DNA of 64,000 nucleotides. Origin: a virus. The position numbers and the translations under genes are program-made. Numbering within the stretch: position 1 is the first letter of the stretch; the number at the start of each line of letters is the position of its first letter. A model generated the notes under the pieces. The model worked only from the letters and a program-made list of their open reading frames with translations, was not told where the DNA came from and ran no database searches. The stretch lies in the IMG/VR virus record IMGVR_UViG_3300049617_000144, positions 6,562 to 70,561 of that record; one strand, written 5' to 3'. This document shows, piece after piece, positions 1 to 64,000 of the stretch.

Positions 1-5
1 ATTCA

Positions 6-548
6 TTAAATGAGTTTGGGCATCAGCAAATCTAAATCTGACCTAATATCCTGATTTGGGTCATATTCCCAAACAGGCTTAAGTCTACGGAAGTATTCGT
101 AAACTTCAAACTTTTCATAAGTTTGGACAAGTCGGCGATACCAGCCAGTTAACTCTGGGAAAAATAAATCGCCGCCGAATTGTCCTTTTATGTGGCTGAC
201 TACGATCTTGGCTACTTTTCCAGAGGCTAACGCTTCTTGGTAGACTTGCAGCCCACCAATAATGAATATCTCTTTGCCAGGGGCCTCCCGCTCGGCAATC
301 TTCAAAGCATCATCCAAACTGTTTGCCAAGAAAGCTTCTGATGCAAATTCATGCCTGGACATGACAATGTTGACCCTGCCAGGAAGTGGCTTGATAGGCA
401 AACTATTCCAAGTTTTCGAACCCATAATTACTGAGCAACCCATAGTAGTCGCTTTGAAATGCTTGAAGTCTTCAGATATATGCCAAGGGATCGTACCATT
501 TTTGGCAATGGCACGATCCTCATCAAAGGCAACTATGATTGAAATCAT
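6..548 (-). CDS. folA: Dihydrofolate reductase
   Basis: ORF with ISIIVA...IPW..SEDFKHFK...IMGSKTWNSLP.KPLPGRVNIV...IIGG..VY and DxFFP, the classic DHFR motifs. Confidence 0.95.
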   Translation of the reverse strand: MISIIVAFDEDRAIAKNGTIPWHISEDFKHFKATTMGCSVIMGSKTWNSLPIKPLPGRVNIVMSRHEFASEAFLANSLDDALKIAEREAPGKEIFIIGGLQVYQEALASGKVAKIVVSHIKGQFGGDLFFPELTGWYRRLVQTYEKFEVYEYFRRLKPVWEYDPNQDIRSDLDLLMPKLI

Positions 549-722
549 TTATCCCCCAACACATACTCTTTAAGCTCTTTGGCGGCATTTGCATACTTCT
601 CCCTTAGACACTGAAACTTCTTGTCTTTTATTTCTTCCCAATTGCTATAGTCCGTAAAGCAATAATCGAAGCCTTCACATTCAATATTGTGTTCCAACAA
701 TTCTCTTTCTTTTTTAGTCATT

Positions 723-1022
723 TCATAAATCTCCGGTTAAATCAATTTTCTCTTTTGTATGATTGTTCACGCAAGAAACCAACACGCCTATCGAGGTAGG
801 TGTAAATGTGTAGCTGTCATCATGAATTGCTCCGTAATAAGGCACAGGTTGACCATAACCTCCTTGACACTCACGGGCAGTGCCCTTTTGTTCTATTATC
901 ACTTTAGCATCTTGTTCTTTTTTCCAAAGCAGCAACTTGGTGACTTGTTCTTCACCTAATGAAAAATTCATAAGTATCCTTTCACAGGTTTTCGGAAGAA
1001 TCGCAATGGGTGTCCTTGTCAC
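723..1022 (-). CDS. Hypothetical phage protein
   Basis: 99 aa ORF in the co-oriented gene run; contains YGAI...YTFTPTSIG. Confidence 0.55.
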   Translation of the reverse strand: MTRTPIAILPKTCERILMNFSLGEEQVTKLLLWKKEQDAKVIIEQKGTARECQGGYGQPVPYYGAIHDDSYTFTPTSIGVLVSCVNNHTKEKIDLTGDL

Positions 1023-1491
1023 TAATCACTATCCTGTCATAATACTTTTTGCCCTCTTCCAGAGCTTCTTTTGTATACTTTTTCAAATGCGAAGGAGATT
1101 TGAACTCTTCTGATGGCTTTTCAAGAGGCATCCCCTTCGCCAAATCATGAGTGATTCCATGCCATTTACAGTCAAGACACTGCACATCGTTTTCATCCTT
1201 GAAGGCTTCTGGATTCTCTGTACTAATCACATAGCCAATATAAGTGGAAGAATATCGTTTAGAGCCGCATTGCGGACAACAAACATGGTCTACATGATAA
1301 TAACGCTCCTTGCACTCTCGGGCATGTTTGATCTTTGGCAGATAGATATCCTGGTCCAAGCCTTGTTCTTTATACATCTCGGCCAACTGCTCATCCGTCA
1401 ATGGCCTGTTTACGGGTACGTAAGGAACATAGAAATAACCTGTTTCTGGCATTTGTGTTGTTTTGGTCCATTTAATCTCGTTATCTGACAT
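982..1491 (-). CDS. Hypothetical protein with major-capsid-like GYFYxPYxP motif and Zn ribbon
   Basis: TGYFYVPYVP near the N-terminus; CPQC...CLDC. Confidence 0.55.
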   Translation of the reverse strand: MSDNEIKWTKTTQMPETGYFYVPYVPVNRPLTDEQLAEMYKEQGLDQDIYLPKIKHARECKERYYHVDHVCCPQCGSKRYSSTYIGYVISTENPEAFKDENDVQCLDCKWHGITHDLAKGMPLEKPSEEFKSPSHLKKYTKEALEEGKKYYDRIVISDKDTHCDSSENL

Positions 1492-1621
1492 GATTAACTC
1501 CAGGAAAAAACCAAATGATAATCATGAAATAAAGAAAGAAAGTCACAATAAGTACAAAACAAAGATCATTCTTCTGTTCCATCGCAATTATTCCATAATT
1601 CGTCTCCAAAGTCTCCGTAGT

Positions 1622-2134
1622 CTATCTCCATTCGAGGTGCCTTACGTGTCTAGCTCGTATCGACCAATGATTGCCGAAATTTGGATTGTTTTCACCACGC
1701 ACTTTTTCGCTACGTAGATGTTTGTCTTCAGAGGACATATTGGCAAAACGATTCTTTAATGTCTCAGATATTTTTTTGATTATCTCTTTCTTTTTTGGAT
1801 TACTTGTAAGATTGTCACCACCACTAGCTTGCCTGCCTATGTTGTAACCTATTTGAAAAATAAATGCTCTTGTGTGATCGAGCCAATATTGCTCACGTTC
1901 GAGCAACATGCTAACATTAACTTCTTCTACAATTTCAAACACAAAGCACTTCTCGCCAAAATAATTCCAAGCTCTTTGTAGATGAACATTATGATGCACG
2001 CCGCCACACAAATCAGTGGTATGTTTCTTCCACCGCTTACAACAGTCCTTAGAACTTCCTATGTAGAACTTGTTGTTAGAGGTATTTATAATCTTATACA
2101 CACCAGAAATCATAGTCGCTCCACTAAACAGCAA
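1622..2134 (-). CDS. GIY-YIG homing endonuclease (probably C-terminally truncated)
   Basis: SGVYKI...FYIGSS...R...H...EQYW...GYN; ends soon after a GENNPNFG NUMOD3-like motif. Confidence 0.85.
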   Translation of the reverse strand: MLFSGATMISGVYKIINTSNNKFYIGSSKDCCKRWKKHTTDLCGGVHHNVHLQRAWNYFGEKCFVFEIVEEVNVSMLLEREQYWLDHTRAFIFQIGYNIGRQASGGDNLTSNPKKKEIIKKISETLKNRFANMSSEDKHLRSEKVRGENNPNFGNHWSIRARHVRHLEWR

Positions 2135-3074
2135 CTGGTATTTTTATGATTGGCCCAGGATTGTAACCAATTAACTCAAAGTCATCAAGTTTATATGCGG
2201 TAATGTCATCAGCCTTATGTAAATTCAATGTTGGAGAATCAATAATTGAAGCATTGAGATATTTTTCAGTAGCTTCCAACTGATCTTCATAAATGTGACA
2301 ATCTCCTCCACACCATACAAATTCATAAGCTTTGTAGCCGGTTTGTTGTGCTAACATCATGGTGAACGCAGAATAAAACTGCACGTTTGCTGGCACTCCA
2401 ACCATCATATCGCATGAGCGTTGATTTAACAGCCCCGTCATTCTGCCTTCATCATCAATAAATACTTGATAAGCATAATGACAAGGTGGCAGCTTTTGCT
2501 TGTGTAAATCTTGTGGATTCCATAAAGAAAACATGATGCGACGACAAGAAGGATCTTCTTTGATTCGCTTGATGATATAAGCAAGTTGGTCAAAGCCATT
2601 AAATCCATATTGGTCTTGGAAAGATACTTCTGGTTCTTCTCCAAGCATAGCTCGACACATATTTTTGGATGGCTCAGGGATGCCACCAGCACCATCACCG
2701 TAATTGCCGCCAAAGTAACGAAGCTGAAACCCGTAGACAGGGCCGAATGAACCTTCAACGAATCCGTGCTTTTTCTCGAACTCAGCATCTACCCAGGGAG
2801 TCCAGATATTGGCTCCCAGCTTTTGAAGGTCTTTGTTATTGGTTGATCCCGATAGGAACCAAAGAAGTTCGGCGAAAATGGAACGGGGCCAGACCTTTCG
2901 CCTGGTCACAATGGGGAAATACTCATCGATGCGATAGCGACTCATGATGCCCATGATCGCCCTGGTCTTGATCCCCGTTCTCTTGTTTGATTTTGCAACA
3001 CCCTGCTCTAAGATCATCTTAAGAGCATTGTCGTAATCCTGCATTGTGTAACGACTCATCATGCCTCCTTGCAC
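2124..3074 (-). CDS. thyA: Thymidylate synthase (ThyA type)
   Basis: RTG, ELLWFLSG, GPVYGFQLR, RR, LPPCH, QRSCD...GVPAN, GDCHIY motifs; uninterrupted. Confidence 0.96.
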   Translation of the reverse strand: MQGGMMSRYTMQDYDNALKMILEQGVAKSNKRTGIKTRAIMGIMSRYRIDEYFPIVTRRKVWPRSIFAELLWFLSGSTNNKDLQKLGANIWTPWVDAEFEKKHGFVEGSFGPVYGFQLRYFGGNYGDGAGGIPEPSKNMCRAMLGEEPEVSFQDQYGFNGFDQLAYIIKRIKEDPSCRRIMFSLWNPQDLHKQKLPPCHYAYQVFIDDEGRMTGLLNQRSCDMMVGVPANVQFYSAFTMMLAQQTGYKAYEFVWCGGDCHIYEDQLEATEKYLNASIIDSPTLNLHKADDITAYKLDDFELIGYNPGPIIKIPVAV

Positions 3075-3288
3075 AACTTGGACAAACCCTTGTTTCTTTC
3101 ACAATCTGCTTGCCTGGCCCGCCGTAATCCTTATACCATCCCCATTTCCATCTGTGCTTCCTATCATCCCACTCCCATCGCTGTCCAGCAAATTCCCGGA
3201 AAGGATGTTGGTAAGAGTGTGATTGCACAATCACATGACACGGGATACGTGGACCAACTGATTTACGACATAATTCACATCTGAACAT
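3019..3288 (-). CDS. Small Zn-binding hypothetical protein
   Basis: CELC...CPSC pairs. Confidence 0.5.
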   Translation of the reverse strand: MFRCELCRKSVGPRIPCHVIVQSHSYQHPFREFAGQRWEWDDRKHRWKWGWYKDYGGPGKQIVKETRVCPSCARRHDESLHNAGLRQCS

Positions 3289-3538
3289 TCTCCAAGCCTT
3301 ATACAGCCGCAGCTTGGCTACTTCTGCGGAGGGTTAAAAAAAAAGTGCTTTCATCTTACTGACAAACTCATCTATTGGAATAGTAACTTTCTGTGGATCT
3401 TTTTCGTTAATCCATATCGTTACTGCACTGCCTTCATTAACGGCAGTCATTTCAATAAAGTAATCCTTGTCTATTGCCGACCGAGTGTAGTTTTTTACTA
3501 TCAACATGTAAAGATACTAAAAAGTTAAGCAAGATTTG

Positions 3539-3730
3539 TCAATCGCTCTTCTTCTTTTTACGTTTGCCTTTTTTCTTCTTGGGACGACGTTCGTCGCCCC
3601 AGTGGCTTTCTTCATCTGGATAAGCCCTTGAGACCATACCGCCAACAGGTCTAGCGAAGACGGCAACACAATTTGATCCTGTTCCTACTTCTCGAAGCTT
3701 AAGCCAATCCGTAAAATTGAGTCTTCTCAT
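3539..3730 (-). CDS. Small basic protein with capsid-targeting-like N-terminus
   Basis: MRRLNFTDWLKLRE start, Lys-rich tail, CTACATA motif just upstream. Confidence 0.55.
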   Translation of the reverse strand: MRRLNFTDWLKLREVGTGSNCVAVFARPVGGMVSRAYPDEESHWGDERRPKKKKGKRKKKKSD

Positions 3731-3783
3731 AAAGATATGTAGTCATTATGATAGTTTTTCAATGGCGTCAATATATAAGCATT

Positions 3784-3906
3784 ATGAATAAAGCAGTAGA
3801 CAACTTCATGTTTGGATTGTGTTTTGGCATGGGCTTCTTTGTGGCACAAGCAGTCTTAAGGTTCATAGTTAGCTTGCTGTCTGGTGCCTCACATGCTGGT
3901 TTGTAA
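3784..3906 (+). CDS. 40 aa hydrophobic (membrane) peptide
   Basis: Read by hand: MNKAVDNFMFGLCFGMGFFVAQAVLRFIVSLLSGASHAGL*, with TATATA upstream and a terminator downstream. Confidence 0.5.
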   Translation: MNKAVDNFMFGLCFGMGFFVAQAVLRFIVSLLSGASHAGL

Positions 3907-3909
3907 AAC

Positions 3910-3940
3910 AAAAAGGCCCAGAGTAATCTGGGCCTTTTTT
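3910..3940. terminator. Bidirectional intrinsic terminator
   Basis: AAAAAGGCCCAGA-gtaa-TCTGGGCCTTTTTT between convergent genes. Confidence 0.8.
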
Positions 3941-3943
3941 GCG

Positions 3944-5032
3944 TCAAAATAGGATTTTGACTATTTGATCAGATCCATCCCTCCACAGCTTCTTGGGATC
4001 AATTCCACGCTTCCTGGCGTCAAACAGGATGCCGGTGAACGGCGTCTTTTTGAGAATCGCCAGAGCAAAGTCCTTTTGTACTGGGATCTCCTTGGATGCC
4101 TCCCAGACCGTCATCATCTGAGCATATGCCACTTCAACCTTCTCCTTGACCTCCATGAACTTTTCCTTGACCTCGGGAAAATAAACAAGCAATTCTGAAC
4201 TTTCCCCAGCCAGAACAAAAGGCAAAAGGTTCTTCGGATTGTAAAGATTGTCCCCTTCGCCTCTTAGTCTATGCAACGCCAAATAACTGGAATTTTTTAT
4301 CTTCCACCTGGCGTTGTTCTTGTCTCTGATCACCACCCCTTCGAAAGTCGGGTCTTCCTCCCCTTGCTTGTTGAGAAAATCCTGCACTTCTTCGATGCTG
4401 TGAAAATCGTAACGGTGCGGCAGCGAAAAAAGATTGCTCGGCAAAGTGAACCGAGCATGATTCCAATGCAACTCCTCCTCGCCGCAAAAAGCCGTCAGCA
4501 GAAACATTTTCGGCTCACTGTAGGTCCGCACCACCTTATTCCAGGGCGAAACGAACTCACAGACATAAGTCAGTTTTGGGTCCAACTTTCCCTCAAGGTC
4601 GGCCAGGTCCGAGATCCCCATCGCCTTGCAGAAACCTTCCTGCCAAGTGAACCTTTGGAACTGCATGGTGTCTAGTCCAAAGGAGCCCCTGGTGTTTGCA
4701 CGCCATTGGCCATTGAAGTGATACAGGAGAACCAAGCTACCGTCTTCCTTGCTCTGCACGCAGAAGTCCGAGAAGTCGAACAACTTCATTTCATCCTGAA
4801 CCTCACCCCAATTAAAAAATCTTGGGAAAGAGCGGGCCACAATCTCGTTCGTGGTGCTGTTTAGCACTAGACCACGGCATTCCCTGACCACAGGATGGGT
4901 CTTAGGGGAATCGATCTGGTCGTAGTTAACTATGACCAGTGGCTCTGTTTCGTGCCGGGTAAGTCGGATACCCAGTTCTGTTGCCAGATCATCATAAGAC
5001 TTCGAAGACAAATAGTCTTGTACGTGCAACAT
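3944..5032 (-). CDS. T4 Rnl1-type RNA ligase
   Basis: RECRGL, RSFPRFFN, motif I KEDGS, motif IV FEGVV, motif V KIK. Confidence 0.9.
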   Translation of the reverse strand: MLHVQDYLSSKSYDDLATELGIRLTRHETEPLVIVNYDQIDSPKTHPVVRECRGLVLNSTTNEIVARSFPRFFNWGEVQDEMKLFDFSDFCVQSKEDGSLVLLYHFNGQWRANTRGSFGLDTMQFQRFTWQEGFCKAMGISDLADLEGKLDPKLTYVCEFVSPWNKVVRTYSEPKMFLLTAFCGEEELHWNHARFTLPSNLFSLPHRYDFHSIEEVQDFLNKQGEEDPTFEGVVIRDKNNARWKIKNSSYLALHRLRGEGDNLYNPKNLLPFVLAGESSELLVYFPEVKEKFMEVKEKVEVAYAQMMTVWEASKEIPVQKDFALAILKKTPFTGILFDARKRGIDPKKLWRDGSDQIVKILF

Positions 5033-5147
5033 AATGCACCTCCTTGTTAAAGGGTGTTAGTGAATGGAATCTTCTAATTAGATGGATGAATTACAGAAAG
5101 GTTCACTTAGTGCTACGGTTTGTTCTAACGAACAATCCAACACGCTA

Positions 5148-5648
5148 TTACATGCCGCCTATTCCGCCACCCATTCCACCACCCATTCCACCTTGTGATT
5201 GATTGGCGGCGGCTTGCCAGCCTCGGCCAAGCATCTCAGCAAGCTTGTCAATACTAATGATAATTTCTTTTTCGTCAATAGCACCTTCATAGTGTTTGAC
5301 GCTGCCGTCCTCTTTTCTCACATAAATACGGCGATTAAGACTTGGGCTATTTAGGTTGTGTAGTTGAATCTTCACGTAAGGGACACTTAACTCGATGGGT
5401 TTAATAAGTTTGAAAACACATTGATTGAAAAGTAATACTTGTCCATCGTATTCAAGCTCAACAGGACCGCTCTCGATAAAATCAGGAAGATCATTCGGAT
5501 CAATGCCCAATTCTCCCCAAAGCCGATCCAGATAATTCTCTGGCTCCTCTTCGTGTTTTTTGTGCTTTTTCATCGAATGCACTTTGTCTTCAAAGAATAC
5601 CTTGAAACCTGACAAATAACTTCTCATATCGTATATATCAATCGCCAT
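5148..5648 (-). CDS. Hypothetical protein with Gly/Met-rich tail
   Basis: Probable start MAIDIYD...; ends GGMGGGMGGGIGGM. Confidence 0.55.
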   Translation of the reverse strand: MAIDIYDMRSYLSGFKVFFEDKVHSMKKHKKHEEEPENYLDRLWGELGIDPNDLPDFIESGPVELEYDGQVLLFNQCVFKLIKPIELSVPYVKIQLHNLNSPSLNRRIYVRKEDGSVKHYEGAIDEKEIIISIDKLAEMLGRGWQAAANQSQGGMGGGMGGGIGGM

Positions 5649-5682
5649 CAAAAGATTTTCTTCTGGATTACCGAAATGATTT

Positions 5683-6570
5683 TTGCTATATAATAGTGAT
5701 ATGAACAAAATAGAATGGCAAAAAGAGACAAGAACAAAAAGGAAACTACAAGGGTTGTGCGTACAATGCGGCAAATTTGCAAATGGCTATGTATCTTGTG
5801 ATGCATGTAGGAAAAAAGAAAGAGATTATAACAAAAAGTGCAGCAATAATGGCTATTGTAAATGTTGCAACAGGTTGGCAAATAAACCTTACAAATATTG
5901 TAACGCTTGCTTAACCAGTCGCAGAGCCAAATCAAAAGCAAGACGAGTCAAAAGAAGAAATCTTGGGTTGTGTTCCAGTTGCAGCAATCCAGTAAAAAAC
6001 AATAACTGTCTATGCGACAAATGTAACGCCTCCTTGAAACAAAGGTATGCGGTAACTAAAAATAAAGTGTTCACGGCTTATGGAAAAAAATGTGTTTGCT
6101 GTGGAGAAACCACTATTGAATGTTTGCAAATAGACCACATCAATGGCGGGGGCAGAAAACACAAACTGTCTCTAAAAATTAACTTTTATGCATGGCTGGT
6201 AAAGAATAAGTTCCCCTCTGGATTCCAGACGTTATGTGCAAATTGCAACTTTGCCAAAGCAAGACATGGATGTTGCCCACATCAAAGTCCTGTAATACCA
6301 AAAAGAATAAAAGAAAAAACAGATTGTTTCGAAGCATATGGTGGAGCAAAATGCAATAGTTGTGGAGAAAACAAAATTGCATTTTTAGAAATTGATCATA
6401 TAGATAACAATGGCGGCGTGTTAAGAAAAATAGACAGCAGACAAGTAAACATCTACAGATGGCTTAGATTAAACAATTACCCTAATGGATATCAAGTATT
6501 ATGTTCGAACTGCAATTGGAAGAAAAAAATATTATTAATTTCAAATCATGGTTCGAAACTGCCGAACTAA
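5683..6570 (+). CDS. HNH-like homing endonuclease with Cys-rich repeats and two IDHI...LCxNCN domains
   Basis: Repeated CxxC; LQIDHINGGG...QTLCANCN and LEIDHIDNNG...QVLCSNCN. Confidence 0.75.
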   Translation: MLYNSDMNKIEWQKETRTKRKLQGLCVQCGKFANGYVSCDACRKKERDYNKKCSNNGYCKCCNRLANKPYKYCNACLTSRRAKSKARRVKRRNLGLCSSCSNPVKNNNCLCDKCNASLKQRYAVTKNKVFTAYGKKCVCCGETTIECLQIDHINGGGRKHKLSLKINFYAWLVKNKFPSGFQTLCANCNFAKARHGCCPHQSPVIPKRIKEKTDCFEAYGGAKCNSCGENKIAFLEIDHIDNNGGVLRKIDSRQVNIYRWLRLNNYPNGYQVLCSNCNWKKKILLISNHGSKLPN

Positions 6571-6854
6571 TATCACAAATAATTAACGCCAAGGGTCTGA
6601 TTTTTTTCTTCACATTTAACAAAAAAACATTTGGTGCCCCTGAAGAAAGCAGATTGGTATTTTCAAAACTAAAAGACCCAGACGACAACGATACCACAAA
6701 TTGGAATGGAGCCAATTTTATTGCCTACAATATGCAGGATGCACTTTCTGGAATAGAAACATCATGTATGTTCAACGATAAAGACATCAAGGGCATAAAA
6801 GTAATTGATCAAAAGCAAATTAGTAAATTATTGGAGAAAGACAGGAAAAAATGA
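6501..6854 (+). CDS. Hypothetical protein, paralog 1 (GAPEESRLVF family)
   Basis: Shares GAPEESRLVF..KDP.D and terminal KDRKK with the next ORF. Confidence 0.55.
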   Translation: MFELQLEEKNIINFKSWFETAELISQIINAKGLIFFFTFNKKTFGAPEESRLVFSKLKDPDDNDTTNWNGANFIAYNMQDALSGIETSCMFNDKDIKGIKVIDQKQISKLLEKDRKK

Positions 6855-7192
6855 CATTTTTTCAAAAAGACGATGGGCTTCGTAAGGTGTATGGGGCACC
6901 GGAAGAAAGCCGCCTCGTTTTCGCAAGAATGAAAGATCCAGAAGATAATGATGAAGAATGGGCCAAAGAAGCCACTTTTGTCGGCTATGAAATGAAGCAA
7001 GCCCTGGCAGGAAAAGAAGTTGCCAGGTTGTTTTCAATAAAAGACCTTAAGAAACTCAAAGTGATTTCAAAAGAAAAAGCTACTAAGTTGTTAAGCAGCA
7101 AGAAGAAACCAGCCAAGAAAACCGTGGACTTACCGCCTGTGCATGGTAAGGATGGAGCAGGTATGGTGCAAATCAAAGATAGGAAAAAATGA
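6851..7192 (+). CDS. Hypothetical protein, paralog 2 (GAPEESRLVF family)
   Basis: ATGA overlap with paralog 1; same motifs. Confidence 0.6.
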   Translation: MTFFQKDDGLRKVYGAPEESRLVFARMKDPEDNDEEWAKEATFVGYEMKQALAGKEVARLFSIKDLKKLKVISKEKATKLLSSKKKPAKKTVDLPPVHGKDGAGMVQIKDRKK

Positions 7193-7858
7193 TCAGCCAA
7201 AAATACAGTGATATTGTTCTTTAATTGCCAACTTATACTCTTCTTCTGTCATGGCTCCTTTCATTCGATTAACGTCATACTGATATTGACCGCCAAAATA
7301 AATCCACTGCAAGTTTGATATATCATTGCTCCCACCTCTTGACACCGGCACCCTATGATCAAGCGTTGTATTAACTCCTAACACAAGTTGCCGTCCAGTA
7401 TATGGGCAAATTGATTGGGTCTCAAATAATGATTTAAGTTCACGCCATAAAGATGTTATACTAAAATTAGTTCTTGCAACCTTCTTCAAATAACACGTTT
7501 CGCAATATCTTTCTTTAACAAAACCATTTTCTATCGCTTCCCGTCCACATTGCTGGCACTTGCCGCTCAATTTTCGTGCTTTTCGCTTATCTTCAAACGA
7601 AGCAATAAAGAGATAGCGTTTTTCAAGGTGTTTACTACACAAACCCCGATCTTTAACTGGCATGCCACACTCTGTACAAACTCCAAGTTGCTTTCTTGAT
7701 TCCCTTGACATTTTAATCCTTGCTGCCTCTTTGTTCAGACAAGCCCGGCACATACGACCACCATTAGCAGGTTCATTGCCACACCTGACGCAAATTCCTT
7801 TATCTCTCCGTGTGCGATATTCATTTCTACGCATATAATTTATCTCATGTCTATTCAT
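7193..7858 (-). CDS. HNH endonuclease with Zn-finger repeats
   Basis: CPYTG...LDHRVPVSRGGSN...NLQW...VN..K. Confidence 0.85.
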   Translation of the reverse strand: MNRHEINYMRRNEYRTRRDKGICVRCGNEPANGGRMCRACLNKEAARIKMSRESRKQLGVCTECGMPVKDRGLCSKHLEKRYLFIASFEDKRKARKLSGKCQQCGREAIENGFVKERYCETCYLKKVARTNFSITSLWRELKSLFETQSICPYTGRQLVLGVNTTLDHRVPVSRGGSNDISNLQWIYFGGQYQYDVNRMKGAMTEEEYKLAIKEQYHCIFG

Positions 7859-7944
7859 ATATAATTTCCTAGATTGTAATTGGACAAGTTAAACGACTAC
7901 TTAATATAGTAGTAATTTTTTGTTTTCGTAAAGTTTGAGTTATT

Positions 7945-8649
7945 ATGCTGCCATTTGAAAAAGACACAAAAAGAGTATTCGTGTGCTTCGTGTGCGGAGA
8001 GAAATACGAAGAGTATCAACCTTACAAAGAACACCTTGCATCAACTCATGAAGAAGGCAGAGATTTTGTCTTTTGCCCCCTGGAACGGTGCCAGGCACCC
8101 GTGCGAGACGTAAAGATGCACTTCAAAGCTAAACATCCACACGATAAAATCCCTGCAAAGGGGGCGATGAGATCCATCATTTGGAAAGACATTAACACAA
8201 AGGGTAAATTCAAGACCCGTAAACCAGCATTTCACGAAGGATGGTTTGTAAGCATCAAAAACAACGGCAAAGAGTTTTACTACAGGTCCAGGTGGGAATG
8301 TAAAGTGCTGGAATACCTGGAACTTATCCCGCAAATACTACGCTATGAAGTAGAGCCGCTTAAAGGCGGCATCCCCTACTTGTTCGAAGGTAAAATCCAT
8401 CATTACTTCCCAGACCTGTTTATCTATTTTTCAGATGGTCATGTAGAAATATGGGAGATTAAACCTGAGAACCAGAATGATCTACCTATCAATCAAGCCA
8501 AATGGTCTTCTGCTCAGCCTTATTGCGAATCAAAAGGTTGGCGTTTCGTGATAATCAATGAGGACGAAATTTCTAAGTTGCAAACTATGGCGAATAAAAT
8601 CAGGAACCAACAAATTAGTGGTCATCAAGACCAAGGGCTCGTTAGTTAA
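7945..8649 (+). CDS. Head completion nuclease (T4 gp4 / TnsA-N-like PD-(D/E)xK) with N-terminal C2H2 fingers
   Basis: YRSRWE...YEVEP...IPY...YFPDL...EIKP...KW; N-terminal CxxC...H...H. Confidence 0.8.
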   Translation: MLPFEKDTKRVFVCFVCGEKYEEYQPYKEHLASTHEEGRDFVFCPLERCQAPVRDVKMHFKAKHPHDKIPAKGAMRSIIWKDINTKGKFKTRKPAFHEGWFVSIKNNGKEFYYRSRWECKVLEYLELIPQILRYEVEPLKGGIPYLFEGKIHHYFPDLFIYFSDGHVEIWEIKPENQNDLPINQAKWSSAQPYCESKGWRFVIINEDEISKLQTMANKIRNQQISGHQDQGLVS

Positions 8650-8910
8650 AGGATTGACGTATTTACATCCTCGTTTGACGTTACAGGCCCGACACGCTAC
8701 AACAAAATTGCCACATTTGTCTATGCCCCCTTTTGTCCTTGGAATAACATGATCCATTGTAGCTAAATTATCAACTCTATTATCTCTTGAACCACTTGTT
8801 GGTAATCTTAACTTCTTTCCGCACCAGTAGCATCCATACTTCTGCGTAACAAGCAATTCATTTCTGTGCTTCTTAAGTTTTTTGTTCAGTTTGAATCTAT
8901 TCTTAGACAT
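8530..8910 (-). CDS. HNH endonuclease
   Basis: CYWC...TMDHVIPRTKGG...NFVVACRACN..RG. Confidence 0.85.
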   Translation of the reverse strand: MSKNRFKLNKKLKKHRNELLVTQKYGCYWCGKKLRLPTSGSRDNRVDNLATMDHVIPRTKGGIDKCGNFVVACRACNVKRGCKYVNPLTNEPLVLMTTNLLVPDFIRHSLQLRNFVLIDYHETPTF

Positions 8911-8930
8911 AAATCAATCCCCCTTTGTTA

Positions 8931-10285
8931 CCGTTCCTTCAAACTTGGAAAAACTTACCCAAGCAAAAAAGGTTTGACGAAACCAACCCACATCCTGCCG
9001 TTATACGCAGAATGCTCTTAATGGATCGATCCGTACTGGCCTTGCGGCAAGGCTCTTATCAAGTCGGCTGAGAAACTCAGCGTTCCCGATTACTTTTCTC
9101 CCGATGTTCGCTGATCCATTGCAGTCAGCATTGATGATACGACCGCCACTACTCCGGTAGCGTCCACGACCCATGCGAGTACCAGAAAACTTATGCTTTA
9201 CTCCAGCGACATACTCAGGCAAAGGATCACGATCAAAGAAACTGGCTTTGCTGGTATACGCTTCCTCCGTGAAAACAACGTCAAGTCCAGCCAATGCTGC
9301 CTTGTACTTAACCTTCTCCAAGAGTCGGTAGAACGGAACATTCTGGAAGTCAGTCCTCGTCCTCCTGTCCAGTTTCTTCATGCCTTGCTTCCAGCCATCA
9401 TTCTTACCAATGATGATCGTGCCAATGCCATGTTTGACACAATGAGCCACAATGAACTTGCTAACATGGTGGAAGTAGTTTTCCAGACGGAAGTAGCGTT
9501 TCTCGCTTTCACGCTTGGTCTTGAACCTGTTGAAATGCTTGTTGATGCTCTTGCAAATGCGACCGTTGACCAGTATGGGAGTCGTCTGATCGGAAGTTAT
9601 CGCAGCAAGATTGTTCAAGCCAATGTCAATACAGGCAACACCTTTTGCCGTGGTTTTATGTGGGACGTTCTGTTCGTATTGCACGTCCACAATGAAGCCG
9701 AATCGCTTGGGTGTAATGACTACTTGCTTGTAGTCTCGGTTACTTTGAATGCCGAAGCAGTTGTTACTCGGCGTGATGGTTGTGAGTTTCTGGTTCTTCT
9801 TGGATTGTCCTCCTTTGATGGTTTCGTTGTAGAAGATAACTTGAGCCAATTTGTCCTTGTAGTAGGGAGGCATAGGCATTTTGACAAACTTGCTTGGGTC
9901 TTTCTTCCATGCGTTGAGTGCCTTCTTGAAGTTCGTCCAATCGGTCAAGCACTTACGGACGGTTTGCTTGGCGGTCTTTGTGTTGTGCAGATTGCGGAAA
10001 CAGTCCTCGTTCTTGACGGCAGAAATGAGCATGTTGATGTTGGGTAGCATCGTACCACCGAACCATGCTTTTCGCATGAGGAAGTTACATTGGTTGTACA
10101 ATTCCTTGCTCATTTTGCAGAGTCGGACGATTTCGTGTGTTCCGTGTATTTGGTGTCGCTCAACGAGTAGCATGTTCTTATATAGTAGGGTTAGTCCTGT
10201 TTTTCGGAGGCAAAATCATGAAATTGGCAAGATTTTGTTCCAAGATTGGGCAAATTCTTCCAAGTTTGGCATCAACTGTTCCCAA
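8931..10285 (-). mobile_element. Non-autonomous IS607-type TnpB element, copy 1
   Basis: Ends defined by alignment with copies 2 and 3: left AGGG|TTGGGAACAGTTG, right ...GGAACGG|T; no transposase inside. Confidence 0.85.
9001..10173 (-). CDS. tnpB: RNA-guided endonuclease TnpB (IS607 clade, lacks Zn finger)
   Basis: SKELYN N-terminus; RuvC-I CIDIG; IIIGKNDGWKQ; TEEAYTS; RuvC-III NADCNG. Confidence 0.9.
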   Translation of the reverse strand: MLLVERHQIHGTHEIVRLCKMSKELYNQCNFLMRKAWFGGTMLPNINMLISAVKNEDCFRNLHNTKTAKQTVRKCLTDWTNFKKALNAWKKDPSKFVKMPMPPYYKDKLAQVIFYNETIKGGQSKKNQKLTTITPSNNCFGIQSNRDYKQVVITPKRFGFIVDVQYEQNVPHKTTAKGVACIDIGLNNLAAITSDQTTPILVNGRICKSINKHFNRFKTKRESEKRYFRLENYFHHVSKFIVAHCVKHGIGTIIIGKNDGWKQGMKKLDRRTRTDFQNVPFYRLLEKVKYKAALAGLDVVFTEEAYTSKASFFDRDPLPEYVAGVKHKFSGTRMGRGRYRSSGGRIINADCNGSANIGRKVIGNAEFLSRLDKSLAARPVRIDPLRAFCV

Positions 10286-10327
10286 CCCTGTAACTGTCGC
10301 TCTCCAGATGTTCTGTGGAGAACTCGA

Positions 10328-11032
10328 TTAACTTGCTGTCCGGCTGAACTGATGAGATTCCATAATGCCTATACCTCGAAATGGATTTGGGTTTTGAAAG
10401 TAGTTTTGAACATGCACCCTCAAATTAGTTTCAATTTCATTCTCCAACTCTTTTAGGGCGCCTTTATTAATCAAAAAGTAGTCGTAAAATTCCAGGCCAA
10501 AAGGAGGCTGTCCAAACTGCTTATTCAAACATATTGGACCGCCGAATCTGTAGTTAAAGCACTTTGCACAATACTCAACTAACGGCTTAATCTCAGCTTC
10601 GGATTTATTTGGATCATCGTTTTCAAAGCCAGGTCTCCAGAGCAATATGTTGTAGCCGCCCTTACCTTTGACCTGTTTGGCCTCGTTGATATAACGACCA
10701 TCGGAAATGACAACGTTATCGCTTGCCCCAAGATCTCGTAAAGCAAGTTGAATCCATATGTCGCCTTGAATTTGCCTGAATCCATCCCCGATGAATTGAA
10801 GGGACTGTCGGACATTCATGTCCATTCCTTCTGGAGGTTCTTTTTTACGCTTCCACTCTTCTACAAAGTCGAAGTCCTTATCAAAAGCATCCATATAGAT
10901 TTTTTTGACAGCATAAGCAAAAGCGATCCTTCGCCACCGCTTCATATCAGTGATGTTGAGTTTGTCCACAAGGAAGTTTGCAACTGTGTCTTTTCCGTTC
11001 AATAGTTGAGATGATAATGCCACAATTCGCAT
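10328..11032 (-). CDS. Deoxynucleoside monophosphate kinase
   Basis: NGKDTVA P-loop, AFA..VK, R..LQFIG, ISDGRYINE, SE; T4 gp1-like. Confidence 0.85.
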   Translation of the reverse strand: MRIVALSSQLLNGKDTVANFLVDKLNITDMKRWRRIAFAYAVKKIYMDAFDKDFDFVEEWKRKKEPPEGMDMNVRQSLQFIGDGFRQIQGDIWIQLALRDLGASDNVVISDGRYINEAKQVKGKGGYNILLWRPGFENDDPNKSEAEIKPLVEYCAKCFNYRFGGPICLNKQFGQPPFGLEFYDYFLINKGALKELENEIETNLRVHVQNYFQNPNPFRGIGIMESHQFSRTAS

Positions 11033-11109
11033 TTTATTTACTCCTTGAGTATAATGGAGAGCGACTGAACGATTAGACTATTTGCCAAAGTTTAAGTCAA
11101 GAGGAAGAC

Positions 11110-11499
11110 ATGAAAAAATCCAAAAAACCGCCTAAAACGAACCCCAAAAAAAAACTGCCCAAGATAGTGAAGCAGTATAAAAAAAGAAAACCTAAAGTTT
11201 TACCTAAGAAGATAGAACCAAAATGCAAAAATTGCTTGCTAGCTGACAGAGAGAAGGGGCAATGCAAAGTGGCCATCCTGGTCAATGGCAAGGAATATCA
11301 CATGCCTATCTTCCCCGAAGACCTATGCCATATGGATCAGCTAGGAATACCTGTTGAGCAAGTTAGATGGTTCGTGACAGATCCTAAAACAGGCAAACCT
11401 ACATCCGGGAACGGCACTGTTCAAATTGAATATCCTCAAGGATTCTTCGGTAAAGAAGAAGAGAAAAAGGATGATATCGATGAGTTACTGGACTCGTAA
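11110..11499 (+). CDS. Basic hypothetical protein
   Basis: Lys-rich N-terminus, CKNC motif, SD GAGGAAG upstream. Confidence 0.6.
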   Translation: MKKSKKPPKTNPKKKLPKIVKQYKKRKPKVLPKKIEPKCKNCLLADREKGQCKVAILVNGKEYHMPIFPEDLCHMDQLGIPVEQVRWFVTDPKTGKPTSGNGTVQIEYPQGFFGKEEEKKDDIDELLDS

Positions 11500-11841
11500 T
11501 TTACCTTCCCTGATGTTAATCAGCATGTCTGCCTCTTCTTCTGTGATCCTGTACCTCAGAAGATAATGATTGAAGTCCAGGACTTTCTTGGCACCACGTC
11601 TAATGTCAGACAGTAATTCCTCTTCCTCAATACTAATAGGCTTTGAGCTAACTAATGGAGAATTTTCCTCTTCAAACATAATGTCATCTTCACGAATGTA
11701 AGTGCCATTAAGCGACCTAGCGGCAGATATCAAAGAATGAATAGCTTTTTCACGGGTATCCTCAACCCAGTGTTCTGTACCATCTTGAATCCTGCATGAA
11801 ACTGCCCATTTGCCATCAAGACGCCTCATAATGTCATACAT
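11485..11841 (-). CDS. Hypothetical protein
   Basis: Probable start MYDIMRR after AAGGAG. Confidence 0.5.
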   Translation of the reverse strand: MYDIMRRLDGKWAVSCRIQDGTEHWVEDTREKAIHSLISAARSLNGTYIREDDIMFEEENSPLVSSKPISIEEEELLSDIRRGAKKVLDFNHYLLRYRITEEEADMLINIREGKLRVQ

Positions 11842-11851
11842 TGTCGTCTCC

Positions 11852-12112
11852 TTACAATTCATAAATATGAAGTTCACCAATTTGATTAACAGTCATGAAC
11901 ATTTTGCCGTCTGATATGGTAATTTGCAACCCAGCATCAGTTTTAGCGACTTCCGTCTTACACATTCCTTGTTCGATGCTACTTGCCATCAATCCAATCA
12001 TGCACTCCAAATGCCCTCTCAAAGTACTATTGCCCCAAGACTTCATACTTTTGTTTGTATCTTTTGTTACAACAGGAGATATCCTGCCTGAACAGTGTTC
12101 AAATTTCGTCAT
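11852..12112 (-). CDS. Hypothetical protein
   Basis: 86 aa ORF coupled to the helicase stop. Confidence 0.5.
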   Translation of the reverse strand: MTKFEHCSGRISPVVTKDTNKSMKSWGNSTLRGHLECMIGLMASSIEQGMCKTEVAKTDAGLQITISDGKMFMTVNQIGELHIYEL

Positions 12113-14145
12113 GTGTTATCGTCTCCTAGCAATATAAGACCTTCTGCCTGTTGAATGATTTCGTCAATCTTCTCTTGTTTGAACCCTAGGGCAGCCTTAA
12201 CACGGGCAGGATTGGCCACCACGTCCTGAAGGCTCTTGATCCCAACCGAATAAAGCTTTTGAGCCCTGACCCGGCCAACATCAGGAAGCTGGCATAGCTT
12301 AGCCATAGGCCCCTTGACGCCATAGCTGATACGCATGTTGAGCGTATCAAACCACTCTTTACAGTTCCATTTGCCTGTGAAGCTTCCCAGGGCCTGAATG
12401 ACCTGGCTCAACCTTGGAAAGTCCCATTGCAGTCCACGGGACATAGCAGCCATGTACTGGCTGTTGACGCCATTCAACAGGTTGTAGTAGCCGCACCCTG
12501 CCTTGATTGCCTGGTCCAGATACCTGCCCTTGCCGCAAATACCTTCAACTTCTCTTTGAAATTTGGCCATTTCCTCACGTTCAACCTTGCTGACATAATT
12601 GCAACGGTGAGTGTCGAGATTACCCAAAGCCATAGCCAAACAATGATCATCGTCCTGGTTGCTTTTTTCAAACAGTTCCACGAAGTTGCTTCGGAGGTCA
12701 GAGACATCAAAAGGAGTGAAATAGAACATCGAAGCTACCTTGCCAACGGTAGTGGCAGACAACTTGCCGTTTTCATCCCATACAGCCCCGCACTTCTTAA
12801 GAGAAGTGATTGTCTTTTCAGTCACCTCTTGCTCTAATTCAGCCGACTGGAAATAGGCAAGGCTTCGTTTGTACCAGTGCAATACATCATCCTGGCTGGT
12901 AACATTCTCCTGATGAATCTCGCTAACCAAATGAAAAGCCAGTGTTTTGTGATCCTCTCCCATAAGTTGGGATTCAATCTTCTGTGGCCTCTTCAAACGT
13001 TCCTTGTGTGCATCGTAGGTCTTCTCGGGCAGTAAAATATAGGCATCCCCGACAGGATCAAAAGATGGACGCCCGGCCCGGCCCACCATTTGAGAAATGT
13101 CATAGGTAGCAACTTCCTGCATGCCTCGATGCACCCCTAAAATGATGACACGCCGGGCTGGTAAATTAAGGCCCCAGGCCAAAGTAGAAGTGGCAATAAT
13201 GACACGCAGCGTTGGATCTTCCTTGAATTGTCTTTCCAGGGCTATACGTTTGCTTTTTTCCAAGTCTGCATTGTGAAACTCACACTTGATCCCCGCTCTT
13301 TGCAGAGAAGTCTTCATGCTTTCGCCGGTTCTTTTTGTGTGAGCGAAGATCAAAAACTTGTCATCGGCATAATACTTGACGATATCCAGGGCTGAATTTA
13401 CCTTTTGTCCTTCGTTTTCTTCGTAAGACTTTTCGCCGTCATAATACTTTTCGTAGTGCAGATTCAACGGACAGGGCCTGTACTTTGACTTCACAAGAAA
13501 AGTTTCACGTTGCGTCAAGATGTAAGATACCCAATCGGCGATCTCTTCGACGTTTGGCATAGTTGCCGAAAGAAGGACGAGCCGACACTTTGGGTTAAGC
13601 TCGGTGAACTTCATCAAACCCGATTCTAGGTGATCTCCACGACCTGGCACTGTCAATAAATGCGATTCATCGACAACGCATGTTTTAATGTCCAACATCC
13701 AACTATTTTTCTCGAAGTTGAAATTACGACATCGGGAATTAAGCATTTCCGATGTAAAGATAATCAGATTGGCCTTTTCAAGCTCCTCACGTCGTTTGTC
13801 TGTTAATCTGTAATCCCCGGTGCAGCAAGACACATTTAGATCGCTAAAATGGTGATCAGGGCTTTTCCATTCATCCAGTTTCTCTTGTGCCAATGCTCGG
13901 AGCGGACATAAATACAAGCCTTTTCCGCCACGTTCACGTATTTCGTGGGCGAGCATCATTTCTGCTGTTGCAGTTTTCCCAGATGAAGTTGCCGCAGCAA
14001 TAACGCCATTCATATCCTTGTTGTAATACTCAAAAACCCTAGATTGAACTGGATTAAAATTGGCAAAACCAAATTTAGCATAAGAAGGGAATTTAGAAGT
14101 AGGAACTAATTCATTTTGATCTTCTAACTTAATTACTGGCGGCAT
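12109..14145 (-). CDS. Ski2/Hel308-like superfamily 2 helicase
   Basis: FNPVQ Q-motif, ATSSGKT, PLRALAQE, DESH, LSAT, FHNADL, TSTLAWGLNLPA, QMVGRAGRP, C-terminal HhH (LPDVGRVRAQKL). Confidence 0.92.
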   Translation of the reverse strand: MPPVIKLEDQNELVPTSKFPSYAKFGFANFNPVQSRVFEYYNKDMNGVIAAATSSGKTATAEMMLAHEIRERGGKGLYLCPLRALAQEKLDEWKSPDHHFSDLNVSCCTGDYRLTDKRREELEKANLIIFTSEMLNSRCRNFNFEKNSWMLDIKTCVVDESHLLTVPGRGDHLESGLMKFTELNPKCRLVLLSATMPNVEEIADWVSYILTQRETFLVKSKYRPCPLNLHYEKYYDGEKSYEENEGQKVNSALDIVKYYADDKFLIFAHTKRTGESMKTSLQRAGIKCEFHNADLEKSKRIALERQFKEDPTLRVIIATSTLAWGLNLPARRVIILGVHRGMQEVATYDISQMVGRAGRPSFDPVGDAYILLPEKTYDAHKERLKRPQKIESQLMGEDHKTLAFHLVSEIHQENVTSQDDVLHWYKRSLAYFQSAELEQEVTEKTITSLKKCGAVWDENGKLSATTVGKVASMFYFTPFDVSDLRSNFVELFEKSNQDDDHCLAMALGNLDTHRCNYVSKVEREEMAKFQREVEGICGKGRYLDQAIKAGCGYYNLLNGVNSQYMAAMSRGLQWDFPRLSQVIQALGSFTGKWNCKEWFDTLNMRISYGVKGPMAKLCQLPDVGRVRAQKLYSVGIKSLQDVVANPARVKAALGFKQEKIDEIIQQAEGLILLGDDNT

Positions 14146-15028
14146 GTTGTTTCTCCGTAAATTGTTTCTTTTTGAATTTTCCAGTATGCAATTCTTTGTA
14201 TTGATATATTTTGGGCAATTTTCTGCTCATTTTGGCAACAGGAATCTTTTCTAGCAATTCTGCCAGATACCAAGAATGAATGTTTGCACGCCACACAGAC
14301 AAATTCTTCCTCTTCACGACTTTCCCAGTGCGACCTTCTATGTTAGCTTCTAAAAGCTCTTTGTCCAATATATTTTTTATCCAAGTAACAACTTTGTATG
14401 TCCCACATACTCCTAGGTTTAAATATCTCTTATATTGAACCCATCCATCTCCATCAATGTAACCAGCTATGAAAGCTAACTTGTGTTCTCTAACTAAATC
14501 AATAGGTGGATTCAATCGTATTGTTTTGCCTGTGCAAACGTTAAAATTAGAGAACAGATCATCAAGCATTTTAGAAGAAGTTATCGAAATTTCGGCTACA
14601 AAAAGCCTCTTTCCTTTCCTAATTCTTTGTCGCACTTTTACAGCAGAGGAGTGACCTATATCACTCATAAACCTTTCAAGTTGGTCTTTATCCTTTACCG
14701 CTAACGAGCAAGATAACTCGGACAATCTCCTTTTCCCTCCTTGTCTACGAAGGCTAAAATCGGCAGCAATAAATCCAGCCCAATAACTGTTTAACTCATT
14801 TGGAATAGCAAAAAAATCTTCATTAAATTTATATGTTTTATACCTCCCTTTTGGACGCAATTTAACACCAAGTTTCAACAATCTGTATTTTACACTGTTG
14901 GCCTTTATGGAAAACTTTTTACCTATTTGGTTTAAGCTCCATCCTTTTTCATTATACAGGATTGACAAATCTTCACTTATAACCATAACATATATAGCAC
15001 GGTGCAAATAGAAAATTAATTTCAGCAA
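14129..15028 (-). CDS. Free-standing LAGLIDADG homing endonuclease
   Basis: YWAGFIAAD and FIAGYIDGDG motifs; N-terminal HTH. Confidence 0.85.
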   Translation of the reverse strand: MLKLIFYLHRAIYVMVISEDLSILYNEKGWSLNQIGKKFSIKANSVKYRLLKLGVKLRPKGRYKTYKFNEDFFAIPNELNSYWAGFIAADFSLRRQGGKRRLSELSCSLAVKDKDQLERFMSDIGHSSAVKVRQRIRKGKRLFVAEISITSSKMLDDLFSNFNVCTGKTIRLNPPIDLVREHKLAFIAGYIDGDGWVQYKRYLNLGVCGTYKVVTWIKNILDKELLEANIEGRTGKVVKRKNLSVWRANIHSWYLAELLEKIPVAKMSRKLPKIYQYKELHTGKFKKKQFTEKQHAASN

Positions 15029-15052
15029 AACAATTATCTACTGATATATTCT

Positions 15053-15301
15053 CTATGAGCCATTCTTTTTGATTTTTTCCAATATGCTCGTTGTCAACAG
15101 GAATGCTCCAATGGTCATTCCTATAGCACAATAAGCAATTCCATAGGAATCGCCAACATTAAGTTTTGGCCCCTGGAAATACATAATGTAAATCAAGAGC
15201 CCTATCAAAATGAAACTAGCCAGCCACATAGCGGCATTGACCAAATAGATGAACCACATGGTTATCCCTTTGTTTGCAAAGTAGTTTAGCAAGCATATCA
15301 C
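15053..15301 (-). CDS. Small membrane protein (2 TM)
   Basis: Two hydrophobic stretches. Confidence 0.5.
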   Translation of the reverse strand: MICLLNYFANKGITMWFIYLVNAAMWLASFILIGLLIYIMYFQGPKLNVGDSYGIAYCAIGMTIGAFLLTTSILEKIKKNGS

Positions 15302-15557
15302 CTTCTAACAATATCAGATGCCCGCTTGCTGTATTCTCTATCTACATACTCCTGCATGGTATCTACCATGTCATACAACTCATCGCAAGACTTCGCACTG
15401 CGAAGCCAGTGATTTATCTCTTCGTTCTCGGAGACTAAGTTTATAGCCTCTGGAAGATCAGCATGCAAACGACTTTCTAGCCTATCTGCTAGAAGTTTGA
15501 TGTCGTCATATTTGAGAGCGGCCACATATTCTTTGAGCATTGTGTCAAGTTTCCTCA
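15298..15557 (-). CDS. Hypothetical protein
   Basis: Probable start MRKLDTML after GAGGTG. Confidence 0.55.
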
Positions 15558-15654
15558 TTGTAAACACCTCGATATTAGAGGAACAAAATGAATTACCCAA
15601 CTCAGTTGACTGAGACGAATCGCAGTTTACTCGCAAGCAATCAATTAAGCAATG

Positions 15655-15954
15655 TCAAACAACGTCCAATCGGCGAACCTTGTCCCCTTCCCTAGTGACA
15701 AATTCATCTTCTAAGACAACCGCCTTTTCCTCATTATCAAAGCGTATGCCCAAATTGAATTTGTCAAGAATGGCAGATCTTCCTTCCCGACTGGCCATGA
15801 TCCAACAGTAGTCGTCTACATTCACTAATTTACCATCTGCACTTTCTTGATTGACTCCTATCTCCAGAACCACATTGTCCGGCAATAAAAGCTTGACGGA
15901 CCCGTGCTTTTGAAGATGGGTTATCAGTAATTCTTGTAGTTTGTTGAAGCTCAT
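15655..15954 (-). CDS. Hypothetical protein
   Basis: 99 aa ORF with SD GAGG. Confidence 0.6.
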   Translation of the reverse strand: MSFNKLQELLITHLQKHGSVKLLLPDNVVLEIGVNQESADGKLVNVDDYCWIMASREGRSAILDKFNLGIRFDNEEKAVVLEDEFVTREGDKVRRLDVV

Positions 15955-16024
15955 GGAATGTTCCTCTTAAAAGAATTGTGTAGCTTATATACGGTTATTA
16001 AATTGCGATTGACGACAATAACGA

Positions 16025-16483
16025 CTAATAAAAATTAACCTCGTTTGGATTCATGGTTTTGTAATACAGGCCCTCATAAACACAGTCCTTAACCTTGACT
16101 TTGTACGGACAGGCGACTGCCTCGTTTTTGCCGTCCTTGGCTACGGACCAACAGTAGATTTTTTTCCCTTCTTTGAATATTTCTACCAATGACAAATGAT
16201 TTGATCCCAAGAAAGCCTTGACGATTTTAACCACTACCCAAAAGGGCAAAAAAGGATGATGTTGACCAAGGATTTGGAGTGTTTCCAAGAAATACCTACC
16301 ATGATCGGATTTGCTGTAAAAAATAATGATCGAATAACCATCAACGATTATATCTCTGGATTTGAATATTAAAATGTCATCCTCTTCCTCTGGAGGAACT
16401 TTAGGATGGTTGTAAGCTACTAGAATCTCTCCAAGGCCACGCATTTCCTTTACGTGCAACGCAAGTGATTTATGTGGAAACAT
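16025..16483 (-). CDS. Hypothetical protein
   Basis: 152 aa ORF with SD GAGAGG. Confidence 0.6.
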   Translation of the reverse strand: MFPHKSLALHVKEMRGLGEILVAYNHPKVPPEEEDDILIFKSRDIIVDGYSIIIFYSKSDHGRYFLETLQILGQHHPFLPFWVVVKIVKAFLGSNHLSLVEIFKEGKKIYCWSVAKDGKNEAVACPYKVKVKDCVYEGLYYKTMNPNEVNFY

Positions 16484-16571
16484 AAGTTCCTCTCTAAAAA
16501 TCTATTCATATATACCGATCTGTTTTGTGATTTTGAACCCTTACGATATAATAGTAGAAGGAGGAGATCAT

Positions 16572-17051
16572 ATGAAAGACTATCAATGTTTGATGATCAA
16601 AACAAAGGACAAACGCAAATTCTTTACGCACGAAGCTAATTTGCCTCAAATTATCGAATTCTCAAAAATGTTCAAAGCTGAGATTTCAACAGTGCAGGTG
16701 AGTGAAGCTCAAATATTAGACCTTGAAGAGTTGGCCCCGGCGTTTTGTAATGCCAGCTACACACAGCCTAGCTCATACAAGCTCCTCAAAACTATGTTCC
16801 CTACCAAACGCAAACGCAAAAATATACTGAAGAATTCAGCTAAAATCAGAGACTTTATCAGAACCAAACTGTTCAAAAGAGGTCAAATTAGTCTCGATGA
16901 ACTGAAAGATAGGTTCAAAGACGAAGGTCTTACAACAGCTTGTTTTTGCAACCATTTACGTTTTATGAAGTCCGAGATCGTCGATATGGGCAAAAATTTA
17001 GTAAAGGTGAGTGTAGGCATGTACCGCATTGAGGAGATATCTGGGAGTTAA
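16572..17051 (+). CDS. Hypothetical protein, possible C-terminal winged helix
   Basis: Start MKDYQ after AAGGAGGAG; followed by a terminator. Confidence 0.6.
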   Translation: MKDYQCLMIKTKDKRKFFTHEANLPQIIEFSKMFKAEISTVQVSEAQILDLEELAPAFCNASYTQPSSYKLLKTMFPTKRKRKNILKNSAKIRDFIRTKLFKRGQISLDELKDRFKDEGLTTACFCNHLRFMKSEIVDMGKNLVKVSVGMYRIEEISGS

Positions 17052-17079
17052 AAAGCCCCAGGAACTTTTCCTGGGGCTA
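17050..17079. terminator. Intrinsic terminator hairpin between convergent genes
   Basis: AGCCCCAGGAA-ctt-TTCCTGGGGCT with adjacent A-tract. Confidence 0.75.
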
Positions 17080-17085
17080 GCATAA

Positions 17086-18297
17086 TCAGCTAACTGTGGC
17101 GTTTGCCTCGTCTTCTGCACTATCGAGCGAATCGTCTTTGACTTCTTTCTCGACAATATCTTCACTGTTACCTGCGTTGATGGCTCCCTCGAAAATTGCC
17201 AAGTAGTTGCGAAGCTCATCCTCGGTGGCATCTACCATAGCGGGACACTTCAATAGGGCTTCTGATGTTATGCCCTTCCCTAATGTAGCAGTGAAAGTAA
17301 TTTCCTGTCCTCCAGCCCAAGGTTCGTTTACTTTCCACAAACCTTTGGTGTTAACCCTTTGAATTCTTCTTGATTGTTCAAGTATGCCTAAAACGCCCGA
17401 AATAGGATTGACACCTTTGTCAAAGAACAATTGAATGCCTTCCGCTTCTTTGAATGGCGTCGAACAACGGTTCTTTTTGTTTTGAACTTTCAGATTCACA
17501 CCAATAATTGAACCAAATTCCTTGGTCTCAATTCTCTTCTGAGCTTGCGTTCTCAAACGTACACCGGCATAAAACTCCAAGGCAAGCCCGCCACCTGTGG
17601 TCTCTGGATTGCCATACATCACGCCGATCTTCATTCTTGTCTGGTTAATAACCACCAAAGTGGTGTTGGTCTTATCTAACAAAGTCTCCAGCTTCCTGAA
17701 TTCTTTGCTGCAAATCTTGGCACGTTCGCCAGGCTGTTCCTTTGCCCCTACAACACGCTTCCATTCAGCTTTGGTGTATTCCTCGTCTAGGTTAGTTTCA
17801 CGCAATTCTCGCTCACAGGGAGAGGCGGAAAGGCTATCATAGACGAAAACCAATGGCTTATCAGGAAACTTCTCACGAACCGCCCTGATAACGTTGTATA
17901 TTTTACTGAATACTTTCTCCAAAGTATCTGGAGTATAGCGAATGATTTTGCTGATATCGATATGGCTTGCAGCGGCAGCAAACTCACTATTCATGGCATT
18001 TTCACAATCCAAATAAATCGGTATGCCGTCGATGGCTTGGGTGCCACGTAAAATATTGGTTCCCCAATAAGACTTGCCTGAAGATGATGGTCCGTAAAAT
18101 TCGATAATCTTACCGCCTGGAACGCCACCACCTATGAACTTGCCACTAACTATGTAGTTCATAGCTAGGCTGCCAGTGTCGATGTAATATTTTGCATGAT
18201 CGCAATCACGAAGGATGTTGCCTCCGGTGGCCGTGGCCAAAGAAGACAGATCGTCAAGAACGACTTGTTCGCTAGTTGCTTTTTTGGTTCTACTCAT
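17086..18297 (-). CDS. uvsX: RecA/UvsX recombinase
   Basis: IDTGS, GGVPGGKIIEFYGPSSSGKS, YLDCENA, VYDSL, INQTRMKIGVMYGNPETTGGGLALEFYA. Confidence 0.93.
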   Translation of the reverse strand: MSRTKKATSEQVVLDDLSSLATATGGNILRDCDHAKYYIDTGSLAMNYIVSGKFIGGGVPGGKIIEFYGPSSSGKSYWGTNILRGTQAIDGIPIYLDCENAMNSEFAAAASHIDISKIIRYTPDTLEKVFSKIYNVIRAVREKFPDKPLVFVYDSLSASPCERELRETNLDEEYTKAEWKRVVGAKEQPGERAKICSKEFRKLETLLDKTNTTLVVINQTRMKIGVMYGNPETTGGGLALEFYAGVRLRTQAQKRIETKEFGSIIGVNLKVQNKKNRCSTPFKEAEGIQLFFDKGVNPISGVLGILEQSRRIQRVNTKGLWKVNEPWAGGQEITFTATLGKGITSEALLKCPAMVDATEDELRNYLAIFEGAINAGNSEDIVEKEVKDDSLDSAEDEANATVS

Positions 18298-18410
18298 TTG
18301 TTTCCTCGTTGGTTATAGTTTTAGTTAATGACGCACTTAGTTTACAAAAAAGGCCCCACAGTTCTCCCCAAAGAATCTGTGGGACCAAGGTACACACATG
18401 TTAACGTGTG

Positions 18411-19436
18411 TTACGACTGCATTCTTCTAAGCTCCTCCATGAAATCCTGCTCAGTCATTGCTGCATCTTCTGGAGGCGGGGTTCCTGCCACAACAGGAGT
18501 TGGCGTTGCTGGGGTTGCCGTCACCGTAGGCTTCGGTGGAGCGGCTGTAACGGTCGTTGTCGCCGTAGAAGTAGCTGCATTCACTTGCTCTTCCAGGCTA
18601 GGAGCCTTTTTACGCTTGTTACGGAATTTGCTGATGTCATACTGCTCTTCTTGAGCCGGTTCGCCATCCAAATACTTCTCAAGCATGACTTCCATCTCTT
18701 CTACGGTCTTAAGAACTCGTAAAGAGTCAAGATCGTGCAGACTGTTGATCCACTTGTCGATCTGATCTGGATTGCCCAGTGGCGTTTGATCCTCAAAATC
18801 TGACTCGTCATACTCTGGATATGCGTCTTTACCTTCACCTTTGAGACGCTTCCTGATGCAAAGATCTCGGCCTGTCTTCGGGTTGGTAACATCACCATAA
18901 CCCTTCTTCTTCATGCTTGGATCGCCCACGATGCCACGAATGATTTTTTGGTGCATGGTCTTGCCACAACTGTAAATCAGTGGACCAACATCAACTTCTG
19001 GAGCATTGGTCTTGCGATTGAGTTGAGACCTAGCAATCACATTGTAATAGTATCGGTCGACAGGCTTGATAGCTCTGGCCTGAATCTTGATCTCTTCTGC
19101 TTCTTTCTTGCGACCAGCCTTTTCAAGCTTTTCAATGTCTTTCCAAAGATCATTGTAGTACTTGCAAATGACACAAGGTCGCTTCGGATCGGCATCTATC
19201 CAACGACCATTTGTCAAAGTCTTGGTGCAATGAACATTGCGATCATCCAATTTGTGGGTTCTGGTAGAACAGAACAGGTTCTTACCTTTAGCCTTTGGCA
19301 AAAGGCGTACGGTAACGTATCCTGCTTTCTCGGGCATACGAACGAAGTTCTTCAGAAAGTCCTGATTGCCTTGACTTTCAAGTCGTTCTGCTTCGTCATT
19401 CAGTTCCGCCAAATTAAGTTCGTCAAAATCAGCCAT
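18411..19436 (-). CDS. Single-stranded DNA-binding protein (T4 gp32-like)
   Basis: VRLLP, CVIC, RYYYNV, GRD..I, YPEYD.S.F, acidic tail; adjacent to recombinase. Confidence 0.8.
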   Translation of the reverse strand: MADFDELNLAELNDEAERLESQGNQDFLKNFVRMPEKAGYVTVRLLPKAKGKNLFCSTRTHKLDDRNVHCTKTLTNGRWIDADPKRPCVICKYYNDLWKDIEKLEKAGRKKEAEEIKIQARAIKPVDRYYYNVIARSQLNRKTNAPEVDVGPLIYSCGKTMHQKIIRGIVGDPSMKKKGYGDVTNPKTGRDLCIRKRLKGEGKDAYPEYDESDFEDQTPLGNPDQIDKWINSLHDLDSLRVLKTVEEMEVMLEKYLDGEPAQEEQYDISKFRNKRKKAPSLEEQVNAATSTATTTVTAAPPKPTVTATPATPTPVVAGTPPPEDAAMTEQDFMEELRRMQS

Positions 19437-19517
19437 AGTTATCTCCTGTTAGTTAAAGTTTTCGCCACCACTTGAGTGGTGAGTAGGTTGTAAATAATAT
19501 CGCTGTTTTAGTCAATC

Positions 19518-19880
19518 TCATTCAGGAGATTTTTTTGAGTTCATAGAAATGACATTAGTCATAGCGGTAGGACCGGCTTGCCACGGCGTTATCATATGAG
19601 GCTCAACAGGCTTAGGATTGGACTGATTCGATTCGGCTTCTAATGCCTTCAACACTTCCATATTATGAAGCAGTTGTTTTTTGATTTCTTCTTCCTTGAT
19701 AGCCTTGGCTGTAAGAAACTCTGCACGGTTAATAGGCTTTCGCTTTGGATTAAGCATTTGCTCGCCGAGCAGTATTTGCCTTTTTTCTTTTTCTTTAGCC
19801 CGCAAACTCATGCGTTTTTCAAGGATCTTCTTCTTAACCTGTCGTTCACGATCTTTCTTCTTTTGAAATTTCTTATCCAT
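19518..19880 (-). CDS. Basic hypothetical protein
   Basis: 120 aa Lys-rich ORF coupled to the upstream gene. Confidence 0.55.
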   Translation of the reverse strand: MDKKFQKKKDRERQVKKKILEKRMSLRAKEKEKRQILLGEQMLNPKRKPINRAEFLTAKAIKEEEIKKQLLHNMEVLKALEAESNQSNPKPVEPHMITPWQAGPTAMTNVISMNSKKSPE

Positions 19881-21040
19881 TATCCTCTCCTTAGTTTTCT
19901 AACATCCGGGACATCCCCGTAATCTAAGTCTATATCATCTGGTGGATTAATTGGCACTGGAGAATTTACTTTTCTTCCTTTTGGAGCCCTTCCCTTTGGT
20001 CGTGGATTGCTCTCTTCATTTATCTCAGCGGTTTTTCTTTCAGACCTAGCAACAATAGCCATCATATCTTCATCTACTCCAGCCAAGGAATTCTTAGATT
20101 TTGATCGGGCACGTACATCAAGCATTTCCATAGGTTGCCCGCCAGCATCATCTCCTAATGCCATTCCACCTTGCATAGCCGCTTGCCGTAGTGCTTTAGC
20201 TCGCTGCATGGCAATATTCTCTGGGCTCCTGGAAGTAGCGGCTCGCTGGGCGGCAGCTATAGCTTTTGGCCCGCCCTTCTTAAGCTTGTTAAGATCAGGC
20301 ATAGAATCATAACCAGCATCATCGTATAACAACTTAGCCCTTGTTTGTGGTCTTACAGCGGCTGCATAAGTTTCTTCGCCATCACCATCAACAAGCCTTA
20401 CTGTGGATTTCAAGAAATACTTACTGTCTACTTCTACTGTTCTTTCTGCATCATCTTGCATGGTGTACACAGAACTGCCAAGAATACGGCCTGGTCTTTC
20501 AGAGAAAACTGGATATTTTTTGCCCTCTGAAAATTGCAATCTCTTTTGTTTAATCTCTAGCAACATAGGAAGGTCGCTATCCAAAACCACTTCCTTGACT
20601 ACTCGACGATTTCCACTTGTTGGGCTATGTGCATGAATATTCACCTCTGGAGCAAGATGCTCATGTGGTTGAGCCCAAGGAGGCAATGGTGCCGCACCAG
20701 GAGGTGTACCACCCGAAGGACCAGCGTAAGGAGCAGCAGCAATCTCCTCGGCAGCGGCTACCGTAATAGTTCCATCAAGATTGAACTTTTTGTTCTTGAT
20801 GATGAAACCACCCTTAGTTTCCTTGCAACTTATTTTTGCCTTTTTGAATTCAAAAATTTCCCAGTCAACTACCCATATGTCACGCCGAGCTAACAAGCCC
20901 ATTAAACTTGAAGCAAGCTTCTCAATAGTCGTATCTTCATATGCATCGCCAACTTTACAAGTCTTTTCTAACATCTCTTCTTTGTTAAAATTGCCATCAT
21001 CCAACTTCTCGTTAAAGTGATATCTTATTTCGAATCCCAT
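19880..21040 (-). CDS. Hypothetical protein with low-complexity segments
   Basis: 386 aa ORF with SD AAAGGA. Confidence 0.7.
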   Translation of the reverse strand: MGFEIRYHFNEKLDDGNFNKEEMLEKTCKVGDAYEDTTIEKLASSLMGLLARRDIWVVDWEIFEFKKAKISCKETKGGFIIKNKKFNLDGTITVAAAEEIAAAPYAGPSGGTPPGAAPLPPWAQPHEHLAPEVNIHAHSPTSGNRRVVKEVVLDSDLPMLLEIKQKRLQFSEGKKYPVFSERPGRILGSSVYTMQDDAERTVEVDSKYFLKSTVRLVDGDGEETYAAAVRPQTRAKLLYDDAGYDSMPDLNKLKKGGPKAIAAAQRAATSRSPENIAMQRAKALRQAAMQGGMALGDDAGGQPMEMLDVRARSKSKNSLAGVDEDMMAIVARSERKTAEINEESNPRPKGRAPKGRKVNSPVPINPPDDIDLDYGDVPDVRKLRRG

Positions 21041-21159
21041 GATTTTTCCTTTGTACTTTCTCTAATAGGAGTAGCTGGCTGTCTCTATTGTCATGTCTCA
21101 AAAGCAATTTGAGACAGCCAGTCCTATCTATTTATTAACTTTCACACGACTTTTTCAAA

Positions 21160-21780
21160 TTACTTTTTAACAAGACCGACACCGTATCGAGTGTTGACAA
21201 CGATGGAAGTCCTATTATTTCCTTTGCAAAAATCATGGTATGCATCCCAACTTGGCTTGTGATTATTGATATAATCCATTGCTATGATGCCATTTAAGCT
21301 CATGTGAGACCAGCAAACATCAAGAATTGATCTGTAAGTATCGTAGTTAAACTCGTCGTCAATAATGACCATATCCCAATTCGTCATGGTCAACAAACGC
21401 CTCGTCTCTTCATCATGGATGCCGCCTACATGAAGCCACATATCGTTTTTGTAGTGGTCCCTTACATTCCTGCGGCCAAGATTAGGCGAGTAAAATTCCT
21501 CAATTCTTTGTTGAAAACCGACAAATTTTTTTACCGTTTTGCAACCTTTCAAAAAACAGGCACTGCATAGTCCAAGACGAAACCCAACTTCTACAAAATT
21601 CTCTGGGCAAACCAAGGTTCCTAACCAATAGTAAAAGGGAATGTAACGAGGGTCTGTGTAGGAATTGGTTTTCCTCGACTCCTCATCAATGACCCGCAAA
21701 CGATCCAAAAATATTCCAGATGGATATTGCTTGTCAAGTTTTTTCTCAATTTTACTTTTGAGTTCCTGTAAATCATCCAT
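21160..21780 (-). CDS. Class I SAM-dependent methyltransferase-like protein
   Basis: FVEVGFRLGLCS motif I; DMVIIDD; GIIAMD; probable start MDDLQ. Confidence 0.65.
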   Translation of the reverse strand: MDDLQELKSKIEKKLDKQYPSGIFLDRLRVIDEESRKTNSYTDPRYIPFYYWLGTLVCPENFVEVGFRLGLCSACFLKGCKTVKKFVGFQQRIEEFYSPNLGRRNVRDHYKNDMWLHVGGIHDEETRRLLTMTNWDMVIIDDEFNYDTYRSILDVCWSHMSLNGIIAMDYINNHKPSWDAYHDFCKGNNRTSIVVNTRYGVGLVKK

Positions 21781-21810
21781 TGGGCCTGCTATAAGATAGT
21801 GTTGAAATGA

Positions 21811-21849
21811 AAAGACCTTCATGAAAACAATTCATGAAGGTCTTTTTTT
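21811..21849. terminator. Intrinsic terminator
   Basis: AAAGACCTTCATGAA-aacaa-TTCATGAAGGTCTTTTTT. Confidence 0.8.
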
Positions 21850-21858
21850 GAGGAGATT

Positions 21859-21996
21859 GTGTCTCCATTTTGGGTTGACCTGTCTCCTGGCCTAAGACCA
21901 TCCGAGACCCATGAAAGTCATTACCCAGCATAACCGGAATTTACACCATCCTCATGGGCAGATGTAGACCCGATTGGTTATGCAACAGGGATACAC
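21859..21996 (-). ncRNA. Candidate structured ncRNA (~140 nt, three-way junction)
   Basis: Intergenic. Closing stem GTGTATCC/GGAGACAC; arm 1 GCATAACC/GGTTATGC; arm 2 TGGGT/ACCCA, TGAC/GTCA, GTCTC/GAGAC. CTAGATA upstream, terminator downstream. Confidence 0.5.
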
Positions 21997-22155
21997 TATC
22001 TAGTTTTCGCAATCTTTTTCTCACCTGAAAAAAAGTTCAGTGCCTGAAATTAGCCAAGTTCGGCTGCGTCGATAGGCGACTTCTCCAGATTGCTCTTGAA
22101 TTTCTTGGCTGCCTTCATGAAAGTATTGAAGACATCCTCCTAGTTAAATACCTAC

Positions 22156-22818
22156 TTAACCTCGACCTGGAATTGTCGCCGTGAACCATTCAGGCGGCAC
22201 TAAAAGAAGATTCGTATTACTTTTTTCAAACATCCAGCGAGATGAATAAGGACTGTAATCACCGCCCTCATCGGCATCAGCAGGCACAACAGCCACAACT
22301 GTATGAAGTCCGGCTTCCAGAATAATCTTTGTGCAGTCGATACAAGGCACCCCACATGCACAAATCATCCAGCAATCAAACAACGGCCTTCTTGCTTTGG
22401 TTACGGCATCTGTCTCACCGTGAATACAGGTACAAAGCTCTAACCTCTGCCCGCTCGGGGCACCTATGATCCTTCGTGGACAAATGCCACAATGAGAATA
22501 ATCTTTGACGAATTTATCTCTTAGTTCTGGTGCGTATCCACCACCCTTCATCGCAACCATCAATTCATGTGTGCTGAGTTGTGGCACAACTACCTTCTCT
22601 AGGTAATCAGGGTCGTCACATACAGGTAAATTCACAGGAGGACCATTATGTCCAACGGAAACTACATCATCATGCACTGGGTCTACAATAATGACGCCAA
22701 TGCTTCTTGATAAGCAGGGTTTTTCATTCTCTTTGGCAAAGACTGCCATTCTCATCCACTTTTGGAGATTTTTGGCACCTTCTGGAGTCATTGGTTGATT
22801 TTCTATTTTCGTTATCAT
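22156..22818 (-). CDS. dCMP deaminase
   Basis: PCLSR..G..I, GHNGPP, IHGETDA, PCIDC. Confidence 0.88.
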   Translation of the reverse strand: MITKIENQPMTPEGAKNLQKWMRMAVFAKENEKPCLSRSIGVIIVDPVHDDVVSVGHNGPPVNLPVCDDPDYLEKVVVPQLSTHELMVAMKGGGYAPELRDKFVKDYSHCGICPRRIIGAPSGQRLELCTCIHGETDAVTKARRPLFDCWMICACGVPCIDCTKIILEAGLHTVVAVVPADADEGGDYSPYSSRWMFEKSNTNLLLVPPEWFTATIPGRG

Positions 22819-23010
22819 TCAGCACTCCTTTGCTTATGATTACCTCAGCTTGAGTTTCAAGCCACACGACTGCTCCACATGAAAGCGGTTTGTCTGGACT
22901 ATAAACTACTTTGCAAGGCCCTTTGATTTCCACTTCATGAGCATAGACATTACTTTTATATGTCTTAATTGTCAATGGAGGATTCCGCTTGCCGGTTTTG
23001 CGGTTTATCT
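22818..23010 (-). pseudogene. 5'-truncated hypothetical gene (…NRKTGKRNPPLTIKTYKSN…) abutting an IS-end remnant
   Basis: The reading frame runs into the palindromic element at 23011 without a good start codon or SD. Confidence 0.4.
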
Positions 23011-23147
23011 CTGGGCGGCGGGAAAACCTCTACCATCTCTCTGAATAGAGAGATGGCTGGTTGCAAAGCGAGCGACCGAAGGGAGCGAGACTGCAACCAG
23101 CCCTTTAGGGTAGAGGATGAGAGCCGCCCTTAGTGGGGGTAGTTCAC
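23011..23147. mobile_element. Miniature palindromic IS200/IS605-end-derived element
   Basis: Nested inverted repeats GGGCGGC/GCCGCCC, CCTCTACC/GGTAGAGG, GGCTGGTTGCA/TGCAACCAGCC; terminates in GGGGTAGTTCAC. Confidence 0.55.
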
Positions 23148-23340
23148 GATTTAACAAACGTCAGTTGCATAGCCATGAACATCATATTCTTCTTCTGCCG
23201 GATATATCAAGGCAGAATTAGCTTGTTTTTCAACAAATGCTTCCTTGGCTATTGTAAGTTGTTCAATCAGTTGATCCACCTCTCTTGGGTTTAAGGAAAT
23301 CCTAAACTCAGAATTCATGGCCATATCAGAACTAAAAGGG

Positions 23341-24663
23341 TTTGGGACAGTTGAACCGAAATCTGGAGAAATCTAGGGATACCTCAAGAAAAATCTTGCC
23401 AAATCCGTGATTTTGCTTCAGAAAAACAGGACTAACCCTGCTATATAAGGATATGCTACTCGTTGAGCGACACCAAATACACGGAACTCCTGAAATTGTC
23501 CGACTCTGCACACTCAGCAAGGAACTGTACAACAAGTGCAACTTCCTGATGAGGAGAGCATGGTTCGGCAGTACAATGCTACCCAACATCAACACCCTCA
23601 TCGCTGCTGTCAAAACCGAGGACTGCTTTCGTAACCTGCACAACACCAAGACGGCAAAGCAAACTATCCGTAAGTGTTTGACTGATTGGACGAATTTCAA
23701 GAAGGCACTCAATGCCTACAAGAAAGACCCGAGCAAGTTCCTTCGGTGTCCCAAACCGCCGTACTACAAAGACAAACTGGCTCAGGTCATCTTCTACAAC
23801 GAAACCATCAAGGGAGGACAATCCAAGAAGAACCAGAAACTCATGACCATCACGCCGAGTAACAACTGCTTCGGCATCAAAAGCGTCAGAGACTACAAGC
23901 AAGTGGTCATCACGCCCAAGACTTTTGGCTTTGTGGTGGACGTACAGTACGAGCGTGAAATCAAGAAAGAGAAAGTCAGCAAAGACAACGTATGTTGTAT
24001 CGACATTGGCGTAAATAATTTGGCTACGATAACCTCCGGTCAACTCGGTCATCCGATATTGGTCAACGGTCGTATCCTCAAGAGCGTCAACAGGTTGTAC
24101 AACAAGTACCCCAACAAGAGGACGAGCAGGAAGCGATACTTCCAGATTGAAAACTACTTCCACCATGCCAGCAAGTTCATCGTGGACCTGTGTGTCAAGC
24201 ACGGCATCGGTTGCATCATCGTGGGCAAGAACGATGGCTGGAAACAAGAAGTCAAGATGCAGAAGGAACAGAAGCAAAACTTCCAGTACATTCCATTCTG
24301 GCGGTTCATTGAGAAAGTCAAGTACAAGGCAACATTGGCTGGTATCGTCGTAGACTTCACCGAAGAGGCATATACCAGCAAGGCGAGTTTTCTTGACCAT
24401 GACGAACTGCCTGTTTGGGATGCCAAGCCGCCACACTTGTCGGGTAAGAGGATCAAGGGAATATACAAGACATTCCGCCCTATTCATGCTGACGTGAATG
24501 GAAGCCTGAACATCGGGCGAAAAGTAATCGGGGATAAAGTCTACGAGACTTTCCCTGATAGGAGCATTGCCGCAATGCCAGTACGAGTAAAGTTTTCAGC
24601 GTATAACGGCTGAAAACGGGTTGGTTTCGTCAAACCCAGATTTCCCTAGATTTCTGGGAACGG
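23341..24663 (+). mobile_element. Non-autonomous IS607-type TnpB element, copy 2
   Basis: Left AGGG|TTTGGGACAGTTG, right GGAACGG|T; precise excision restores the host ORF. Confidence 0.88.
23453..24613 (+). CDS. tnpB: TnpB
   Basis: CIDIG, GKNDGWKQ, TEEAYTS, HADVNG; paralog of copies 1 and 3. Confidence 0.9.
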   Translation: MLLVERHQIHGTPEIVRLCTLSKELYNKCNFLMRRAWFGSTMLPNINTLIAAVKTEDCFRNLHNTKTAKQTIRKCLTDWTNFKKALNAYKKDPSKFLRCPKPPYYKDKLAQVIFYNETIKGGQSKKNQKLMTITPSNNCFGIKSVRDYKQVVITPKTFGFVVDVQYEREIKKEKVSKDNVCCIDIGVNNLATITSGQLGHPILVNGRILKSVNRLYNKYPNKRTSRKRYFQIENYFHHASKFIVDLCVKHGIGCIIVGKNDGWKQEVKMQKEQKQNFQYIPFWRFIEKVKYKATLAGIVVDFTEEAYTSKASFLDHDELPVWDAKPPHLSGKRIKGIYKTFRPIHADVNGSLNIGRKVIGDKVYETFPDRSIAAMPVRVKFSAYNG

Positions 24664-24869
24664 TTCTTGCCAACAGTGGCGGTTATTTGTATTGTTCTCC
24701 AGGCTGGACAATGAACGTATAAACTACCATTTTCAACATGAAAAGACTTATGATCTGTATGATACTTTGCAAATGCTGACATATATCTCCTTTGCTAACA
24801 AAATTCATTTACCAATTTTTCTCTAAAAATTCCGTTTCAACTTCCTGACGCCATCCTATTCCACCTAAA

Positions 24870-25691
24870 TTAAGCATTGTTGTAGTCAGGATGTTCTTTG
24901 TAACTTGCCTCGAAAACAGAAAAATTGTTCTTCTTTTCTAAGGCTTCTGTATACTTTTCATAAAACCATTTCCCTCTGCTTTTTTTACCGTTTGGTGTAG
25001 CTACGACAATACAATTCCCCCCGCAAGAAAGTTGTGGCCACATACATTTCCACCATTTATCCATGTCTTCGATAAAAGCGGCCTCATCTATGAAAAGATG
25101 ACTTATTGCCATTCCACAAGTCGCCTCTGGTACAACAAAACGTATTCTACTGCCAGTATCTCCAAATTCTTTCAAATGGTCATTGCATCGAGTCATCCTT
25201 GGATGCAACCATTGCGGCAATTGTGCAATCATCCTTTGAACAATATCGCCAATAGCAATTGCTTCTCTGTCCGTTTTACTCAACACGACAATTTGTTGAT
25301 TCGGCTTAAACATAGCAAGCCATAGCAAATATGCTACCGTATAAGTTGTGAAGGCCCCTTGTCGAAACTTCTTGACAATAGAAAAACGATTGTTTTGATA
25401 ATGCTCAACAAGCCTCTTATGATACGGATACACATCCAAATGTATCAAACCACGGGTCGGATGCCAAACCTTCAGATGCTTGGCGAAGCAAAAAAAGTCT
25501 TTGGCACAGTCAAGGTATTCTGGCTTTCTTTCACCAAGATCTACTTCTTCTTCAGCTTCCTCTAACCTATCTTTGATCTTACTCAAGAACTTTTCGATGA
25601 CTTTGTTTACCCCGTAAGTTTCATTGAGAATATCATATAAACGTTTCCAAGATGCAGCGTCTTGTGTGTACGTCAACTTCATTAATTTCAC
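24870..25691 (-). CDS. Terminase large subunit ATPase-like domain without a nuclease domain
   Basis: YPYH, KFRQGAFTT Walker A variant, LFIDEAAF Walker B, ATPNG motif III; only 273 aa. Confidence 0.8.
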   Translation of the reverse strand: MKLMKLTYTQDAASWKRLYDILNETYGVNKVIEKFLSKIKDRLEEAEEEVDLGERKPEYLDCAKDFFCFAKHLKVWHPTRGLIHLDVYPYHKRLVEHYQNNRFSIVKKFRQGAFTTYTVAYLLWLAMFKPNQQIVVLSKTDREAIAIGDIVQRMIAQLPQWLHPRMTRCNDHLKEFGDTGSRIRFVVPEATCGMAISHLFIDEAAFIEDMDKWWKCMWPQLSCGGNCIVVATPNGKKSRGKWFYEKYTEALEKKNNFSVFEASYKEHPDYNNA

Positions 25692-25897
25692 TTTTCTCCT
25701 ATTAGTTTTTTCAATTCTTCATTTGCTTCTAAGGCGTCACGATATTCACAGGCCAAAACATTGTATATGTTCTCTCCATGCATAGAAAGAGCCAGGAACA
25801 TCTCGTTGTCAAGAGTCATTTTGGTCTTAAATTCAATTTCAATGAAAGGACAAAAATTGTCTGGATTCAATATCGGCTTAGAAACTTTCAATTCCAT
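25688..25897 (-). CDS. Hypothetical protein
   Basis: 69 aa ORF in operon. Confidence 0.5.
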   Translation of the reverse strand: MELKVSKPILNPDNFCPFIEIEFKTKMTLDNEMFLALSMHGENIYNVLACEYRDALEANEELKKLIGEK

Positions 25898-25898
25898 G

Positions 25899-26174
25899 TT
25901 ACCATCCGTATTTAGCCATCATAATCTCATCTTCTTTCATGATTTCAAAAGCAGTCTCAACATCAAAACTGTCCCATTTCTGGCAATGTCCTTCCGTCCA
26001 CGTTTCCTGTTGATACATATCTGATTCTGGATTATTGCACGGACCTGGATTCCAACGAGGTTGATTACCGAACGATCCATCACCATTACCTTTATCGGTG
26101 CCTTGCCAGAAACGACAACTCCTGCACTTGCCCCACCAGTCCGAGTGAATTCGCTTGCTTTCTTCTTTATTCAT
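25899..26174 (-). CDS. Cys-rich hypothetical protein
   Basis: CRSCRFW...C...C..W. Confidence 0.55.
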   Translation of the reverse strand: MNKEESKRIHSDWWGKCRSCRFWQGTDKGNGDGSFGNQPRWNPGPCNNPESDMYQQETWTEGHCQKWDSFDVETAFEIMKEDEIMMAKYGW

Positions 26175-26199
26175 GTTTCAACGCTCTCTTCAAAACATT

Positions 26200-26234
26200 G
26201 TGAACTACCCCTGCCCTAGGAATACAGATGCTTC
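26200..26234. mobile_element. Degenerate IS200/IS605 end remnant
   Basis: GTGAACTACCCC...GCTTC; same terminus as the element at 23011-23147. Confidence 0.35.
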
Positions 26235-26559
26235 ACTTGTCCTCTGCCTTGACAAGCGAATGACCCTTTAGCCATTCTGTATGACCGTCTTGGAACTTAC
26301 AGTTATATTCAAAAGGAAAGAAATCATCCCTGCAAAAAATCCCTACATCAATAAGTTCAAACTCCTCGAATTCTCTACAATATGATGGATGTAAGCACAT
26401 CCTTTCTCCTTTTTTGTAAGGAGACTCGGACCAAAGTAACTCTTTGAACCTTTCTGCCTTCAACTTGTTTTCGTTTGTCTCAATCACTTCGTATGCTCCT
26501 AATATCGTGGCTCTTGTTCCTTCTCGCATGGCAAGATATTCTTTGAATGATGTAATCAT
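26233..26559 (-). CDS. Hypothetical protein with capsid-targeting-like N-terminus
   Basis: MITSFKEYLAMRE; TAAATA 4 nt upstream of ATG. Confidence 0.6.
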   Translation of the reverse strand: MITSFKEYLAMREGTRATILGAYEVIETNENKLKAERFKELLWSESPYKKGERMCLHPSYCREFEEFELIDVGIFCRDDFFPFEYNCKFQDGHTEWLKGHSLVKAEDK

Positions 26560-26662
26560 GCAGTATTTACTGTTTCATCCATCAATTCTGCTGCCTCCTC
26601 AAATGGATCAACTTCCTCATCATCTGCCTCTGACACTGCTTCTCCAACTTGAAGCGTTTCTG

Positions 26663-27265
26663 CTAGTTTCTTCTTGTTTTTGCTGCCCTTTGGACGACCA
26701 CCACGCTTGCCAGCCGTGCCGAGAAACATGTAAACAAGCTCAACACGTCCTGCACTAGCTCCTCATTGTCATCCTTGGTTGCTTTCTCATCCAAAAACTC
26801 TACCGTGCATCCCAATCCCTTGAAGAACCGCATCAAGAACTTGAAACCATAACGAGCCAGCCTGTCCTTGTACTCCACGACGATGTGGTTTACTTCCTTC
26901 TTGAGAACCGCATCAATCAGTTTGTGCAGTTTCGGGCGGTTATCGTTGAGTCCAGACCCAATCTCGGAGTATTCTTTTACTTCTCCGTAACCTTTGTCCT
27001 GACAGTGCTTTTTGAGCCGTTCTACCTGTCGCTCAAGGTTCTCTTTTTGTTTGGCGGTACTGCATCTGGCGTAGTAGGCATACCGCTTGAGTTCTTTTAC
27101 TTCACCTATCTGGAGCAGTCCTTGAATATCATCTTCCAGCCATCTCCGATGCCCTCCAGCCGTTCTTTTTGGTTGAAGTTTGCCGTCTCGTTCCCATTTC
27201 AGGAGTGTATCATGGTGTACACGGTACTTTTCCCCTATTTCGTTTGCTTTCAGTAACATTGCCAT
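26663..27265 (-). CDS. tnpA: IS607-family serine recombinase TnpA (MerR-HTH plus resolvase), frameshifted near the C-terminus
   Basis: TLLKWERDGKL..RTAGGHRR; YYARCST; EIGSGLN.NR; VEYKDRLARYG; ELVQD...FSARL. Confidence 0.9.
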   Translation of the reverse strand: MAMLLKANEIGEKYRVHHDTLLKWERDGKLQPKRTAGGHRRWLEDDIQGLLQIGEVKELKRYAYYARCSTAKQKENLERQVERLKKHCQDKGYGEVKEYSEIGSGLNDNRPKLHKLIDAVLKKEVNHIVVEYKDRLARYGFKFLMRFFKGLGCTVEFLDEKATKDDNEELVQDVLSLFTCFSARLASVVVVQRAAKTRRN

Positions 27266-27502
27266 TCACCAATTCATTCTGGATATTGGTGAGCCACTTC
27301 ACAAAGTCTTCACGGTTTGGCGTTTCCTCCCACGGTTGGTCAAATTCCATGCGTTCACCGTTTACAACGGCATATTCTTTGGTCAGTTCGCTCACTTCTA
27401 CCTTTATCATAGTATTCATCGTCATTTCCTTTCAAAAACTTTAGGCGATTTTCATGGATTTTCTGGTTTTATCATTGGTTTAGTGAAAACTGCTAATCCT
27501 CC

Positions 27503-27982
27503 TTAGTTAGATTTAACGATTTCGTTTACACGTCTTTCCAAATCACTTTGCTCCATCATAATGTCAACCCTAAGCTTGTCCATTTCTTTCCTCAAGAAAT
27601 GACCACGGGATTGAGCATTTTCATGGGCTCGGTCCCACGAACGTAAATGCTGCTGTAACAGCCTTACTTTGTGTTTTGACGCAATGAAAGCCAAGTTTGC
27701 CTTCTCTACGTCTTCATCTGCCCGAGCCGATTGTTCAGCCATTTTGTCTGATTTGCCCTGATCTTTCCACTCCTTGAACCTTTCGGCAAACATGACATCA
27801 TGATGACTTTCCAGGCGTTGCATAACGTATTCGGCATCAGCCAAAGCCCAGCCAAAGTAATCATAATAGGCCGCTTCGGTCTCCAAGAAATTACTTAGAG
27901 TAACCTCATTGAATTTCATGTTCTCAGGATCAAGAACAATCTGCTTGTCACCTATTTCAATTACTCTTTTTTCATCAAGCAT
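27503..27982 (-). CDS. UvsY-like recombination mediator
   Basis: Helical 159 aa protein near the helicase; size and pattern resemble UvsY. Confidence 0.55.
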   Translation of the reverse strand: MLDEKRVIEIGDKQIVLDPENMKFNEVTLSNFLETEAAYYDYFGWALADAEYVMQRLESHHDVMFAERFKEWKDQGKSDKMAEQSARADEDVEKANLAFIASKHKVRLLQQHLRSWDRAHENAQSRGHFLRKEMDKLRVDIMMEQSDLERRVNEIVKSN

Positions 27983-27990
27983 AGCATCCC

Positions 27991-28188
27991 CTATTCGATA
28001 ATGACGACCTTACGCTTACCATATTCGTCATCTTGTGTTAGCCATTCTCCACAAGTCCTCGCTCTCACCTGTTTGACCTTACCGACTTGAACCAGTGCGG
28101 CAGTGCCGTAGCTAGGATGCTCTCGAACTACATGAGCGTCCTGATCAAACTTAGAAAGATTCTCGATAAGCTGTTTTACGGTAAGCAT
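27991..28188 (-). CDS. Hypothetical phage protein
   Basis: MLTVKQLIENLSKFD, a common phage small-protein start. Confidence 0.6.
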   Translation of the reverse strand: MLTVKQLIENLSKFDQDAHVVREHPSYGTAALVQVGKVKQVRARTCGEWLTQDDEYGKRKVVIIE

Positions 28189-28271
28189 AATCGGTCTCCC
28201 TTATTGTAAGGATAGTAAAGCACGAACACAAAAAACGATGATAACAACAATGAGCGATTAAGCAATACGAA

Positions 28272-29819
28272 TTATTGTCTTTCGCCTTCTGATGGAGTAA
28301 AGCTTCTTGTGGCCCGCTCTGCCATTTGTTCGGCGGTAGCATCGGAATCTTTTGATGATACCTTGGCCATACGACCTCGATATGTATCATCGCTTATATC
28401 AGACATTCTCAATGTCTGATCCTTGAAATCGTACTTGATCTTGAACGAGAATTTACTTCTACCGTTACGAGTCTTGGCCACATATATCCTACCAACCTCT
28501 GCTTTTTGTTCATTGGCAGTCTGATTGATCGTCCAAAATGCATCCAAAACACGATTCTGCATAAACGAGTCGGCCAGCTTGGATTCATCAATGAAATCCT
28601 CAATCTTAAGCTCGGCGGCAGACTTATTTGGCTGTAATGCAGTAAGTGTGCAATGGTTGGACTCTACGCCAAAACCACGAAGGTCTCGAAGAATGCGGAA
28701 CCTGGACTCCCAGGTTGGAATACCGGGGAAATCCTTCATATCTCCGATGTAATCAACAATCATAAGGTCTGGCTTAAAGCCCCACATTCCTAACTGGGCG
28801 TAATAAGCTCGGAAGGTGTTAACGTCGGCGGTTCCAGATGGAAATTGCTTAATTACTAATCGTCGCTTGTCTTCGTAATCCCGCACGCCTTCAAGCAACG
28901 CTCGTTTGACACCTTCTCGCTGCTCTTGCAATTTATTGTGACCGATTGATGTTGTCATACAATCAAATCGCTTTGCCACTCGATCCTGATCCATTTCCGT
29001 AGTGATATACAACACCTTTTTGCCGCCACTGACATTCAAAACCGAAGCTTGTACCAATGCCAAGGATTTCCCAACACCTGGCAAAGCCATGTAAGCACCA
29101 ATTTCACCACGTCTCAGACCACCATCATCGAGACCACGATTGATCGGCTCGAATCCCGTATGAAACACTTCAATACCGCTTTCCTTCTCTTCTTGCATGC
29201 GATTATAACGCTCGTCAATAGTTTCGTAGTAATTCAAGCCAATATCCGATTGGCGATCAACCAGTCGGGCCTCATTCAGGATTTCATTCACTTCAACCCA
29301 AGTGTCATCCAGATGCGGACTTTTGCGAATAAGGGCCAAAGACTGGGCAAATGCTTGTCTCATAGCCTGCGTCTTGGCAAATGCCAGGATTTTATTGATG
29401 ATTGCTTCGGGGGAATCCAAGCCAGGCAGCATGTCGCCAACACCGCCGTTGGTGTAATAGTCGTAGACTAAATTAAGTTCAGCAACATAAAGCAATTTCA
29501 TGCTTTCGTAGGTTTCTTCGTTGTGTTTGTAGCGTACCTTTAGATGATCAATCAATTCCTGCTTAAGGAAAATCTTGCTCGGTTGCTGTTTGTGAGCATC
29601 AAAATATTCAAAAAGGACTTTCGCAATCGCTTGATGAATTTCATTGGTGAAGTAATTTTTCTTGATCAGACCAACGCTTTGTTGCATAAAGTAACGGTCA
29701 CAAAGCAATAAGCCCAGGACGACTCTTTGAAAGTCCTCGTCCCAGGCGTAATGCACCTGACTTTGTTGATTAGGGTCAGAAAGTTTAGCAAAAAGTTCTT
29801 GATCTTGTTCGTTGAGCAT
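28272..29819 (-). CDS. Replicative DNA helicase (DnaB / T4 gp41-like)
   Basis: TGF..IN...GGLRRGE, ALPGVGKS, YITTEM, IKQFP, IVDYIG, TALQ, LADS, KTRNG. Confidence 0.92.
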   Translation of the reverse strand: MLNEQDQELFAKLSDPNQQSQVHYAWDEDFQRVVLGLLLCDRYFMQQSVGLIKKNYFTNEIHQAIAKVLFEYFDAHKQQPSKIFLKQELIDHLKVRYKHNEETYESMKLLYVAELNLVYDYYTNGGVGDMLPGLDSPEAIINKILAFAKTQAMRQAFAQSLALIRKSPHLDDTWVEVNEILNEARLVDRQSDIGLNYYETIDERYNRMQEEKESGIEVFHTGFEPINRGLDDGGLRRGEIGAYMALPGVGKSLALVQASVLNVSGGKKVLYITTEMDQDRVAKRFDCMTTSIGHNKLQEQREGVKRALLEGVRDYEDKRRLVIKQFPSGTADVNTFRAYYAQLGMWGFKPDLMIVDYIGDMKDFPGIPTWESRFRILRDLRGFGVESNHCTLTALQPNKSAAELKIEDFIDESKLADSFMQNRVLDAFWTINQTANEQKAEVGRIYVAKTRNGRSKFSFKIKYDFKDQTLRMSDISDDTYRGRMAKVSSKDSDATAEQMAERATRSFTPSEGERQ

Positions 29820-29828
29820 AGAAGCCTC

Positions 29829-30128
29829 TCAATTATGTTCGTAGTTTTTTACAGTCTTTTTGCCATCTACAGCCTCTTTGATTACATCAAGATACTTACT
29901 CAATACCTTGGCGACCGTTTCATAATCATCAGCGATCTTCTCTTTTTCAGCTTCGTCAAAGCAATTTTCGTAATCCCTGGCCAATTGCACACAGGTGTCG
30001 TAAAAATCGATGATGTCAACAAAAACATCATGAAGTGGATTGTCGAAGTCCTCTAAAGACTCTCGAATGCGGGCAACGAATTGGTCTCGCTCAAAAAAGA
30101 AACTAGGATCATACATGACTGTCCTCAA
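29829..30128 (-). CDS. Hypothetical protein
   Basis: 99 aa acidic ORF. Confidence 0.55.
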   Translation of the reverse strand: MRTVMYDPSFFFERDQFVARIRESLEDFDNPLHDVFVDIIDFYDTCVQLARDYENCFDEAEKEKIADDYETVAKVLSKYLDVIKEAVDGKKTVKNYEHN

Positions 30129-30640
30129 TGAAAAAATGCTACGCCTGGCATGTTTACTTGAATAGCTTGCGGGTTCTCTTTGTCTAACGACAAAACAACC
30201 TGATGGGTAAAACTACGCCAGTTACCGTCCCAATCCTTAACGGTCCAGCCAGTAGCCCCTGATACACACAGGGGAATTACCAATCTGAGATTGGGCATGA
30301 GCTTAGGATGCATGCAAACACTGACACGATTGTGCCAGGAAAAAACTTCTGTTTCATCTTCCCTAGGCCGCAACGGCTCTTCATGAACTTCTATTTTGAT
30401 GACATGAATCTCAGATTTGCTTCCCAAAATTCTACCCATCAAGACAGGAATGTTTCTAGGCGTTAGACCAGTTTCTTCTTGTAACTCCCTCCGTGCCGCC
30501 TCGATAACAACTTCGCCCTCTTCAATCTTACCGCCAGGCATATTGAGCATGCCTTTGAGTTCTTCGGGACGATCCTTAAGGACCATCGGCAAGGTATTAT
30601 TCTCGCTTGGAGCGTATATCAAGACATATTGCTTTTGCAT
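30125..30640 (-). CDS. NUDIX hydrolase
   Basis: GGKIEEGEVVIEAARRELQEETG Nudix box. Confidence 0.92.
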   Translation of the reverse strand: MQKQYVLIYAPSENNTLPMVLKDRPEELKGMLNMPGGKIEEGEVVIEAARRELQEETGLTPRNIPVLMGRILGSKSEIHVIKIEVHEEPLRPREDETEVFSWHNRVSVCMHPKLMPNLRLVIPLCVSGATGWTVKDWDGNWRSFTHQVVLSLDKENPQAIQVNMPGVAFFH

Positions 30641-30870
30641 TTTACCATCCTTGGAATTCAGGGAGCTTTTTGAAATCTTCTTCAGCCATTTCCTTGGCCT
30701 GTAAAGTTATTTCGCTTTCATCCTCATCAAGGTTAATCTTTAATTCATCAAAGACTTCCTGCAAGGAAGAAAAAGTGCAAGAAGAACCGCACATTCTCAT
30801 TTCGTATACTCTCATGGCAGGAGTTTATCTTGCCATGAGATATTTGTAAATATCAACCGTAAATAAACCT

Positions 30871-31206
30871 ATGAATAAACCAGAAGTTAATCCAAAGCGA
30901 ACAGGCGTCAAAGCTAAAACAGTCGTCTTCACTGCCGATGATTTTTGTGATTATGCCGAGCCTGGATCTGTACAAATTAAGCATGATGATTGCAATGGTC
31001 ATTACATGGTGAACGCCTGCCCTGGATGTGGACGTGTTCAAGCAATGCATATTGGCCACCCAAAACCCAGCGATTCACCAAGTTGGGATATTACTATCGG
31101 CTCAGTTAACGATGTAACAACGATGACACTTTCGCCAAGTATTAACTGTATTGGATGTTGTAAATGGCATGGGCACCTTCGGAATGGTATATTCGAGTCA
31201 TGTTGA
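30871..31206 (+). CDS. Cys/His-rich hypothetical protein (DUF6527-like)
   Basis: ACPGCG...W...TLSPSI...C.WHG.LRNG. Confidence 0.6.
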   Translation: MNKPEVNPKRTGVKAKTVVFTADDFCDYAEPGSVQIKHDDCNGHYMVNACPGCGRVQAMHIGHPKPSDSPSWDITIGSVNDVTTMTLSPSINCIGCCKWHGHLRNGIFESC

Positions 31207-31254
31207 GGTGTATTTGTCAAAATATATTCTGACAAATACACTAATTTGTCAATA

Positions 31255-31968
31255 CTAACCATTTCCAGCAGTTGCTAGGTAGTCGTAATCCGCAAGCGAA
31301 ACGAGGCCAGCCCGAAGGGCTTTTTCTTTGGTAATCTTGCGGCCCATGCTCTTCTGGGTGTTCCATGTAATTGATTTGCAATAGACCCTAAATCTATTGT
31401 CAATAGTCAAAATCTGGTCCTTATTTGGCCTAGCTACTTTAGGGACAATTTTGCTTAGCATTTTTTCCAGTAGGGCTTCTTGGTAAGGGCCAAACTTTTG
31501 ACGTGAAGCACCGTGACGTGTTCGATTAATCCAAAGTGAAAGAAGTTCTTTTAAGATGAGCATTGTGAAATCACTGGTGGAACTCTTTGTTTCCGTCATC
31601 CTACTCAAAGTAATTTCCGCCTCTTCCTTCAAATAGCTTTCGGGCTTAATCTCCTCATTGTTGATGATGGAATTTAATAGCATTTCAATGGCTTTTGGAC
31701 CACCGGCAAATTCTATACAACGAAGCAAACTGCTTTCAATGTAAACCTGCCTTTTGTAATAACAGCCTGCCCGACATAGTGACCACAAAAGTTCTTGACG
31801 AATGTCATCGAATTCATCGGTATGATTGTTCTTCTTGTTTTTTCTCAGCAACTCCCAGGATTCAAACTTAGTAAGCTGTCCGAATTCTTTTTCAAGTTCG
31901 AAATATTCCTCGTCTTTAATCTTGAAATCTCTTGTGATGATCTGCTGGGCAGAAACTGTAGTGGTCAT
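31255..31968 (-). CDS. Hypothetical protein
   Basis: 237 aa ORF with SD AAAGGAG. Confidence 0.7.
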   Translation of the reverse strand: MTTTVSAQQIITRDFKIKDEEYFELEKEFGQLTKFESWELLRKNKKNNHTDEFDDIRQELLWSLCRAGCYYKRQVYIESSLLRCIEFAGGPKAIEMLLNSIINNEEIKPESYLKEEAEITLSRMTETKSSTSDFTMLILKELLSLWINRTRHGASRQKFGPYQEALLEKMLSKIVPKVARPNKDQILTIDNRFRVYCKSITWNTQKSMGRKITKEKALRAGLVSLADYDYLATAGNG

Positions 31969-32027
31969 TCATTCTCCTTTTTAGTGCCTTGTCCCAGGAT
32001 TAATCCCAGAACAGCACATTGTTACAT

Positions 32028-33335
32028 TCAATTAGCCTCCTTTACTTCTGTTAAGGAGTCGCCTACCTTGCAACTACACTGTAATTTTAAGCCAACGCAA
32101 AGCTCACTTTCAAGTTCTAATGTCTGTTTGGCTAGCGAACAAACCGTCGCCAAGACTGATTTGGCCGCACAGATGTAATATCCATCATGGACGTGGCAGA
32201 TTATCTTGCCATAACCTCTAATGGCATTATGCAACTGTATCAACTTCTCCAGGCATACCAGCGAAGCGGGCGACTGCACAGCAAAGTTTCGCATTGGGAC
32301 AAGATAACTCTTGTCCTCAAAAAACCGTTGCCTGCCAAAGTGATCCTTGCGAACCTCACCTCGCTGATTCTGAAATTCTTCTATCCACGCAAAAGATCGT
32401 GAGAACAGTTTACGCTCCCTAGAAACGATCTTGTCGGCAGTCTGAAAAGGCACCTCTAATGCCTTGGACAGAGAGTCTACCGACATACCATATATAACCG
32501 GCAAGAAAGCTTTTTTGACCAAATCACGCTTCTTTTCAGAATCGCACTCGCCCCCTGAAAGCAACTTGAAAGTAGCTTTGTAGAAGTCCTCACCGCTCGC
32601 CAGTATTTTACTAATTCCTTCATCCTTCGACAGCCACTGAAGTATAGTGACTTCCATATGACGGAAATCAAGCTCTATAAAGCTATCCCCCATCTGCCTT
32701 GGATAAAGATTATCCTTTACCTCCTGGCTAAGGCTATGAGGATTGAAATGCTTCTTGTACGCCTCCGGGCATTTCATTCTGCCGTTCTTGCCTTCGATTT
32801 CGTAGTAAGGATGCACCACGGTCTTTTGTTTGCGATCAATTAGACCGTTGGTTTCGATGGCCGGAATGACTTTGGTAATCAGCGGCACGTAGATCTTCTG
32901 ATAAATCGATTTAGCTGACGCCCAGGATGGATCTGAGAATATCTTCCCCAAACGAGAGGTTGCTTCTGCGTAACTCTCCGGGGCTTTGTTCATAAGACCA
33001 AAGTAACCTTCAATTATTTTCAGGTCGAAAACTTGACACTCAGGCTCAAAATCAGCCCTAGTGATATGCTTGAGGTAGCTAAAGAAGTTCTTGATGTCCC
33101 AAACGACGTTAAAGGTGTCGTAGCCAAAAACAGAATCCTTTAAGACGCTTGCGATTTCTAGGATGGAGGTGCGATCAAAAGGTATCGTGACGGAACTGCG
33201 GGCAGACTTGATCTCGATGCTTCCTTTGAAATCTGGCTGGGTGAAGTCAAGAACCTCGGGCAGGAACCGTATGTAGAAGTTTCTGCCTGTCTTCAAAAGT
33301 CCTTTAATCTGAATCGCTAGTTCTATTAACGTCAT
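32028..33335 (-). CDS. Compact family A DNA polymerase-like protein
   Basis: NGRM, motif A LDFRHME, motif B R..VK...L..IYG, NF.VQS, motif C HVHDG. Confidence 0.8.
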   Translation of the reverse strand: MTLIELAIQIKGLLKTGRNFYIRFLPEVLDFTQPDFKGSIEIKSARSSVTIPFDRTSILEIASVLKDSVFGYDTFNVVWDIKNFFSYLKHITRADFEPECQVFDLKIIEGYFGLMNKAPESYAEATSRLGKIFSDPSWASAKSIYQKIYVPLITKVIPAIETNGLIDRKQKTVVHPYYEIEGKNGRMKCPEAYKKHFNPHSLSQEVKDNLYPRQMGDSFIELDFRHMEVTILQWLSKDEGISKILASGEDFYKATFKLLSGGECDSEKKRDLVKKAFLPVIYGMSVDSLSKALEVPFQTADKIVSRERKLFSRSFAWIEEFQNQRGEVRKDHFGRQRFFEDKSYLVPMRNFAVQSPASLVCLEKLIQLHNAIRGYGKIICHVHDGYYICAAKSVLATVCSLAKQTLELESELCVGLKLQCSCKVGDSLTEVKEAN

Positions 33336-33567
33336 AGTCGTCGGCTCCAGGAAAAGGACCGCATTTATCGCACCACTCGCCGCTCATTCTTGGCCAACGA
33401 GGATCTTCTGTGTGATAGTTTACCTTGCCGCCACAGATATCGCAAATAGTATCACACTCGCAATTAGGCTGTGTTTTGCCAGGCCGTACGGCAACATGAG
33501 GGGTGCCACATTTCGGACAATAAGCTTTTACTTCTTCATTCCACCACATAAATTCATCCCACCACAT
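33304..33567 (-). CDS. Small Zn-finger protein
   Basis: Several CxxC pairs. Confidence 0.5.
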   Translation of the reverse strand: MWWDEFMWWNEEVKAYCPKCGTPHVAVRPGKTQPNCECDTICDICGGKVNYHTEDPRWPRMSGEWCDKCGPFPGADDYDVNRTSDSD

Positions 33568-33602
33568 AGATCACTCCTTTTAACGCAACGATTGCATAAT
33601 TG

Positions 33603-34718
33603 CTAGCCCAGGCTCCCAAAACTGGGTGATAAACCGACTTCCGAGAAGGTTCCCTTGATGATGTCCTTTACTTGTTCAGCATGCCTGGCGGTTGTAAGAA
33701 TCGAGTCATGAACAGATAGAAACGGAACCGTCTTCAAGGCATGAAGTTTATTACAAACACCGCTGATCATCAAATCGGCTTCCAACCTCTGCATCTCCAG
33801 CGGTAGATCCCTATAATCGTTCCGCTTGTGGTAGTCGATCACCTTTTTGACGGCAGGGAATAACAAACTAAATTGCCTACTCAACTCTGTCTCGGTCCCC
33901 AAACGAGAATAAAATATCTCAGCGAAGAATTTCTTCTTAAATCGAGACCTATCTTCTATCCCAACTTCCTCCATCAAAAAATCGTACAACTTGCCCGTCT
34001 CCACCAAACTAACAAAAAAAGTCGCATCATTACTTGGAAGAAAAGAAGATAGAGAGATAGATTTTTTCAATAGTACACTGAAGATTAAAGGTTGAGAGTT
34101 TTTGATATCAACATTGACTAATGTTTCTTTACCAATACTCAAGTATGGTCTAAATTTACTCCACAGACATGCTGCATTATGATACACTCTTCCTCTTTCA
34201 TCGACACCAAAAAACCAATCCTTTGCTGCTATCTTCTCCAACATCAATGATTTTTGACTTATATTCTCTTCGCCTATTAGCAGTTTTGCTGCTTCTTCGT
34301 AGTTTATCTCAAGTTTATTCAACCATTGCCAGAGTGCTTCATGCACTGGTGTTAGCAGTGTAGGCTTCCACTCCCGTCTCTTCTTGATCAAAACCTTCTT
34401 TTTCAAGGCTATTCTGCCTACCCAGTTTTTACGGTAATTAGGCCCTAGCCTATATCCAAGACACTTCTCTCTTGGGCAGTATCTACCATCGCACTCGATG
34501 GCTTCGATACTAATCAAGGCATCTTTGATTGCTTCGGTATGCTTCCCGTGTATTTGTTTTCTAAGCAGGGTCGCTTTAAGGGGAACATAGTCGGTATCCT
34601 CGCAATTTACTTTGTATGCGTTGACGAGGACGATGTGAACGAACAGGCGACCATAGTCAGAATGACACGGCAGATGCATCTCATCCAGGGCTAGATTTAT
34701 TGGATTGTAGATGAACAT
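33603..34718 (-). CDS. PolA/single-subunit RNA polymerase superfamily-like protein
   Basis: GRVYH, VDIKNSQP, R..FK...F..IFY, MQRLE, SVHDS. Confidence 0.6.
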   Translation of the reverse strand: MFIYNPINLALDEMHLPCHSDYGRLFVHIVLVNAYKVNCEDTDYVPLKATLLRKQIHGKHTEAIKDALISIEAIECDGRYCPREKCLGYRLGPNYRKNWVGRIALKKKVLIKKRREWKPTLLTPVHEALWQWLNKLEINYEEAAKLLIGEENISQKSLMLEKIAAKDWFFGVDERGRVYHNAACLWSKFRPYLSIGKETLVNVDIKNSQPLIFSVLLKKSISLSSFLPSNDATFFVSLVETGKLYDFLMEEVGIEDRSRFKKKFFAEIFYSRLGTETELSRQFSLLFPAVKKVIDYHKRNDYRDLPLEMQRLEADLMISGVCNKLHALKTVPFLSVHDSILTTARHAEQVKDIIKGTFSEVGLSPSFGSLG

Positions 34719-35090
34719 TATTGCCTAAGTTAGCTAGATTACTTTTCTTCTCGACCACTTGCTATAATCATAGTGAGCGTTCGCATTTTGGTCAATTGGA
34801 ATTGACTTATTCGAACCGGATGTTCAAAATGACGACCTATTTTCAGGAGTGGCAAATGAGCAATATCTGGAGATTCGACATGCTACACAAAGCAATGTTA
34901 GATACTTGGCCTTCGTGGGATGCCGCTCAAGCTAGTAGAGATTTATGTTTCAATGCGTGGAGGAAGGGGTATATTGACTTAGATCAGTGGCAAATTATTT
35001 GCCGATATTCAAGAATCAATCCCTACCTTTGTCAGGCGTAATATGTGGAAGCGACTAGATCACCGAACATTAGAAGAGCTTGCTAAAGGG

Positions 35091-36434
35091 TTCGATACAG
35101 TTGGTGGCAAACTTGGAAGAAATTGCCTAATCTTGGAACAAAATCTTGCCAAATCCATAATTTTACCTCTGAAAAACAGGACTAACCCTGCTATATAAAG
35201 ACATGCTACTCGTTGAAAGACACTTGATCGACGGAACACCCGAAATCATCCGACTCTGCACCCAAAGCAAGGAACTGTACAATAAGTGCAATTTCCTCAT
35301 GCGGAAAGCATGGTTCGGCGGCGAGAAGTTACCCGACATCAACACGCTCATCGCCGCCGTCAAGAACGAGGACTGCTTCAAGAACCTACACAACACGAAG
35401 ACAGCAAAGCAAACCATCCGCAAGTGCTTGACCGACTGGACGAATTTCAAGAAAGCACTCAATGCTTACAAGAAAGACTCAAGCAAGTTCCTAAGATGTC
35501 CTAAACCACCGTACTACAAAGACAAACTAGCTCAAGTCATTTTCTACAACGAAACCATTAAAGGAGGACAATCCAAGAAGAACCAGAAACGCATGACCAT
35601 TACGCCGAGCAACAACTGCTTCGGCATCCAAAGCATCAGAGACTACAAGCAAGTGGTCATCACGCCCAAGACCTTCGGTTTTGTAGTGGATGTACAGTAC
35701 GAGCGTGAAATCAAGAAAGAAAAAGTCAGCAAAGATAACGTGTGTTGTATCGACATTGGCGTAAGTAACTTGGCTACGATAACTTCAAATCAACTGGCTG
35801 AACCCATATTGGTTAATGGTCGTATCCTCAAGAGCATCAACAGGTTATACAACAAGCACCCCAACAAAAGAACGAGTAGGAAACGGTATTTTCAAATTGA
35901 AAACTACTTCCATCATGCCAGCAAGTTCATTATTGACTTGTGCGTGAAGCATGGGATTGGTCGGATCATTATCGGCAAGAATGATGGTTGGAAGCAGGAA
36001 GTCAAGATGCGTAAGGAGCCGAAACAGAACTTCCAGTACATTCCTTTCTTTAGGTTTATCGAGAAGATCAAGTACAAGGCGATACTGGCTGGTATCGTTG
36101 TGGACTTCACGGAAGAGGCATATACCAGCAAGGCGAGTTTTCTTGATCGTGATGAACTGCCTGTTTGGGATGCAAAACCGCCGCACTTGTCGGGTACTAG
36201 AAACAAGGGGATGTACAAGACATTCCGACCCATTCATGCTGATGTGAATGGAAGCCTGAATATCGGGCGAAAAGTAATCGGGGATAAAGTCTACGAGATT
36301 TTCCCTGATAGGAGCATTGCCGCAATGCCAGTACGGATCAATCCATTGAAGGCTTTCTGCGTATAACGGCAGGAAACGGGTTGATTTCGTCAAACTTTGT
36401 GCTTGGGTAAGTTTTTCCAAGTTTCAAGGAACGG
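35091..36434 (+). mobile_element. Non-autonomous IS607-type TnpB element, copy 3
   Basis: Left AGGG|TTCGATACAGTTG, right GGAACGG|T. Confidence 0.85.
35203..36366 (+). CDS. tnpB: TnpB
   Basis: CIDIG, GKNDGWKQ, TEEAYTS, HADVNG. Confidence 0.9.
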   Translation: MLLVERHLIDGTPEIIRLCTQSKELYNKCNFLMRKAWFGGEKLPDINTLIAAVKNEDCFKNLHNTKTAKQTIRKCLTDWTNFKKALNAYKKDSSKFLRCPKPPYYKDKLAQVIFYNETIKGGQSKKNQKRMTITPSNNCFGIQSIRDYKQVVITPKTFGFVVDVQYEREIKKEKVSKDNVCCIDIGVSNLATITSNQLAEPILVNGRILKSINRLYNKHPNKRTSRKRYFQIENYFHHASKFIIDLCVKHGIGRIIIGKNDGWKQEVKMRKEPKQNFQYIPFFRFIEKIKYKAILAGIVVDFTEEAYTSKASFLDRDELPVWDAKPPHLSGTRNKGMYKTFRPIHADVNGSLNIGRKVIGDKVYEIFPDRSIAAMPVRINPLKAFCV

Positions 36435-36862
36435 TCGAATGGTGATGGCTTACGAAGCTGCCACCGATGATATTGATTATCGCTGTCACTGACCCACTCA
36501 AGGTTTGCAATGTGTGCATTTGCCTTATTGCCGTCAATATGATTGACAACCCACCTATGCTCAGCGTTAGGCGGTGGCGGTAGAAATAGTTTAGCTACTA
36601 GTCCGTGGACGAGATATCTTTTTACACGACGATCTGTGTTCCAATTGCTAAGATCGACATATAAATAACTGTCGATGTACAAGCCAGTTTTTTGAAAAAC
36701 TTTAACTGGTCGATAGCTGTCAGACCTATTCAGGATTGGTTTCTTATTTTTATCTAATTTTGGCCTACCTCTTTGAAAAATGTAATTAGTTCTTACATTA
36801 CCGTGGTTACTGACTTGATATAAATCGCCGTAGTTAGGTATTAACTTCCATTGTTCGTCCAT
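36338..36862 (-). CDS. NUMOD4-HNH homing endonuclease; 3' end reads into TnpB element 3
   Basis: EQWKLIPNY..LYQVSNHGNVR; VH.LVA..F; VNHIDGNKAN....NLEWV...N..H. Confidence 0.85.
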   Translation of the reverse strand: MDEQWKLIPNYGDLYQVSNHGNVRTNYIFQRGRPKLDKNKKPILNRSDSYRPVKVFQKTGLYIDSYLYVDLSNWNTDRRVKRYLVHGLVAKLFLPPPPNAEHRWVVNHIDGNKANAHIANLEWVSDSDNQYHRWQLRKPSPFDRSLKLGKTYPSTKFDEINPFPAVIRRKPSMD

Positions 36863-37135
36863 GCCTAAATTATATGGACGACTAAACCTCTTCAGCAAGG
36901 CGAGCCTGCGACTCCTCAATTAGCTTTTTAAGCCGTTCGCCCTTATATTTCTTACAGATTACCTTAGCAGCACTCACAGGATTATCGGCGGCTATACTAA
37001 ATCGTGACTTAAATATACCTGCCCAGTCATGTTAACCATATGTTTCTCCAAGTTAAGCGGTTGTTCTTGACAGTTAAGCACCAAATTACTATTCTTCTTC
37101 AAAGATGTCAATCGAACTTTTCATGAGGCAAATCA

Positions 37136-37834
37136 ATGGAATTTTCACTAGAACCGATCATCGAATACGATTTTTCAGACCTTGAATCGCAAGCCTACAA
37201 GGTCTGCGTGCTTTGGATAAGTCTATCACGCAAAGTATTCCCAGAATACAAGCACGGCACCGGCTTACCCAAAAAAGGCGATCCAAGAAAGTGCCAACTT
37301 TTCAAGTACGCTTACAAGCTCATTAGGGAGTCTCAAGGTGTCATTAAACCCGAAGATCTTAGTCTTTACATCAAATCTCAACTTGATATGCTCAAAGCAA
37401 TCACCCAGCAAAGTGATTTTCCTTTTATAGGGCCTCAGATCCTCGTAGGCGACAAAGCCTGGATACGCTGGAAGATGTGGAAGCGGCAATATGACGCCAT
37501 CTCTAAGCGACAAACTCTTGACGAAGCCAATCTCGACATGATTCCCTTTGAGGCAGTCAAAAAAGGCTTAGAGGAAACAAAGCAATTTTTGATCGGGAAG
37601 TTTGAAGGGGAGCCTAAAGAAGAACAAATTATGATGGGTCATGTCGATATGAGCCGCTGGGTGGGCCTAGGGAAGGTCTCGCCTTTTTACGCTATTCTAT
37701 CCCCTTGGGTAAAAAAATACGTTAAAATCGTCAACCTGGACCCTCTGGTGTATGAGAAATCAGTTACCCAGGACGTGATCGATTTGTTCAAGAATTTATT
37801 CCACTACGAAACGAGTAAGGCAGGTTCTCAATAG
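37136..37834 (+). CDS. Hypothetical protein
   Basis: 232 aa ORF; TTGACA promoter-like sequence and GAGG SD upstream. Confidence 0.7.
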   Translation: MEFSLEPIIEYDFSDLESQAYKVCVLWISLSRKVFPEYKHGTGLPKKGDPRKCQLFKYAYKLIRESQGVIKPEDLSLYIKSQLDMLKAITQQSDFPFIGPQILVGDKAWIRWKMWKRQYDAISKRQTLDEANLDMIPFEAVKKGLEETKQFLIGKFEGEPKEEQIMMGHVDMSRWVGLGKVSPFYAILSPWVKKYVKIVNLDPLVYEKSVTQDVIDLFKNLFHYETSKAGSQ

Positions 37835-38003
37835 GATAGTGACAATGGGGACACTGCCGTAGATTTGGCAACATAAAGTCCTCACCGCAGAACCAGCAGG
37901 AACCATAAACTGGCCAGGAACATTCTGAGCAAATGCCACCGTCACGCTCGCTTACTGGTTCGTAGCAATTTGGACATCGGGTTCTTTGAGTTGAATTTCG
38001 CAT
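37788..38003 (-). CDS. Double zinc-ribbon protein
   Basis: Four CxxC pairs. Confidence 0.55.
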   Translation of the reverse strand: MRNSTQRTRCPNCYEPVSERDGGICSECSWPVYGSCWFCGEDFMLPNLRQCPHCHYPIENLPYSFRSGINS

Positions 38004-38152
38004 TGTTCACTCCCATTAACAAAGCCAACTTAAAGCATAATGGGCATAATCTTAAACTTATACCCCTAGGAATGTTGTGGAAAATGGTAATACCTTCAGA
38101 ATGCCCATTGATATCAATGGGCATTCTGCAATGGTCACAATGATTCTTCAAT

Positions 38153-39052
38153 TTACTTTCCCAATACGTGGTTCAGGATGGCCATGCGGATGAACAGGCC
38201 GTTTCTTGACTGTTCAAAATAAACACATCTTGGATCTTTGTCAAGTTCTCTTGGCATTTCCTTCCCTCTCGGAAAGTGGTGCATGATCAAGGCATCTTTG
38301 CGAATAGCTTCCAGGTAATCCAAAGTAAGTTTGAATTTATGAACTGTGCCACCTGGGTTGCTTGGCAGCATGTAAACCACATCTGCCTGATCAAGATAGC
38401 CGCCAATTTGCAATTCCGACACACTGGTATGGCGACCTGTGGGTAGTTGCTGAGGACGGAATTGGCCAGTGTAATAGATGTGCATATCGAACATGTCGGC
38501 AAAATGCATCAGGGAAGTTACTACGGCACTCCCGGAGATGTCGCCAATGAACATTATCGTCTTGGCGTCTGGCCGCAATCTTTGAATTGTGTACATATCT
38601 TGCAGGGCCTGAATTGGATGTTCGTTATTGCCGTCTCGACAATTGATGATCGGGCATTTCGAAACGTCGGAAGCCTTGACGGCAGAGCCTGGTTCTGGAT
38701 GTCGTAGTGCGATAACATCCGAGTAACAAGACACCGATGCGACGATATCTTCCAGGGTTTCACCACGGAGGTCACAAGTTGAATTGCGAACATTTTCAAC
38801 CGAGATGACATTCCCACCTAGTTTTATCATAGCTGATTCGAATCCGAGTCTGGTTCGTGTCGATGGCTCATAGAAGAGGGTGGTCAAGATTTTATTACCA
38901 GGAAATGACGACCAGTGTTTGCCGTTTTCCAAATTACTTTTGGCTTTGTCGGCAAAATCAAATAGATTCTGGATATCGGGCTCTTTGATGTCATGAGAAG
39001 AAACAACGTGTTTCATCTTGACGGGGGTACGGGTTGCAATTTCAGTTTTCAT
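38153..39052 (-). CDS. pyrB: Aspartate carbamoyltransferase-like protein (divergent)
   Basis: FYEPSTRTR, GETLED, LRH, EHPIQAL.D, YFEQ..NG..IRMA; aspartate-site residues altered. Confidence 0.8.
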   Translation of the reverse strand: MKTEIATRTPVKMKHVVSSHDIKEPDIQNLFDFADKAKSNLENGKHWSSFPGNKILTTLFYEPSTRTRLGFESAMIKLGGNVISVENVRNSTCDLRGETLEDIVASVSCYSDVIALRHPEPGSAVKASDVSKCPIINCRDGNNEHPIQALQDMYTIQRLRPDAKTIMFIGDISGSAVVTSLMHFADMFDMHIYYTGQFRPQQLPTGRHTSVSELQIGGYLDQADVVYMLPSNPGGTVHKFKLTLDYLEAIRKDALIMHHFPRGKEMPRELDKDPRCVYFEQSRNGLFIRMAILNHVLGK

Positions 39053-39103
39053 ATTTTTCTCCTTTGATTGAAATTATAACGAAAAACAACGCTGGAGGCA
39101 ATG

Positions 39104-39886
39104 TTAGTAATTATCGACATGAACCAATATCGAATCACAGATTTCCTGTACACTTTGTGAAGGAGAAAAGAATTCAAAAAAACTACAAGGTTCTAGCTGC
39201 CAATTATGGCTTTTGATAGGGCTGTCCACTTCCACGGAACCAATCGTGATCATACCAGTCGATTCTTCATATCGTATAATAATCTGGTATTGATCCACAC
39301 GATGCTGGTCACGTCTTTGGACTCCCATGCCGGTGACTCCCCAATGGACGATATATTCACGATCAGGCTTTGTTTCAAGAATGCCTTCGTACTGGAATAT
39401 CCTTTGGGACATTTTTCTTTCAATGTAAGATCCAACTCGTTTAGTAAGAGCTTCCAGGCTTGTGAAATCAGTAACTCCGACTTCAACGTCCCCTCTGTCT
39501 ACTTCTTTAGCTTCATCGAGTATTTTCACAACTAATGCATCTGGATATTTGCAATAGTAATCGTTAATGTCGATTACCTTTTTGCAGATCCAGACAGATT
39601 CACCTTTCGCATCAACACTTTGCCTTTGAATGGAACAACGCACGCCGCCGTAAGGAGTAAAATTAACCCGAATGGCCCCAAAGCCATCACCCCAAAATAC
39701 TCCGCTGTTCATAGTCTCATTGGCCATTTTATTGCCGATAGAGGATTTACGAAGCTGACGGTTGACGTAATCTAACTGAAGTTCATAGACTGGTTTGTTG
39801 CCTGAATTTGGATCGTAAGGTGGTTTTGGCCTATCGAACCCAAAGTTTGCAAACTCCAGCCATTGTCGGAACCGTAATTTTTCCAT
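39104..39886 (-). CDS. Hypothetical protein with capsid-targeting-like N-terminus
   Basis: MEKLRFRQWLE; CTATATA upstream. Confidence 0.7.
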   Translation of the reverse strand: MEKLRFRQWLEFANFGFDRPKPPYDPNSGNKPVYELQLDYVNRQLRKSSIGNKMANETMNSGVFWGDGFGAIRVNFTPYGGVRCSIQRQSVDAKGESVWICKKVIDINDYYCKYPDALVVKILDEAKEVDRGDVEVGVTDFTSLEALTKRVGSYIERKMSQRIFQYEGILETKPDREYIVHWGVTGMGVQRRDQHRVDQYQIIIRYEESTGMITIGSVEVDSPIKSHNWQLEPCSFFEFFSPSQSVQEICDSILVHVDNY

Positions 39887-39904
39887 TCGTAATGTATATA
39901 GGTT

Positions 39905-40351
39905 ATGCTAAAGAGATTTCATGTATGGCTTGAAGAATACAACAAAAAGAAGCGAGTTGAGAAACAACTGATGGACCGCTTGTTTCCTAATGCAGATGTT
40001 GATCCTTCTGAGATTAAAATCAAGGGCTTAAAAATGCTGCCTAAAGCAATTGATGAACTTGGAATTGAGGACGATCATACAGTAGACGATTTGAAAAATT
40101 GGATTCCCAACAATCAAGGAGCTACCCTCACTCAGTTCTTTGCCATGCTCAATCCAGACGACGTGCCCGATCAGGCTCCGCTTCACGGCGACAAGGCACA
40201 ACTGCCACCGGAACAAGATCAACAGCCTGATCAACAACCTCCAGAGCAGCCTCAACAGCCAGGCATGGACATGGACCCTCAACAACTACCACAACCCGCC
40301 ATGCCACAACAGCAGCCACAATTCAGGCCAAAACCGAAGAGAATAATGTAG
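39905..40351 (+). CDS. Q/P-rich hypothetical protein with capsid-targeting-like N-terminus
   Basis: MLKRFHVWLEE; shares the palindromic TATATA with the divergent gene. Confidence 0.65.
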   Translation: MLKRFHVWLEEYNKKKRVEKQLMDRLFPNADVDPSEIKIKGLKMLPKAIDELGIEDDHTVDDLKNWIPNNQGATLTQFFAMLNPDDVPDQAPLHGDKAQLPPEQDQQPDQQPPEQPQQPGMDMDPQQLPQPAMPQQQPQFRPKPKRIM

Positions 40352-40370
40352 TTGGAGACTCTGATACAAT

Positions 40371-40601
40371 ATGAACGCATTCAAATTCAAGATCGGCCAA
40401 ATCATTAAGAGTAAAAGGTTTGGCGAGATGAAAGTTTTGTTTAGATGGCATCGCCCGCCAGGCGAGAATATCTATGATGTGCAGTTCTTAACCACTGAAA
40501 AGAACTGCACATACGACGAAAAAGAATTGGAGAAATTCAATGAATCTCAGTCAAACCGAAATGAAGTGCAAACAAATCGAGAAATTGCCCGTCGTCAATG
40601 A
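40371..40601 (+). CDS. Small SH3-like hypothetical protein
   Basis: FKFKIGQII...YDV...YDEKELE. Confidence 0.5.
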   Translation: MNAFKFKIGQIIKSKRFGEMKVLFRWHRPPGENIYDVQFLTTEKNCTYDEKELEKFNESQSNRNEVQTNREIARRQ

Positions 40602-40811
40602 GTGACCGAAAGTGCGAGGACGATACGAGTCGTCAAAAAAGACGCTTCACAATCGACAAATTCTGTGGTATAATTAGGAAGGTTAGCATGATGCGAAGAG
40701 AGTTAGTCAGGCACATCCAAGCCAGGATGCGTGAGATAGGTCGGCCTGATCTGGTAAGTTTGAAGGTCGAGGAATTAAATTAATTTTTCATGCATTAAGA
40801 GAGTAATATGA

Positions 40812-41090
40812 CTAGATTTCTACCGGCTCGCCCTCGACATCAAACTTGAAAGAAAGGCCCGGTTTCTTCTTCTCGGGTTTGCTGACTTCGATCTTGAAAA
40901 TGGAGTCCGCTCCGTCGCCATCCCATTCGAACTTCTTGCTTTCATCTACCACTATTGGGAAACTGTGACCAGTATTTCCCAACGACTTGATGTGTTTCAA
41001 CAACTCCTCAAGCGTATTATCCACGTCACGGCAGGTTATTGTGATGGTCTTGGTGTTCTGCCCCTGCTTCCACTCGTTAAAAGAGATCAT
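40812..41090 (-). CDS. Hypothetical phage protein
   Basis: MISFNEWK; GNTGHSF..VVD...WDGDGAD.I. Confidence 0.6.
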   Translation of the reverse strand: MISFNEWKQGQNTKTITITCRDVDNTLEELLKHIKSLGNTGHSFPIVVDESKKFEWDGDGADSIFKIEVSKPEKKKPGLSFKFDVEGEPVEI

Positions 41091-41211
41091 GCAGTATTTA
41101 GTCGAGGATGAAGTTCTTTATCCTGAAGACTAAGCACTTTTCCGATCTTTCGGTCCCGGCTCAAGAGGCTGGACTTGATTTTCTGGATTTTTGTTGCTAC
41201 AATTCCGCACC

Positions 41212-41397
41212 ATGGCACGACCAAAGAAATCCCCATCAGAAACCTTGTCCTACATGCTCCGCATTCGCATGTCCCAGGAAGACCGTGAACTCCTGGAACA
41301 GGCGGCGAAGTTCAACAGCCTGCAACTATCGTCCTGGGCACGGAGCGAACTTGTGGTTCTGGCACGGGCGATTGTTGAGAAAAAAATCAAAAAGTAA
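41212..41397 (+). CDS. Ribbon-helix-helix DNA-binding protein (DUF1778/antitoxin-like)
   Basis: MARPKK...LRIRMSQEDRELLEQAA....LSSWAR; TTGATT/TACAAT promoter upstream. Confidence 0.65.
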   Translation: MARPKKSPSETLSYMLRIRMSQEDRELLEQAAKFNSLQLSSWARSELVVLARAIVEKKIKK

Positions 41398-41457
41398 CTA
41401 AATAAAAGCGTGCCTCTGGTGACACTTGCTAAAGGCTAACCCTTCTGGATTAGAAGG

Positions 41458-41552
41458 AGACGAAGGTGGGATTTGAACCCACGAAACACTCGGCTAGAGC
41501 GATGTGCGTGGTTAGCAGCCACGCTCCTTAGACCAGACTCGGACACTTCGTC
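41458..41552 (-). tRNA. tRNA-Ser (GCT)
   Basis: Acceptor GACGAAG/CTTCGTC; anticodon arm CGTGG-CTGCTAA-CCACG; long variable arm; T arm GTGGG-TTCAAAT-CCCAC. Confidence 0.9.
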
Positions 41553-41759
41553 GTCACCAGAGGCACTAGCGTTTCATAGGTAAATACACCTTGTTTGTGT
41601 TGAAACAACTTAACCAGCAATCGGCTTTTGAAATTTGGACCGTCGCCGCCGAAAAAGCTCATTGACTTTGGTGAAGAAGACGATAGGATAAAGATGGAGC
41701 AAACACGCCGACTGAATATCCCCATTGTGATATTCTTGGGTCGGAGATAGCAGCCCGAA

Positions 41760-41870
41760 TTTGATTGTCGGGCGAGCGACAAGTGTCACCTACGAGGTGG
41801 CCTTCCCGATCTGGACAGGCGGGTATTGTTCCAGCCCCGACGGCCTTTTTACAGGGCCTTCGGGGTTTTT
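41760..41870 (-). ncRNA. Candidate DUF3800-associated RNA motif
   Basis: GC-rich hairpins (CCCCGAAGGCC...GGCCGTCGGGG; TCGGG...CCCGA) directly 3' of a DUF3800-like C-terminus. Confidence 0.4.
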
Positions 41871-41875
41871 TCACT

Positions 41876-42133
41876 TCACGGTGGATACGTCCGTACCCCG
41901 CCTTCTCGTTCTTTGATCAGCTTGCGATAATTCGGGCCATCTGCCGAAAGCGCCCCGCATACCATATCCACAATCTGGATAAGGTCTTCCGTGTGTGACT
42001 TAACTCGTTGAGGGGCTTTGATTCGTGGCACTTTGTTGTGATAGCCGGCGTGTTTCTTGAGAAAACGCAGGAAGTCCTTGTCGAACTTTTCAGCACTCGG
42101 CGTCAAACAGCAGCTTCGCCTCCAACAATTCAT
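41876..42133 (-). pseudogene. C-terminal fragment of a DUF3800-like protein
   Basis: VKSHTEDLIQIVDMVCGAL matches the S...LIQ.AD..AGA C-terminal pattern; N-terminal part absent. Confidence 0.5.
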
Positions 42134-42151
42134 CCCTGCATTGATCGATGG

Positions 42152-42559
42152 TCATAATTTTTCAAATGCGTCCTGTGTCATCTTCCAAGCGAGACGATGT
42201 TTATAATTTGGCATTTCCAAATTAGTAAACAACTTCTTGTGTGTGGTATAGATGACGTTGTTTACTGAATTTTTCGTAATGTTGGTGCCATCGGCAATTT
42301 CCTTAATCGTCTTGGGTGCATTACCTATTTTCACGAAGAAAACGGCAATCTGGTCGAAGTAGGAAGGGCGATTGTTCAAGGTCGTAACCATGCCATCCGT
42401 GGAAACCTTTACGGCTTCCTGTTTTAGGTCAGCCAGGGTAATGTTACCGTTGTCCAACCTCTCTTCGGCTTTGCGGAGGTGAGCAATGGCTTCCTGGAAG
42501 GTCTTGACCCTCAACTCCAGACTGGCAATCATGTTCTGGATTTGTTCTTTCTCTGACAC
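42152..42559 (-). CDS. Coiled-coil plus winged-helix protein
   Basis: PKTIKEIADGTNITKNSVNNVI HTH-like segment. Confidence 0.6.
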   Translation of the reverse strand: MSEKEQIQNMIASLELRVKTFQEAIAHLRKAEERLDNGNITLADLKQEAVKVSTDGMVTTLNNRPSYFDQIAVFFVKIGNAPKTIKEIADGTNITKNSVNNVIYTTHKKLFTNLEMPNYKHRLAWKMTQDAFEKL

Positions 42560-42640
42560 TTTTTCCTCACTTTCTCAAAAACGCAAGCAGCTGACGCCAG
42601 CTGACTTGTGGCAAAAACCCTCGTTTTTCTTGGTTTTTCC

Positions 42641-42668
42641 TTGACAATAGGGGCGGTTCTGCTACCAT
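42641..42668 (+). promoter_or_regulatory. Sigma70-type promoter
   Basis: TTGACA, 16 nt spacer, extended -10 TGcTACCAT. Confidence 0.6.
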
Positions 42669-42672
42669 GAAA

Positions 42673-42801
42673 CCACACGGGCACACCCCGTCTGGGACGG
42701 CGAAACCCTCTGGGCGAGCCATCTTCTATGGGTGTGTGGCTGGGTAAAACCTTGTGGGCAGAGGGGCGTTCAATCCATCCTCCCACAAGGTTTCTTTTTT
42801 C
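42673..42801 (+). ncRNA. Candidate small RNA
   Basis: Lies between the sigma70 promoter and terminator AAACCTTGTGGG/CCCACAAGGTTT + U-tract; stem CACACCC/GGGTGTG. Confidence 0.45.
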
Positions 42802-42864
42802 TACCTGCTTATGTTAGCTCGCTATTCTTGAGTGTCAAGAGAAATGTCGTTCGGAATGTGTTTT

Positions 42865-42960
42865 TGTGCAAGATTTGATGTTATTGTGCAAGTTGCTATT
42901 TATGTGCAAAGCCTGTTTGCCTACAAGTTGCACACGAATGGGCTATTTATGTGCAAAGCC
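42865..42960. repeat. TGTGCAA motif array and 19 bp direct repeat
   Basis: TGTGCAA at 42865, 42885, 42903, 42950 and inverted at 42928; GCTATTTATGTGCAAAGCC at 42895 and 42942. Confidence 0.7.
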
Positions 42961-43562
42961 ATAATCGTGGTACAATAGTAAATATTGGATTTAGACAATG
43001 GCTTGAAAGTGGGCAGCAAATGATTCCAGACGGATATCGTGGTATTTTGTACATTATGAGAGGCGTACCAGGAAGTGGCAAAAGTCATCTTGCCCTTCGA
43101 TTGGCGGGTGGCGACTCGTCAAAAGTTTTTTCAACTGACGACTATTTTTCGTCTTTGCCTGGCGGCTACAAAGCCAACTGGAAGGTCGAGAAGCTGTTTC
43201 CTGCCCACAAATGGAACCAAGGCAGGGTCCGCAAAGCCTTGTCCGAAGGCATTGATCCCGTTATCGTGGACAACACCAACCTGAAGTCCAAGGACGCCAG
43301 GGTCTACTACGACATGGCCATTGAGCATGGCTACGAGGTCCGAATTGAAGAATCCCAGAGTCCTTGGTGGCTGGAGATCACGGCTCTTTTGAAGAACAAA
43401 AAGGGGAGCGAAGCTGGTCTGAAGAAATGGGCCGGAAAGCTGGCACATGGATTCATGTATGAGGAACTGCACATCAAGAACGAGCATGGGGTTCCTGAAG
43501 ATACGATCTACAACATGCTGTTGAAGTATCAGTTCTACACCGTGGAGGACTTGGCCAGGTGA
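42951..43562 (+). CDS. P-loop polynucleotide-kinase-like protein (AAA_33 / N4BP2-like)
   Basis: IMRGVPGSGKS, STDDYF, AHKWNQ, IVDNTN, HGVPEDTI..ML. Confidence 0.88.
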   Translation: MQSHNRGTIVNIGFRQWLESGQQMIPDGYRGILYIMRGVPGSGKSHLALRLAGGDSSKVFSTDDYFSSLPGGYKANWKVEKLFPAHKWNQGRVRKALSEGIDPVIVDNTNLKSKDARVYYDMAIEHGYEVRIEESQSPWWLEITALLKNKKGSEAGLKKWAGKLAHGFMYEELHIKNEHGVPEDTIYNMLLKYQFYTVEDLAR

Positions 43563-43577
43563 CCTTCCATGAACTCC

Positions 43578-44255
43578 TTATAGTAATGGTGCCAGACTTT
43601 CGTGTTTCCAAGAATTGATCGAGACGGTGCCGTTACTAATGGTCAGATATGTCCCAGGGGGTTCAGTCCAACATCCTGAATTGTAGTAGAATTCATCATT
43701 ATACAAACTGTGAACATGGCCGCAACAAACTGCGTCACACCCATGTTTTTTTGCGTACTTGGTTGCACCCTCTCTTATTACTTCTTGACAATGCAGATAA
43801 TGCTTGCTGTTCATTTTTGCCATACGTGCATACTTGTGGCCAATTCTTTGGAGCAGGCTGTAGATGAGGTCGCCAATCCAGGTTAGTACTGGTCTTTCAG
43901 TAATGAATTTGTCCCACTTGTCACCGTGGATGACCATGATTTTCTTATCGCCGCTGGTTAGTATATATTCGTCAAAGACGTGGAGACCAATCAATTCAGA
44001 AATTGTGGTCGCTGGACCATCGTGATTGCCAGCAATCCATATGACTTCTAGTTTGTCTGACATTTTTCTCAAGCGAGACAATATATGCCACTGAGCTTTG
44101 TTAAGGCGGTGGAAATTGATATCGTCGAACACATCACCATTCAGGATGAGCTTTTTCGTATTAGTCGGCACCCAATGCAAAAACTCTAACAAGCTTTCAG
44201 CCTCGCAAAGCCTACTACCAAGGTGAATATCACTAATGACAATTGCGTCTTCCAT
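43578..44255 (-). CDS. Calcineurin-like metallophosphoesterase (LpxH-like)
   Basis: SDIHLG, GDVFD, GNHD, HGD, GHVH, YNSG.W. Confidence 0.88.
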   Translation of the reverse strand: MEDAIVISDIHLGSRLCEAESLLEFLHWVPTNTKKLILNGDVFDDINFHRLNKAQWHILSRLRKMSDKLEVIWIAGNHDGPATTISELIGLHVFDEYILTSGDKKIMVIHGDKWDKFITERPVLTWIGDLIYSLLQRIGHKYARMAKMNSKHYLHCQEVIREGATKYAKKHGCDAVCCGHVHSLYNDEFYYNSGCWTEPPGTYLTISNGTVSINSWKHESLAPLL

Positions 44256-44317
44256 GTAGGTATTTTGTGTTAATACCCCAATAGAGGCAAACTCTTCACA
44301 AAAGCTTCTTACACAAC

Positions 44318-44908
44318 TTATTCTATTTTTTTTGCCTTGGTTATCTTGTTTATTTTCTTAGGTGTCTTCATCCACATAGCAATGCCCATTCGATTACAGT
44401 GATGTCCATGTGCATCTATATCATGCCAGCGTTCAAAAAAATCATTGACAGGCAAAAAGCCTCTTTTCTCTGAAATTGATGGATCTTCGAAATAGATATT
44501 TTCGACAGTATAGCCAACAACAACTACGTAGTGTCCGCTTTCATTATTTTCGTAATGCTTTGGCGACGAGCCCCATGCCTGCATTGCACATATTACGGGG
44601 ATACCTTGGTCTAAAAAATTCATAAGATCTTCGACTTCCATTTCGGTTTTGGCACGAACTTGAAACCCAAATTCTTTAGCGTGTTTGACAATACTTTCTG
44701 GCGGTGTTCCATTTTTTTCACTTGTCCCGAGAATTTTCATGAAATCATTTTCATCTTCTGGTCCCACATTGAAAAAACGACAAATAGCCCTGAAAGCCAT
44801 AGCACCGCACGAACCGGCTTTTTGCATACGACCATGAGGTAGGTGAACCTTAATTGCACCTTCGGGAATTTTTTCTTGATTTTCAAGCCATCGTTGAAAG
44901 TTAAGCAT
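44318..44908 (-). CDS. Peptidase C39-like cysteine protease
   Basis: Q...SCGA, GT, GIPVI, GHYVVVVGY, FEDP; probable start MLNFQRWLE. Confidence 0.85.
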   Translation of the reverse strand: MLNFQRWLENQEKIPEGAIKVHLPHGRMQKAGSCGAMAFRAICRFFNVGPEDENDFMKILGTSEKNGTPPESIVKHAKEFGFQVRAKTEMEVEDLMNFLDQGIPVICAMQAWGSSPKHYENNESGHYVVVVGYTVENIYFEDPSISEKRGFLPVNDFFERWHDIDAHGHHCNRMGIAMWMKTPKKINKITKAKKIE

Positions 44909-44956
44909 GTAAATATGTATGCTGGAGAAAATATTCATAATTTACTCCTAAATATC

Positions 44957-45214
44957 ATGCGTAAAACATTTGTACTTATCAATTATGAAGGCCGCAACAT
45001 CATAGCAATTGACAACGAGGTTTTTGATTGGGGTGTCGATCCAGAAGAAGCAAATAAAGTCATATTGGCCTGCAAGAAAGACGCAGGTGAGAAGAGCAAT
45101 TACGTTGGTAACATCAAGAATTATTTCATCACATGCTTTTCTGAATTTGTAGGCAGACCGATAACCTTTCGTGAGATCAACGAGGCTTTAGAGAAAGGTT
45201 TCATCGAAGTATGA
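44957..45214 (+). CDS. Hypothetical protein
   Basis: Probable start MRKTFV after CTAAATA. Confidence 0.55.
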   Translation: MRKTFVLINYEGRNIIAIDNEVFDWGVDPEEANKVILACKKDAGEKSNYVGNIKNYFITCFSEFVGRPITFREINEALEKGFIEV

Positions 45215-45834
45215 ATACGATCAATATCATAACAACAGCCGAACGTTCTGTTCTATACATCCACGATACGATGAAAAGTATATTTGCGTCGAAGTGGGAA
45301 GGACAAATCAACTTAATAGCTGGGTCCAAGGACACAAATTATTTGAACGAATACAAATCCAACCCGCAATGCAAGATCATTCCTTGGTGGGTTCCCTGGA
45401 TGCAAGAGGGTGCGAAAGAAGAAAATGAAGGCAGAAAAAGAGCCCGATGTGGTTTCAATCACATTAGAGCAATAGCTTACGGCCCGAGTCCTTGCTTGAT
45501 AATCGAGGACGACGTGATCTTTGTTCCTGGATGGCAGGAAGAACTGCAAAAAATTACAAACAGTATGTCTGAAGTTGATTACGTTTTAGATGTGGGCAAA
45601 CACCAGAAAGACACTTTGATTAAATGGGATGGATCTCTTCAGGGGGCTTGGGGATTGTATTTCTCATCCGTCAACGTAAGATTGAAATCTGTTGAATACC
45701 TTTTAACACGCACAGATGGGTGTTGCGATGTCTTGATAGGCAAGTCAGTAACTGAAAATTTCACTTTGTGGCAGACCAAGACTTTGGTTCGCCATATTGG
45801 CAACGTGTCAACCTTTAGCAGGAAAGATAGTTAA
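45211..45834 (+). CDS. Glycosyltransferase (GT-A, family 25-like)
   Basis: NH..A, LIIEDDV, D..I, VRHIG. Confidence 0.65.
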   Translation: MNTINIITTAERSVLYIHDTMKSIFASKWEGQINLIAGSKDTNYLNEYKSNPQCKIIPWWVPWMQEGAKEENEGRKRARCGFNHIRAIAYGPSPCLIIEDDVIFVPGWQEELQKITNSMSEVDYVLDVGKHQKDTLIKWDGSLQGAWGLYFSSVNVRLKSVEYLLTRTDGCCDVLIGKSVTENFTLWQTKTLVRHIGNVSTFSRKDS

Positions 45835-46350
45835 ATGATATTTGTCGAAGAAGATGATAACCGTTTTTACATCAAAGAATCAACATTGCCCAATGCTGGC
45901 TTGGGATGTTTTGCCAAAATACTAATTCCAAAAGGCGATTGGCTGGAAATCATCGGTGTGTACGTCAAAACTGGCGGGATTGCCGACAAATGCACGCATT
46001 ACGCCAAACGGTACAAATTCGCAGGTTCTCCCAAGATGGATGCCAAAATAGTTCCAATGGGCTTTGGCGGCATGGTTAATCACAGCAGTGACTCTAAAGT
46101 TCAGAATGTCGTCCTTGAATATTGTGCCGGACTTAGTAAAAGGAGTAGTCATTCCGGCCAGGTTATCTACCGGGCCTTGCGGGACATCCAACCCGACGAG
46201 GAGCTAATAGGCAATTATGGCGATGTTATAGGAGCCGAAGTGGATCGCATGGCGAAGAACACAAGCTTCTTTTTGACGGAACTTGAGGACTGGCAAAAGT
46301 TTGTGTCTCTGAACCCCTATAATTTGCAAGATTTGATCGACAAGTTGTAA
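45835..46350 (+). CDS. SET-domain methyltransferase
   Basis: STLPNAGLGCFA...I.KG, VNHS, ALRDIQPDEELIGNY. Confidence 0.88.
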   Translation: MIFVEEDDNRFYIKESTLPNAGLGCFAKILIPKGDWLEIIGVYVKTGGIADKCTHYAKRYKFAGSPKMDAKIVPMGFGGMVNHSSDSKVQNVVLEYCAGLSKRSSHSGQVIYRALRDIQPDEELIGNYGDVIGAEVDRMAKNTSFFLTELEDWQKFVSLNPYNLQDLIDKL

Positions 46351-46410
46351 ATCACAACTCATTGACTGGCAATGCGTTAAAAAATTATTGGAAAAAATTT
46401 CAAAAAAGGC

Positions 46411-46491
46411 TGGACACTTTCGCCACTCGACTGTAAATTACTGGAGTGAGATGAATGAACGGCAGCAACGGCTGCAAGCGATCTTTGAAAA
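46411..46491 (+). promoter_or_regulatory. rRNA-like promoter with UP element and boxB/boxA antitermination-like leader
   Basis: A-tracts, TGGACA-17 nt-TAAATT; hairpin GCAGC-aacg-GCTGC followed by GATCTTTGAAAA. Confidence 0.6.
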
Positions 46492-47313
46492 CTTAGAGAG
46501 TCACTTTGAGAGTCCAGGTGGTGACCGAAAGGACACCACACATAACTAAGTTCGCAACAAAACTGAGGTGCTAGCCTCAGGTACAAAATGGTAATCTTGC
46601 GAGAAAAACCAAGGGAAGCGGTGATACAGCCGCTTACGGCGAGCAATAAAGTCAGGTGCAAACACCTGATTGGAAGGTTTACCGGAAGGTTGAGACGGGC
46701 ATCGGCATTAAGATGAGCCGCCCATATAAACTGGAAGAGTCGAGAGAGTCAACCAGGACAAATGGTAGCTAAAAGGCCACTTGAATCGTCAGGCACGCAG
46801 ACCTGACGAAGATTGGTGCAATCTTAATGGCGTCTTGGGTTAAGACATAGAAGTAGCAATCTCTATGGCATTCCCATTTCCCTCCCCACAAGGGAGGAAC
46901 ATCCTGGCGAGGATGGAATGAAGACGTTGAGCCTGGTTCACGCCTAGAAACGACGTTACCTTACACGACAGGGACAAGGAAATCAGTAGTCAAGATCACC
47001 CGCAAATGACAATTAGGATTCACAAGGTAATTATTGGCAGGGGGCTTCTGGGTAATCGCTTGGAGCAATCTAGGCGATGAAAGAAGTACTGACAAATATT
47101 ACGTTGAGAGGAATAAGCGTCGTGAGCGGAATGAGAAACAACTGATTGTCACGCCGACTGGTTAATCTGGTGGCAACACCCAGCAGTAAGCCCAAAAAGG
47201 CTAAAGGTACACGACTCCAGTTGGAAAGTTGCAAAAAGAATGACGGACTCGCTGAGCCAGTATATCGTACCTCTACGCAAGCAAGTGCGGTTCTGGTAAA
47301 AAAAGTGTGCTGT
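46446..47313 (+). ncRNA. Candidate large structured ncRNA (~870 nt; GOLLD/ROOL-size class)
   Basis: No credible ORF; more than 12 hairpins, several GNRA-capped; own promoter and terminator. Confidence 0.7.
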
Positions 47314-47361
47314 AAAACCCCGAACAGCGGAACTAACGTTCTGCGTTCGGGGTTTTCTTTT
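47314..47361 (+). terminator. Intrinsic terminator
   Basis: AAAACCCCGAAC...GTTCGGGGTTTTCTTTT. Confidence 0.8.
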
Positions 47362-47364
47362 CAT

Positions 47365-48273
47365 TCACGCTTTCATATCGTCTTGCGACAAAAACGAAAA
47401 ATACTGCACATGATTGTACCTTAGATCTATTTCGCAGTATTTGTCGTTTTTGTTGAAATAATTTGCCCAGAGATTTTCTAATTTCCAAGCCTCACAAAGC
47501 TTGCCGCTATCGTCATAAAGCCTGATGAGTCCGGTAGCGGTAGTCTCCTCTTTGGCCGAGTTGATTAGCTTCAAGAATGCTTCCGAGTGTGGAAGATCAG
47601 AATTGTTGATGAACATTTTCATCGTCTGCCATTTGTACTTGCCAGCCACGAATAATTTTCCGTGCAGGAAATCAATTTCAGTTTCATCTATGTCAACTCT
47701 TGGCCGTCGTGGAATTTCCACATCAATCTCTTCCTTAGCCCCTTCTAGCAGGAATCGCCATTTGTATTTGCAAGGTTCAAGGAAGAACTGGCGGGAAGCC
47801 ACTTGGTATTCCATTACTATTTCCTGCAACACCTCTTCCGAAGAAGCCATGTCAAAATCCAACTCCCTGCTAGCCAATTTCAAGCCGCTGAATGTGTATG
47901 CATAGAGTCCTTTCCCGCAACCATCCCACACTGTCAATTTAATAGTTTCATCAGGCCAGCGGCCATCTTCCATACTTTTTGCCCACAGTTCAATAGGCGA
48001 ATCGCTACCTTGTTGTCCTTTATAGGCTTGTTCAGGGGCCTCTACCAATTCATAAGCCTTGATAAAAAGCTGCTTTTTTGCTAAATTTACATGAGCCGCC
48101 TTAATAACCCAATCTGGAATATTAGGCCCTTCCAAACTGAATCTGAACTTTCTAACAAAAATCATATTTTGACACCCTAGTTTCCCAAGACCCATTGGCC
48201 GCTCTGGAATTTCCAACGACGGCACAGGTTTCTGGACGGGCGTAGAGTATCCCCGTTCGCATTTTTCTCGCAT
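47365..48273 (-). CDS. Protein with two tandem T4 gp19 tail-tube-like domains
   Basis: RKFRF...L...DGCG....Y...LDFD..S; then KWRF...RP.VDIDETEIDFLHGK..VAGK.KW...LYD..G...E.W.L...LRY. Confidence 0.6.
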   Translation of the reverse strand: MREKCERGYSTPVQKPVPSLEIPERPMGLGKLGCQNMIFVRKFRFSLEGPNIPDWVIKAAHVNLAKKQLFIKAYELVEAPEQAYKGQQGSDSPIELWAKSMEDGRWPDETIKLTVWDGCGKGLYAYTFSGLKLASRELDFDMASSEEVLQEIVMEYQVASRQFFLEPCKYKWRFLLEGAKEEIDVEIPRRPRVDIDETEIDFLHGKLFVAGKYKWQTMKMFINNSDLPHSEAFLKLINSAKEETTATGLIRLYDDSGKLCEAWKLENLWANYFNKNDKYCEIDLRYNHVQYFSFLSQDDMKA

Positions 48274-48365
48274 AGATTATCCTTTGGATTAAAAAAAGAA
48301 ATGTAATCTAATGATAGTGTTGGTTTAGAAATTCTCAAAAAAAACAATAGCTTATGCAACAAGAA

Positions 48366-50840
48366 TTAAAAGTTGATTTGCTCCATGATATTCACTTCAT
48401 GTTTTTCCTTCTTTAGTATTTGGATTCGTTCCCAAGAATGATCCTCAAGATATTCATTGATACGGAAAATGAAGTCGTAATAATGCAGGACTGACTTATC
48501 ATCGCACGTTCGCAGTCCTCGGCCCATTCCTTGAATAACGTCATGTTCTGCTTTGCCGCCCCCGGCGTTTATCAAATTGTGAAGGAATACGTTGATGCCA
48601 GCAGAGAAGATGCCTTTGGTAGCGATAGCAACCACGTTCCCAGTAGCCTCTGTCAATTGCTTGATGACATGGGATCGAGAATCTTCATTGTCCTTTCCTT
48701 GGACCCATAAAGAGCCTGGGATCAGGTTATTTAAGGTGTCGCCGTGAGCTAGGCGTTCAACTAATATGAGCGTTCGACCAGTCAGTTTCTTGGTCAGACG
48801 AGCTACCATTTGATGGAAATGCCAGTTCTGAGCAATCCCATTAGTCACAGCATCGATATAGATGTCATGAGGGATCTGTGGCTCGTCCACATAATAGAAA
48901 AAGCACTTTGATGGCGACAAGTCATGTCGTTCCTCTTGCAGGAAATTAGTCGTTAGCTTGCCGCTCTCAGTAACGCTGGTGAGCAGGATTGGACCAAAAA
49001 ACCCTTTTACGCCATATTTGTGAACGAGATCAGTGCCGCCGTGCTTGAATGGTGTGGCACTTAAGCCTATACGGACCTCACAGCCGGTTAGTTTTTTGTA
49101 GATCTTCATGGCAGTGGGGTTCATCATCATATGAACTTCATCCACGATCAATGCTCGAAACATAGTCAGTAGTTTGCCTAATTTCATGGCAGATTGGGAT
49201 GTTGCACAGGTAATCAAGTTCGGCTCATGCACATCTCCATCGAATCTTCCAACTCTATCAAAGCCCCACCCCATGATCTCTTTATAGTTTTGCAAGACTA
49301 ACCCTTTGCGATTACAAAGAAATAGGATTGGCGTATTGGGCGGCAGGGCTTTCATGATGCCGATGAGAATGTAAGTGTTATGCGTCACTACAAAATTATC
49401 AGTCATGTATAAATGATCTGGATGATCTACCATGATACATTGACATTCTTTTTTATCTATATATTCAACGTGCGATATGGTCTTATTTTTGTTCCAGACT
49501 CTTGTCAATTTACATCTGGATATTTTCCATTTTATCTTAAATGGTATAAGACCTTCTGGTAAACTAACGCTAATTTGATATGCTTTTTTCCCAAGCTTTT
49601 TTTTGCCTTTATAAGTGAAGTGTTTTAATTTCTCTTTAGTACGTGATGTGCCACCAAGTGAACGTATAAGCCAACTAATGTTTTCTGCAAGAACTAACGA
49701 AGTTGTCGTATATGATAAATGTCCCTTTTTTGAAACGGAACCATCTGTATCCATAAGTCCCTGCAACAAAGCCAAACGAGACTCATAGCTGTTGATTAGG
49801 TAAATGCGTGGTATGAATTTTTCATGTGATTTTTTCCCAGCAAGTCCAAGATTCTTGATGATTGAGTAGTAGTAATTGGGTGATCCTCCACGGCCATACT
49901 TCCCTTTAGTTATTCGATAATCACACGGATGTGTTTTACTTCTCTTTAGTTCATATCCAGGTTCTAGTTTGTTAATTATTTCAGTAAGAATGTCAGATTC
50001 TATCGAACTCACGCCCATTCCGTGCTTTATTCTAAAGCACCCATCTCCTAACAACACGCCAAAAAAATATGAATCTAGTGGCGTTTGACATGCTTTGAAA
50101 TCGATCCGCTTTGGCATGCTAATATTAAATCGCTTTGCTCCATTAGGACATAAAAAACGAGCATGAATTTCTTTTGCAGAAATTACTTTTTCGCACCATC
50201 CGTCATATGTTGCATTGACCTTCCACAAATGATCTTCACAACATTCAACTTGATCTCCGTCTGAAAAAGTTATTTTGATAATCGGTTTCAAACCTTGTGG
50301 AAAAACTCCAGTTATTTTAGCAAAACCACCAGATGGCACACATACTAAATCTCCGATTGTAATATCACCCATGCGACGAAACCCACTAGGTGTAGCCACT
50401 AGCGAATCTAAAGGTTGAGCTTTCCCAGATGCGGTGGGGCTTTGGATAATACCCCGGTGGTATTTGATGACTTGATTGATGAAGTCAGCCTGGAAGTCCT
50501 TTAGAACGACAGGTTTGTTTTTTGGATTAGGAAACGGTTTAAGAAAGTCGGTATCTACTTTTTCGTATTGGAACTTGACTGGAGACCTCTCATCCAGAAG
50601 GGTGTAAGGGTAGCCCCACGTATAAAGAGCCAGTTTGACCTCTGGAAGAAGTCCAGTGAGGAACTTGCCAGAGTTTTCATTGAAGAAGTTAATGAAACCG
50701 TCCCACTTCTTTTGCTTGTAAAGCCTGGAGTGGAAGTACCCAGGTTTGCGAAATCTCAAAGATTGGTATAGTTTTGTGAATAACTCAGTGTCGTTACTCT
50801 GTAAATAGCTGAAGTCGTTTTTAACTTTGATTAAATTCAT
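48366..50840 (-). CDS. uvsW: UvsW-like SF2 helicase interrupted by an intein
   Basis: WDG, SPTASGK|intein|T, DEVH, GLSATP, FSAGIN, IQGMGRGLR. Confidence 0.9.
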   Translation of the reverse strand: MNLIKVKNDFSYLQSNDTELFTKLYQSLRFRKPGYFHSRLYKQKKWDGFINFFNENSGKFLTGLLPEVKLALYTWGYPYTLLDERSPVKFQYEKVDTDFLKPFPNPKNKPVVLKDFQADFINQVIKYHRGIIQSPTASGKAQPLDSLVATPSGFRRMGDITIGDLVCVPSGGFAKITGVFPQGLKPIIKITFSDGDQVECCEDHLWKVNATYDGWCEKVISAKEIHARFLCPNGAKRFNISMPKRIDFKACQTPLDSYFFGVLLGDGCFRIKHGMGVSSIESDILTEIINKLEPGYELKRSKTHPCDYRITKGKYGRGGSPNYYYSIIKNLGLAGKKSHEKFIPRIYLINSYESRLALLQGLMDTDGSVSKKGHLSYTTTSLVLAENISWLIRSLGGTSRTKEKLKHFTYKGKKKLGKKAYQISVSLPEGLIPFKIKWKISRCKLTRVWNKNKTISHVEYIDKKECQCIMVDHPDHLYMTDNFVVTHNTYILIGIMKALPPNTPILFLCNRKGLVLQNYKEIMGWGFDRVGRFDGDVHEPNLITCATSQSAMKLGKLLTMFRALIVDEVHMMMNPTAMKIYKKLTGCEVRIGLSATPFKHGGTDLVHKYGVKGFFGPILLTSVTESGKLTTNFLQEERHDLSPSKCFFYYVDEPQIPHDIYIDAVTNGIAQNWHFHQMVARLTKKLTGRTLILVERLAHGDTLNNLIPGSLWVQGKDNEDSRSHVIKQLTEATGNVVAIATKGIFSAGINVFLHNLINAGGGKAEHDVIQGMGRGLRTCDDKSVLHYYDFIFRINEYLEDHSWERIQILKKEKHEVNIMEQINF
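49377..50420 (-). mobile_element. Intein (348 aa, Ala-start, class 3 signature) with LAGLIDADG endonuclease
   Basis: GK/AQPLDS...EDHLW...GVLLGDG...LLQGLMDTDG...ECQCI...VVTHN/T. Confidence 0.92.
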
Positions 50841-50894
50841 ATATACAAGATAATAATTCAGGACAAAACAAGCAATATTGAATGCAGGAGAAAT

Positions 50895-51614
50895 ATGTTG
50901 TTCGAAGACTTTATCAGGAAAAAAGAACTTGAAGAATACAACAAAGCTATTGAAAAATCAAGCGAGAGTTATGCCGATGAATTCAAAGTTTTGGGAGAAG
51001 TCAATGACTGGCCAATATATCATATCACTTTGAATCCCAAGGGTATAAAAAGAGTATTCTTTGTTGCAGGCATTCATGGCAATGAGTCTGGTGGGCCTTA
51101 TGGCATCTTGGAATTCATGAAACAAGGCATGAGGATTCCAAAAGACACCAAGGTGGAAATTATCCCTTTAGTCAATCCTACTGGGTTTATTAATAAAACC
51201 CGTGAAAACGAAAATGGCGTAGATGTTGACCGCCAGTTTTACGAAAGTAACCTCCCTTCTGAATGTAAATTTGTCTGGGATCGCATTTGCAAGTCGGGAA
51301 TAGAATATCTTCACACCCTGCGTGAAGATCCAGACGTTAGCAACTTTTGCATTTACTACACCCATCATCATAACTTGGCCAAGGGGCTTAGAGACAATGT
51401 GGCCAAAAAGTATTTTTCCATTCTTGAAAGCAATGAGTTTCACAATGATGGGCTTATCTCTCTGCCACACACCAAACACAACACTATAGAGGATAGGGTC
51501 TTGGAAGAGCTTGGAGTTCCTTACATGATTACCGAGACTCCAGGAAATGGCTTGTTGAGAACCAGGGCTATTTGCAATAGAGACATTATCAAATATGTAA
51601 TTCACAATCTGTAA
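50895..51614 (+). CDS. M14 zinc carboxypeptidase / desuccinylase-like protein
   Basis: AGIHGNE, PLVNPTG, REN..GVD.DR.F, ETP; third Zn ligand region reads LRED. Confidence 0.75.
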   Translation: MLFEDFIRKKELEEYNKAIEKSSESYADEFKVLGEVNDWPIYHITLNPKGIKRVFFVAGIHGNESGGPYGILEFMKQGMRIPKDTKVEIIPLVNPTGFINKTRENENGVDVDRQFYESNLPSECKFVWDRICKSGIEYLHTLREDPDVSNFCIYYTHHHNLAKGLRDNVAKKYFSILESNEFHNDGLISLPHTKHNTIEDRVLEELGVPYMITETPGNGLLRTRAICNRDIIKYVIHNL

Positions 51615-51650
51615 GCATAGATACTGTTGTCATTTCAAAAGGAGATATCT

Positions 51651-52418
51651 ATGCGTAAGATTAAAAAGTATGGTTGGAAGCCGGATCTGCCGAATATTCA
51701 TGATAAGTATTTTCATGATCATTTTTGCATGGCAGCAGCAGCAGCAGCCCCTTCGGCCAAAAGTCTAGTTCCCATGTGCCCTAACGTTTACGATCAAGGT
51801 CAATTAGGATCTTGCACGGCCAATGCTATCAGCGGCCTGGCACAATTCTTGATGATGAAGGGTGGAGGACATGCTTATCGGCCTTCCAGGCTTGATGTTT
51901 ACTACTGGGAGCGTCAAGTAGAAGGAACCATCAGCACGGATTCTGGTGCCCAAATCAGTGATGGTATACAGGTAGTATCGACCCAGGGCTTGCCACCTGA
52001 GTTCATGGATCAGTATAACATTGCTAATTTCACTAACGCACCATCAAGAGCAGCAGTTGCTTATGGGGCTCCTCATAAACTAGGAAACGCTTATCGTGTC
52101 AACCAAGATATTGACGAGGTTCATACTGTCATAGGCGTAAATGGTCTTCCGATTGTGTTCGGTTTTACTGTATATGAGAGCTTTGAAAGTGATGCAGTGG
52201 CATCCACGGGTATGGTTCCTATGCCTGGACCCAACGAACAAGTTGTTGGTGGTCACGCAGTTGTTGCAGTTGGCTACAACGATTCGAAGAAATTGGTAAC
52301 TGTCAGAAATTCTTGGGGTTCAAGCTGGGGGGTTAATGGCTATTGCTATTTCCCTTATGAATATTTCCTAAGCACTTCTTTAGTAAGTGACCTTTGGACA
52401 GCAACCTCTGTGAGTTGA
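51651..52418 (+). CDS. Papain-family (C1) cysteine protease
   Basis: YGWKPD, DQGQLGSCTANA, GGHAV.AVGY, RNSWG..WG..GY; SD AAGGAG. Confidence 0.93.
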   Translation: MRKIKKYGWKPDLPNIHDKYFHDHFCMAAAAAAPSAKSLVPMCPNVYDQGQLGSCTANAISGLAQFLMMKGGGHAYRPSRLDVYYWERQVEGTISTDSGAQISDGIQVVSTQGLPPEFMDQYNIANFTNAPSRAAVAYGAPHKLGNAYRVNQDIDEVHTVIGVNGLPIVFGFTVYESFESDAVASTGMVPMPGPNEQVVGGHAVVAVGYNDSKKLVTVRNSWGSSWGVNGYCYFPYEYFLSTSLVSDLWTATSVS

Positions 52419-52420
52419 AC

Positions 52421-52963
52421 ATGCAGACGTTTAAGGAGTTTTTACAACAACCGGACATGTCCATTACTCCCCATCCCGTTTATGAAAATTACGGGATGGT
52501 GAGTACTATGGGACTCATTACTGCATTTAATCCAAAAGGCGTGCAGCAATCTTATCGTGCGAACTACGACTCCAACAGTAAGCTTTTGCAAGACATCGAA
52601 TCTTTAGGGTGTGGAGTGACCATGACGCCTGGTATGTACGCCGGGCATCAAGAAGAATCATTTCTGATCACCAATATCACCGAATCGGATCTGTTAGGCT
52701 TGGCTTACAAACATCATCAAGAATCAGTGATATGGGGTTATTTAAGACACGCAGAAAGTAGTTTCTTCGTTTTGCTTTATTTGCAAATGGGCAAAGTCAT
52801 TGGTCAACGCCGGATGGAAGTTGACGAACGACTGGTACAAAACAAAGAGGCTTTTTTCGCCGCCTTCAAGACAGGAAGGCTTACGCTCCCCGACTTCAAA
52901 CCAACGAAAAAAGTCATCAAACCTGCCGAACAGCCAGAAGACACTCCATCTTTTGACAGTTAG
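52421..52963 (+). CDS. DUF3293-like protein with capsid-targeting-like N-terminus
   Basis: MQTFKEFLQ; ITAFNP, N..L, EESFLI, QESV. Confidence 0.6.
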   Translation: MQTFKEFLQQPDMSITPHPVYENYGMVSTMGLITAFNPKGVQQSYRANYDSNSKLLQDIESLGCGVTMTPGMYAGHQEESFLITNITESDLLGLAYKHHQESVIWGYLRHAESSFFVLLYLQMGKVIGQRRMEVDERLVQNKEAFFAAFKTGRLTLPDFKPTKKVIKPAEQPEDTPSFDS

Positions 52964-53568
52964 TCGCCAGTAGCTTCAATCCACGCTCGCAACAATCTCA
53001 ATACATCTTGAGCATCTTCGAGGGCAGTATGCTTAGCTTTGCTAAGTTTGTCCCCGGTGAATCTTTCCAGACAAACATCTAACGAAGGCGGCTCGGTGTC
53101 ACGTATTAGATTGGTATAAAGCATCGTAGGATCAACAGACCTGTGATGCCATTTGTGAGGAGTTGAAGTTGAAAGCGGATCTGGCCATTCATAACCACGC
53201 AATTTTTCCAGAAACTTCTGATCAAATCCTTGAAAGTTCTTGCCAGCAACGATGATTTTTGGACCATATTTAATCTCTTCTAACCACCCATGAAATTCAA
53301 GCATCAAAGTGCTGGAATCACTCCACACGTCAGGATTTCCTTCTTCCTTTCCAAACCTAGCACGTTTCTCAAAGTAACCGGCGTGCATATTGATTGCATA
53401 TGGCTCGCCCTGATAACGTTCATGCCAAACGTAGCGATGAAAAGTTGGAAGTTTTTCTATAGGCGTGGAAAAGCATGAGAAGTCATCGCATATTGCCGCA
53501 AACTCGATCACTTGACAATATTCAGGGTCCAGGCCGGTGGTTTCAATATCGATTGAAATTACTTTCAT
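52960..53568 (-). CDS. DEDDh 3'-5' exonuclease
   Basis: SIDIETTGLD, GKN..FD..FL, HTALEDA. Confidence 0.9.
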   Translation of the reverse strand: MKVISIDIETTGLDPEYCQVIEFAAICDDFSCFSTPIEKLPTFHRYVWHERYQGEPYAINMHAGYFEKRARFGKEEGNPDVWSDSSTLMLEFHGWLEEIKYGPKIIVAGKNFQGFDQKFLEKLRGYEWPDPLSTSTPHKWHHRSVDPTMLYTNLIRDTEPPSLDVCLERFTGDKLSKAKHTALEDAQDVLRLLRAWIEATGD

Positions 53569-53755
53569 GATACCTCCTTGTAAGGGATATATAACACATG
53601 GACATAAGTAACGAAGAACGGTTAAAACGTCAAGAACTGCTTCAGTTACTCAAACGTAAGTTGGAGTTAACTGAAATGCAGACTCAAGAACTAGCAAAAG
53701 TTGCTGAGGAGATTAGTTGTAAAATACTTACTCCAGTAAAGCCAGGAGCAAATAA

Positions 53756-54289
53756 ATGAAGTTCGTGGAATGGCTCACAGAGCAGGAACAACAAGAGATG
53801 CCTGATGCCAAGGATTTTGAAATCATAGGATGCGTCTTACATCTGGCTAGCCAAAAAGATATTGTCAGGGCTGCCCAGGAGTTCATGCAACAAACAACTT
53901 CAAGTCTTATTCCAAAGCATTGGACCGGATATGCTCACCATATGACGGTAAAATATATGCCGAACATTTCTGATATGAGGATGTATGAAAAGCAATTTGG
54001 TAAACCTTTCCTGATTGAAATTGAAGCTTTTGCTGCCGACGATAAATGCATAGCGGCGGCTGTCAAGAGTCCTGTGCATACTGATAGGCCAATACCGCAC
54101 ATCACCATAGCAACATCTCCAGAGATTAACCCTGTTTATAGCAATGATTTGCTTAGGGATCGTTCTAAATGGAAGAGGTTTGTTGGGGGTAACAAACTGT
54201 ACAGTTACTTATTGGCTGTAAAGCCTGATAAATTCACAGTTTGGCCGACGACGCCAGGAGAACTGGCCAGGCCAACATTTGTCATTTGA
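53756..54289 (+). CDS. 2H phosphoesterase (2',3'-cyclic phosphodiesterase-like)
   Basis: HHMT and PHITIA twin HxT motifs, P..SN.L; N-terminus MKFVEWLTE. Confidence 0.8.
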   Translation: MKFVEWLTEQEQQEMPDAKDFEIIGCVLHLASQKDIVRAAQEFMQQTTSSLIPKHWTGYAHHMTVKYMPNISDMRMYEKQFGKPFLIEIEAFAADDKCIAAAVKSPVHTDRPIPHITIATSPEINPVYSNDLLRDRSKWKRFVGGNKLYSYLLAVKPDKFTVWPTTPGELARPTFVI

Positions 54290-55184
54290 TTATGCTGGCG
54301 TGCTTGATTAGACTGGTGTATCGTTTGATACCATCAGTTGGCTGGGTTTTTACTTTATGGCCAAGATTCTCAGATTTGCTCATATCACAAACTGTTAATT
54401 CCTGGTAAGCACTGCTGATGTTGTTGTCAATGTAGTCTATTTCAAGGTCTGAATTCATTTCCTCTTTGATGGCCTTGAAAACGTCATTGAAAGATAGGGC
54501 ATAGCCTGAACCGCCATTAAAAACACCACTTACTTTAGCCTCCGCAGCTAGCAAATTGAGGTTTACAACATCCTCAACGTCAACCCAATCTCTTGCCTGT
54601 TGGCCATATTTGAACAGCCTGGGCTTTTCTTTTGCCATAGTCTTCTTGATCATTTGATAAATCATCGAACTGGCGTGGCCTTTATGCCACTCCCCAGCCC
54701 CGTACACGTTACTATACCTTAAACCAGTAATGCTTACGTTGCTATCAAGGAGACCTGGAGCCAACAAATCTAGGGCTAATTTGGACTCGGCATATACATT
54801 TAGAGGACAGAATGGACCTTTTTCTTTGAATGGCGGCTCCACATTGCCATAAACAGCACAACTGGAGGCGTAAACAATAGTCTTACATCCTGCCTTGATG
54901 GCTGCCTCAAAAAGCTGCATTGAATGATATGTGTTCACATTAAACATCTTTTGACGATCATTCACTAAGGTATCAGTAATTGCCGCCTGATGAAAAACAG
55001 TATCTATTTTAGGAAGGTTGTCAAAGTCAATATCGTTAAAGTCTGTGCCGATAAAAGTAGCTTGAACTTTGTTCTCACCTTGTATTTTGCCGGTGTAATA
55101 AACCCAATGACCTAATTGTACTAGCCTTTTAACCAAATTACTGCCGATGAAGCCAGACCCGCCAGTTACTAAAAAATTACCCAT
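54282..55184 (-). CDS. NAD-dependent epimerase, ADP-L-glycero-D-manno-heptose 6-epimerase-like
   Basis: VTGGSGFIGS, FHQAAITDT, YASS.AVYG, PLNVY..SK, GLRY.NVYG.GE.HKG..SSM, RDW. Confidence 0.85.
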   Translation of the reverse strand: MGNFLVTGGSGFIGSNLVKRLVQLGHWVYYTGKIQGENKVQATFIGTDFNDIDFDNLPKIDTVFHQAAITDTLVNDRQKMFNVNTYHSMQLFEAAIKAGCKTIVYASSCAVYGNVEPPFKEKGPFCPLNVYAESKLALDLLAPGLLDSNVSITGLRYSNVYGAGEWHKGHASSMIYQMIKKTMAKEKPRLFKYGQQARDWVDVEDVVNLNLLAAEAKVSGVFNGGSGYALSFNDVFKAIKEEMNSDLEIDYIDNNISSAYQELTVCDMSKSENLGHKVKTQPTDGIKRYTSLIKHASIIK

Positions 55185-55224
55185 TTGTGTCCTTTATTTT
55201 TTTACCAATCTCTATATACACATT

Positions 55225-55902
55225 ATGAATCCAGTTGTAAAAAAATATCAAGATGGAATGGATGAAATTATTGGGAAATACCCACATGTGCCGTTTGGAG
55301 AATTGAATTATGTATTCAAGTATGGCATTCTCTATCAAAGAGACATGACCATATCAGTATCTTATGACGAGGGATATTTTCAACACTATGTTGAACTTGA
55401 AGATAGTGAGATTGCCATTAAGCTTAACAAAGGGCGGGTGGCTTTGAGTCATAAATACTGTGACTGTTTGTTGGATATTGGTATTGGTTCCGGTGAATTC
55501 ATCATGAAATCTACAGCCAAAATGTATGGCTTTGACATTAATCCAGTTGGGGTCGTGTGGCTAAAGAATCGATACCTGTGGGCCGATCCTTATGATAACA
55601 TTCCAGCAGATGTAGAAGGAATTACGTTGTGGGACACTATGGAACATATCCCAGAGCCAACCAAGTTGATGAAGCAGGTTCGCTCTGGCATGTATGTCTT
55701 TATTTCTTTGCCTATTGTCGAGAATTTGATGAAAGTCAGGCAAAGCAAGCATTTCAAGGAAAATGAGCATTATTATTATTGGTCGGTTCCAGGAATGATC
55801 GCTTATATGAATGATGTAGGGTTTGATTTTGTAGAAATAAGCGATCATGAAACTACTGTTGGCAGAGAAAATATCCTTTCCTTTGTCTTCATAAAACGGT
55901 AA
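55225..55902 (+). CDS. Class I SAM-dependent methyltransferase
   Basis: LLDIGIGSGEF, GFDIN, WDTMEHI.EP, EH. Confidence 0.8.
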   Translation: MNPVVKKYQDGMDEIIGKYPHVPFGELNYVFKYGILYQRDMTISVSYDEGYFQHYVELEDSEIAIKLNKGRVALSHKYCDCLLDIGIGSGEFIMKSTAKMYGFDINPVGVVWLKNRYLWADPYDNIPADVEGITLWDTMEHIPEPTKLMKQVRSGMYVFISLPIVENLMKVRQSKHFKENEHYYYWSVPGMIAYMNDVGFDFVEISDHETTVGRENILSFVFIKR

Positions 55903-55910
55903 AATAACTG

Positions 55911-56675
55911 ATGATTGAAATAGTTAACATTATCGACTGGAAGGATAAGCAGGGAATATACCTTATTAAAAACGTCTTGAACAACAAGGCTTATGTTGGA
56001 GGGAGTATTTTCGCTACGGACGGCATACGAACCACACGGTCTATTCATATCCGACTTCGAGAACATTTGTATGACTTGAACAAAGGGAAACATGCGAATC
56101 GCCATCTTCAAGCGGCTTGGAACAAGTACGGTACTAACAACTTCAAGATGTATATTCTTGAACTCGTTGATGGTGATGTTTTGGTTGCCGAACAACGGTG
56201 GATTAAAGAACTGCAAGTCTGTAACCCAGAATTTGGATATAATATCTGCTTAGTAGCAGGATCGCCATTCGCAGGGAGAACGCATACCGAAGAAACCAAA
56301 GAAAAACTTCGAATGCTTAGCACTGGCAGAAAACACTCTGAAGAATCTCGAAAAAAAATGAGTCAATGGCAAATTGGCAAAGTGCTAAGCGAAGAAACTA
56401 AGCATAAAATCAGCATGTCAGAAAAAGGGAAAGTAATTCCCAATGAACTACGTCAACGATGGTCTAAAGCAAGAAAAGGTATCCCAAAATCCGAAACATT
56501 CAAAAAAATTATGAGCATGTCGGCTCGGACTCGCAAGCTCAACAAAGAGGACGTATTAACTATTAGAAAACGATTGGCGGCAGGACAATTAGCATCAGTC
56601 TTAGCCAGTGAGTATAATGTCACAATTCAGAATATTGCCGCCATTCAGGCTCGTCGCACATGGAAATACATTTAG
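55911..56675 (+). CDS. GIY-YIG homing endonuclease with NUMOD3 repeats
   Basis: GIYLI...YVG, R...H, HTEETKEK / HSEESRKK repeats, C-terminal HTH. Confidence 0.88.
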   Translation: MIEIVNIIDWKDKQGIYLIKNVLNNKAYVGGSIFATDGIRTTRSIHIRLREHLYDLNKGKHANRHLQAAWNKYGTNNFKMYILELVDGDVLVAEQRWIKELQVCNPEFGYNICLVAGSPFAGRTHTEETKEKLRMLSTGRKHSEESRKKMSQWQIGKVLSEETKHKISMSEKGKVIPNELRQRWSKARKGIPKSETFKKIMSMSARTRKLNKEDVLTIRKRLAAGQLASVLASEYNVTIQNIAAIQARRTWKYI

Positions 56676-56756
56676 GATGTATGGAAATGTGTCTTGACTA
56701 AAAAGTAATTTTTTCTTAGAACTACAAAAGAAGAAGTTTATTTACGGAGACGGAAA

Positions 56757-56945
56757 ATGAGTTATCAACATCCTGCTATGGGATTTTTTCAATTTATATT
56801 TGCAATCTACACTGTATATTGTTTTCTTTTCCCTATTTGGATGCCAATCCTGTTATACAGGATACTCCGCAACCAACACTTTCTTCGTGAAGAGTTACTA
56901 AACAAAGACAATACGCTGAAAAAGTCAGATGTCGGAAAACTTTAA
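56757..56945 (+). CDS. Small membrane protein
   Basis: Single hydrophobic segment. Confidence 0.5.
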   Translation: MSYQHPAMGFFQFIFAIYTVYCFLFPIWMPILLYRILRNQHFLREELLNKDNTLKKSDVGKL

Positions 56946-56953
56946 TTTCATGA

Positions 56954-57328
56954 TCATTCATTTTTACCACGCTGTTTGACGTGGAGGTAGAAAGTATAAG
57001 AATTCGGGATAGCTTGTTGGGTCTTGTTGTCTATTTGCTGTTTGTAAAGGACGTTGAGACGGGTATTACCTCCTTCGTAAGCAAGCAGTTCTTTAAGTCT
57101 TGATATTACACAATCGATAAAAGTGGCACTGCCAGTGATACGCAGTCCATCAAATGCAATCGTTGTTCCCTTGTGATTGCTAGGAATGATGCGTAATTGA
57201 GCAATGGGCAAGCCAGGAGCAAGACTATTCCAATGTTTAAGAGCATCCTCCTTGCTAGCTTTCCAGGGCTTATTCATTTGTGTACCCATATCAGGTTGGG
57301 CCTGCATCCATTCTTTGAAATTCATCAC
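56954..57328 (-). CDS. Hypothetical protein with capsid-targeting-like N-terminus
   Basis: MNFKEWMQ. Confidence 0.6.
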   Translation of the reverse strand: MMNFKEWMQAQPDMGTQMNKPWKASKEDALKHWNSLAPGLPIAQLRIIPSNHKGTTIAFDGLRITGSATFIDCVISRLKELLAYEGGNTRLNVLYKQQIDNKTQQAIPNSYTFYLHVKQRGKNE

Positions 57329-57651
57329 AAACTCCCATCATATGTGACTACCCAATAACAATCCGATCTATTGTCGCTCATTGTATGTAGGACAAGATGT
57401 GGAAAACGATGGTATCTTTTTGCCATCTTAAGAACACCCTCGATGCCATGCTTGCTCAATCTAATGTGATGACATATTCCAACCTTACTATAGAAATCTT
57501 CCTCGCTGGGAGATCTTGGTTTGTAAGTGAATATGATGGGTAATCTTGAAGGCATTTCATGAAATATTCTTTGAGAATCAGAACTGATTTTTATTAACAG
57601 TGATTCTCTTTCTGTAATCTCATTTGCCTTGTTAAGCCAGTAATTAATCAT
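57325..57651 (-). CDS. Hypothetical protein
   Basis: TAAATA upstream; 108 aa. Confidence 0.5.
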   Translation of the reverse strand: MINYWLNKANEITERESLLIKISSDSQRIFHEMPSRLPIIFTYKPRSPSEEDFYSKVGICHHIRLSKHGIEGVLKMAKRYHRFPHLVLHTMSDNRSDCYWVVTYDGSL

Positions 57652-57685
57652 ATAGTATTTATGTAAGTCGTTACTACTTTATATC

Positions 57686-57964
57686 ATGGAAATCAATTAT
57701 GCATTAGTAGCTGTTGTCATGGGCGACAGTGAATTAGATATACTTCATTTCTGCGGTTTCAAAAACATACCAAGCGTCAAAGATCGTATTAAGCTGCAAG
57801 AACGACTTCAATCAGACAGTAAATACAACATGACTGATAAAATGATCAGTGATTACCAATTACAAGAAGCGTCTCCAAGCCTAATTCAGTACTACAAGAA
57901 TCTTGACCAAAAAGATGAAGATTCTTATTACGTCGATGAAGAAGGGGCTGTAGTCAAAATGTGA
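57686..57964 (+). CDS. Hypothetical protein
   Basis: 92 aa ORF. Confidence 0.5.
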   Translation: MEINYALVAVVMGDSELDILHFCGFKNIPSVKDRIKLQERLQSDSKYNMTDKMISDYQLQEASPSLIQYYKNLDQKDEDSYYVDEEGAVVKM

Positions 57965-58049
57965 GCATTATGGCGACGTTATCGGGCTTATCCCCCAACC
58001 CATTTTCTGCAATGTTTGCTGGAATGTTGTTCCAAATTCGTCAATAAAT

Positions 58050-58077
58050 AAGCCCTCCTGGCTTCCAGGAGGGCTTA
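58050..58077 (-). terminator. Terminator after the release factor gene
   Basis: AAGCCCTCCTGG-aag-CCAGGAGGGCTT followed by a T-rich tract. Confidence 0.75.
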
Positions 58078-58082
58078 AATGA

Positions 58083-61000
58083 TTATTCGTAGAACTTGTT
58101 GAATTCACCTTTGTCCATGATAGAACTTGGGTTGTTCACTCGCACTTGATTGCGATGATCCTTGATGAAGGAATCAATGAAATTGTAAGTGCGAATCTTT
58201 TGACCTCGACCACCATCACCCAGAGTTTTCTTCCGATACTCGGAATATTCAGCATCGGCCTCTGATTGATATTTATCCCGAACTCTGGCCGTAATGATCT
58301 TCATAGCCTCCTTTTTGTTGGCATGTTGGATGAACTCAGCACAGGTATCGCTACCTGTACTGGTCTTCAAAACCGTACTTGAGAGTTTGCCCCTCATACG
58401 GCTCCTCGAATAGTTAGTCGTTTTCATCGACACTCCCCTCTGAGTTCGCAGCCGGTCCATGTTCGCTGTCGTGACAGTGACCATGTAGAGCCACCCGGTT
58501 CGACTTCTTGTTGTTAGCGTGGTTCCCGTCCTTGTGGTGAACCTCGATAACGTCGTCCGGCAAGAAACTTAGCCCACAGTTCGGACACCTACCACCCTGC
58601 CCCTTGATTAGCTTCGCCAACCAGAGGGTGATACCGGGATAGTAGCCTGTCCGAGCCGCCCAATAAGTCCAGTCACCGTCGAAGGGGCTTTTGTCGCCCT
58701 GAACCTTCACATGACGCTGGATATGCACCATGCTGTGTTTCAGGAGCGTCTTGACGCCCTCCTTTGGTCCGAACATCCAGAGTGGCATACGCCAGTACCT
58801 ACTGACGATCCACTTCATCGGCTTGTTCGGGTGTCTCCATCTCGCCCAAGTTCGGAGGCTGTGATACATCACGTCGTCTGCCTTTTGGAAAGACTTCGTG
58901 CTGACCACAGTACGGTAGTAGTTGCACCAGCCACGGATGATTGGATTCAGCCGTGCGATCAGAGCCTCCTGTGCGGCTCCCCGGTGCTGTCGGATGATCT
59001 CAGCGATCTCCCGACAGCGCAGCATTACCTTCTCCTTGCTCGGTCTGATGATGGTCTTGAAACCCAACAACTCCCCCTTCGTCGTCTTGCCACTGTGCGT
59101 CTTCCCCACAGGGAACTGCCGTACATGGAAGCCTAGAAAGTGGAACCCGGTCACGCCATCCATTTCGTTCATGGTATGAGCGATGCGGGTCTTGCTCGGT
59201 TTCAATTCCAAACCCATGCCCTTGAGCCATTCCGAAGCGACTTCCTTACACTTTTCCACCACATCCCGATCCCGGTGCATAACAACGAAGTCGTCTGCGT
59301 ACCGTACCACGGTTGGTGTCCAACAGATGTTTCTGTCTCCCGGCATGGTCTTCGGGACGGCGGCTTGCACCGCTACCTCCAGCCCATGCAGAGCGATGTT
59401 CGCCAGAAGGGGCGAGATGACCCCTCCCTGCGGCGTACCATCTTCTGTCGGAAAAAGTGTACCTCCATCGAGGACGCCAGCCTTTAGCCACGCACGGACG
59501 AGCCGTTCGATCTGCGGGATGGTGTCCAGCTTCTTCAACAATGCCTCATGGTTGATACGGTCGAAGCACTTGGCTATGTCGGCGTCGAGTACGAACTTCG
59601 GCATGTGCCTCACGCTCGTAAAGATCGCCGCAACCGCATCATGTGCAGAGCGTCCCGGTCGGAACCCGTAGCTGTTCGGCTCAAAAAGAGCCTCCCACTC
59701 AGGTTCAAGTGCCAGTTTGACCAGTGCTTGTAAGGCACGGTCTGCCATCACAGGTATGCCCAACGGTCGCTTCTCGTCCGTGCCGGGTTTGGGTATCCAG
59801 ACACGTCGCACAGGAAGCGGTCGTTGGTCGAGGCTCAGGTGTTCAACCAGTTCCAGACGTTCATGTGGTTCTAGGGATGCTACTCCGTCGATACCAGCAG
59901 TACGCTTTCCTCGATTGTCCTGAGTCACCTTGCGAACGGCAAGGCACTTAGCCGACCAAGAACTCATCAGAAGACGCTGTAACCTATGGACTAGGTTCTT
60001 GTCTCCCTTTTGGGATGCTCGGTAGATTCTCTGTTGAAGTGCGTGGACTTCCCGTTGGACCTTCGCCCACGGTATGTCCCGCCACTCCTGTACTCCAGTT
60101 TCCTGTGTACTCATGGTATCCTTCAACATCGACCCTACCTTCTAACTAATCGTGATCCTGTCAGCATATCCATCGGCTTTCCCGATGGCATTCGCTTCTG
60201 GATCAATCCTGCCTCTGAGTACCATACGCTTGACTGCTACTCCCGAAGGAGAGGTGTTTCAGAGGTTTCCTCGTTCCTGATAACCGTTTGACGCTGTGTT
60301 TAGGACGATACTCTTCGCCGGTGAGCAAGTGGGTAAAAACCACGCTTCGAGACAGAGCTAGGTCTGCTCACGTTGTCCATTTTGGACCCAGCCTGATAAA
60401 CTGCGTAGGCTGGTTAAACGTTACGACGATTATAGCGTATCTTCACTTTCGTTGTCCATGCACAGCTATGCTAGACGGGATTCCCGGTCAGTTTCCGAGT
60501 TACCGCCATTTCACCCATGCACCGCATAAATCACTTTGTCAGGGGTGATTCATGTGGGTGATGCTGTCAGGGGTTTACCTCCCCGGCAGGAATTGCACCT
60601 GCACGATTACCAAGTTGTCGGGATCATATAAGACCCAATCTTACATGATCCTGCGGGTGGTTTTCGAGTCGAAACTCGATTAGCACCCAACGAGTCGCAC
60701 ATCTCTGCCGTTTATGAATACGTTCAGGCCAGTCGGAATGTGCCTGATACGAACAGCACTGGCGGTCTTGTTCTGGTGCTGCCCGCCCTTACCGTGACCG
60801 CATTGCGTGATCACTTCAATCTCTTCTTCCTTGAGAGGCACCCAAACGTCTTCCTTGATCGGCAAGACTCCAACCGTGATCATGGACGTGTGCCGTCGTC
60901 CCTTGGTTTCTGTCGGCGGAACCCTTTGGCAACAATGCCCACCAGTTTCATTTTTGAAGTATCGCCAGACGTTTTGACCACGAATTTGAACGATGAAGTG

Positions 61001-61211
61001 ACCTTCACTAGAGTGAAGTAGCTCAGTCTCTAGCTTGAGAAAGGCAGCATACTTGAGATAGGCAGTAAGTAACTCCCGAACGAAGATCTTGCTGTCCGCT
61101 CCACCTTCTCCGAATCTGATTTCCAAAATGATTTCGTTGGCCTGGTCAAAGAGACCTCCACCTTTCGCTTAAGCCAACACGATCCTGTACCTTTTCTTTG
61201 TTGCGACTCAT
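58083..61211 (-). CDS. Class I peptide chain release factor (PxT, GGQ), ~251 aa: join(61211..61149, +1 frameshift, 61147..60701, 58328..58083)
   Basis: SD AAAGGA + ATG at 61211; 21 codons to CTT TGA C; LEIRFGEGG, E.G.H..QRVPPTE.KGR.HTS, GKGGQH.NKT.SAVR..H.PTG, after splicing GRD|QHANK..AM, RGQKIRTYNF. Confidence 0.88.
58329..60700 (-). mobile_element. Group II (IIB-like) intron inside the release factor gene
   Basis: 5' GTGCG at 60700; domain V GAGCCGTATGAG...AAGTACGGTT (~58370-58404); domain VI with candidate branch A at -8; removal restores the reading frame. Confidence 0.93.
58414..60129 (-). CDS. ltrA: Group II intron reverse transcriptase/maturase with HNH endonuclease
   Basis: RPLGIP..DRALQ, SYGFRPGRS, DI.KCFD, GTPQGGVISPLLAN, RYADD, X domain GWCNYY, C..C...HH...N...H..CH. 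Confidence 0.95.
   Translation of the reverse strand: MLKDTMSTQETGVQEWRDIPWAKVQREVHALQQRIYRASQKGDKNLVHRLQRLLMSSWSAKCLAVRKVTQDNRGKRTAGIDGVASLEPHERLELVEHLSLDQRPLPVRRVWIPKPGTDEKRPLGIPVMADRALQALVKLALEPEWEALFEPNSYGFRPGRSAHDAVAAIFTSVRHMPKFVLDADIAKCFDRINHEALLKKLDTIPQIERLVRAWLKAGVLDGGTLFPTEDGTPQGGVISPLLANIALHGLEVAVQAAVPKTMPGDRNICWTPTVVRYADDFVVMHRDRDVVEKCKEVASEWLKGMGLELKPSKTRIAHTMNEMDGVTGFHFLGFHVRQFPVGKTHSGKTTKGELLGFKTIIRPSKEKVMLRCREIAEIIRQHRGAAQEALIARLNPIIRGWCNYYRTVVSTKSFQKADDVMYHSLRTWARWRHPNKPMKWIVSRYWRMPLWMFGPKEGVKTLLKHSMVHIQRHVKVQGDKSPFDGDWTYWAARTGYYPGITLWLAKLIKGQGGRCPNCGLSFLPDDVIEVHHKDGNHANNKKSNRVALHGHCHDSEHGPAANSEGSVDEND
61145..61159 (-). promoter_or_regulatory. prfB-type +1 programmed ribosomal frameshift signal
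   Basis: GGAGG TCT CTT TGA C: internal SD, 3 nt spacer, CUU slippery codon, UGA stop with 3' C. Confidence 0.88.
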
Positions 61212-61372
61212 GGTATTGTTCCTTTCTGAAAAAAATCGAGTCAATCTATCTACTTTAACAAGCCTAATCTTTTTTGGCAATGTTAATTACTTAATGTTTT
61301 TTAATTGTTTGTAAAACAGATAAGTGATTGCAGCACAAGAAGTTGCGGCTAATCTTTTTCGATAATTTTAGT

Positions 61373-61603
61373 TTATAGGATATTACACCTAGACGTGGCG
61401 GTAGGGGTTACGTCGAAATCTTGTTTCTTGCCATTGCCGCACATGTAGCCGACACCGTTGGAATTGGGTGAGCCATAAGCAACTTCAAGCTTCAAGACCT
61501 TCTCGTCTTTCTTGTAGGTTCCAAAGTCTTGCAGAAATTGAACATTATGAAAGCCTAGATGGTCATGGGTTTCATATACAAATGGAAGAAAATTGTGTCT
61601 CAT
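61373..61603 (-). CDS. Hypothetical protein
   Basis: 76 aa ORF. Confidence 0.45.
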   Translation of the reverse strand: MRHNFLPFVYETHDHLGFHNVQFLQDFGTYKKDEKVLKLEVAYGSPNSNGVGYMCGNGKKQDFDVTPTATSRCNIL

Positions 61604-61704
61604 GTCTTTACATTAGTAATTGGTTTAATTTATTCCTATTGTTTTTCAATAATTAAACCGGGTGTATAGCTATTATGTTCGTTCATTTGTTTTAGGAGGT
61701 ATTT

Positions 61705-62082
61705 ATGGGTGCAACATCAGTAACAGGTGTTTCCGGTCTAGGTTCCGTTCAGGAACTTGGTGGTGGAAATAAGGGTAACGACCATCTTTCATTAGCCGTT
61801 CATCGTTTGATCGGTCCAAGGGTGGTTATGGCCGAAGCTGTCACGCTTACGGGCGGGACGGCGGTAGCTTATTATCCAACCTTGCCAGGTGTTATTGGTC
61901 AATACTCGATTCAATTGACTTGTAACTCCAGTAACGTCGCATGGTATAGTGGTTTCACAACGAGCCAGTGTGGCATTAATGGTAATGGCACAGATACAGT
62001 GTTCTGGTCAATTATCAAGAATGGTCTATGGGGTTCTGATGCAACCTCTTCAGGAGTAGGTGCAAATTTGGCTAACACCTAA
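61705..62082 (+). CDS. Gly/Ser/Thr-rich possible virion protein
   Basis: MGATSVTGVSGLG; SD AGGAGG; terminator downstream. Confidence 0.6.
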   Translation: MGATSVTGVSGLGSVQELGGGNKGNDHLSLAVHRLIGPRVVMAEAVTLTGGTAVAYYPTLPGVIGQYSIQLTCNSSNVAWYSGFTTSQCGINGNGTDTVFWSIIKNGLWGSDATSSGVGANLANT

Positions 62083-62103
62083 TCCTAGTAGTTCCTTTGT
62101 ACG

Positions 62104-62153
62104 AATGATCGGCTGGAAAGAATTGCAACGCCTTCCAGCCGATCATTTTTTTT
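62104..62153. terminator. Intrinsic terminator
   Basis: AATGATCGGCTGGAA...TTCCAGCCGATCATTTTTTT. Confidence 0.8.
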
Positions 62154-63204
62154 ATCCCTTAAGACTCAAGAAATAGTTAAGCCATATCGATTTTTTGGCT
62201 TGCCAGGTGTGATTGGTTAACACATCTTCTAAAGCATTTTCTCTCATCATCTTTCTCAAACTTTCATCTTCAATAAATTCATCAAGGGCGTCAAACCATC
62301 CTTGTTCGTCATCTGGGGCTATAAGCTTGCCGCAATCTTGTTCAATACCTTGGTAGGGCGGCAAGTCACTGCCAATAAAAGAGGCCCCCGCCAGCGTCAT
62401 TTCCAGGTATTTTATATTGCTTTTGCTGTAATTGAACAAACAATCAGCGATTGGGGCAATGCCGATGTCAGGCTTGATTGCCATCAATACTTCATGATAC
62501 ATCCTAATCGGCACTCCAGGGATGAAGAGAATGTTGCCTTCATATCTCGGCTTTAGATGTGCCACCTCTTGTCCAGGCATTCTAACAAATTCAGCTAGTT
62601 CCGTGGGAAGATAGCCAAAAAATACGAATTGAACTTTGTTGCCGTATTTCTCAATCAGGCGTACTACAGGATTTACTATTTGCGTGAGGTCGCCATCATG
62701 ACTACTGGACCCAGCCCAAAGAATTACGACCTGATCATCGTTTAATTTGTATGGAAATGCCTCTGATTTTTTATGAAATGCCACTGGGTCAATAAAATTA
62801 GGCAATACAGTAGTTTTGTCCTTTTTGTCAATTACATCCGCTAATGGCTGAGTGCTTGTAATGATCCCATCAACATAATCCATAGCCAGTGTAGTTGCGT
62901 TACGATCTACAAAGCTTAATTTGGTGATGGCGGGGTTCCACAAAGGCAAGTTCCACAAATCATCATCGGTCTGAAAGATTTGCTTCACGCCTGCATCTTT
63001 TAGTTTCATAAAGTGAGGCAAAAACGTATCTTGAATGACTCTTTGTAGAATGAAAACTTCAGCCGTTTCAACTTGTAATATGTCTTTACGGACCACCAGT
63101 TCAATGCCCGCTTTTGCTAATTCACGATAGCAATGCAATTGAGGCAACATGTTTCTGTAATAGGTACAACCTGATTCTTCTGGGGCGTGCATGAATATTT
63201 TCAT
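62152..63204 (-). CDS. GT-B glycosyltransferase (family 4-like)
   Basis: GC.YYR..P, LQR, DDDLW, LPN, WAGS.SH..D, DIGIAP....FN..KSNIK.LE, PY. Confidence 0.8.
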   Translation of the reverse strand: MKIFMHAPEESGCTYYRNMLPQLHCYRELAKAGIELVVRKDILQVETAEVFILQRVIQDTFLPHFMKLKDAGVKQIFQTDDDLWNLPLWNPAITKLSFVDRNATTLAMDYVDGIITSTQPLADVIDKKDKTTVLPNFIDPVAFHKKSEAFPYKLNDDQVVILWAGSSSHDGDLTQIVNPVVRLIEKYGNKVQFVFFGYLPTELAEFVRMPGQEVAHLKPRYEGNILFIPGVPIRMYHEVLMAIKPDIGIAPIADCLFNYSKSNIKYLEMTLAGASFIGSDLPPYQGIEQDCGKLIAPDDEQGWFDALDEFIEDESLRKMMRENALEDVLTNHTWQAKKSIWLNYFLSLKG

Positions 63205-63956
63205 TGGAGTTCCTTTAAGTATATTTCAAAATCTTTCTGACAATAAGCCTCGTAAGCATTATGGCCATGAGGAATGACATTATTAGCGAACGGACATGCT
63301 TCCAAAATGCGTGGCACCTTTAAGCCTTCGGCAAGTGCGAATGCAAACGATTGATTGCCTATAAAAAGGTCGGCGTTGGCTATGATGAGAGCCAGGTCGG
63401 CATAATCTTCAACTTCTTCATAATCAATGTCGAAAAACTTCTTGCAGAATGCTTCGTGTTCTTCAGTGAGACCAACAAAACTGCACGAAAGATTTTTGAG
63501 AATGCCGTAATTGAATGAAGGATTTTGGTAACGGCCAGTTCGAGAAACGACAATATGCCACGCTGGCTGGCTAAGAAGAGAAGATTTCAACCACGGCTCG
63601 GAGAGATTGCAGGATACCTTTACAACGGGAAAATACCAACGAGGAATGTGGTTCCTGGTCAGATCGGGAACGGCCTTACGAAATTGATTCAGATCGTAAT
63701 CTATCGGTTCATTCTCATGCCGTTTTACCAGGCCAATGTATGCTTGTTGTAAAAGGAGTGGAGAGAGCTTGGAAAGGTAATCTTCGTTGATGAGGACATT
63801 CTTGAGGGGATGGGCCGCACCGGGGTAGTAGAGCGTCTTGACATTACACTTGATGTACAGAGCAATCTTGTCTTGTTGACGCCTGGCAAGCTCTTTAAGA
63901 GATGGCAATGCGTAAATAATGTCACCGATGTTACCAAAGTGCAGGCAAGAAATCAT
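63201..63956 (-). CDS. GT9-like (heptosyltransferase-like) glycosyltransferase
   Basis: GNIGDIIYALP, PWL, FVG..EE, I..ADLFIGNQS...ALAEGL.VP. Confidence 0.7.
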   Translation of the reverse strand: MISCLHFGNIGDIIYALPSLKELARRQQDKIALYIKCNVKTLYYPGAAHPLKNVLINEDYLSKLSPLLLQQAYIGLVKRHENEPIDYDLNQFRKAVPDLTRNHIPRWYFPVVKVSCNLSEPWLKSSLLSQPAWHIVVSRTGRYQNPSFNYGILKNLSCSFVGLTEEHEAFCKKFFDIDYEEVEDYADLALIIANADLFIGNQSFAFALAEGLKVPRILEACPFANNVIPHGHNAYEAYCQKDFEIYLKELQ

Positions 63957-64000
63957 GCCTTACTCTAGTAACATCGGGACAAATTTGGTTCATGAAGTGG

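What the first reader, a model, noticed from the sequence alone, without database searches (positions are those of the whole stretch)
46381..47361. ~900 nt hairpin-dense non-coding transcript with rRNA-operon-style promoter and boxB/boxA leader
Seen: a ~1 kb gap with no credible ORF in an otherwise gene-dense genome. It has an A-tract UP element, TGGACA-17-TAAATT, a hairpin followed by GATCTTTGAAAA, and a strong terminator. Stems include GTGGTG..CCGAAAGG..CACCAC, CTGAGG/CCTCAG, AAGCGG/CCGCTT, TCAGGTG-caaa-CACCTGA, TCGTCAGG/CCTGACGA, CATCCT/AGGATG, TCGCTTGGA-GCAA-TCTAGGCGA and GGTG-GCAA-CACC. Possible long-range pairs are AATCAGT/ACTGATT and CTGGAGT/ACTCCAG. Established: boxB-boxA leaders recruit Nus antitermination for long untranslated RNAs, and giant phage RNAs (GOLLD ~800 nt, ROOL ~600 nt) exist. 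Inference: an abundant large structured RNA, either a divergent member of such a class or a new one. I cannot assign a family by eye.
Basis: partly seen in the sequence, partly recalled or inferred. Interest (0 to 1): 0.85.

Follow-up and report, generated by a model that had tools for sequence, protein, structure and literature searches.

The report
New 800-base phage RNA, abundant in soils
The gene-free kilobase in this fragment of a very large soil phage is a real gene for a highly folded non-coding RNA of about 800 bases that matches no catalogued RNA family, turns up as a discrete molecule in soil, wetland, litter and moss RNA surveys, and whose job is still unknown.

Summary
The gap is real and holds no credible ORF under table 11 or three alternative codes. 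It folds far better than shuffles (z -8.4 on +, -6.2 on -). GNRA-capped hairpins occur only on the + strand (6 vs 0). It matches none of 4227 Rfam families at E<=10, and ROOL was also tested by name.

Eighteen metatranscriptome runs from 15 studies hold it almost letter for letter. In all 4 runs I laid, one 785-824-nt contig covers only 46512/21 to 47305/23, and the flanking genes have no cover. The mature RNA is therefore about 800 nt, not about 900, and the proposed leader is absent.

An 87%-identical variant carries two compensatory pair changes. Two much more divergent RNA contigs of the same length share collinear 33-38-nt blocks. Together these point to an uncatalogued family.

In two related ~500-kb phages the flanking genes abut. 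The RNA gene plus a tail-tube paralogue is therefore a ~2-kb accessory insertion.

The boxA match is chance-level. Function is unknown. My best guess is a stable folded RNA of the GOLLD/ROOL kind.

The parts
46351..48365 (.). About 2-kb accessory insertion (RNA gene plus tail-tube paralogue) between the SET-domain gene and the helicase gene
   Evidence: By tblastn, the SET and helicase homologues of related records G001 and G003 end within a few bases of each other, convergently, with the M14 peptidase gene next. There is no room for an RNA gene or p302.
46380..46407 (+). Three A-tracts spaced about 10-12 nt apart (UP-element-like) upstream of the -35 hexamer
   Evidence: Read directly from the sequence. 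Function is inferred.
46411..46439 (+). Sigma-70-like promoter candidate TGGACA-17-TAAATT, predicted start near 46446
   Evidence: Consensus scan, 9 of 12 positions. Such sites are near chance frequency (4 found, 2.8 expected). Use of this promoter is not shown.
46446..46511 (+). Putative leader with two hairpins (46462-75; 46482-99) and a 12-nt tandem repeat (46491-46514). Absent from the accumulated RNA.
   Evidence: Fold of 46440-46545, z -3.8. Repeat D4. No RNA contig covers it in 4 of 4 runs laid.
46488..46501 (+). Motif GAAAACT(T)AGA[GT]AGT, shared with the upstream region of a second small-RNA candidate at 22006 (-). Alternative promoter or processing signal.
   Evidence: The core AAACT(T)AGA[GT]AG occurs only twice in the 70.5-kb record, both times directly upstream of ORF-free folded units.
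46512..47323 (+). Accumulated (mature) structured RNA of about 800 nt. The 5' end is at 46512. The 3' end lies between 47305 and 47323 or a little beyond.
   Evidence: One contig of 785-824 nt per run in 4 of 4 metatranscriptomes, at 0-2 differences. In X3 an adapter is fused directly before 46512. GNRA-capped hairpins number 6 on + and 0 on -.
46578..46615 (+). Conserved block A, shared with a divergent 784-nt RNA contig
   Evidence: X11 record 2 matches 34 of 38 letters at its positions 64-101, which is collinear with the 5' end of this RNA.
46786..46809 (+). Hairpin UCGUCAGG/CCUGACGA with a compensatory change in the 87% variant
   Evidence: 46793 G>A together with 46802 C>U, and 46790 C>U giving G-U.
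46741..46746 (+). GAGA tetraloop closed by C-G. The closing pair becomes A-U in the 87% variant.
   Evidence: 46741 C>A together with 46746 G>U.
47195..47227 (+). Conserved block B, shared with a divergent 799-nt RNA contig
   Evidence: X13 record 4 matches 30 of 33 letters at its positions 82-114, which is collinear with both ends of this RNA.
47314..47363 (.). Bidirectional intrinsic terminator shared with the convergent p302 gene
   Evidence: Perfect 12-nt arms at 47314-25 / 47345-56, extended in the fold, followed by TTTTCTTTT.
47365..48273 (-). p302, a tail-tube-family paralogue with an inserted or duplicated domain, co-inserted with the RNA gene
   Evidence: phrog_4542 tail tube, E 9e-4. 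Homologues include a PF06841 protein. Foldseek gives PVC/AFP/T4 gp19 tube proteins with E from 1e-5 (the model is weak, pLDDT 58.6).

Best explanation
Window 46512 to about 47312/47323 (+ strand) is a stand-alone gene for a stable, compactly folded non-coding RNA of about 800 nt. The RNA belongs to an uncatalogued family.

Context:
- It sits on a ~2-kb accessory cassette with its own promoter region and a bidirectional terminator, next to a tail-tube paralogue.
- The cassette lies in a fragment of a ~500-kb soil or moss megaphage.

Shown:
- It is non-coding.
- It folds far better than chance.
- It accumulates as a discrete species far above the neighbouring mRNAs in many terrestrial metatranscriptomes.
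- Natural variants preserve its helices.
- RNAs of the same length that share only short collinear blocks exist in other samples.

Inferred:
- It is made during infection. Either transcription starts at the sigma-70-like promoter at 46411-39 and a 66-nt leader is removed, or it starts near 46506-12 from a phage-specific signal.
- It acts through its folded shape, as a scaffold, a sequestering particle or a self-assembling particle like the large ornate phage RNAs GOLLD and ROOL. It does not act as an antisense regulator or an mRNA.

My confidence is about 0.85 for a real structured RNA gene of a new family. It is only about 0.3 for the shape-based, GOLLD/ROOL-like mode of action.
For: Non-coding:
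- No ORF exceeds 94 aa.
- Codes 4, TAG=Q and TAA=Q give no frame with any Pfam or PHROG support in the gap.
- The 87% variant carries a 1-nt insertion.

Structure:
- z is -8.39 on + and -6.19 on -.
- GNRA-capped hairpins (stem of at least 3 bp) number 6 on + and 0 on -. Shuffles give a mean of 2.0, and 1 of 300 reaches 6.

Expression:
- 18 RNA runs from 15 studies hold 74-83% of the sampled 31-mers. The habitats are soil 9, wetland 4, rhizosphere 2, litter 1, moss 1 and plant 1.
- I laid 4 of those 18. Each has one contig of 785-824 nt at 0-2 differences covering only 46512/17/21 to 47305/10/12/23.
- Cover over 45400-46511 and 47324-48400 is zero, there are no joints, and in X3 an adapter is fused at 46512.

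Covariation:
- Of the 20 listed substitutions in the 87% variant, 4 form two compensatory pairs, 3 keep a pair through G-U, 2 break a pair, and 11 lie at positions unpaired or paired with probability below 0.5.
- Permutation gives P(at least 2 compensatory) = 0.013 and P(that with at most 2 breaks) = 0.0006.
- The G-U-preserving changes (A>G, C>U) work only on the + strand.

Family:
- X11 record 2 (784 nt, depth 92.7) and X13 record 4 (799 nt, depth 40.8) share blocks A and B at collinear positions. Their projected ends fall within about 25 nt of this RNA's ends.
- Their flanking 30-mers form hairpins of different sequence at the same places. For example, TAATCCTA...TAGGATTA replaces AAGCGG...CCGCTT, and AAGG...CCTT replaces CTGG...CCAG.

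Not a known family:
- No Rfam match in the body at E<=10.
- ROOL RF03087 gives none in the whole record.
- Rfam holds GOLLD, ROOL and OLE profiles according to PMC12286853 (passages read).

Accessory cassette.
Against: - Only one DNA locus is known. Exact-pattern scans of IMG/VR, JGI metagenome contigs and GTDB genomes found no other copy.
- I never obtained a full homologue sequence, so there is no proper alignment or R-scape test.
- The covariation test uses one 227-nt variant and a structure predicted from the reference itself.
- Contigs cannot strictly prove strand, ends or level. The strand and 5'-end reading of the X3 adapter relies on recalled library chemistry.
- Near-identity of the RNA across many habitats is unexplained. 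So is the fact that the neighbouring p302 protein is on record from a single contig.
- Two related phage records lack the gene, so it is dispensable for that clade.
- The mode of action rests on analogy only.
Confidence: 0.7

Rival explanations
1. The abundant RNA in the metatranscriptomes is not made by this phage. It comes from other, unsampled genomes such as a host bacterium, other mobile elements or a eukaryote. The phage merely carries a recently captured copy of a mobile or host RNA gene.
For: - The cassette is an insertion relative to related phages.
- The RNA is at least 99.7% identical in 4 of 4 runs laid, while the adjacent p302 protein is on record from one contig only.
- Only the 2 probable source runs hold the DNA.
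- The more divergent family members are 2-10 times deeper than this type in the same runs.
Against: - No copy in GTDB species genomes, JGI metagenome contigs or IMG/VR for the patterns tried.
- The gene has bacterial-type promoter and terminator signals and sits cleanly between phage genes.
- A rare 500-kb phage is unlikely to assemble from soil DNA even if one very abundant transcript assembles from RNA. This last point is inference.
Confidence: 0.2
2. It is a ribozyme or a self-processing RNA. The 5' end at 46512 is made by its own cleavage, and the folded core is catalytic.
For: - A discrete 5' end lies 66 nt downstream of the best promoter-like site.
- Tertiary-motif content is high, with many GNRA loops.
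- Earlier notes of this scan describe a large phage RNA with a built-in hammerhead (unchecked).
Against: - No hammerhead, twister, pistol, hatchet, HDV, group I, group II or RNase P match at E<=10.
- A start near 46506-12 from the shared upstream motif explains the end equally well.
Confidence: 0.1
3. It is the RNA subunit of a ribonucleoprotein formed with the co-inserted protein p302.
For: The two genes are inserted together and share a terminator.
Against: - p302 is an ordinary tail-tube-fold protein by profile and fold.
- No special base pairing between block A and the p302 mRNA: duplex -22.1 kcal/mol against a background of -22.5 +/- 2.5 over 134 tiles.
Confidence: 0.05
4. It is an artefact: a laboratory spike-in, a reagent contaminant, or DNA carry-over in RNA libraries. 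Alternatively it is a non-functional spacer that merely folds.
For: An almost identical sequence appears in many libraries, possibly from few sequencing centres. An adapter-fused contig end was seen.
Against: - All 18 RNA holders listed are terrestrial or plant-associated.
- The runs differ by natural variants: 46763 T/G, 47118 C/T, the length of an A-run, an 87% variant and far more divergent relatives.
- The flanks have no cover, which DNA carry-over would give.
- The gene lies inside a 70.5-kb phage contig, and both source runs hold 100% of the words, junctions included.
Confidence: 0.04
5. It encodes protein under a recoded stop codon. The phage carries its own release factor.
For: With TGA=W the p302 frame runs on for 175 more codons through five TGAs.
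Against: - The extension has no Pfam or PHROG match and a junk-like composition.
- It would run antisense through the terminator.
- The RNA contigs stop before p302.
- The rest of the window is gene-dense under table 11.
- The variant has a 1-nt indel.
Confidence: 0.01

Closest known systems
GOLLD RNA (giant ornate phage/prophage RNA, about 800 nt, forms a 14-mer nanocage)
   Same: Similar size. Encoded by a phage as a stand-alone non-coding gene. Elaborate predicted fold. Located in a region with tRNA and translation genes: tRNA-Ser lies 4.9 kb away and RNA-repair enzymes and a release factor are in the window. Function unknown (PMC12286853, passages read).
   Different: No match to any Rfam model at E<=10, and Rfam holds a GOLLD profile according to that paper. 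Not directly beside a tRNA island. Multimer formation is untested.
ROOL RNA (Rfam RF03087, about 580 nt, phage/prophage, 8-mer nanocage)
   Same: A large ornate phage-borne RNA with no known protein partner and no known function.
   Different: The RF03087 search of the whole 70.5-kb record found nothing at E<=10. This RNA is about 220 nt longer.
Phage T5 RNAX (AY543070 40848-41566, annotated 'stable RNA with unknown functions')
   Same: A stable phage RNA of about 0.7-0.8 kb with its own promoter and unknown role (annotation).
   Different: No sequence similarity: the best blastn word is 11 nt and nhmmer finds nothing. T5 RNAX abuts tRNA-Arg. It folds less densely (-0.27 against -0.33 kcal/mol per nt), and none of the four 4-nt loops in its MFE fold is GNRA.
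rRNA-operon leader with boxB/boxA Nus antitermination
   Same: A-tract plus a sigma-70-like promoter upstream of a long untranslated RNA. A hairpin is followed by a T-rich word.
   Different: The boxA-like word matches 9 of 12 positions at chance frequency, is predicted to be base-paired, and the leader is not in the stable RNA.
OLE and raiA motif RNAs (large abundant bacterial ncRNAs)
   Same: Abundant, ornate, of unknown or partly known function.
   Different: Those are chromosomal in Firmicutes and Actinobacteria. There is no Rfam match here, and this RNA is phage-borne.

Membership tests
GOLLD RNA | Match to the Rfam covariance model (conserved 3' domain) | tested here: not met
   cmscan of 46200-47500 against all 4227 Rfam 15 families at E<=10 gave no GOLLD hit. 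I could not run the model by accession: my recalled number RF01998 turned out to be group-II-D1D4-1.
GOLLD RNA | Located in a phage or prophage, often next to a tRNA island | tested here: inconclusive
   Phage record. The only tRNA in the window, tRNA-Ser, lies 4.9 kb away. The record is only 14% complete.
GOLLD / ROOL | Homo-oligomeric RNA-only nanocage | not testable with these tools
   Needs native gel, SEC or cryo-EM of the in-vitro transcript.
ROOL RNA (RF03087) | Match to the Rfam covariance model | tested here: not met
   No match at E<=10 in the whole record. The tool's 14 control genomes gave no hit either, so sensitivity was not demonstrated. One search also gave none.
Nus-dependent boxB/boxA antitermination leader | boxA word close to the consensus, single-stranded, in the transcript | tested here: not met
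   9 of 12 positions match. There are 72 such matches in the window against 78.7 expected. The word is paired in the predicted leader fold. The consensus was recalled from memory.
Group II intron (ORF-less) | Domain V/VI model match and a GUGYG 5' end | tested here: not met
   RF00029 hits only 58330-58406 in the window, and nothing in the RNA at E<=10. The RNA starts GUCCAG.
Phage T5 RNAX | Sequence similarity to rnaX | tested here: not met
   blastn and nhmmer found no significant match.
rRNA, tmRNA, RNase P RNA | Rfam model match | tested here: not met
   No hit at E<=10. ARAGORN finds no tRNA or tmRNA in the stretch.
Protein-coding gene (standard or recoded) | Long open frame with family support or codon-type conservation | tested here: not met
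   The substitutions in the variant show no clear codon periodicity, and one 1-nt insertion is present.

The most novel reading that the evidence does not exclude
This is the first DNA locus for a previously unrecognised, widespread family of ~800-nt ornate RNAs. They accumulate in soils, wetlands, litter and moss at very high RNA-to-DNA ratios. They are carried as a mobile promoter-to-terminator cassette by half-megabase phages. The RNA works as an RNA-only machine, either a self-assembling particle in the manner of the GOLLD/ROOL nanocages or a new ribozyme.
Probability: 0.3. Interest if true: 0.9.

Novelty: new variant of a known kind. Interest (0 to 1): 0.77.

Why it matters
Only a handful of bacterial or phage RNA classes above 500 nt are known, among them rRNA, GOLLD, ROOL, OLE, HEARO and T5 RNAX. 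Each has proved structurally remarkable, yet the functions of the phage ones are still unknown.

This finding adds a new, apparently family-sized example. It has an unusually strong expression record: 18 terrestrial metatranscriptome runs from 15 studies. It also has defined ends, so it could go directly to in-vitro transcription and cryo-EM.

It ties an abundant but unannotated RNA of soil metatranscriptomes to a genomic source, a megaphage. It also shows that the gene is an accessory cassette rather than core phage equipment. That points to a role in host takeover or defence evasion that could be tested by presence/absence comparisons.

Tried and rejected
Homologue hunting that found nothing:
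- blastn against 50,697 phage records gave no match.
- Among neighbour-gene relatives in IMG/VR, p302 has none and SET has 2 loci. Neither locus holds the RNA, and in L003 the SET homologue is followed directly by ORFs.
- Four related phage records were found through the RecA-like gene.
  - A BLAST search of them gave only 14-22-nt chance words. The three I inspected lie in ORFs.
  - nhmmer --max on the full records gave nothing better than E 24.
  - None of their 15 tested ORF-poor gaps resembles the RNA in fold density plus GNRA content.
- Exact and degenerate pattern scans gave no real hit:
  - IMG/VR: 0 hits in five scans.
  - JGI metagenome contigs: 0 hits in one scan, and 10 hits in another that match only the pattern itself.
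  - GTDB genome contigs: 0 hits in two scans.
Absence is therefore weak evidence.
- Earlier-findings look-ups by sequence were blank.

Ideas rejected:
- CsrA-type sponge: 18 GGA observed, 18.2 expected.
- Antisense pairing of block A with the p302 mRNA is at background level.
- TGA=W extension of p302.
- Domain-V-like GAGCC...GGUUC seen by eye at 47254-47294: no model match.
- Internal duplication: only short repeats.
- RNase P-like words seen by eye: no model match.

Literature:
- Six full-text searches listed no paper on a phage RNA of this kind from soil. I saw listings and abstract starts only.
- I read passages of PMC12286853 and PMC13282480. The latter, a jumbo-phage review, holds one sentence on non-coding RNAs.
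- Supplements were not opened. The supplementary tables of the GOLLD/ROOL paper might list related sequences.

The 42.7-kb contig encoding the 47% p302 homologue P0002 could therefore not be inspected.
- Run search and read laying were capped at one call each, so only 4 of 18 RNA runs were laid and no raw reads were seen.
Full report
WHERE THE WINDOW LIES

The window is bases 6562-70561 of a 70.5-kb IMG/VR virus record that CheckV rates as 14% complete. That implies a genome of about 500 kb.

The window carries T4-type replication and repair genes: a RecA/UvsX-like protein, gp32, a DnaB-like helicase, PolA and an Rnl1-type RNA ligase. It also carries one tRNA-Ser, a group II intron domain V/VI and TnpB.

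The closest records in IMG/VR share 55-56% identity in the RecA-like protein. Two of them are 187 kb and 210 kb long and are rated 37% and 42% complete, which again implies about 500 kb.

THE OBSERVATION

Between the SET-domain gene (45835-46350, +) and a 302-aa gene (47365-48273, -) lies 1014 bp without a credible ORF. The longest frames are 94 aa on - and 92 aa on +.

Because the phage has its own release-factor gene, I also read the stretch with TGA=W, TAG=Q and TAA=Q.
- Only TGA=W gives anything long. It is a 175-codon run-on of the 302-aa gene through five TGAs, antisense to the candidate RNA.
- That run-on has no Pfam or PHROG support beyond the native protein.

The 917-nt stretch 46445-47361 folds to -317 kcal/mol against -255 +/- 7 for shuffles, z -8.39. 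The reverse strand gives z -6.19.

Hairpins capped by GNRA tetraloops (stem of at least 3 bp) number 6 on the + strand and 0 on the - strand. Shuffles give a mean of 2.0, and 1 of 300 reaches 6.

The composition is purine-rich (A 33%, G 27%), and G+C is 0.48 against 0.43 for the record.

IS IT A KNOWN RNA?

At gathering thresholds Rfam 15 finds only the tRNA and the group II intron elsewhere in the window.

At E<=10 on 46200-47500 there are ten weak hits, to microRNA, snoRNA or leader models. All are far below threshold. Most lie on the terminator or on a hairpin inside the neighbouring gene.

There is nothing for GOLLD, ROOL, OLE, HEARO, RNase P, tmRNA, rRNA, group I or II introns, or small ribozymes.
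- ROOL (RF03087) searched by name over the whole record also gives nothing.
- The cryo-EM paper on GOLLD, ROOL and OLE states that Rfam holds profiles for all three (PMC12286853, passages read).
- My recalled accession for GOLLD, RF01998, was wrong. It is group-II-D1D4-1.

Phage T5 RNAX is a 719-nt 'stable RNA with unknown functions'. It shows no similarity to this RNA.

EXPRESSION

The run index lists 18 metatranscriptome runs from 15 studies that hold 74-83% of the sampled 31-mers of 46381-47361.
- The habitats are soil 9, wetland 4, rhizosphere 2, leaf litter 1, moss 1 and plant 1, over 2017-2025.
- Two of these runs are of equal size and may be one data set.
- Only two DNA runs hold it, and these are the probable source samples.

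I laid 4 of the 18 runs on 45400-48400.
- Each has exactly one near-identical contig:
  - 794 nt, 46517-47310, 1 difference.
  - 785 nt, 46521-47305, 2 differences.
  - 824 nt, 46512-47312, 0 substitutions and one A fewer.
  - 812 nt, 46512-47323, 1 difference.
- Nothing at all covers the flanking genes. This argues against DNA carry-over and for a discrete, much more abundant RNA.
- There are no joints, so nothing suggests a circular or spliced form.
- In X3 the contig carries 24 letters of Illumina adapter directly before 46512.
  - From recalled library design, that is the read-2 side. In dUTP-stranded libraries it marks the 5' end of a + strand RNA.
  - This is a hint, not proof, because contigs do not formally show strand or ends.

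The stable RNA is thus about 800 nt, running from 46512 to roughly 47312-47323. The proposed leader (46446-46511) is not part of it.

VARIATION AND STRUCTURE

The runs differ by natural variants: 46763 T>G in 3 of 4 runs and 47118 C>T in 1 of 4.

X5 also holds a 227-nt contig only 87% identical, covering 46620-46843. The table lists 20 substitutions and one 1-nt insertion. I mapped these on the predicted fold of the mature RNA.
- 46741 C>A with 46746 G>U turns the C-G pair that closes a GAGA tetraloop into A-U.
- 46793 G>A with 46802 C>U turns a G-C pair of the UCGUCAGG/CCUGACGA stem into A-U.
- 46654 A>G, 46713 A>G and 46790 C>U each give a G-U pair.
- Two changes break predicted pairs.
- Eleven fall at positions that are unpaired or paired with probability below 0.5.

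Randomising positions 20,000 times gives P = 0.013 for at least two compensatory pairs, and P = 0.0006 for that together with at most two breaks. The G-U-preserving changes would be mismatches on the other strand, which supports the + strand.

Caveat: this is one variant, and the structure was predicted from the reference itself.

A FAMILY

The same laying shows two other RNA contigs of almost the same length that match only short blocks.
- X11 record 2 is 784 nt at depth 92.7.
  - It matches 46578-46615 (34 of 38 letters) at its positions 64-101.
  - Its ends therefore project to 46515 and 47298.
- X13 record 4 is 799 nt at depth 40.8.
  - It matches 47195-47227 (30 of 33 letters) at its positions 82-114 on the other strand.
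  - Its ends therefore project to 46510 and 47308.

Matches of that quality are not expected by chance in libraries of this size. My estimate is about 5e-5 and 3e-3 expected. The collinearity with both ends of this RNA is an independent coincidence on top of that.

The 30-letter loose ends printed beside the blocks form hairpins at the same places as here, but with different sequence.
- After block A, TAATCCTA-loop-TAGGATTA stands in place of AAGCGG-loop-CCGCTT.
- Before block B, AAGG-loop-CCTT stands in place of CTGG-loop-CCAG, and the conserved AGCAGTA follows.
- Before block A, CTGAGGGGT...ACCCACAG stands in place of CTGAGGT...GCCTCAG.

This is helix-level covariation. I conclude that an uncatalogued family of ~785-800-nt RNAs exists in terrestrial metatranscriptomes. 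I could not retrieve full sequences.

GENOMIC SETTING

tblastn of the flanking proteins against the two large related records shows conserved order: p123, SET (58-63% identity), helicase (61-62%), M14 peptidase (38-41%).
- In both relatives the SET and helicase genes end within a few bases of each other.
- In this phage, therefore, 46351-48365 is a ~2-kb insertion comprising the RNA gene and p302.
- The helicase here also carries a LAGLIDADG intein that the relatives lack.

p302 belongs to the tail-tube family.
- PHROG tail tube, E 9e-4.
- One of its homologues carries PF06841.
- The top Foldseek matches are PVC, AFP, Mu and T4 gp19 tube proteins with E from 1e-5, on a weak model of pLDDT 58.6.
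- It has an extra inserted domain shared only with one 47%-identical protein from a 42.7-kb contig.
- I see no sign that it is an RNA partner. Duplex energy between block A and its mRNA is at background level.

The related records contain no detectable homologue of the RNA, but they are incomplete.

START OF THE RNA

There are two readings.

(a) Promoter at 46411-39 with leader removal.
- Three A-tracts and TGGACA-17-TAAATT predict a start near 46446.
- A 66-nt leader with two hairpins would then be removed.

(b) Start near 46506-12 from a phage-specific signal.
- The word GAAAACTTAGAGAGT (46488-46501) resembles GAAAACTAGATAGT upstream of a second ORF-free, strongly folded unit on the - strand. 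That unit is 21805-21995, z -5.47, with its own terminator.
- The core AAACT(T)AGA[GT]AG occurs only at these two places in the 70.5-kb record.
- It could therefore be a phage-specific start or processing signal placing the 5' end at about 46506-12.

I cannot decide between the two. I lean 60:40 to (a) because of the phased A-tracts.

The boxA idea fails. The word matches the recalled consensus at 9 of 12 positions, as do 72 sites in the window against 78.7 expected, and it is predicted to be paired.

WHAT REMAINS ODD

- The RNA is at least 99.7% identical in the four runs laid, and by word share it is similarly close in the other holders.
- Its DNA is known from one contig only.
- The neighbouring protein is on record from one contig in a collection of about 15 billion proteins.
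- Pattern scans of IMG/VR, JGI metagenome contigs and GTDB genomes found no other copy.
- A very high RNA-to-DNA ratio from a rare phage can explain this, because a 500-kb genome rarely assembles from soil. That is inference.
- A source other than this phage is the main rival. The cassette is an insertion, so capture or mobility is plausible.

MECHANISM

Nothing in the sequence points to antisense action.
- There is no extended complementarity within the record.
- There is no protein-sponge repeat (GGA is at expectation).
- There is no known ribozyme.

The properties that are shown resemble GOLLD, ROOL and T5 RNAX most closely:
- abundance and defined ends;
- a dense fold rich in GNRA loops;
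- a conserved length with conserved, largely unpaired blocks;
- phage carriage near tRNA and translation genes.

I therefore favour a shape-based role as a scaffold, sequestering particle or self-assembling particle, at roughly 0.3. A ribozyme and a foreign origin are the main alternatives.

VERDICT

This is a real gene of a new large structured RNA family with an unusually good expression record. It is a new family within the known kind 'large ornate phage RNAs of unknown function'. Other agents of this scan have reported comparable unassigned large phage RNAs on other DNA (unchecked notes). By sequence look-up, none resembles this one.

Noticed in passing
window 21805-22006 (- strand): A second ORF-free unit of about 190 nt folds strongly (z -5.47) and has its own terminator. 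It is preceded by GAAAACTAGATAGT. The core AAACT(T)AGA[GT]AG occurs only here and directly upstream of the 800-nt RNA in the whole 70.5-kb record. It has no Rfam match at gathering.
   Followed up: partly
window 48366-50840 (- strand): The 824-aa helicase carries a LAGLIDADG homing-endonuclease (intein-like) insert at about residues 149-488. The insert is absent from the 61-62% identical helicases of related records G001 and G003.
   Followed up: partly
window 47383-47458: A 25-nt inverted repeat (88% complementary, 26-nt loop) lies inside the 3' coding end of p302. It produces weak microRNA-like Rfam hits. One arm resembles block A of the RNA at 16 of 18 positions. Unexplained. Duplex energy with block A is at background level.
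   Followed up: partly
G001 66741-72862 and 178845-179193; G003 99864-112301; window 41456-41552: The related megaphage records carry 10 and 11 tRNA genes that are all Ser, Leu or Tyr, the long-variable-arm class, plus a tmRNA in G001. The only tRNA in this window is also tRNA-Ser.
   Followed up: no
L099 15689-16124 (= G001 135689-136124, + strand): A 436-nt ORF-poor gap in the related phage folds strongly (z -6.37) and ends in long terminator-like hairpins. It has no Rfam family above threshold and no sequence similarity to the 800-nt RNA.
   Followed up: partly
window 46840-48273 (- strand): With TGA read as Trp the p302 frame stays open for 175 more codons through five TGAs. The extension has no family support and looks like chance on a pyrimidine-rich strand.
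   Followed up: yes
window 58330-58406 (- strand): Rfam group II intron domain V/VI hit at 44.2 bits, just above the gathering score.
   Followed up: no
   Followed up: yes
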